A DNA stretch of 33,539 nt from sequence record SRR20825006_1837; one strand, written 5' to 3'. The notes beneath the pieces are model-generated. The model was not told where the DNA came from. It searched no databases and saw nothing but the letters and a program-made list of their open reading frames with translations. Positions 1-33,539 of the stretch are shown one piece after another. A program made the translations under genes and the position numbers. Position 1 is the stretch's first letter. Every line of letters starts with the position of its first letter.

Positions 1-24
1 TACGACGGACTTCCGAGTCCGTCG
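1..24 (+). repeat. REP-like palindrome (GTA-CGAYGGMCT-TCCR-AGKCCGTCG family), 5' end cut by the window edge
   Basis: TA CGACGGACT TCCG AGTCCGTCG: 9-bp perfect stem with 4-nt loop. Same family as 4768-4792, 8465-8489 and 8613-8637. Confidence 0.8.
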
Positions 25-152
25 GTGCCACGGACGATTGACTTTGACGGATTTGGAAAGGCCATCGCTCCGCACCCCAACCCAAGCGTTTTGGCAATCC
101 GTTGTGCGTCCGCCACACGATGCCTGCGACATGGTCTTCGCCGTCGAATGGA

Positions 153-569
153 TCACTCGCCGGTCAGCTTTCCCATGCTGATTCGTTCTTCGACTTGGAA
201 TCCGAGCGATTGGTAAAACGCGACGACCTCGCTGTTGTCGGCGATCACTTGCAAGTTCACCTTGGGGCAACCACGACGAGTCAGCTCCGATTCGGCGTGC
301 CGGACCAATCGCGTCCCCACGCCACGTCGGCGGAATGCAGGCGACACCGCGACGGAATACAGCCATCCACGATGCCCGTCGTAACCCGCCATCACCGTGC
401 CCGCCACGTTCACATCGTCCGTCGCCACAAAGAACAATCCATCGTCCGCAGCCATTTTGCGATCGATCGAGGTGCCAGGATCATTGTGCCCTGTAGATCG
501 AGGGAACACCGCCAACCAAAGATCCACGACGTCGTCACGATCTTCGGCGACGTAATTGCGTATCAGCAT
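153..569 (-). CDS. GNAT-family acetyltransferase, YpeA-like
   Basis: GTVMAGYDGHRGWLYSVAVSP-RRRGVG (acetyl-CoA motif A), GCPKVNLQV, FYQSLGF, ISMGK. Start placed at ATG 569 (MLIRNY); the ORF track extends to 605. Confidence 0.88.
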   Translation of the reverse strand: MLIRNYVAEDRDDVVDLWLAVFPRSTGHNDPGTSIDRKMAADDGLFFVATDDVNVAGTVMAGYDGHRGWLYSVAVSPAFRRRGVGTRLVRHAESELTRRGCPKVNLQVIADNSEVVAFYQSLGFQVEERISMGKLTGE

Positions 570-646
570 GGATCCTCGCCCGAAAGACATTCCATTGACG
601 CCCAAATAACAACTGCTTCGCGATCAAGGTCGCGAAGCCCCGCGAC

Positions 647-1251
647 TCAAGGCAGCAAAAAAACCTGGAGCTTGCGGCATCCGTGGGCACCGAGCACCAA
701 AGACTGCTCGATATCGGCCGTCTTGCTGGGACCGGATACAAAGACGCCAAAACCGGGACTGGGCGTACCGATTCGGGCATACGCTTCGTGCATGTTGTTC
801 AGCAGATCAGATCGAGAGATCACAATCGCCAAGTACTGAGCGATGAAGATCATGACTCGGTGAGGCAACGTTTTGCCATCGATCCAAATCGCTCCATTTT
901 CCGCCACACCAAACTCGCCCCGAACGATTGTCCAGTCCAATGTCGACAATGCATGCGGGTCATCGATGGTTGCCAAATCCACGGTGGCCGTCACCGCATC
1001 AGGAACGGTCGAGGCAATCCGGCGTGCGGATTGGAAGACCTCGATGGTTTGCAACTTCTCGTGAATTTCGCTGGGCGAGTCGACCAACTGAGCTTCGCCA
1101 CCCACTGATGCCAAAGTTTCTTGAAACTGCTGCAGTCGGTCATCGAACTGAACGACGCGAGCGGGATCGATCGTGGGCAACTTGGGCGCGTCCACGACGC
1201 AGCCTTTCAACCGATCCAAAATGACTTGCCGACTGTTGGGTTTGGGTTCGC

Positions 1252-1255
<4 letters not shown>
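647..1255 (-). CDS. lutC: Lactate utilisation protein C (LUD domain; LutC/YkgG/LldG)
   Basis: GVAENGAIW and FVSGPSKTADIEQSLVLGAHG motifs. ATG at 1255 overlaps the lutB stop (ATGA). Confidence 0.9.
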
Positions 1256-2703
<1,448 letters not shown>

Positions 2704-2733
2704 TCAGATAAGAACACCGGACCGGTCAGTCGG

Positions 2734-3528
2734 TTACCGACTCGCGATCGCCGGTGAGGATCGATCCGATCCGGACGAACCAGACTGCATCGCTTCGACC
2801 AGCACCTCAGCAATGTGCTTGACCGACATTGGCATGTTGCGTCGGCGAATCAACCCACCCATGTGCATCAGACAGCTCATGTCGCCGGCGATCATCACTT
2901 CGCTGCCGGAGGAGATGTGGTCGGTCACACGGTCGATTCCCATCGCCACACTCGTCTCCCTTTCAGCAACCGCAAACGTGCCGCCAAAACCACAGCATTC
3001 ATCGACTCGGGTGATTGGTTTGATTTCGATTCCGTCCAATGATTCCAGAAGCATCCGCATTTTGTCTTCTCGCGGCGTCATATTTTCACTGCACGCCCCG
3101 AGACGCAATTCTCTCAAGCCGTGGCAACTGGAATGAATGCTCACTGGGCGGTTGAAAGTTCCTGAAATCGAGCGAACCCCCAACCGGTCGACGACGAATT
3201 CACACAGCTCGAACGTGTTTTCACGCAAATGCTGGAATTCCGTGTCATCGGGCCGAAAGTAATCGGCATAATGATTCCGAATCATCGACGCACAACTGCC
3301 CGAGGGGCAGACCACTGCATCGTATCCCGCGAACCTCTTGACCCATTGCTTGGCGACGGGAGCCGTGTCAGCATCGCAACCGGTGTTGGCCATCGGTTGT
3401 CCGCAACAGGTTTGCCCCGCGGGATACTCGACCTGGACCCCTAAACGTTCCAACAGTGTCAATGTCGCAATCGCGACATCCGGAAAGAACTGGTCGATGT
3501 AGCAGGGGATGAACAGAGCAACAGTCAT
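2734..3528 (-). CDS. lutA: Lactate utilisation protein A (two CCG domains; LutA/YkgE/LldE)
   Basis: LFIPCYIDQFFP, QTCCGQP, PSGSCASM, HSSCHGLR, ECCGFGGTF, GDMSCLMHMGG. Start at ATG 3528 (MTVALF); first gene of lutABC. Confidence 0.92.
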   Translation of the reverse strand: MTVALFIPCYIDQFFPDVAIATLTLLERLGVQVEYPAGQTCCGQPMANTGCDADTAPVAKQWVKRFAGYDAVVCPSGSCASMIRNHYADYFRPDDTEFQHLRENTFELCEFVVDRLGVRSISGTFNRPVSIHSSCHGLRELRLGACSENMTPREDKMRMLLESLDGIEIKPITRVDECCGFGGTFAVAERETSVAMGIDRVTDHISSGSEVMIAGDMSCLMHMGGLIRRRNMPMSVKHIAEVLVEAMQSGSSGSDRSSPAIASR

Positions 3529-3720
3529 GCGAAGCTGAGAAGTGGGGCAGATGAGAGGAAAATCGCGCATGGAGGCAAACAGATCGCGCTAACGCAAAGA
3601 GTATAGACTAACGGTCCAGTGCCGTAGAGAACGCCCTCTGCGGAAATGGTTCCGGTTGATTTGTCGCTCCTCAAGAGTCAGGATGAAGTCCCGCCACCAT
3701 TCGCTTCCTTCGGATGAAAC

Positions 3721-4725
3721 ATGATCTCCGCCGCCAAACCCACCACGTGCACGCTGGTTGTTTCCAAGGGACAATCTCGTAATCCGGCCAAACGAGGCCT
3801 GGAATCGGCGATCGCACAGGCCGCGGGACAGCTCGACGGTGTCGAAGTCATCATGGTCCCTCACTTGTACGATTTGCCCAAGGGTGGCGAATCTCTGGAA
3901 TTGCTCCAGAAAATCGAGGGCGACCTGATCGTCTGCAGCTGGATTTTCTCGCGAGCCGCCCACTGGGTCCTCGACCGCAACGGAATCGGTGGCGCCACCG
4001 GCGAAGTCGAACTGGGTGCCGACGACCTGGACGAGGAAGAGGCGCCTTCCGCAACCGCTGAATCAGCATCGGAAGAACAAGAGCCGGTCGATCGAGTGAC
4101 AGATTTGTACCCGCGCCCCGACCGCACCATTCACTGCCTGGACCTGAAGGTTTCCGAGTCCGCTGACGACTTCATTGGCGAAATCAAACGCATATTGAAC
4201 ATCGCTGAAGAGGCCGATCGATCGCTGCCCATCGTGGGCGGCAAGATTGTCGAAGTCGACGAAACGACCAGCCGTCGCTGGTACCCGGTCATCGACTTCA
4301 GCCGCTGCACAAACTGCATGGAATGCATCGATTTCTGCTTGTTCGGCGTCTACGGCGTCGATGGAGTCGAAAACATTCTGGTGGAGCAACCCGACAATTG
4401 TCGCAAAGGTTGCCCGGCGTGCAGCCGAGTGTGTCCCGAGAATGCCATCATCTTCCCGCAACACAAAGCCCCCGCGATCGCCGGCGCCATGACCGAGGGA
4501 GACGAAGGATTCAAGATCGACCTGTCACAGCTCTTCGGTGCTCCCACCGACAAGAGCGACCCGATCGCGACCGCCGCCCGAGAACGCGACGAACAGTTGC
4601 TGCTCACCGGTCGTGAAGCGGTCGGGATCGACGACAATCTAAAAAAACGACAGGCTGCCTTGAACGAGAAACCCAAGGACAACCTGGATCGCCTGATCGA
4701 TTCGCTGGACGAACTGGATTTGTAG
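3721..4725 (+). CDS. Protein with an uncharacterised N-terminal domain and a C-terminal 2x[4Fe-4S] ferredoxin domain
   Basis: WYPVIDFSRCTNCMECIDFC and NCRKGCPACSRVCP cluster motifs, acidic linker. Divergent from lutA. Confidence 0.85.
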   Translation: MISAAKPTTCTLVVSKGQSRNPAKRGLESAIAQAAGQLDGVEVIMVPHLYDLPKGGESLELLQKIEGDLIVCSWIFSRAAHWVLDRNGIGGATGEVELGADDLDEEEAPSATAESASEEQEPVDRVTDLYPRPDRTIHCLDLKVSESADDFIGEIKRILNIAEEADRSLPIVGGKIVEVDETTSRRWYPVIDFSRCTNCMECIDFCLFGVYGVDGVENILVEQPDNCRKGCPACSRVCPENAIIFPQHKAPAIAGAMTEGDEGFKIDLSQLFGAPTDKSDPIATAARERDEQLLLTGREAVGIDDNLKKRQAALNEKPKDNLDRLIDSLDELDL

Positions 4726-4767
4726 AGTATTCGCGACAGAGATTCTTGGGCTGGACGACATCCAAAC

Positions 4768-4792
4768 CGACGGCCTTGGAAGGCCATCGTAC
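4768..4792 (-). repeat. REP-like palindrome, same family as 1-24
   Basis: Minus strand reads GTA CGATGGCCT TCCA AGGCCGTCG. Lies between the convergent ferredoxin gene and fumC. Confidence 0.8.
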
Positions 4793-4809
4793 TTGGGTTG
4801 TTGGTTTCT

Positions 4810-4832
4810 CTCGGCGGGGACCGCCGAGCTAC
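4810..4832 (-). repeat. GTAG-tagged REP-like palindrome (second family)
   Basis: Minus strand reads GTAG CTCGGCGG TCC CCGCCGAG: GTAG foot plus perfect 8-bp stem. Single copy in the window. Confidence 0.6.
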
Positions 4833-4850
4833 AGGTTGGATAGATCGGAG

Positions 4851-6275
4851 CTAGGCTTGTGGCTCGGTCATTTTCCAAGGATCCAACGCTTCGGTCAGAA
4901 CGTCGTCGGCCAAGATCCCTTTTTCTTTGCACAGCTCGCGAATCGTTTGACCGGACTTAAACGCTTCTTTGGCCAGCGCAGCGGCTTGTTCGTATCCGAT
5001 CAACGGGTTCAGACTGGTGCACATCGAGAGGCTCTGCTCCACCGAGGCTTCGCAAGCTTCTTCGTTGGGTTCCATGCCATCCAAGCAGAAATCGATGAAC
5101 GCGGTGACGCCGCCAGCCAACAACTCGATGGACTCCAAGATGGTGTGAGCCATCACGGGCATCATGATATTGAGCTGGAAGTTGCCGCCGCAGCCTCCGC
5201 TGACCGTCATGCACGTGTCGTTTCCGATCACGCGGGCGGCGACCTGCATCAGCGACTCGCACATCACCGGATTGACCTTTCCGGGCATGATCGAGCTGCC
5301 CGGTTGGCGAGTCGGCAGTTTGACTTCATAGAAACCGCAACGAGGTCCGCTGCCCAGCCAGCGGATGTTGTTCGCCAGACCGAGCAACGTTTGAGCGACG
5401 CACTTCAATCCACCGTGTGAATCCACCAAACCATCGCGGTTCGCGTTGCCTTCGAAATGGTTGACCGCTTCGATGAAAGCGATGCCGGTTTGCTCTGACA
5501 AACTGGCCGCGACGCGAGCACCAAATTCAGGGTGCGTGTTGATGCCGCTGCCAACCGCCGTGCCACCGACGGGCAATTCCAGCACCGCGTCGCGGGCCGC
5601 TTCGGCGCGGGCGATCGACAATTCGATTTGACGAGCAAATCCGCCAAATTCCTGCCCCAAACGCAACGGCGTTGCGTCCATCAGGTGAGTACGTCCGATC
5701 TTGATGATCTTGTCCCAAGCCTGGGCTTTTTCCGTCAGCGATTCGTGCATGCGTCGCAATGCTGGCAGCAATCGATTTTCAATTTCGTATGCGGCCGCAA
5801 CATGAATTGCGGTTGGGAAGGTGTCGTTGGTCGATTGCCCCATGTTGATGTGATCGTTGGGGTGGATCGACTTTTCCTCCGCCATCCGGTCGCCGCCATC
5901 GATTTCGATCGCGCGATTGGACAGCACCTCGTTGATGTTCATGTTGCTGCTGGTGCCGCTGCCCGTCTGGAACACGTCCACGGGGAACTGATCCGCCAAC
6001 TGTCCCTCGGCGACTTCCTTGGCCGCTGACAACATCGATTCGACTTGACCATCGCTAAGCGGGTTCTTGCCCGACCCCGTCAACTTTCCGAGATCGCGGT
6101 TGGCGATCCCGCACGCCAATTTGACACGTCCCATCGCCGCGATCATCGACGGCGGAAGCTGCCATCCACTGACAGGAAAGTTCTCGACCGCACGTTGAGT
6201 CTGGGCACCGTAGTAAGCGTTTTGCGGCACGCGGACTTCGCCCATCGAGTCGCGTTCGGTTCGAAAATCGGTCAT
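4851..6275 (-). CDS. fumC: Class II fumarate hydratase
   Basis: RTERDSMGEV N-terminus, QTGSGTSSNMN, HPNDHINMGQSTND, KIGRTHLMDATP and the GSSIMPGKVNP signature. Start at ATG 6275. Confidence 0.96.
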   Translation of the reverse strand: MTDFRTERDSMGEVRVPQNAYYGAQTQRAVENFPVSGWQLPPSMIAAMGRVKLACGIANRDLGKLTGSGKNPLSDGQVESMLSAAKEVAEGQLADQFPVDVFQTGSGTSSNMNINEVLSNRAIEIDGGDRMAEEKSIHPNDHINMGQSTNDTFPTAIHVAAAYEIENRLLPALRRMHESLTEKAQAWDKIIKIGRTHLMDATPLRLGQEFGGFARQIELSIARAEAARDAVLELPVGGTAVGSGINTHPEFGARVAASLSEQTGIAFIEAVNHFEGNANRDGLVDSHGGLKCVAQTLLGLANNIRWLGSGPRCGFYEVKLPTRQPGSSIMPGKVNPVMCESLMQVAARVIGNDTCMTVSGGCGGNFQLNIMMPVMAHTILESIELLAGGVTAFIDFCLDGMEPNEEACEASVEQSLSMCTSLNPLIGYEQAAALAKEAFKSGQTIRELCKEKGILADDVLTEALDPWKMTEPQA

Positions 6276-6557
6276 AGCGATAGCTGGATCAACAAGGAGG
6301 AAAAACGGGTCGTCAAAAGCAAAAACCGTGATGCCGGTCATGGTAGCAATCCACTGAAACGGCGCGAACGACGCCCGAAACCCAAACTCTGCGATGGTTT
6401 CTGCTACTATCTGGCGTTCGGTCGAATCGTAGGAAACGAATCGCAAGACACGGCGGCCGAAAGTTGGGTGGGCAGACTGCACTGCCCCCCAAAACTCTGG
6501 TCTTCACAATCGACATTGGATACGAATCGGATGATGCCTTGGGATAATGGGTCGGCG

Positions 6558-8423
6558 ATGAAACGCTTGGCCGCTTGTTTGGGTTTGCTCTCGCTCGTGA
6601 TGTTCTCGGGCAACCTCGATGCTGCTGAAGCCGCCGCTGAGGTTGGTTCACAAGCTGCTGAATCCATCTCCATGACTCCCATTTGGATGGTCCTGGCAGG
6701 CATCGTCAGTGTTTTGGCCATGATCATTGGGCTGAAACTCAACGCTTTCCTGGCTTTGATCATCTCGGCGCTTTTCGTCAGTCTCTTGGTTGGATTTCAA
6801 TCCGGAGCCGATGCGGGATCCCGGATGGAAGCCGTTGTCTCAGCCTTTGGAGGTTCGGCGGGTGGCGTCGGCATCGTCATCGCGATGGCGGCGATCATCG
6901 GCAAATGCATGCTAGACAGCGGTTCGGCCGACCGGATCGTTCGTACCGCGGTCGGTGTCACCGGTGAAAAGAAAGCCTCGCTGGGTCTGATGGTCAGCGG
7001 TTTCATTCTCGCCGTGCCGGTGTTCTTCGATACCGTTTTCTATCTGCTGGTCCCCCTGGCTCGCAGCCTTCACAAACGAACGCAATCCAACTACCTGCGA
7101 TATTTGATGGCCATCGCCACCGGCGGGGCGATCACACACACGTTGGTTCCACCGACTCCCGGCCCGCTATTGGTGTCCGCCATTTTGGGAGTGGACATTG
7201 GAATGATGATGGCCGTCGGTGCTGCCGTTGCCATCCCATCAGCGATTCTCGGACTCGTGTTTTCAATCATCGTTGACAAAAAGATGCCGGTCCCGATGCG
7301 GCCGCTCGGTGCCAATGAAGACAAACACGAACCGTTGGCCGAAGAACAATTGCCGTCGCTTTGGGCTTCGATGCTACCTGTCATTCTGCCAGTGGCCTTG
7401 ATTGGCGCGGGCACCCTGGCGACGACGTTGGCCGACAAGGAAGATCGCGCGGCGATCACCGCTGCTGACATCGAAAGCTTTGAATTGCTCAGCGAGAAGT
7501 TCACCGACGCCAGCGCCATGTCACCGGCCGGTCGTTTGGTCGGCAGCTCGAAACTGACCGACGAACAACGCGAAACGCTGAAGACTCCACCGACCAGCCC
7601 TGAACAAGAAGCCTTGTTTGTCGAAGCGATGAACGACGCTTTGCTTGATCCTGATTTTTACGATGCCGATGCCTTTGACGATGTCGATATCCCCGAAGTC
7701 AGCAGCAAATTGATGGCTGCCAACCAACTTCGAATGAAACCGGTCGATCGTCGTCGCATGAACCGTGCTCTTTTGGATGCGGCCTACCCGGAACTGCTCG
7801 CCGCTCATCGCTGGGACAGCTCGATGCGAAAGACCGCCAATTCACTCGGTCTATGGAGCAACCCGAACTTCGCATTGTTGTTGGCTGCACTATCGGCGAT
7901 TCTGACCTTCAAAATCGTTCGTCAGTTGTCATGGAGGGATGTCGGCGTCGATGTCGAAGAGTCGTTGATGAGTGGCGGCGTCATTATCTTGATCACCGCC
8001 GCCGGGGGTGCGTTCGGAGCGATGCTCAGTGCGACCGAAATCGCTGACACGATCCAGCAATTCTTCGAAGGCCGCGAAGCCGCCGGATTGGCGATTCTCT
8101 TGCTCGCTTGGTCCATCTCAGCAGTGCTGAAAGTCGCCCAAGGCAGCAGCACCGTCGCGATGATCATCGGCGCCGGGATGATGGCCGCGATCCTTGGCGG
8201 GCAACAGCCTCCATTCCACTTGGTCTACGTCGCGACGGCCGTGGGCAGTGGATCGCTGATGGGAAGCTGGATGAACGACAGTGGATTCTGGGTGTTCACC
8301 AAAATGGGCGGACTGACCGAAAGCGAATCCCTTCGAAGCTGGACGCCGTTGTTGGCAACCCTGTCCATCGGCGGTTTGGTCACCACGATCATCCTCAGCC
8401 AAGTCATCCCAATGGCAAGCTAA
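6558..8423 (+). CDS. GntP/DsdX-family permease with signal-peptide-like N-terminus and a large hydrophilic insertion
   Basis: KLNAFLALI, IIGKCMLDSGSADRI, PVFFDTVF, THTLVPPTPGP, LITAAGGAFG, KVAQGSSTVA, SWMNDSGFWVF. Start probably ATG 6558 (MKRLAAC). Confidence 0.9.
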   Translation: MKRLAACLGLLSLVMFSGNLDAAEAAAEVGSQAAESISMTPIWMVLAGIVSVLAMIIGLKLNAFLALIISALFVSLLVGFQSGADAGSRMEAVVSAFGGSAGGVGIVIAMAAIIGKCMLDSGSADRIVRTAVGVTGEKKASLGLMVSGFILAVPVFFDTVFYLLVPLARSLHKRTQSNYLRYLMAIATGGAITHTLVPPTPGPLLVSAILGVDIGMMMAVGAAVAIPSAILGLVFSIIVDKKMPVPMRPLGANEDKHEPLAEEQLPSLWASMLPVILPVALIGAGTLATTLADKEDRAAITAADIESFELLSEKFTDASAMSPAGRLVGSSKLTDEQRETLKTPPTSPEQEALFVEAMNDALLDPDFYDADAFDDVDIPEVSSKLMAANQLRMKPVDRRRMNRALLDAAYPELLAAHRWDSSMRKTANSLGLWSNPNFALLLAALSAILTFKIVRQLSWRDVGVDVEESLMSGGVIILITAAGGAFGAMLSATEIADTIQQFFEGREAAGLAILLLAWSISAVLKVAQGSSTVAMIIGAGMMAAILGGQQPPFHLVYVATAVGSGSLMGSWMNDSGFWVFTKMGGLTESESLRSWTPLLATLSIGGLVTTIILSQVIPMAS

Positions 8424-8425
8424 CC

Positions 8426-8637
8426 GCAGGATGGTCCCTTAGGCCGTCGACCCTACTCCTGCCAGTACGATGGCCTTCCGAGGCCGTCGAAACGGATCGG
8501 CCGGAAACCTTCAGGTTTTCCCGGAGGTATGCTGCTACGCAACAACCATCTGACATCCCTACCGGGATGAAGAAAGACAGTGGCCGAGCAGAAAAGCGGC
8601 AAGGAATCGCTTCGACGGACTTGGAAGTCCGTCGTAC
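8426..8637. repeat. REP cluster: degenerate copy (8426-8449), + copy (8465-8489) and inverted - copy (8613-8637) flanking a hairpin-rich spacer
   Basis: GTACGATGGCCTTCCGAGGCCGTCG on +, GTACGACGGACTTCCAAGTCCGTCG on -. Fills the convergent gap between the GntP gene and rny. Confidence 0.8.
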
Positions 8638-8656
8638 GGGCAGGCAGCACGAGGGC

Positions 8657-10225
8657 TTATTTGGCCGTGTTGGTGAAACGAGCCTCGCGGACCACGGTGA
8701 CTTTGATCTCACCGGGGTAGGTCAGTTCTTTTTCAAAGGTCGATGCGATGTCGCGGCAGATCGCTGCGGCTCGTTCGTCGCTGACTTGTTGGCTGCCGAC
8801 CATCACTCGCAATTCACGCCCCGCCGAGATGGCATAGGCCTGCTGCACACCATCAAAACGCTGAGCAATCGATTCCAACTCTTCCATTCGCTTGACATAA
8901 CGTTCCAACGATTCGCGACGAGCACCGGGCCGGGACGCACTGCATGCATCCGCGGTTGCGACCAACATCGTGTAGGGAAACTCCGTCACGATTTCGTCGT
9001 GGTGCCCCTTGGCCGCGTGCACCACTTCATCATTCTCCTTGCTGCGACGAAGCAAGTCGGCACCAATCTTCGGGTGCCCACCTTCGAGCTCGTGGTCCGC
9101 GGCTTTTCCGATGTCGTGAAGCAATCCGCAACGACGCGCCAGATCACCATCCAGTCCAATCATCTCAGCCATCATGCCGGCCAAGAATGCGACTTCGACG
9201 CTGTGCCGCAGAACGTTTTGGCTGTACGACGTTCGGAAATGCAATCTTCCAAGCATCTCGATCACACGATCGTGAAGCCCTGACACATTCACTTCGCCAG
9301 CTGCTTCTTGGCCCTTTTGCAAGATAAACGCCTGGATCTCTTTGCCGGCTTGCTCCACCGTCTCTTCAATTTTTGAAGGATGGATTCGACCGTCCGCGAT
9401 TAGTTTCTCAAGTGACATGCGAGCGACCTCGCGGCGGACCGGATCAAAACCACTGACCACGACCACACCGGGGGTGTCATCAATGATCAGGTCCACACCG
9501 GTGGCTTTTTCAAAGGCGCGAATGTTGCGACCTTCGCGACCGATGATGCGGCCTTTCATATCATCGGTTGGCACCCCAACCGTGCTGGTCGTGGTGTCCG
9601 CTGTATGCACCGACGCGTAACGCTGCATCGCGGTGAGCAACATTTCGCGAGCCTGAGCGTCGACACGTCGGCCCAACTCTCGTTGATGCTTCAACACCGT
9701 CGAGCCGATCTCATGCTCGAGATCTTGACGCAACGATTGCATCAACTTCTCTGCCGCTTCCTCCTGGGTCATACCGCTGACCTTTTCAAGTGCTCGCTGA
9801 CTTTCCTGGACCAATCGATCCAATTCAGCACGTTGCTCGGTCAGGTTCCGCATTTGGGCGGCCAATCGCGTTTGGCTGCTTTCTAGACCACGTTGGGCTT
9901 TGCGAAGCGACTCTTGCCCCGACGCGAGTTGATCTTCTCGAGCGTCGAGTTTGCGATCACGGATTTGTTCCGTTTCGCGCATGGCCGCGACCTCACGATC
10001 AGCTTCGGCCTTGATGGCCAATGCTTTTTCGCGAGCGTCGACGATGATTTGATTGCCTCTTGTTTCAGCTTCGCGCCGAGCGGATTCGAGCACCGCTTCG
10101 GCTTCGGCATCAAGCCGTTCTCGGCGTTTGACGGCTTGACGCTGGATGAAGGCCAGAACAGCGGCAATACCGAGGAAAAAGAAGAATAGGCAATAAAGGA
10201 TTGTGGAGGCGAGTTGCGGATTCAT
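8657..10225 (-). CDS. rny: Ribonuclease Y
   Basis: N-terminal TM anchor, coiled coil, KH domain ([14 protein letters not shown]), HD domain ([33 protein letters not shown]) and C-terminal [12 protein letters not shown]. Confidence 0.97.
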
Positions 10226-10238
10226 TAGATTCTCGAAG

Positions 10239-10421
10239 CCGCTTGTTCATCCCAGCCGTGCACCGGTGGTCGAGCAGGTGCAGGACGCCTTGCATCACAC
10301 ATAATCGCGGCGAAACTGGGTTGGCAAAAGGGACGCCAACCGTCGCAACGCGAGTGAACAGCAGATAAATTATCAGCCACATGAGCAAAACGTCCAATGC
10401 GAAGCATGGGATTGAAAGCGG
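10239..10421 (-). ncRNA. Candidate structured RNA upstream of rny (6S RNA-like rod or structured 5' leader)
   Basis: Manual pairing on minus strand: CCGCUU/AAGCGG ends, AUCCCA/UGGGAU, GGACGUUUUGC/GCAAGGCGUCC, and apical UCGCG-GCGA-GGUUGGC/GCCAACC-UCGC-CGCGA. 183 nt; G-U pairs favour the minus strand; homologous to 18296-18347. Confidence 0.5.
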
Positions 10422-10442
10422 TGGTGTTAAGACGGAATCGCG

Positions 10443-10448
10443 AGTGTA
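10443..10448 (-). promoter_or_regulatory. Possible sigma70-type -10 element (TACACT) for the rny leader/ncRNA
   Basis: TACACT on the minus strand just 5' of the structured region. No convincing -35. Confidence 0.3.
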
Positions 10449-10507
10449 ACCGACCCAACTGACGCAGGAAACGGACACGAGCCCCCTTCGACGCTTCCAA
10501 CCATCAA

Positions 10508-11701
10508 ATGATCGGCGACGTGCTTCCAACCACCCCCAACGAGTCGCCCAACTGGCACCGCCTACGCCGTGCAATTCGGTCAACCTGGCCCAACCGTCAT
10601 GGCCGATCATCGGACGTCGCGACGTTGGTTGGATGCAGCGGCGGTGCCGATAGCGTCGCATTGATCCGCCTGCTGGCTGAACTTTGGGCGGAGGAGTCGA
10701 ATGGGCTCAACCCGGCAAACGAGACCGTGACAAAACCCGTTGCGCCGCTGGTCGTGGCACACTGCAATCACGGGCTCCGCGGTGAAGAATCAAATGCCGA
10801 CGAAGCTTTTGTTCGTCAGCTCTGCGATCAGTTGCAGTTGCCTCTCGTCATTCACCATGTTACTCCGCCAAACAACTCCGCCCCAACCGGCCCGGTGAGC
10901 GATGAACGAACGCTTCGGCAGATCCGCCGAGATTTTTTCGAACGCGCGGCCAAGCAACACGGATGCCGTTACGTGGCCGTGGCTCACTCGGCCGACGACC
11001 AAGCCGAGACGATGCTCCACCATTTCATTCGCGGAACCGGCCCGCTGGGATTGGCGGGAATCGCGGAGGCTTCCGAATTGGATACCGACATCGTTGTTCG
11101 TCGACCGCTCCTGCAGGTTCGCCGTGACACTCTGCGAGACGGTCTTCGCGAAATCGGTCAACCATGGCGGGAAGACGCCAGCAACCGACACACGATCTAC
11201 ACCCGCAATTGGATCCGCCACGATGTCCTGCCGCTGATTGAAAGCCGATACCCAAACGCGGTCGAAGCCATTCATCGCGCCGGGGCGTTGCAACATGAGA
11301 TGAACGAAATGGTTCGTCGATTGGCCGAGCGGTGGTTGGAAGCATTCACGGATTTCAGTGGCGATCGCTGGACCATCCATACTGAACGACTGTCGAAATC
11401 AGCCAACCCAGAGAAACGGATGGATGATACAAACGCAGCATGCAACTGGATGATCGAACGACCGGTCATCGTCGCGGCGAGCCAACTGGCCTGGGACCGT
11501 CTCGGTTGGTCTCGCGGATCCATGACGATGCAACACTGGCAACGCCTCTCCGGTCTGATCAACGATCAATCCTGTTGGCACACTTCGGATATTGACGTCT
11601 CGAACGGCCAAGCTGTTGATGAGATCGACCATGGCGGTCACTTTCCCGGCGGCATCTGTCTGTCCGTCGAGGCCAAGCAATTGGTGCTACGAAGCGAATA
11701 G
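10508..11701 (+). CDS. tilS: tRNA(Ile)-lysidine synthetase
   Basis: PP-loop SGGADS, AHCNHGLRG, AHSADDQAET, RRPLL, WREDASN, YTRNWIRHDVLP. Confidence 0.93.
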   Translation: MIGDVLPTTPNESPNWHRLRRAIRSTWPNRHGRSSDVATLVGCSGGADSVALIRLLAELWAEESNGLNPANETVTKPVAPLVVAHCNHGLRGEESNADEAFVRQLCDQLQLPLVIHHVTPPNNSAPTGPVSDERTLRQIRRDFFERAAKQHGCRYVAVAHSADDQAETMLHHFIRGTGPLGLAGIAEASELDTDIVVRRPLLQVRRDTLRDGLREIGQPWREDASNRHTIYTRNWIRHDVLPLIESRYPNAVEAIHRAGALQHEMNEMVRRLAERWLEAFTDFSGDRWTIHTERLSKSANPEKRMDDTNAACNWMIERPVIVAASQLAWDRLGWSRGSMTMQHWQRLSGLINDQSCWHTSDIDVSNGQAVDEIDHGGHFPGGICLSVEAKQLVLRSE

Positions 11702-12013
11702 AGAACGTTTCAATTCCGAGTGCCCAACTCCTTTGGCCACAGCGGCTGAGTGAGTGTTTTGCACCAACGCCTCCGAGAATCGACGTGCATTCTTTGCCAA
11801 ATCGCGAGCCAACGGTTCATCGACACAATCGGTTTGACCGGACCAGTCCCAACAAACCGCTCATCGCGTCATCGGTTTGACTTCTGCAGCACGCAATCGA
11901 CCACTGGAACGTCGCCTCGCGCAAAGCTGAGAGTTACGGTTCCCAAAGGAACCCGCATGAACCGTGCGCGGACCTCCGATTGATTGTTTGCAACCGCGAC
12001 TGGCTGATACCTC

Positions 12014-12835
12014 ATGATTCATGTCCAACACCTGACGAAGGCCTACGAAGATCTTCGCCGGGGACGTTTCTTGGCCGTTGACCACATCTCGTTTTGTGTC
12101 CAACCCGGGGAAATCTTTGGACTGCTTGGCCCCAACGGTGCCGGCAAGACGACCGTGTTGAGAATTTTGTCGACGGTGCTGCGTCCCAGTTCGGGCATTG
12201 CAACGATTGATGGCTACGACGTCTCACACGAACCCGCCGAAGTTCGTCGCCGCATCGGATTCGTCAGCAACAACACCGCGATCTACGACCGAATGACCGC
12301 ATGGGAAATGGTGGGCTACTTCGGTCGACTTCATGGCATGCAGCGTGACGAACTGAACGATCGCCTCGAAAAGCTATTCAGCCAGCTTCGCATGAACGAA
12401 TTCCGCGACGTGCCGGGCAGCAAAATGTCGACCGGCATGCAGCAAAAAGTATCCATCGCACGAGCCCTGGTGCATGACCCGCCGGTGCTGATCTTTGACG
12501 AAGCAACTCTTGGACTCGACGTGCTGGTCGCCCGCAACCTGCTCGAAGTGATTCGCGAATTGCGTGAAGCGGGCAAGTGCCTGATCTTCTCCACTCACAT
12601 CATGAGTGAGGTGGAACGGTTGTGCGACCGAATCGCGATCATGCACCGCGGTCGAATCCTGGACTCCGGCACCCTGAACGAACTGGTGGACCGCCACGAA
12701 GAAGAAAACTTCGAAGAGCTGTTCTTCTCACTGCTCAGCGAACACGAAACAGCAGAAACCAACGAACAAAACTTGGCATTGGGCAACTATCAACCAACAA
12801 CTGAAACGCTCGCCACCACGGAGGTTGTTCAATGA
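12014..12835 (+). CDS. ABC transporter ATP-binding protein, NatA-like
   Basis: Walker A GPNGAGKT, signature variant MSTGMQQKV typical of the NatA group, Walker B LIFDE, H-loop FSTH. Confidence 0.92.
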
Positions 12836-15153
12836 GCGAATCATCCAAACAAAAACGAGAACGCGCCGCGCGAGTCAACCGACCGCGACTGGAAACCATT
12901 GGACTGATCTACGCACGTGAGATGCGAGATCAACTGCGAGACCGTCGAACATTGTTCACGATCATCGTCCTTCCAATTCTGCTGTATCCAATCGTTGGGA
13001 TGCTGCTCCTTCAGATCGCTCAGTTCACTCAACAGCATCCGATCTCGGTGTGTGTGATCGGGATGGAACATGTTCAGTCAGCAACGACTGGAGACATCCC
13101 TCCGCTGCTCGTTGAAAAAGAGATTGAAGAGGAGTCGGACGCACCGAAAAAGGCATTGCCCGAATATCGATTCGCCGACGCGGTGTCCGAAGATGTTCGC
13201 AACGTAAACGTGACGACGTATCGAACCAGCGAACTCGAACGCACCGGTGACCTCAGCAAGCGAAGTGAAACGTGGGTTCGCGATGGCATCTATGACTGTG
13301 TAATTTGCTTCGAGACGCCGCTGTCGGGCGCTAACCCGATGCACCCAAATGAACAAGGCACAATTGGACTCTTCTACAACGTTGCTTCCGATCAATCCTT
13401 GGTGGCCCGAGAACGCATGGCATCGATCCTGAATCGCTGGCGAGGAACCTGGGTTCGCAATCGATTGTCATCGGCGGGAATGGAACTGTCTGTCCTGGAC
13501 CCGTTTCAAGTCCGTGATGTCGACATCGCACCTGAACGCACGCGTGAAGCTGCCTTCTGGAGCAAACTCCTTCCGTTCATCATGTTGATTTGGGCGATGA
13601 CCGGCGCGTTTTATCCCGCGATCGATTTGGTCGCGGGCGAGAAAGAACGCGGCACCTTAGAAACACTGCTCTGCAGTCCCACTCTGCGAAGCGAAATCGT
13701 TTGGGGCAAGCTCGGTGCTGTCATGTCGTTCAGCATGATGACTGCAATCTTGAACGCCTGTTCGATGTTGGTCACCAGCACGTTCGTCTTCAATCAAATC
13801 GCGATCGGCCCCGCTGGTGGATCGATGGGAACGCCACCGTTGATTCCAATGCTTTGGCTCTTCGTTGCTCTCATTCCTCTATCCGCATTGTTCAGTGCAT
13901 TGGCTCTCGCGGTCGCCGCGATGGCTCGCAGCAGCAAAGAAGGGCAGTATTACTTGATGCCTTTGATGATGCTCACGTTGCCGCTCGTGCTGCTTCCAAT
14001 GTTGCCGGGAACCACCTTGAGTCTTGGCACCAGCCTGATCCCCGTCACCGGCATGTTCTTGCTGGTTCGAACATTGGTCGAAGGACACATGTTCGAAGCA
14101 CTGACCTACGTTCCAACGGTTGCGTTGGTCACCGGCATCTGTTTGTGGATGGCTGTCCAATGGGCGCGACGACAATTCGAATCTGAGTCGGTTCTGTTCG
14201 GCGATGGCGACCAATGGGAACTGGGGGCATGGTTCCGACACCTTTGGCGTGACCGTCAATTGGCGGCCACACCCACCGTCGCTTTTGGCTGCGGTGCCGT
14301 GGTCTTGGTTGGTTTGTTCTTCGGCAAACTAGCCGTGACCGAGATGCCAACCACATTTGCTGGTATCGCAACGTTGGTCCTGATCCCCCAACTTGGATTG
14401 ATCCTGGCACCAACCTTGTTGATGTCGATCATGCTGACAACGTCGCTCCGCACCAGCTTGCGACTCAGCCTACCTAGCTGGCGAACTTGGCCAGTCATCG
14501 GCGTGCTTTGCGTCATGCTTCATCCGCTGTATATCCAGCTGGCCGGATGGATTAGCACGATGTATCCACTCAGCGATCAAGCCGCCGAAGCAATGCTTCC
14601 GTTCACGCAACAAATTGCATCAGCCCCATGGACATCCGTGATTTTGCTGATGGCGTTTGTCCCGGCGATTTGCGAAGAGATTACTTTCCGCGGATTCATC
14701 TTTGGCGGGCTCGTTCGTGGCGGCCATCCACTGCGTGCCGTGTTGGTCACCGCGATCATGTTTGGTATCTCGCACGGCGTGCTTCAACAATCGATCTCGG
14801 CAACCTTCATGGGTTTGCTGCTCGGCTGGATCGCTCTTCGAACCGGAAGCGTCTTGCCAGGCATTGCGATTCACTTTTCCAACAACGCACTTTCAGTCTC
14901 ACTGCAACGCGTCGCGGAACTGGATCTGCCGATTTTGAACGAACTGATTCTGAACACCGCCAATGGACCGGCGTACCATCCTTACTGGACCGCATGTTGT
15001 TTCATCGTGTCGGCGGCTTGCCTGGGTGGGGTCTATCGGATCACGCAAAACGTGGACTCGATCAACAGCAACGATGCATTGGCTGACCGAGTGATCCTCG
15101 GCGGCAATGCAACGGACCCATCGTTGAAGCGATTGTCACCGGCAACACAATGA
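12832..15153 (+). CDS. NatB-like ABC-2 permease fused to a C-terminal CPBP/Abi (CAAX-II) intramembrane protease domain
   Basis: [28 protein letters not shown] and ARSSKEGQ (NatB-type). C-terminal [21 protein letters not shown] overlap with the ATPase gene. Confidence 0.88.
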
Positions 15154-15166
15154 CCGGCGTCATTGC

Positions 15167-16603
15167 TCACCAATACGCACGCTGTGGTGGCGTGCCGTTT
15201 GGTGCGGGAGCGGATTGAAAACCGCTGATACGACCTGAGATCCGAGGCGGGTTTTCATTTACGGAATGTCCCGCTTCATCGAAACGAGGCAAACTCGGAA
15301 TGCCACCAACGGAATCGTTCAACGTCAGCGGACCGCGAGGCGGCTGCAACAACCAAAGCATCTCCAGCGTTTGCCCCGACACAGGAACCGATACGCTGTG
15401 CGGTGCCGCAAACAGACGCATCAACTGCGTCGCGGCGATCTGTTGAGGGCCTGTCACCACAACCGGCTGACCTCCAGCGCACAACATGGTTCCCGGTGGC
15501 ATCTTTTCAAATCCGCGTTGCCCGTTGCACAAACCTTCCATCGCGAGTTTGCCGTCGTACAAATCAAAGTCGATGGCGATCAAGTCAAACTGGAAATCCT
15601 CCGGAACCGTGGCGGTCAATTCGCATCCCAAGTCTTCCGCTAATCGCGGCAGCAACGAAGCGGAGATATAACCGCCAGCAACTTGAATCACACCATCCAC
15701 ATCGACCATGCCACCGGGCACGATTTGGCAACGATTCAATTGCAAGGATGCTTGGCCGGCCAAACGATGAGGCAAGAATTCCGTCATCCGCGCCAGGTCG
15801 ATGTTTTCGATCCGGGCACTGCTGAGATCCAACATCCAATCCAAACCAGCGTTCCCGCCACGATCTCGGCTCGGCACCTGAGTAAGCTTTGCGGCTCCGT
15901 GGAACGTCGCGTCACCGCCCAGCTTTTCAAACGCAGTGTGATAGCCGGCCAACCACGCGAGCGGAGCGTTGAGCTCACCGGTTCGCAACGAAACCGTCGT
16001 TCGAGGCAAGCCTTCGTCGCGACGCCGCGTGATTTCAATTTCCATCGGTTCGATGTCGGGACGCTCGCCCGCCAACATGCAACTCAGCATTGCGGTGACT
16101 TGTTTCTCGTCCGGCAGAATCGTTCCATCCAAATCGCGAATGGTGATCTGCGAATGAGCCGATTGAATGGTCAGGTCGTCGGCCGCCAAACGGATCGGAT
16201 TCAACGTGTGTTCCGGTCGGCACAAGAACCGGTCATGAACCAAATCCCAAACGTCATTGAGAAACTCTGCTCGAATCTCCGGCTGGCTCAATCGCACGAC
16301 GGTTCGATTGTCTTCTTGAACCCATGAAACAATTCGCACCCGACCGATCGATTGCTTCGTCTCGTTGTCTCGCAGTTGGACATCGCCAAGCTGCCAAGTC
16401 GTCGGGCTGATGCGTTCCAACGAACCGATGCGAACATCCAATCCGGTCTGCAATGCCAGAGCCGCTTCGGTCGCGAGAACACAACGACGGTGATACCACG
16501 GCGACCACATCACCAGGATGATGAGCAACGTCACACAGGTCGGACCCGCGCAGCAGGCAACGAACAAACCTCGAGCCACGGCTCGCATCGTCCGTTCGTG
16601 CAT
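15167..16603 (-). CDS. Hypothetical protein with an N-terminal membrane anchor and a beta-rich body
   Basis: Long ORF (about 480 aa) with hydrophobic GLFVACCAGPTCVTLLIILVMW. No recognised motif; start uncertain (16621, 16603 or 16588). Confidence 0.7.
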   Translation of the reverse strand: MHERTMRAVARGLFVACCAGPTCVTLLIILVMWSPWYHRRCVLATEAALALQTGLDVRIGSLERISPTTWQLGDVQLRDNETKQSIGRVRIVSWVQEDNRTVVRLSQPEIRAEFLNDVWDLVHDRFLCRPEHTLNPIRLAADDLTIQSAHSQITIRDLDGTILPDEKQVTAMLSCMLAGERPDIEPMEIEITRRRDEGLPRTTVSLRTGELNAPLAWLAGYHTAFEKLGGDATFHGAAKLTQVPSRDRGGNAGLDWMLDLSSARIENIDLARMTEFLPHRLAGQASLQLNRCQIVPGGMVDVDGVIQVAGGYISASLLPRLAEDLGCELTATVPEDFQFDLIAIDFDLYDGKLAMEGLCNGQRGFEKMPPGTMLCAGGQPVVVTGPQQIAATQLMRLFAAPHSVSVPVSGQTLEMLWLLQPPRGPLTLNDSVGGIPSLPRFDEAGHSVNENPPRISGRISGFQSAPAPNGTPPQRAYW

Positions 16604-17062
16604 TCGGCGAATCCTTCGCACTGCATGTGTTGGGTCAACGAAAACGTTTACTCAACGAGGCATTGCGTACCCTGCCAACCGTGGTTGGTGTCCGCTGAAG
16701 ACAATCTTGCGATTGGCTTTTGAGACCTCGTCGAGTCTCCGTTTCACGATTGCGACCATACTCAACCCATCCCGCAAAAGAACAGATCGAAACAGGCTTG
16801 AATTCATCGGCTCAATGAACGATTTCGCAATGCTCAACCACCGTGAAACTCGACATTGGCGGCAGAAGCAACGTGAAACCGATCAGCGTGAAACTTGATA
16901 GCTCATTCGAACCCGCCCGCTTAGCCATCAAATATCAAACAAACTGCGGGATAACCCTCGCTGTCGGGTAATGCATCCCGATGCAACCGTGCGCCAACAC
17001 ACGACGATTTATGCGGAAATGGCGAATCGCGATCAGACGGTGGGCTCATTCAAAGATGATGC

Positions 17063-18022
17063 TCAACGGCGAAGCAATCCGTAACGGAAGATGCACCCGA
17101 GTGCGGCGACACCATCACGCCAGCCGATCTTCTTGCCTTCGTCGTACCAACGATGGTGGTAACGAATGGGCCTTTCTGTGAAACGCAAATTTTTGCGAGC
17201 CCAACGCGCAGTCAGTTCGATCTCGATTCCGAACCGGTTTTCTTTCAGCTTCGGCAAAATGTCCAAGAAATTTTCGCGGCGAGCCATCTTGTAGCACGTC
17301 TCCACGTCACTCAGTCGTGGACCAATCGCAACGCTGGCCAACCATGACAGAAAGCCGTTGACGGCTTGGTGCCACCACGGCGAAACCTGACGATCGCAAT
17401 GGCCATATCGAGTACCGTAAACCACGTCGGCTTCACCCGCCAAAAGCGGTTGCAACATCACGCGAAAGTCACCTGGGTCGTACTCGCTATCGGCATCTTG
17501 AATGACAATAACGTCGCCCTGTGCGACTTCGATGGCGGTGCGTATCGCCGCACCCTTGCCGCGATTTTCGGGATGGCGAAGCAACGAGACCTGATGTTCA
17601 TCCTGAAACTGTTTAAGGGCTTCCCCTGATCCATCGTTCGATCCGTCATCGACCACGATGATCTGCATCGGCAGACCGGTGTTGCGTAGCGAGTTGAGCA
17701 CCGACTGGACGGTCGAACATTCATTGTAGACCGGCACGATCACCGACAAACAAAACGCTTCTGGCAGCGGATAGATCGACAGCGCACGACACGCATCCGG
17801 ACCAAGCGTCTGCCGCATTCGCGAAACGTACTCGTCGCTGAACCAGTAACCCGGATCAATGGCTGAATCGACACCCGATGATGCGGGATCCGAATGCGTT
17901 TGAGATTCGTCCGACACAACATCGGAAGACGCGTTCAATTCGTTCACGTTGCGTACACCGGGTGTTGCGGCAATGACGAGACATCGTCGTGTTGATCCGT
18001 GGAACAACCTGTCCGCAACCAA
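17063..18022 (-). CDS. Glycosyltransferase family 2 (polyprenol-phosphate hexosyltransferase-like)
   Basis: LSVIVPVYNE, IVVDDGSNDG, NRGKGAA, IQDADSEYDP, DVETCYK, FGIEIELT, GKKIGWRDG. The true start is probably downstream of 18022. Confidence 0.9.
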   Translation of the reverse strand: MVADRLFHGSTRRCLVIAATPGVRNVNELNASSDVVSDESQTHSDPASSGVDSAIDPGYWFSDEYVSRMRQTLGPDACRALSIYPLPEAFCLSVIVPVYNECSTVQSVLNSLRNTGLPMQIIVVDDGSNDGSGEALKQFQDEHQVSLLRHPENRGKGAAIRTAIEVAQGDVIVIQDADSEYDPGDFRVMLQPLLAGEADVVYGTRYGHCDRQVSPWWHQAVNGFLSWLASVAIGPRLSDVETCYKMARRENFLDILPKLKENRFGIEIELTARWARKNLRFTERPIRYHHRWYDEGKKIGWRDGVAALGCIFRYGLLRR

Positions 18023-18290
18023 GAAAAGGAAACCTGTTAACGCACATCATACGACACTTCGCATCGTCGATGTTGCGACGTCGCAATCACGAATGGCGTT
18101 GAGTTGCTTTCGAAGTTGGTTGACAAAAAAAACTTCACTCGAACGAGTCGCAATTTCCAATGTCAAATCAATCGACCGGTCAACGCGAATGATTTTTTGA
18201 TGACTTTGTTGTTGACATTGATGGTTCACCACGCCAAATTTTCGCTCGCTTGACCCACACATCTTCGATCCCCTCACCACGCTTGTGAGG

Positions 18291-18490
18291 CGGTTGCATT
18301 GGACGTTCTGTTCAACCGATTGTGGTCGATGATTTGTCTCTTCTCACGGAGTGTGTTCGATGCGGTTTGCCAGAGTTCCTCTACAGTCTGTCAAGCACCG
18401 ATCGCCCCACACTTTCTTCGACGTTTCCCCTTGGCAAGCGGGGCCGCCGTCCGACGTCATTTGATTGACTCGGCTATGTTCCATTGACTG
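18291..18490 (+). ncRNA. Candidate ~200-nt structured RNA (6S-like architecture), homologous to the rny-upstream segment
   Basis: Shared blocks at 18296-18314 and 18321-18339. Apical stem GGAGUGUG-CGAU-CGGU-UUG-CAGA/UCUG-CAA-ACCG-AUCG-CACACUUU (18348-18415). A terminator follows directly. Confidence 0.5.
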
Positions 18491-18494
18491 AATC

Positions 18495-18520
18495 ATGGCG
18501 AAGGGCCTCGCCATTTTTTT
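18495..18520 (+). terminator. Intrinsic terminator
   Basis: ATGGCGA-AGGGCC-TCGCCAT stem-loop running into a 7-T tract. Confidence 0.8.
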
Positions 18521-18591
18521 GTTCGTCACAACGATTGTGAACGATTCACGGGAGACGGTTTGGACTCCACATCTTAGCTTCATCGCTTCGA

Positions 18592-18735
18592 TTGACACGG
18601 ACGTCACTCCCTTCATTCATGTTGCCCAACGGTGCTTCTTGATTTCTCTCACGCAATCAAGGTGCATTGATGAACTTGAATTCCGGTCGCCGACAAGGAC
18701 TGTTCGCGTCGGGTAACAATTTGAATTGGTAACAG
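18592..18735 (+). ncRNA. Second candidate structured sRNA in tandem (5' end uncertain)
   Basis: Long hairpin 18615-18681 (core CGGUGC-CUUGAUU/AAUCAAG-GCAUUG), flanking UUGAC-CGGAC/GUUCG-GUCGG pairing, and its own terminator at 18738-18779. Confidence 0.4.
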
Positions 18736-18737
18736 AG

Positions 18738-18779
18738 CGAAGCCAGTCTTGCATGATGCAATACTGGCTTCGTTTTTTT
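18738..18779 (+). terminator. Intrinsic terminator
   Basis: CGAAGCCAGT-c-TTGCA-tga-TGCAA-t-ACTGGCTTCG followed by 7 T. Confidence 0.88.
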
Positions 18780-18880
18780 CTTCTCGCCACCTTTCGCGAC
18801 CACGACTCTCTCTCGTCGCTCGCGAACGATCGCGCCCGCACGATCGCCCCCTCGGGCACTCCACCCCGGAACAACCCGGC

Positions 18881-18931
18881 GCAGATCACGGGCACCCGCG
18901 GATCATGGGCACCCGCAGATCACGGCCACCG
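18881..18931. repeat. 17-bp tandem repeat, three copies
   Basis: GCAGATCACGGGCACCC / GCGGATCATGGGCACCC / GCAGATCACGGCCACCG. Confidence 0.9.
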
Positions 18932-18994
18932 GAACGTTCCTGGCGGTGCCAAATCACCCGCGTGACTGGTCACAAACGTCGCACCCGCGCCCTC

Positions 18995-19022
18995 TTGACG
19001 CTTCGTCGATGGATGCCACCAT
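18995..19022 (+). promoter_or_regulatory. Possible sigma70 promoter of mdh
   Basis: TTGACG-N16-CACCAT with TG at the extended -10 position, about 50 bp before the ATG. Confidence 0.3.
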
Positions 19023-19024
19023 AA

Positions 19025-20023
<999 letters not shown>

Positions 20024-20102
20024 TTTCGCCATCCTGAATGCAACTGAAGCGTTCAGGCGGGTCGCACCAGATGGGCTGATTTGGCGATCATCAACGGACC
20101 AA

Positions 20103-20124
20103 TCCGCCAGTTTTGACTGGCGGA
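20103..20124. terminator. Perfect 9-bp hairpin downstream of mdh (terminator or stability element)
   Basis: TCCGCCAGT TTTG ACTGGCGGA, with a second hairpin at 20033-20057. No clear U-tract. Confidence 0.35.
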
Positions 20125-20222
20125 CTGCCTTCTATCCTTCCGCTGATCGGTTAACCTAGATTGGCCCGCACCCGTGGAGGGAGCGGGCTCCCTTACGCTC
20201 AAATCTTCTCGGAGTTATCCCG

Positions 20223-20861
20223 ATGAAACGCAGTTGTTTTCACCTTTTGATGGCCGCCGCGTTGGCAGTGGTTTCCGTTTCGGCCCATGCCCAAGACGAG
20301 GAACTCCCCAAGGCATCTCCTGCCAAAGCCGAACCGACCAAGGCGGCTCCGGTCCAGGATGCGGGTGTGTCTTCCAAGGCGCGGCCGCTCAGCGTAACGG
20401 TTGGGCTGGTCAACGATTCGAAAATCGAAGGCACGCTGACCGACACAACCCAGCTGCAAATGCAGACCTCCTTCGGCACCGCCAGCATCCCACTTTCCGA
20501 AGTTGCCGGCATCCGTTTTGCCTCCGCCAATGACGCAACGACCACTGTCGTGATGCTCAATGGCGATTCGATCACCGGAGCGACGGACGTCAAACTCATC
20601 ACGGTCGAAACCGAATGGGGCACCGCGTCGATCAATGGTCCCAGCATCGCCTCGCTGATGTTCGTTCCCGGCCTCAGCTGGAATCCCTCCGATGGCCTGA
20701 ACGGAAAACGCTGGAACCTCAGCGACGTCCAAAAGAAGGATGCTCTTCCGCCTCCCTCAACGAATCCGCCGAACAACCCGAGCACTCGTCCATCTGGCGC
20801 ACAACGCCCCGCGGCTGTCAGCTCACCATCGTTCAATCAACCGTTCTTTCCGAACCGGTGA
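20223..20861 (+). CDS. Secreted hypothetical protein with two tandem beta-rich repeats
   Basis: GGAG RBS, Sec signal peptide ending AHA-Q, internal duplication, Pro/Ser-rich tail. Confidence 0.8.
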   Translation: MKRSCFHLLMAAALAVVSVSAHAQDEELPKASPAKAEPTKAAPVQDAGVSSKARPLSVTVGLVNDSKIEGTLTDTTQLQMQTSFGTASIPLSEVAGIRFASANDATTTVVMLNGDSITGATDVKLITVETEWGTASINGPSIASLMFVPGLSWNPSDGLNGKRWNLSDVQKKDALPPPSTNPPNNPSTRPSGAQRPAAVSSPSFNQPFFPNR

Positions 20862-20908
20862 ACCTCGAGGCCCCGTTCGCGGTCAATCAAACTCCACGAC
20901 GTCCAACC

Positions 20909-20946
20909 CAACATCCCATTTCGGCTTCGCCCGGAATGGGATGTTG
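20909..20946 (+). terminator. 16-bp hairpin between the secreted-protein gene and hisC
   Basis: CAACATCCCATTTCGG-CTTCGC-CCGGAATGGGATGTTG with one G-U pair; weak U-tract. Confidence 0.5.
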
Positions 20947-21011
20947 TCGTGAAATGACTACAATGTTCGCTTATCGTCGGCCCTTCTGACATTCTTCTTC
21001 GAGTTGATTCG

Positions 21012-22100
21012 TTGCAATACCGTCCCGCGCTTTCCAAGATGAAACCGTACGTTCCGGGGGAACAACCTCCGCCGGGCAAATTCATCAAGCTCAACACGAA
21101 CGAGAATCCCTACCCGCCTCCGGCTCCGGTCGTTTCCGCGATCCAATCCGCCGCGACCGGACCGCTGAATCGCTATCCCGACCCGATGGCAACTTCTTTC
21201 AGAAGAGCCGCCGCGAACGCTCTGGGATTGCCCGGACCGGAATGGGTTCTTGCCGGCAACGGCAGCGACGAAATCCTGACGCTGCTCGTTCGCGGTTTTG
21301 TGGGCGAGGGAGAATCGTTGCGTCTGCCTTACCCCAGCTACATCCTGTATCGAACTTTGGCCGACATCCAAGGTGCGAATTGGGAACAAGTTCCCTTCAA
21401 CGATCCTTGGGAACTGCCGCAATCGTTTGGCGAAAATCGGGAGGATCTAAAACTGGTGCTGCTCCCCAACCCGAACAGCCCCAGCGGAACGATCGTTTCC
21501 AAGCCTCAGATCGCTGAACTTTCCAATTCACTGAACTGCCCATTGGTCGTCGATGAAGCCTACGCGGACTTCGCCGAAGAAAACTGTCTCGACCTGGTTC
21601 AATCCGACGAAAACATCTTCGTCACTCGAACGCTCAGCAAGTCATACGGGCTGGCTGGCATTCGCTTCGGCTTTTTGGTCGCACAGCCACATGTGATCGC
21701 TGAGCTGACGAAAATCAAGGACAGCTACAACTGTGATGCGATTTCGATCGCCGCCGCAACCGCTGCGATGGGCTGCCAGGAATGGTTGGCCGATGTCGTC
21801 ACCAAGATGAACGTCACCCGCGATCGAATGACCGATCGCCTGCGAGCACTCGGGTTCGACGTGACACCATCGCATGCAAATTTCGTCTGGTGCCGTCACC
21901 CCGAAGGAAAACACGCGGAAATTCACCAGTACCTCAAACAAAGCCAGATCCTGATCCGATACATGGACTTTCCGGATTGGGGCGACGGATTGCGGATCAG
22001 TGTTGGTACAGATGACCAAATCGATGCTTGCCTGCTGATGATCGAACGTGCGATGCAGTCACTCAACATTTCTCTTCCCGCTCGAGCGGACTCAACATGA
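21012..22100 (+). CDS. hisC: Histidinol-phosphate aminotransferase
   Basis: IKLNTNENPY, RYPD, GNGSDE, NPNSPSG, DEAY and the PLP-lysine motif RTLSKSYGLAGIRFG. Coupled to hisB. Confidence 0.95.
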   Translation: MQYRPALSKMKPYVPGEQPPPGKFIKLNTNENPYPPPAPVVSAIQSAATGPLNRYPDPMATSFRRAAANALGLPGPEWVLAGNGSDEILTLLVRGFVGEGESLRLPYPSYILYRTLADIQGANWEQVPFNDPWELPQSFGENREDLKLVLLPNPNSPSGTIVSKPQIAELSNSLNCPLVVDEAYADFAEENCLDLVQSDENIFVTRTLSKSYGLAGIRFGFLVAQPHVIAELTKIKDSYNCDAISIAAATAAMGCQEWLADVVTKMNVTRDRMTDRLRALGFDVTPSHANFVWCRHPEGKHAEIHQYLKQSQILIRYMDFPDWGDGLRISVGTDDQIDACLLMIERAMQSLNISLPARADST

Positions 22101-22705
22101 CCTCTTCCAATTCCAACTCGTCACGTGAAGTCAGCCTCGAACGCAAAACCGGCGAGACGGCTATCAAGCTGTCGGTCAACCTGGATGGCAGTGGCGCAGG
22201 TAAACGCGACTCGGGAATTGGATTCCTCGACCACATGCTGGACCTGCTGGCAAAGCATGCCCTGATTGACCTGACCGTGGAAGCCAAAGGCGACTTGCAC
22301 GTCGACGATCACCACACGGCCGAAGACATCGGCATCGCTTTGGGCACCGCCGTCGATCGGGCTCTCGGTGATCGCGCAGGTGTTCGTCGCTACGGTCACT
22401 TCACGTTGCCGATGGATGAGTGTCTGGTCACGTCGGCCGTCGACATGGGCGGACGCTATGCGTTTGAATACAACGCTCCCATCGCGGCATCCAAGATCGG
22501 GACGTTCGATAGCGAACTGGTGGAACACTTTTGGCAATCGTTCGCCGTCAATGCAAAGTGCAATCTGCACGTCCTACTGCATTACGGCAGCAATGGGCAC
22601 CACATCAGTGAATGCGTCTTCAAAGCCACCGCGAGGGCGATCCGCATGGCCGTTGAAAGCGATCCACGCAGTGATGCGATTCCAAGCACCAAAGGTGTGC
22701 TGTAG
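22097..22705 (+). CDS. hisB: Imidazoleglycerol-phosphate dehydratase
   Basis: RKTGET, FLDHML, DDHHTAED, LPMDE, NGHHISE, PSTKGVL. ATG 22097 overlaps the hisC stop. Confidence 0.96.
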   Translation: MTSSNSNSSREVSLERKTGETAIKLSVNLDGSGAGKRDSGIGFLDHMLDLLAKHALIDLTVEAKGDLHVDDHHTAEDIGIALGTAVDRALGDRAGVRRYGHFTLPMDECLVTSAVDMGGRYAFEYNAPIAASKIGTFDSELVEHFWQSFAVNAKCNLHVLLHYGSNGHHISECVFKATARAIRMAVESDPRSDAIPSTKGVL

Positions 22706-22800
22706 GTCAACGCGGCAAATCGCTCGGCAGCAACGAGCTCGATGCGATGATCCTTTCATTGCAATGCATGCATGAATGCTTTGACAGCTTGCTGCGTTGT

Positions 22801-23304
22801 TTATGAAGCTGCTTGAAGACGCTTCAGAACACGCTGGACCCATTGCCAACGCTCTGGATCAGCACAATGGAGTTGAATCTCGCGAGTCCCAGCATCGGGT
22901 GAGTCAGCGAGAATTTCGATTTGCATCCAAACCGCTTCGGGCGGCATCGCATCGGCAAAACGGTCCGCCCATTCGATGACGGTCCATGCACCGGGCTCTT
23001 GGTAACACTCTTCCAATCCCAGCTCCCACCATTCGTCTTCATCACCGACGCGATACGCATCCACATGATGCAACGTGTGTTCTTCCGCGTGGTAGGTTCG
23101 AAGCAAAGTGAAGGTGGGACTGGTCACTTCGGACGAGTTCAGCCCCATGGCTCTGGCGAGCTCTTGTGTCCATCGCGTCTTACCAGCCCCAAGTGTTCCG
23201 GTAACGGCAAAGCAGACCGGGAACGCAATCGGCTCGCGAACAAAAGCGTCCGCGAGCCGAGCGAGTGTTTTCAAATCAACTTGGTCGAGTGTGACCAAAT
23301 TCAA
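22801..23304 (-). CDS. tsaE: tRNA threonylcarbamoyladenosine biosynthesis ATPase
   Basis: GTLGAGKT, VTSPTFTL, HVDAYR, IEWAD. Confidence 0.93.
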   Translation of the reverse strand: MNLVTLDQVDLKTLARLADAFVREPIAFPVCFAVTGTLGAGKTRWTQELARAMGLNSSEVTSPTFTLLRTYHAEEHTLHHVDAYRVGDEDEWWELGLEECYQEPGAWTVIEWADRFADAMPPEAVWMQIEILADSPDAGTREIQLHCADPERWQWVQRVLKRLQAAS

Positions 23305-23336
23305 TCCTCAGGTTTCGATTCTGGTGAACCAGAAAC

Positions 23337-23555
23337 TCAGGGAGCTTCTGTTTCTGGAGTTTCTGCTTCGGGAGTTTCCGCAGTGCCGGTCACATTGTCC
23401 GAAGGCATTTCAGCTGCGCCGGTAGCGTTGTCGGTGACAACTGGAGCGGCGTCGGTGTCGACATCCACATCAGCTGGTGGAGCTGGCGGTGGGCAACCAA
23501 CGGTCGTGGCCAGCAATGCAAGTGCGAATACGCAACGAAGAGTTTGTTGAATCAT
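23337..23555 (-). CDS. Small acidic Pro/Thr-rich lipoprotein (72 aa)
   Basis: Signal peptide II with lipobox TVG-C, low-complexity mature part, ETPEA/ETPET repeat. Confidence 0.75.
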   Translation of the reverse strand: MIQQTLRCVFALALLATTVGCPPPAPPADVDVDTDAAPVVTDNATGAAEMPSDNVTGTAETPEAETPETEAP

Positions 23556-23933
23556 GGTGACTCGGGAAGGAAGAAGGTGGGACAACTTGATATCGATTCG
23601 GCAACCCGAATTCGGTTTCCAACCTCTAGATTAGCAAAGCGTTCATAAAATGCACCCTGTCGTTGCAAGAATCCATCGTAAGAGATGATTCGTGGCGATC
23701 AGCCAACCCTTGCAACCCGCCTAAACCTAATTTCCTACCCAAAATCATCGATGGATCCAGCTGTCACGACTGTTTTCTCAGTGCAAAACGCCGTGTCCGT
23801 TCGGTCAATCAAAATCGGTTCGAGCCGCGCGGCGGCCGTTCGATCTGGTGGGATTTGCCCGATCCCCGATCAGACGGCATCAATCGCAGGACGATACCAC
23901 CACCGAAATCAGTCCATTCGCCGGGGTTTACCT

Positions 23934-24368
23934 ATGAAATCGACCGTCCCATTTCTGTTTGCTTTGTTGATCGGTGCAACCTTGGCCCCAGCTGCTTCGG
24001 CACAGGGATTGGACGATCTCTTTTCGGCATCGCCGCAACGAGACACACCGCAACGGAACGCCGAGCGACTGGCATTGCCGCCGATGACGCCCGCGGTTGC
24101 TGATGCAGAATCCGATCCCGTGAACAGCCCATCGGATCGCAAACTTGTTCACGCACCCGGCTCAACTGCAGAACAAATGCCTTCGATGGCGATGCAGCTG
24201 CGTCAAGCTCGAGCTTTGGAAGCATCGCGTCAACGTCAAGCTCGCCTGGAAGCTTCCTACTGGGCAAGCAACCCGAATCTGCGTCCAGCTTGGGACAGCA
24301 ACTTCGGCCAAAACCAATACCGCAATCGAATCATTTACTACGTTCCGGCGTACTATCACAATCGCTGA
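23934..24368 (+). CDS. Secreted hypothetical protein
   Basis: MKSTVPFLFALLIGATLAPAASA-Q signal peptide, helical Gln/Arg-rich segment, Tyr-rich C-terminus. Confidence 0.72.
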   Translation: MKSTVPFLFALLIGATLAPAASAQGLDDLFSASPQRDTPQRNAERLALPPMTPAVADAESDPVNSPSDRKLVHAPGSTAEQMPSMAMQLRQARALEASRQRQARLEASYWASNPNLRPAWDSNFGQNQYRNRIIYYVPAYYHNR

Positions 24369-24516
24369 TTGCGAGAGCAGACGAGCCATTTGATTTCGCG
24401 GACGTTGAATGAATGCCCGCCGAAGCGACCGGGCTCAACGAGAACTGGACGGGCGATTAATATAGATACACCCGTTCCAGCTCATCGAGGCCAGCTCACC
24501 GAGGCTCTCTGCCGTT

Positions 24517-25824
24517 TTGAATCCGCCTCGCCCAACATTGATCCCCCTGATCGGGTTCACCTTCTTGACCTCGGCAACCTATTCGGTTGCCAGAGCGTTA
24601 GGTGTCAGCCTGTTCATCGCGCGGATGGGATCCGATGCGTTGCCGGTCGCACTTGCAGCATCCGCTGTCACCGTGATTGCTGTCTCCGCCCTCACTCATT
24701 TGGTCAACCAACGCTTCCCGGCTCGCTACAGCGTCTTCGGCAGCTGGATTGGTTTGGCGTCCATCACCGCGTGGTTGACCGCGATGATTTCGGTCGAGCA
24801 TCACTCGATTGTGTTGCTGGGTGCTTTGTACGTGATCGCGGAGGTGAGGGGCTGCGTCAACACGATCTACGCCACAACGCTGGTCAACAATGCGTTTGCT
24901 TCGTCAACTTCCAAACGGCCGTTTGTGCTGGTGGCCGCCGGTGCTCCGATCGCCGGAATCGCGATGGGAGCGGCGATGGGATTCGGAGCCTCCACACTTG
25001 AAGACACAACGTGGCTGAAGATCATCATCGGGTTGGACGCTGCAACAATTGTTTTGCTGCGATGGCTCCCAAAGACCCCTGCGATGAAAGCCCCACCGGA
25101 GATCGATCCGCATTCTCAAATCAATCAACCAAAGCAAATCGATCAAAACGGGATTCGCTCGATCAGACACATCCCGCCCAGCCCATCAGCTTATCGCTAC
25201 CGATACGGTTTGGTCAGCTTGATCGCATTCAACGTTTTCGCAGTCACGATGGTCGACTATCAATGGAAAGTCATCGCCGGCGATCACTTGCTCGCCGAAG
25301 CACAACTGCTGACTTACTTTGCCGGATTCTATGCCATCAACGACATTTTGATTGTCTTGGTGCAGTTCACCGTCGCGACCAAACTGCTCGACCGATTCGG
25401 TATTGGAATGCCGCTTTGTGCCTACCCGCTGCTACTCAGCGTCCTCGGGCTCATTGCGTTGATCAATCAATCCCAGGCAGTTTTGATTCTGCTGTTCACA
25501 CTTGGACAGGGACTGACTGTGCTGAAGCGTTCGCTGTATGACCCAGGCATGACCTCGGCCTATGCGATTCTGCCGCAGAGCATACGCAATGAAACCATCT
25601 TGCTGATCAAAGGCGTGGTCAAACCAGTGATCGAAGCAGCGGTGGCGATCGGATTGCTGTTGCTCGCTTCCCGAATGACATCGAATCAGATCACATCGAC
25701 CTGGTTGGCGGCATTGATCCCTTGGTTTTTGCTTTCGAGTTGGGTCTCAAGCACCTACGAAAAATGGTCGCCGACTCGCACTGAAAACGAACCTTCCTCC
25801 GGACTCAAACTTTCCGAACCGTGA
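24517..25824 (+). CDS. Npt1/Npt2 (TLC ATP/ADP translocase-related) MFS-fold transporter
   Basis: About 12 hydrophobic segments. SLFIARMGSDALP, MVDYQWK, TYFAGFY, QFTVATKLLDRFGIG and LKRSLYDP..AYAILP..IR patterns recalled for this family. Confidence 0.65.
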   Translation: MNPPRPTLIPLIGFTFLTSATYSVARALGVSLFIARMGSDALPVALAASAVTVIAVSALTHLVNQRFPARYSVFGSWIGLASITAWLTAMISVEHHSIVLLGALYVIAEVRGCVNTIYATTLVNNAFASSTSKRPFVLVAAGAPIAGIAMGAAMGFGASTLEDTTWLKIIIGLDAATIVLLRWLPKTPAMKAPPEIDPHSQINQPKQIDQNGIRSIRHIPPSPSAYRYRYGLVSLIAFNVFAVTMVDYQWKVIAGDHLLAEAQLLTYFAGFYAINDILIVLVQFTVATKLLDRFGIGMPLCAYPLLLSVLGLIALINQSQAVLILLFTLGQGLTVLKRSLYDPGMTSAYAILPQSIRNETILLIKGVVKPVIEAAVAIGLLLLASRMTSNQITSTWLAALIPWFLLSSWVSSTYEKWSPTRTENEPSSGLKLSEP

Positions 25825-27346
25825 CCCGGGCTCCTTGCTTGCCGACCACGCGAACCTCGGTTCCCGGATCGATGTAGTCTCCCTCGGTGACGACATCGAC
25901 AGCATCATCGCCGAACTGCACCTTGCCGCTCGGTCGCAGAGGTGACATCGCCGATCCCGTATCACCGACTTCAACTCGCTGCCATGCCGGTCCGCTGACA
26001 AGCGTCGCGCTGGCACCACCATCGGCGGCCACCATGACTTGTGGGCGCAAGGTCAATCGGCTCAAACCGGGTATGTCCCCGAGATACTTCGCCATGACGG
26101 CCAAACAAACCAAAAATCCGAGGAACGCTCCCATCACCGTCATCATGTCGGTCGCCAGCGATGTCCACTGGATTTCGTTTTCAGGCAATGCAAATCGTCG
26201 TGAGGCCATCACCAATGCGCCCAGCGACAACGCCAATCCACTGATCCCGGCAACGCCGAACCCTGGGATCACAAAGACCTCTGCCGCGATGAAAAGAATC
26301 CCCATCAGAAACAAAACCACTTCCAACCAACCCGATGTCCCTCCCAGGAAACGGGCCCAGAAGAACAACCCAAAACACAACACACTGGTCAAACCACCAA
26401 TGCCAATACCGGGCGCAGACAACTCAATCGCGAGTGCAACCAACCCAATCAACAGCAGCAAGAACGTGACAAACTGACTGTTGAGCAAGAACACCAACGT
26501 GTCCGTCCAACTTCGCTCCATCTCGACAATTGGCTCTTGTAGATTCAGCACCTTCGCCAAGTCATCTCGGCTCTCGATGGTTTGATCAACCATCCCCAGT
26601 TCGACTCCTCGTCGACCGTTGACCGTGAAGAACATCTCTTTGCCAGCCTCACGGATGGGTGGGCTCAGTTCCCATTGATCGGCATCCTCACGTGACGCCA
26701 AGTCCTTGTCGGACAGATAACGCTTCTCGCCCGATTCTTTGTTGGTCGCCTGGTAAACAACCATGTCCTTGTCCGTCATCTTCTCCGCCAAAGCGAGCGG
26801 GCGTCCAGTGGCTTCGGCTGTGTCGCGAACTTTTTGAGCTAACACACTGCGACTCTTCGCCGGTGTGTATCGAAACGCCCCGTCTTCTCCCATGACGATT
26901 TCACCCGCGTCACCCATCCGCGCATCAGGTCGCATCAAAATTGTGTCGGTTGACAACGCAAGCAAAGCGGCACCGCTGATGGCATCCTTTTCGATATAAG
27001 CCACCGTTTCGACATCCTTGGCCTCCAACACCATGTCCATCAACTCAAAGGTCACCGAGGTAAACCCACCCGGCGATTGAATATCAAGGATGATCACATC
27101 GGCGTCTGACTCAACGGCGGCTTCGAACTTGCGTTTCAACAACGCACCGCTCAATGGATTGATGTCCTCTTTGAACTCAATCAGCACGCCACGACGCTTT
27201 CCTGATCCAGCATCCGACTGCGCGATTGCCGGCACGCACTGAGTGAATGCGACCGCCACCACAACGAAGGCGAATACCGACCTCATCATTGCGATCGGAT
27301 CAGTGCCGGAGGCCCCGAGCATTGCGTTTGATTTCGTTGTGGTCAT
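25805..27346 (-). CDS. nfeD: Long-form NfeD protein (ClpP-class protease domain, TM bundle, C-terminal OB fold)
   Basis: LDIQSPGG, AISGAALLAL, IELSAPGIG, EVFVIPGFGVAG, SPLRPSGKV, VDVVTEGDYI. Start is ATG 27346 or slightly downstream. Confidence 0.85.
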   Translation of the reverse strand: MTTTKSNAMLGASGTDPIAMMRSVFAFVVVAVAFTQCVPAIAQSDAGSGKRRGVLIEFKEDINPLSGALLKRKFEAAVESDADVIILDIQSPGGFTSVTFELMDMVLEAKDVETVAYIEKDAISGAALLALSTDTILMRPDARMGDAGEIVMGEDGAFRYTPAKSRSVLAQKVRDTAEATGRPLALAEKMTDKDMVVYQATNKESGEKRYLSDKDLASREDADQWELSPPIREAGKEMFFTVNGRRGVELGMVDQTIESRDDLAKVLNLQEPIVEMERSWTDTLVFLLNSQFVTFLLLLIGLVALAIELSAPGIGIGGLTSVLCFGLFFWARFLGGTSGWLEVVLFLMGILFIAAEVFVIPGFGVAGISGLALSLGALVMASRRFALPENEIQWTSLATDMMTVMGAFLGFLVCLAVMAKYLGDIPGLSRLTLRPQVMVAADGGASATLVSGPAWQRVEVGDTGSAMSPLRPSGKVQFGDDAVDVVTEGDYIDPGTEVRVVGKQGARVTVRKV

Positions 27347-27350
27347 CGTC

Positions 27351-29048
27351 TCACACCCTTCGCCAAAACGACGGAACAAATAGCAATAGCACGCTGAAGA
27401 TTTCGACTCGTCCCAACATCATCAGCCATACAAACAACAACTTGGCACCTTGGCTGAACCCCGCGTAGTTCCGCGTGGCACCCACGACACCTAAACCAGG
27501 TCCGATGTTGTTCAACGTTGCCGCGACGGCGCTCGCGGAGTCGAGCAACTTCTCGTCCAAAGTACCGTGCAACAACTTCTTGCCGGCCTGGGAATGATCC
27601 ACCACCACGATATCCTCGCCCGATTTCCCCGCCTTGGCAGATTCCTCGATCACTTCTTCGGGCGGCGTGTCAGTCATCACGACACCCCACGTGGAGTTGG
27701 GTTCAAACGTGATCAACGCCAACCAAGACATCACGAAAATGGCCAACACCATGCAAAAATACAACAAGATATTGTGGGCCAATTGAGGGTCATCGACCGC
27801 AACACCGCTCACCCTCAATGGCCGAACAACACGCGGACGGTGGGCGCGCTCAATTTCCAATCTCAGGATTTTGTAGAACAAAACGTGACGAATGACCTTC
27901 ATTCCCCCGCCGGTGCTCCCAGCACAACCGCCGACGAACATCAACAACAACAGAATCCCGCGGCCAAAGTTGTTCCACTCGTCGAAGTCAGCCGTCCCGT
28001 AACCGGTCGTCGTGATGACCGACACCACCTGGAACAATCCATTTTGAACGCCTTTCGCGAGCGTCCCAAACCCTTCGTCTTCCGCACGCAATCCGAATAT
28101 CACAACGCCCAATGTGACCACCGCGATCACCAAGGCGTACGTTCGAAATTCGACATCCTGAAACAATCGCCGGGCGGCCGTCAGCGGTCGCCGCGGAATG
28201 TCCAACAACATCAGATACAGCAGCGTGAAGTTAGTCCCTGCCAGGATCATGAACAGCACAGTCGTGTATTCGATCAACGGGCTGTCGAATCCACCCAGTG
28301 ATCGGTTGTATGTACTGAAACCGCCGGTCGCCATCGTCCCAAAGGCATGACAGAGCGCATCGAACGAACTCATCCCTTCAAACATGTAGATGAACGTCAA
28401 CAACATGTTCAACCCAACGTAGATCGCAGCAAACACCAATGCGGTGTGCTGCATTCGAGGCATGCTGCCATCTTTCGTGGGACCGGGCATTTCAGCTCGC
28501 ATCATCGCTTTGCCGGCCGAGCCTTGTCCCAGGATCGCCACAAACAAAACGACGATCCCCAACCCTCCCAAAAAGTGCGTCCAGGACCGCCAGAACAAAA
28601 TGCAGTGCGGGACCAATTCGGGCGTTTCCAAATCGGTCAGCACCGTCGCGCCCGTCGTGCTGAAACCAGACTGCGATTCAAACATCGCTTCGATGAACGT
28701 GATCGGAGAGCCCTCCGCGATCATCGTGCCGCTCAAGTAATAGGGCAGGGCCCCCAGCACCGTCGCACTGACCCACGAAAGCCCAACGATCGCCATCGCC
28801 TCTTTCTGATACAGCTCGCCTCCTCCGCGATGGCCGCGGCCGAGAAACCGGAAGAAAGCTCCGACGAAGAAGCAAATCGCCATGCTCGCCAGCAATCCGC
28901 TCGCCGCTGCGGATTCAAATTCCGTCGCGGGAGGCAAATGCGTTCGGTCGGCAACGCTTGGAAATGCAAATGGCAAGCTGAACGCCATCGATCCGCCAAT
29001 CAACAGGCAGATCGTTCCCAAAAAACGAAACAACAAAGGGAAATTCAA
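27351..29048 (-). CDS. trkH: Trk-type potassium uptake membrane protein
   Basis: Pore motifs [20 protein letters not shown] and LNNIGPG, plus [12 protein letters not shown] and MMLGRVE. Start proposed at TTG 29048 (MNFPLL); the ORF extends to 29168. Confidence 0.93.
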
Positions 29049-29229
29049 CGACGACGCCTTCTCGACGAGTTGTGAAACGGTGGCGATGGCAGCGGTCGAC
29101 AAGTGACCTGATTCATTGCCGACCGCGGCAATTCCGACCTTGTTACCCAACCACCCGTTTCTTGGCAACTCACGACGATTGGCGGATCGCCCCGGTTATC
29201 AAATCGTTCGAGGCGGTATTCTCGGCTTT

Positions 29230-29910
29230 TTAACCGTCGGCGGGCGTTTGCCCAAGAATTACGTCGAACTGACAGGCGAATTCGCCAATCTTCGATCCTT
29301 TCATCGGCTTGAAATCAGCCACCAACAATTCTCGTTTGGCAGGATCCGTCACTCGCCGAAACACACCATCTCGTTTGTTGCCTTCGTGACCACGAATCAT
29401 CAACTGGGTCGTCAGCAGATCTTTGTCACCCTGTTTAACTTTGATGTGAATGTGTGGAGCGGGCCGACCAGGGTAGGGCACCGGCTTGATCGTTCGAAAG
29501 CGATACCCACCGTCGCTGGCGGTTTCAAATCGTCCAAACCCCTGGAAGTTCTTGTCCTGCTGATCTTTCTTTCCATCGCTGTCACGCGAATGCAGATAGA
29601 CCGCGTTGGCATCGCACTGCCAAATTTCGATGGTCGCATTGCGAACCGGTGATCCCGCCGCGGTCAACACGCGACCGGTCAAGTGAGTCACATCGCCAAC
29701 GGCCGGTGTTGTGTGATCGCCGATGACAATCAGATCGTTGTCTTGGTCCAGCGGCAATCGATCTGGATAGAACGGCCCTTCAGTGAGTGGCGGTGTCGGC
29801 TTCAGCAACTCTTCTGCAAACAAACCTGGCGTCGTCCACATCGCCGCACCACCAATCGCCATGGCCGATCGACTCGCGAACCATCGTCGTGACATCATCT
29901 TCGTTTTCAT
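29230..29910 (-). CDS. Intradiol ring-cleavage dioxygenase-like protein with twin-arginine-like leader
   Basis: TEGPFYP, EIWQCDANAVY, FRTIKPVPY and RPAPHIH (Tyr, Tyr, His, His iron ligands). N-terminal SRRWF. Confidence 0.85.
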   Translation of the reverse strand: MKTKMMSRRWFASRSAMAIGGAAMWTTPGLFAEELLKPTPPLTEGPFYPDRLPLDQDNDLIVIGDHTTPAVGDVTHLTGRVLTAAGSPVRNATIEIWQCDANAVYLHSRDSDGKKDQQDKNFQGFGRFETASDGGYRFRTIKPVPYPGRPAPHIHIKVKQGDKDLLTTQLMIRGHEGNKRDGVFRRVTDPAKRELLVADFKPMKGSKIGEFACQFDVILGQTPADG

Positions 29911-30178
29911 CAGAATCACCTGAACGGGCTTCGAACAACACTGAAATAGCCAATCCCGCATTGTAACGCTTCTCACGCCAGTCTCGCAGAACCAATCCAG
30001 GCCACCCATTTGGACAGCTACCCAGCACCACATTCGCGGCTTGTAATGATTGCAACGACGAAACAGTCGGCATGCGTCGCCTGGTTTGCCCCACCGTGAA
30101 AAAGCGTTTGGAAGACCCGAGATTGTCACCTAGATGTTGTTGTGATTTTGGGGCAACTCTTCCATACGGGAAAACAAC

Positions 30179-31666
30179 ATGACCAACGAACGTCCATCAA
30201 CCGAGCGCAAAGCACTTCAAATCAACTTGGATCCGCGACGTTACGGTTCGTTTGCCGAAATCGGCGCTGGACAGGAAGTCGTCCGTTGGTTCTTTCGCGT
30301 TGGAGCCGCTGCTGGCACGATCGCCAAAAGTATGTCGGCCTATGACATGGCGGTCAGCGACGCAATTTATGGCGAATGCCAACGGTATGTTTGCCGACAA
30401 CGCTTGGAAGACATGCTGACCCGCGAACACACATTGAACATCGAACGCCTGAAAGAACAACGCGGCGACTCCACTGCGTTCTTCGCGTTCGCCGACACGG
30501 TTTCCGCTCGCAACTATCACGGAACCAACGAGTGCCACGGCTGGATGGGCATTCGATTCCAAGCACATCCACGTGATGAAGACAGCCAAATCATCATCCA
30601 CGTCCGAATGTTGGACAACAACAACGCGGCTCAACAAGAAGCCCTCGGTATCGTCGGCGTTAACTTGCTGTACGGTGCATTCTTCCTCAATCACGAACCC
30701 GATCAGTTGATCGAATCTTTGCTGGACAATCTCAGCACGCAGCGGATCGAGATCGACATGATCGAATTCTCGGGCATCGCATTTCGACACGTCGACAATC
30801 GTGTGATGAGCCTTCGATTGGTTCAACTGGGACTCAGCAAAGCGGCTATGTTCTCGGCCGATGGCGAAGTCCTTCAACCCGCCGAAGTCCTCTACAAGAA
30901 ACCAATCTTGGTCGAACGCGGCAGCTACCGTCCCGTCACTCACGTGAACATGGACATGATTCAAGCGGCACAAAAAAGCTTCCGCAAAGAAGACGATGTG
31001 GATCCAGACCAAGTCGTGACGCTCGCCGAAATCACAATGCGAAACCTTCGGGCCAATGGTGAAATCGACCTGCAAGACTTCCTTGCTCGCGTCGACACTC
31101 TCGCCGCCTGCGGGATGACTGTGCTGATCTCAGACTACTTCGAGTATTACCGCCTGGCGGCTTATCTGTCGCAGTACACGAAAAAGAAAATCGCGATCAC
31201 GATGGGTGCCGGCAGCCTGCATGAACTGTTCGAAGAGAAGTACTACACGCAACTCGACGGCGGCATTCTTGAATCGTTCGGCCGAATGTTCAAAAACGAC
31301 TTGAAACTTTACGTCTATCCTTTGATGGATCGCGAGACGGGTGAATTGACCACGGTGGAGAATCTGGAAATCGCGCCGGAACTGCGGAAACTCTACGACT
31401 ACTTAGTTGGCAAAGGCTGCATCGAACAACTGCACGCCTACAACCCAGAACACCTCTCAACCTTCTCTCGGGAAGTGTTGAAGATGATTCAATCCGGAGA
31501 TGACGAATGGAAGAAGCACGTTCCACCAGAAGTTGCTTCCGTGATCCAAAAACGTGGTTTCTTCGGATGCAAATCTCACGCACCTGAGTCAAGACTCGCG
31601 GCAATGGTCGCTGCGAACTCGTCCAGCTTTGGAAACATCCCGGCTCCGGTCGGATTCCCTGTCTGA
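30179..31666 (+). CDS. Conserved cytoplasmic protein: CinA-like N-terminal domain plus nucleotidyltransferase (NadD-like) C-terminal domain
   Basis: YGSFAEIGAGQEV..GAAAGTIAKSMSAYD at the N-terminus; ERGSYRPVTHVN at the GSFxPxHxGH position; WKKHVPPEVASVI tail. No signal peptide. Domain calls are by eye. Confidence 0.6.
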   Translation: MTNERPSTERKALQINLDPRRYGSFAEIGAGQEVVRWFFRVGAAAGTIAKSMSAYDMAVSDAIYGECQRYVCRQRLEDMLTREHTLNIERLKEQRGDSTAFFAFADTVSARNYHGTNECHGWMGIRFQAHPRDEDSQIIIHVRMLDNNNAAQQEALGIVGVNLLYGAFFLNHEPDQLIESLLDNLSTQRIEIDMIEFSGIAFRHVDNRVMSLRLVQLGLSKAAMFSADGEVLQPAEVLYKKPILVERGSYRPVTHVNMDMIQAAQKSFRKEDDVDPDQVVTLAEITMRNLRANGEIDLQDFLARVDTLAACGMTVLISDYFEYYRLAAYLSQYTKKKIAITMGAGSLHELFEEKYYTQLDGGILESFGRMFKNDLKLYVYPLMDRETGELTTVENLEIAPELRKLYDYLVGKGCIEQLHAYNPEHLSTFSREVLKMIQSGDDEWKKHVPPEVASVIQKRGFFGCKSHAPESRLAAMVAANSSSFGNIPAPVGFPV

Positions 31667-31709
31667 TTGGCGTGAGACTGCCCGCGGGCAGTTCGCGTCA
31701 AATCCATCG

Positions 31710-31744
31710 ATCACCGACACATCCCATGTGTCGGTGATTTTTTT
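31710..31744 (+). terminator. Intrinsic terminator
   Basis: ATCACCGACACAT-CCC-ATGTGTCGGTGAT, a 13-bp perfect stem followed by a T-tract. Confidence 0.9.
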
Positions 31745-32275
31745 AAGCGCAGTCGTCAACAGCTTCCTCGCTGGATCACCTCCAACATTGAAGCGAGCCT
31801 GAACGAACGGGACTCACGATCAATCGATCTAAGATTCTCCGGCATTGACTCCAGCGACGCCCCTCCCTCCAAAGGGCAGGCAACCACCTCCCCCACGGCC
31901 ACGAGCCTCGCGATTTGGGGTGATCCTCGACGTAGCAGTTCGCGAACGGAACGTGTCATTCGCCGACGAAACAGGCCTTCATTTCCAGGCCTTCACGCGA
32001 GACTGTTGCACAGAGACCAAAATTGTTTCGCGTCTCGCAACCTTTCTATGGTCCGATAAGCCGCCTCAATCCGGCTACGAGGACCTTGAGCCCAACCACG
32101 CTCAAACATCGCGTTACTTACACCGTTACTTCATCGAACGTTAACAACGTCCGTCACGCTTTCTGTTTTAATCCCCGCGCTCGATTTCGGGGACTCAAAG
32201 ATTTTGGTTCTCCGGCAGCATCCTCATCCAAATATCTCAGCCATTCTTCCCCCCCGAGAACTTCAGAACTACCAA

Positions 32276-33370
32276 ATGAAAATCCAACATCCACCCATGT
32301 GTGATCGACCGAACGCAAAGCGAGCTGGTTTCACACTGGTCGAACTCTTGGTCGTGATCGCAATCATCGGTGTGCTGGTCGGCCTGCTTTTGCCAGCCGT
32401 CCAAGCTGCTCGTGAAGCCGCTCGTCGGATGCAGTGCCAAAACAACTTCAAACAGTTTGGCATCGCACTGCACAACCACATGGCAGCATTCGGCTCGTTC
32501 CCGCCGGGCAACGTCAACTACGACGAAAGCGGCAACCGCTTCAAAACCGGTGGCTGGCAACACGGACAAAACGAACTGGGATGGCACTGGTTGCCAATGC
32601 TGTTCCCCTACATGGAACAACCCGGTGTCTGGGAATTGATCACCCGCTGCGAAGACTCCGTCACGGGACACACCATGAACCCTTGCGATCACTGCGAGTA
32701 CTACGCTGAATTCGAACACATCGGCCGCGAGCAACTCGGTTCGTTCGTCTCCTGCCCGTCGGCACCTCGTGTCACCAATCAGTTCACCGATGGAAGCTAC
32801 GGCCTCGAAGCTCTCGCAAAGGGATCCAACTACGCGGCAAGTTGGGGTTCAGGCGACATGCTGTCGTGGGAAAGCGATCAGACATCCGGTGCATTCGGCA
32901 CCTACTACGTGCACCAAGACGTGATCATCAAAGACGGCATTGCTGGTGACCGCTTCCAAAACAGAAACGGCATGGGCAGCGAAGATTTTCTCGACGGCAT
33001 GAGCAACACCATGGCGATGAGCGAGATCCTCAACCACGACTCGAAGACAGACATCCGTGGAACTTGGATGTCACCAGCCATGGGTGCCACGATCTTCTCG
33101 GCCTACACCAGCCCCAACAGCCGTGAAAAAGATGTGCTCGCCGCTTGTGACGAAGACATTCCTGAAGATCGCTTGAACCCGTACCTGGCTTGCTTGGAAC
33201 AACGCGAAACGGCTGAAATCTGGGCCGCCGCTCGCAGTCATCACACCGGTGGCGTCAACGTTCTGATGGCCGACAGTTCGGTTCGTTTCGTCACCGACTC
33301 GGTCGACAAAGAAAACGTTTGGCAACCATTGGCAACCGCCAAGAACAGTGAAGTCTTCGAAATGCCCTGA
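32276..33370 (+). CDS. DUF1559 prepilin-type N-terminal cleavage/methylation protein
   Basis: G/FTLVELLVVIAIIGVLVGLLLPAVQAAREAARRMQCQNN, DGMSNT, and SHHTGGVNVLMADSSVRF (H-X9-DG-like). Confidence 0.93.
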   Translation: MKIQHPPMCDRPNAKRAGFTLVELLVVIAIIGVLVGLLLPAVQAAREAARRMQCQNNFKQFGIALHNHMAAFGSFPPGNVNYDESGNRFKTGGWQHGQNELGWHWLPMLFPYMEQPGVWELITRCEDSVTGHTMNPCDHCEYYAEFEHIGREQLGSFVSCPSAPRVTNQFTDGSYGLEALAKGSNYAASWGSGDMLSWESDQTSGAFGTYYVHQDVIIKDGIAGDRFQNRNGMGSEDFLDGMSNTMAMSEILNHDSKTDIRGTWMSPAMGATIFSAYTSPNSREKDVLAACDEDIPEDRLNPYLACLEQRETAEIWAAARSHHTGGVNVLMADSSVRFVTDSVDKENVWQPLATAKNSEVFEMP

Positions 33371-33511
33371 TCGATCGGACGCGGCGAAGTTGTCCTCAAT
33401 GCATCGTCGCACTCCCGCCTCACGGCCCAAACTGCTTTCTTGCACGCCTTCCAACTTTCCTCTCCCAGAGGTCGTGTAGTTTTTGAGGTTTGTGTTAGTG
33501 ACGTCTTGCGA

Positions 33512-33539
33512 ACCCCGCCCGCGCAGCGGGAGGGGTCGG
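33512..33539. repeat. GC-rich hairpin, possibly the start of an intergenic palindromic element cut by the window edge
   Basis: ACCCC-g-CCCGC-gca-GCGGG-a-GGGGT. Confidence 0.35.

Follow-up and report, generated by a model that had tools for sequence, protein, structure and literature searches.

We found that a stretch of ~270 nt upstream of the malate/lactate dehydrogenase gene (mdh), which we refer to as unit 1, is probably a single-copy, structured, lineage-specific gene for a small non-coding RNA. It lies in a window of 33,539 nucleotides (the whole stretch of DNA analysed here, from sequence record SRR20825006_1837) and is followed head to tail on the plus strand by a second conserved unit, unit 2, each of the two ending in a terminator within the glycosyltransferase-mdh gap. 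A sequence-only reading of this DNA had described a free-standing, terminator-ended RNA of 6S-like character, and a paralogue of an RNA upstream of rny, the gene for RNase Y. The free-standing unit is borne out, as a conserved, non-coding and probably transcribed element; the 6S-like character and the paralogy are not supported, and the rny-upstream sequence appears instead to be the start of an upstream open reading frame.

Genomic context

The genes flanking unit 1 are divergent and have Pfam assignments, and unit 1 thus sits inside the 1053-nt gap between them. The genes and units concerned are as follows.

8657..10225, minus strand: rny (RNase Y); Pfam RNase_Y_N, KH_1, HD
10508-11701, plus strand: PP-loop (TilS-like) gene; Pfam
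17063..18022, minus strand: glycosyltransferase, family 2; Pfam PF00535; divergent from unit 1
18122..18249, plus strand: conserved upstream region and putative promoter; identity to orthologues 0.82-1.00
18250..18520, plus strand: unit 1, candidate ~270-nt non-coding RNA; conservation, X1 contig, covariance model
18521..18782, plus strand: unit 2, structured conserved unit; alignment, consensus fold, RNA-library contigs
19076..20023, plus strand: malate/lactate dehydrogenase (mdh); Pfam Ldh_1_N, Ldh_1_C

An alignment of eight orthologues is near-invariant from ~18120 to 18790; in the same alignment the spacer before the mdh promoter region (18790-18965) is not conserved. As an mdh contig of sequencing run X1 begins at 19051, mdh probably has a 5' end of its own near that position.

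Distribution and conservation

The nearest comparison genome was G001 (7.1 Mb; 59% of sampled words in common with the window). Full-length matches to 18280-18525, at 80-99% identity, are present in 7 of 23 Rhodopirellula genus genomes, and one further genome of the genus holds a 26-nt fragment only. In a survey of 61 genomes of the family, one per genus, a full match to unit 1 was found in G001 alone, and a second genome gave a match of 21 nt only. A covariance model built on 18291-18420 (model R1) reported one match per genome in seven of the 23 genus genomes searched (E 8e-36 to 2.5e-30), and no second copy in any genome searched with it; unit 1 is single-copy and linked to mdh. The rny-upstream stretch is present in the same seven genus genomes.

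Of the regions upstream of mdh in the remaining 16 genomes of the genus, only that of G076 matched an nhmmer profile. The match consists of three co-linear pieces, one from the promoter region, one from the long hairpin and one from a motif in the downstream unit; the rny-like block discussed below is not kept at the G076 locus. A search for exact occurrences of a 24-letter motif from the long hairpin H3 recovered three species genomes (Rhodopirellula europaea, a Rhodopirellula MAG and a Planctomycetota MAG) and two marine metagenome scaffolds 97.8% identical to the window. Exact-pattern scans of the genome and metagenome collections yielded no added diversity for covariation. Judged by these sequence searches, unit 1 is confined to the Rhodopirellula baltica/europaea subclade.

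Within that range, unit 1 is 0.99 identical to the window in the two nearest genomes and 0.77-0.94 identical in five more distant ones. In the same five genomes the identity of unit 2 is 0.78-0.91 and that of four-fold degenerate sites in mdh is 0.60-0.70. Both units are thus more identical than the four-fold sites of the adjacent gene, which indicates that purifying selection acts on both.

Unit 1 appears to be non-coding

The sole long reading frame of unit 1 begins with a TTG at 18320 and runs for 55 codons; it is broken in three of the eight orthologues (8 codons in L017, 33 in L020 and a frameshift in L021). An alternative frame through H3 is open, and by a by-eye tally of the alignment about 5 of its 17 changes are synonymous, as under neutrality. 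Minus-strand frames in 18250-18525 contain stops even in one 99%-identical orthologue, and the minus-strand ORFs at 18344-18616 and 18617-18895 have no Pfam match. We therefore rejected a protein-coding unit 1, in the 55-codon or the H3 frame, on the basis of stops, frameshift and neutral synonymous share. No conserved reading frame was found in the orthologues, and unit 1 is, on this comparison, non-coding.

Transcription, promoter and terminators

Our transcription evidence consists of contigs of four runs (X1, X5, X6 and X9), which give neither strand nor true ends; X1 is an RNA run by guessed label only. One 506-nt X1 contig lies exactly on 18254-18759, at a depth of 32.9, and the X1 contig of mdh, the one starting at 19051, has a depth of 6.1. 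There is no X1 contig on 17600-18253, an absence of cover that is not evidence of silence. RNA libraries of other studies hold contigs of unit 2 (X6, 18499-18731, identical; X9, 18500-18743). The metatranscriptome X5 has contigs across the whole area, including one on 18479-18821, with the flanking genes at similar depth, and one of its contigs (17928-18394) begins inside the glycosyltransferase gene. The region of unit 1 is thus probably transcribed.

The left boundary of the X1 contig falls ~35 nt downstream of a conserved TTGACA at 18212-18217, which we infer to be the -35 element of a unit 1 promoter. A weak -10-like CAAATT follows at 18235-18240; there is no good -10, and a consensus promoter scan called no promoter at 18122..18249. 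The conserved upstream region opens with an A-tract (18122-18131), which is retained together with ACTTTGTTGTTGACA in the distant G076 locus.

Three features mark the downstream ends of the two units.

18495..18520, plus strand: terminator T1, intrinsic; 7-bp stem (18495-18514), 6-nt loop and T run; scan
18670-18732, plus strand: candidate 20-codon ORF in unit 2; alignment
18738-18772, plus strand: hairpin of terminator T2, strong, followed by a T run; consensus fold

An intrinsic terminator at the end of unit 1 had already been described from the sequence; the scan calls it as well, and its pairs are kept in the eight orthologues, two with compensatory change. When the window is compared with itself by BLAST, the inverted repeat of T2 gives the top match. 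Both T1 and T2 are canonical terminators, on the plus strand only, and the assignment of unit 1 to that strand derives from them.

The conservation might alternatively reflect control at the level of DNA (operators or promoters of the glycosyltransferase gene and mdh) or a minus-strand 5' UTR of the glycosyltransferase gene, instead of a plus-strand RNA. The X5 contig that begins inside the glycosyltransferase gene would suit such a reading, as would the fact that 18122-18249 is conserved as highly as units 1 and 2; however, the contig of X1 starts at 18254, with none between there and the glycosyltransferase gene, and a near-invariant stretch of ~670 nt greatly exceeds what operators require. 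The two terminators show covariation and are found on the plus strand only, and mdh apparently has its own 5' end at 19051, past the non-conserved spacer. We regard control at the DNA level, or a glycosyltransferase 5' UTR, as a quite improbable explanation.

Relationship between unit 1 and unit 2

The X1 contig extends across T1, so that termination there may be partial, and unit 1 may not be a separate RNA. A cis-acting leader would account for this: a single transcript would run from 18250 to ~18782, with T1 as a regulated attenuator controlling unit 2 and its candidate ORF. The continuity of the X1 contig (18254-18759) over T1 is consistent with a leader, as is the T run of T1, which is interrupted (ATGTTTTT) in five of the eight orthologues and hence weaker, and the conservation of unit 2 equals that of unit 1. 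Yet the X6 and X9 contigs start at 18499 and 18500, which indicates that the second half can occur on its own; inspection by eye revealed no alternative antiterminator pairing, and there is no riboswitch family match.

The candidate 20-codon ORF points in both directions. It has an ATG/GVG-type start, a TAA/TAG/TGA stop and several synonymous changes, and its length and stop position are kept; the start and stop codons vary in type, with position kept in seven of the eight orthologues. However, L021 has no start codon for it, and the G076 locus does not contain it. A second TTGACA, at 18592-18597, is flanked by conserved sequence and could serve unit 2 as a promoter of its own, which would also argue against a leader. 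We consider a cis-acting leader possible but doubtful.

An invariant hairpin at ~18633-18666 (placed by eye) stands immediately 5' of the candidate ORF. The possibility that units 1 and 2 are tandem duplicates was rejected, as their best local alignment score (21) is at the level of shuffled sequences.

Secondary structure of unit 1

Consensus folding divides unit 1 into the following elements.

18257..18337, plus strand: 5' domain, outer stem 18257-18270 / 18324-18337 around hairpins H1 and H2; consensus folds
18272-18290, plus strand: hairpin H1; one pair with a C-G to U-A double change in three sequences
18291-18318, plus strand: hairpin H2; changes one-sided only
18338-18347, plus strand: C/U-rich unpaired stretch; consensus fold from 18254
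18348..18415, plus strand: long hairpin H3, more conserved than any other element; of its 24 pairs, 21 do not vary among the eight close orthologues

Smaller hairpins occupy the consensus fold between H3 and T1. In G076 the outer stem of H3 is retained, with two compensatory pairs and nine pairs broken.

The fold as a whole comprises 10 helices in separate hairpin domains, and 97.7% of cells in its 82 consensus pairs are paired. Structural covariation is present to a modest extent: four pairs are changed on both sides, against 1.1 +/- 0.9 in column shuffles (2 of 500 shuffles reach four). These figures need to be read with caution, as they come from eight close sequences in which most pairs are invariant, and the structure was derived from the same sequences.

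The sequence-only reading had drawn a ~200-nt rod with a ~41-nt closing arm within 18291-18520. Folding does not bear this out. The minimum free energy of that interval (-67.8 kcal/mol) matches that of shuffled sequences (-67.25 kcal/mol; z -0.12), and the opposite strand has a z of -0.96. In the consensus ensemble, the mean pairing probability between the rny-like block and the proposed 3' arm (18440-18494) is 0.02, and the hand-drawn closing arm appears only if the real 5' part is omitted from the fold. The predicted fold of unit 1 is thus a series of hairpins, not a rod.

Unit 1 and 6S RNA

These results bear directly on the suggestion that unit 1 is a 6S-like RNA binding the RNA polymerase holoenzyme, possibly supplying a 6S function that has so far not been found in Rhodopirellula. 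A passage of PMC5673643 cites Wehner et al. 2014 as finding no 6S RNA in R. baltica and Pirellula staleyi, so that the niche, as far as that passage goes, would be unfilled. The Rfam 6S model (RF00013) likewise had no match at E <= 1 in any of three related genomes (G001, G065 and G074), while it matched in 5 of 14 control genomes. A size in the hundreds of nucleotides and, if X1 depth is a guide, an abundance that may be high relative to mdh would also suit a 6S RNA.

Unit 1 itself, however, gives RF00013 nothing to recognize: there is no match at gathering score in the window, and 6S is not among the matches up to E 10 in 17900-18900. No other Rfam family matches unit 1 either (window at gathering score; 1-kb region to E 10). 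The several hairpins form neither a 5'/3' closing stem nor a central bubble, the stability is that of shuffled sequences, and ~270 nt with a terminator hairpin of its own is longer than a typical 6S RNA. Unit 1 occurs, moreover, in a single genus, in 7 of its 23 genomes, and in none of 60 other genera, and this narrow range is unlike that of a core housekeeping RNA, which would be expected to be broadly conserved. Unit 1 thus resembles 6S RNA only in broad size class and possibly in high abundance, and differs from it in model match, in the rod with central bubble and in distribution. The 6S-like character proposed earlier is contradicted on all three counts, and we consider it very improbable indeed that unit 1 is such an RNA; it does not fill the 6S gap reported for the lineage in that source.

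Likeness of unit 1 to the region upstream of rny

Part of unit 1 resembles a sequence upstream of rny.

18296..18339, plus strand: block like rny upstream; two 19-mers around a 6-nt insertion

The matches described from the sequence proved exact on re-reading. Positions 18296-18314 are identical to the reverse complement of 10382-10400 at 17 of 19 positions, and after a 6-nt insertion (ACCGAT) positions 18321-18339 agree with the reverse complement of 10363-10381 at 15 of 19, giving 32 of 38 in total. All six mismatches are transitions, which is unlikely for random mismatches, at (1/3)^6, and at both loci a TCAC is followed by a long hairpin. The block is also, as had been supposed, not a high-copy repeat: in G001 only these two loci match the half-block patterns with 0 mismatches each, and the remaining matches (11 to the first half and 9 to the second) all have 3. 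That the block is a shared promoter was rejected, since the 6-nt insertion would alter the -35/-10 spacing (by eye).

An explanation by descent would make unit 1 a paralogue of the rny leader that carries a copy of its upstream-ORF initiation region and works in trans, as mimic or decoy, on a factor acting there. Besides the identity and the transitions, the arrangement of the two loci is consistent with this, as they are 8 kb apart and have the same orientation, and the inferred transcript start of each is, as estimated by eye, 40-45 nt away. Read from the TTG at 18320, the block gives (M)WSMICLF, which fits the pattern M-W-x-x-I/L-W/C/Y of the rny upstream ORF. A longer pair of 270 x 245 nt aligns co-linearly over ~115 nt with a score of 47, which was reached by none of 2000 dinucleotide shuffles and none of 5272 real tiles. 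However, the next-best real tiles score 46 and 43, and both come from unrelated places in the same window.

Searches on a wider scale argue against significance, which the earlier proposal had required of the local alignment. With a 65-nt query (18286-18350), BLAST against G001 ranked the rny locus 9th of 17 (E 2.61, 27.4 bits; 73% identity over 44 columns). A self-BLAST of the window lists the block pair at index 69, with most pairs listed twice, so that ~35 distinct pairs score at least as high. Under gap-tolerant Smith-Waterman alignment of the same query, the rny locus scored 39, against 42 at 11817-11863 (minus strand) and 38 near 30.5 kb. Simulated windows reached the rny score in 2, 6 and 5 of 100 cases under three scoring schemes, figures that apply to one chosen query and are uncorrected for scanning the whole window. 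An nhmmer profile of the eight orthologues, run against 394 kb, placed rny loci first (E 0.098-1.4), with a decoy from the window at E 0.29, between the values of the rny loci themselves.

The covariance model is no more favourable. With filters off, model R1 gave the rny locus of the window 7.9 bits (E 2.3, rank 12), behind 11798-11859 on the minus strand (14.9 bits, E 0.048), and at E <= 1 it never reported the rny locus in the 23 genus genomes. Together with the one copy per genome in seven genomes, this leaves the proposed paralogous family without further members. The consensus folds of unit 1 and of the rny leader differ, and substitutions in the two blocks show no co-variation across genomes. 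The unit 1 locus of G076, which lacks the block, has no likeness to its own rny upstream region. By BLAST, nhmmer and covariance model the likeness is therefore indistinguishable from chance. We put true homology between unit 1 and the rny-upstream region, which is not demonstrated, at roughly one chance in three, and the fuller proposal of a paralogous leader acting as mimic or decoy is improbable.

Two further places, 11798-11869 and 30558-30638 (both minus strand), match about as well as rny; their alignments are gap-rich, and we rejected them as family members and treated them as noise-level controls. The first lies in an element at 11798-11890 (minus strand) between the TilS-like gene and an ABC ATPase gene, with arms CAAACCG / CGGTTTG / CAAACCG that allow two mutually exclusive hairpins. 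Its likeness, found by the model at E 0.048 in the window, is to hairpin H2 and the next 14 nt of unit 1.

An upstream open reading frame in the rny leader

The rny side of the comparison is accounted for by a putative coding feature.

10110..10382, minus strand: rny upstream ORF; 90 codons, begins MWLIIYLLF; overlaps the rny start in another frame
10363..10400, minus strand: rny-upstream block; 18 nt before the ATG of the upstream ORF, its first 6 codons and 2 bases of the seventh

This ORF of the window ends 116 nt into rny. In the window, and in 16 genomes of the 23 from the genus, the opening ATG-TGG precedes the rny ATG by 157, 94, 121, 208, 268 or 151 nt, and in two sister genera it does so by 241 and 286 nt; a third sister genus has an ORF in the same frame that starts MFFYLLLIV. 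The sister-genus ORFs were drawn from 27 family loci, of which L098 and L106 were left out as they are cut at contig ends. All eight spacings to the rny ATG (94-286 nt) equal 1 modulo 3. In all 17 sequences the upstream-ORF frame contains 0 stops, compared with mostly 1-5 in the other frames, and it extends 107-161 nt or more into rny; as a caveat on frame conservation, it is also open far upstream. The ORF was seen at loci L039-L050 and L083-L085, that is, in Rhodopirellula and at least three sister genera.

Over its first dozen codons the ORF is hydrophobic, and lineages differ there by synonymous changes (MWPILW..., MWPTIW..., MWLIIY...). In the close group, the body has no codon-position bias (15/18/16 variable sites on the three codon positions), and its synonymous to non-synonymous ratio (12:46) equals that of other frames. 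Only the frame and the N-terminus therefore look selected. We conclude from this frame conservation that the rny-upstream block is most simply read as the start of a frame-conserved ORF, and not as part of a 6S-like or free RNA.

Consensus folding of the rny leader pairs the first half of the block with a sequence ~85-100 nt downstream, so that the ATG of the upstream ORF is enclosed. The partner strand of this long-range helix of 15 pairs (within 10283-10395, minus strand) lies past the long hairpin, and the changes of the helix in the eight orthologues are all of the G-C to G-U type. Upstream, 10430-10470 (minus strand) holds a TACACT box preceded by a conserved CGTTYCC-type motif, kept in most genus sequences among those listed. 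The TACACT box is likely a promoter, with an upstream element that is not sigma-70-like.

Like known regulatory upstream ORFs and leader peptides, the rny ORF has a conserved hydrophobic N-terminus and a variable body, and it retains its frame and its overlap with the downstream start across eight spacings. It differs from them in that no arrest motif was identified and in running 107-161 nt or more into rny, and it is a prediction from sequence. MifM-yidC2 and SecM-secA are examples of leader peptides overlapping the start of the gene that follows. Our literature search found no publication on the rny upstream ORF, which, if the prediction is correct, may control the translation of RNase Y.

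Palindromic repeats in the window

A palindromic hairpin element of ~24 nt, of the type TACGACGG.C.TCC.AG.CCGTCG, occurs in four copies in the window (1-24, 4768-4793, 8464-8489 and 8613-8636). Stem letters change in a compensating manner between copies, which makes the element REP-like. A motif named 'Rhodopirellula-1' is listed in a table of PMC2864571; the palindromic element might be that motif, which may bear on the palindromic repeats or on 6S candidates.

Proposed function and biological implications

Under the reading that we prefer, a small non-coding RNA gene, transcription of unit 1 would start from the promoter with -35 TTGACA at 18212-18217. The RNA would fold into the 5' three-way domain, the C/U-rich single strand (18338-18347) and the hairpin at 18348-18415, and would end at T1. 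This terminator is probably leaky, in which case some transcripts would run on through unit 2 to T2 (~18782). The most likely role is that of a trans-acting regulatory sRNA, which would base-pair with its targets through conserved unpaired segments.

Bacterial trans-acting sRNAs that end in a Rho-independent terminator are the known class that unit 1 most resembles in its intergenic position, single copy, apparent promoter of its own, several hairpins with an unpaired stretch, lack of a conserved ORF and narrow range. It differs from them in that ~270 nt is long for the class, no described family matches it, and a second terminator-ended unit adjoins it, with possible readthrough. Lineage-specific sRNAs are catalogued genus by genus in Rfam. 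Our literature search found no sRNA catalogue or paper for Rhodopirellula; if confirmed, unit 1 would be one of the earliest small RNA candidates to be described in this genus.

A more specific role can be imagined from the likeness to rny. Unit 1 could be an sRNA that carries a diverged copy of the initiation region of the rny upstream ORF (helix arm, start and first codons) and, as a mimic, titrates the factor that sets the synthesis of RNase Y; this factor may be a protein, the ribosome or RNase Y itself. We think it distinctly unlikely that unit 1 works in this way, although, if it did, a decoy RNA would tune the main decay-initiating RNase of the cell.

Thus, the compact arrangement of two conserved terminator-ended units upstream of mdh is a useful but ordinary finding, and the more unexpected by-product of this analysis is the predicted upstream ORF of rny, which suggests that RNase Y may be under translational control.
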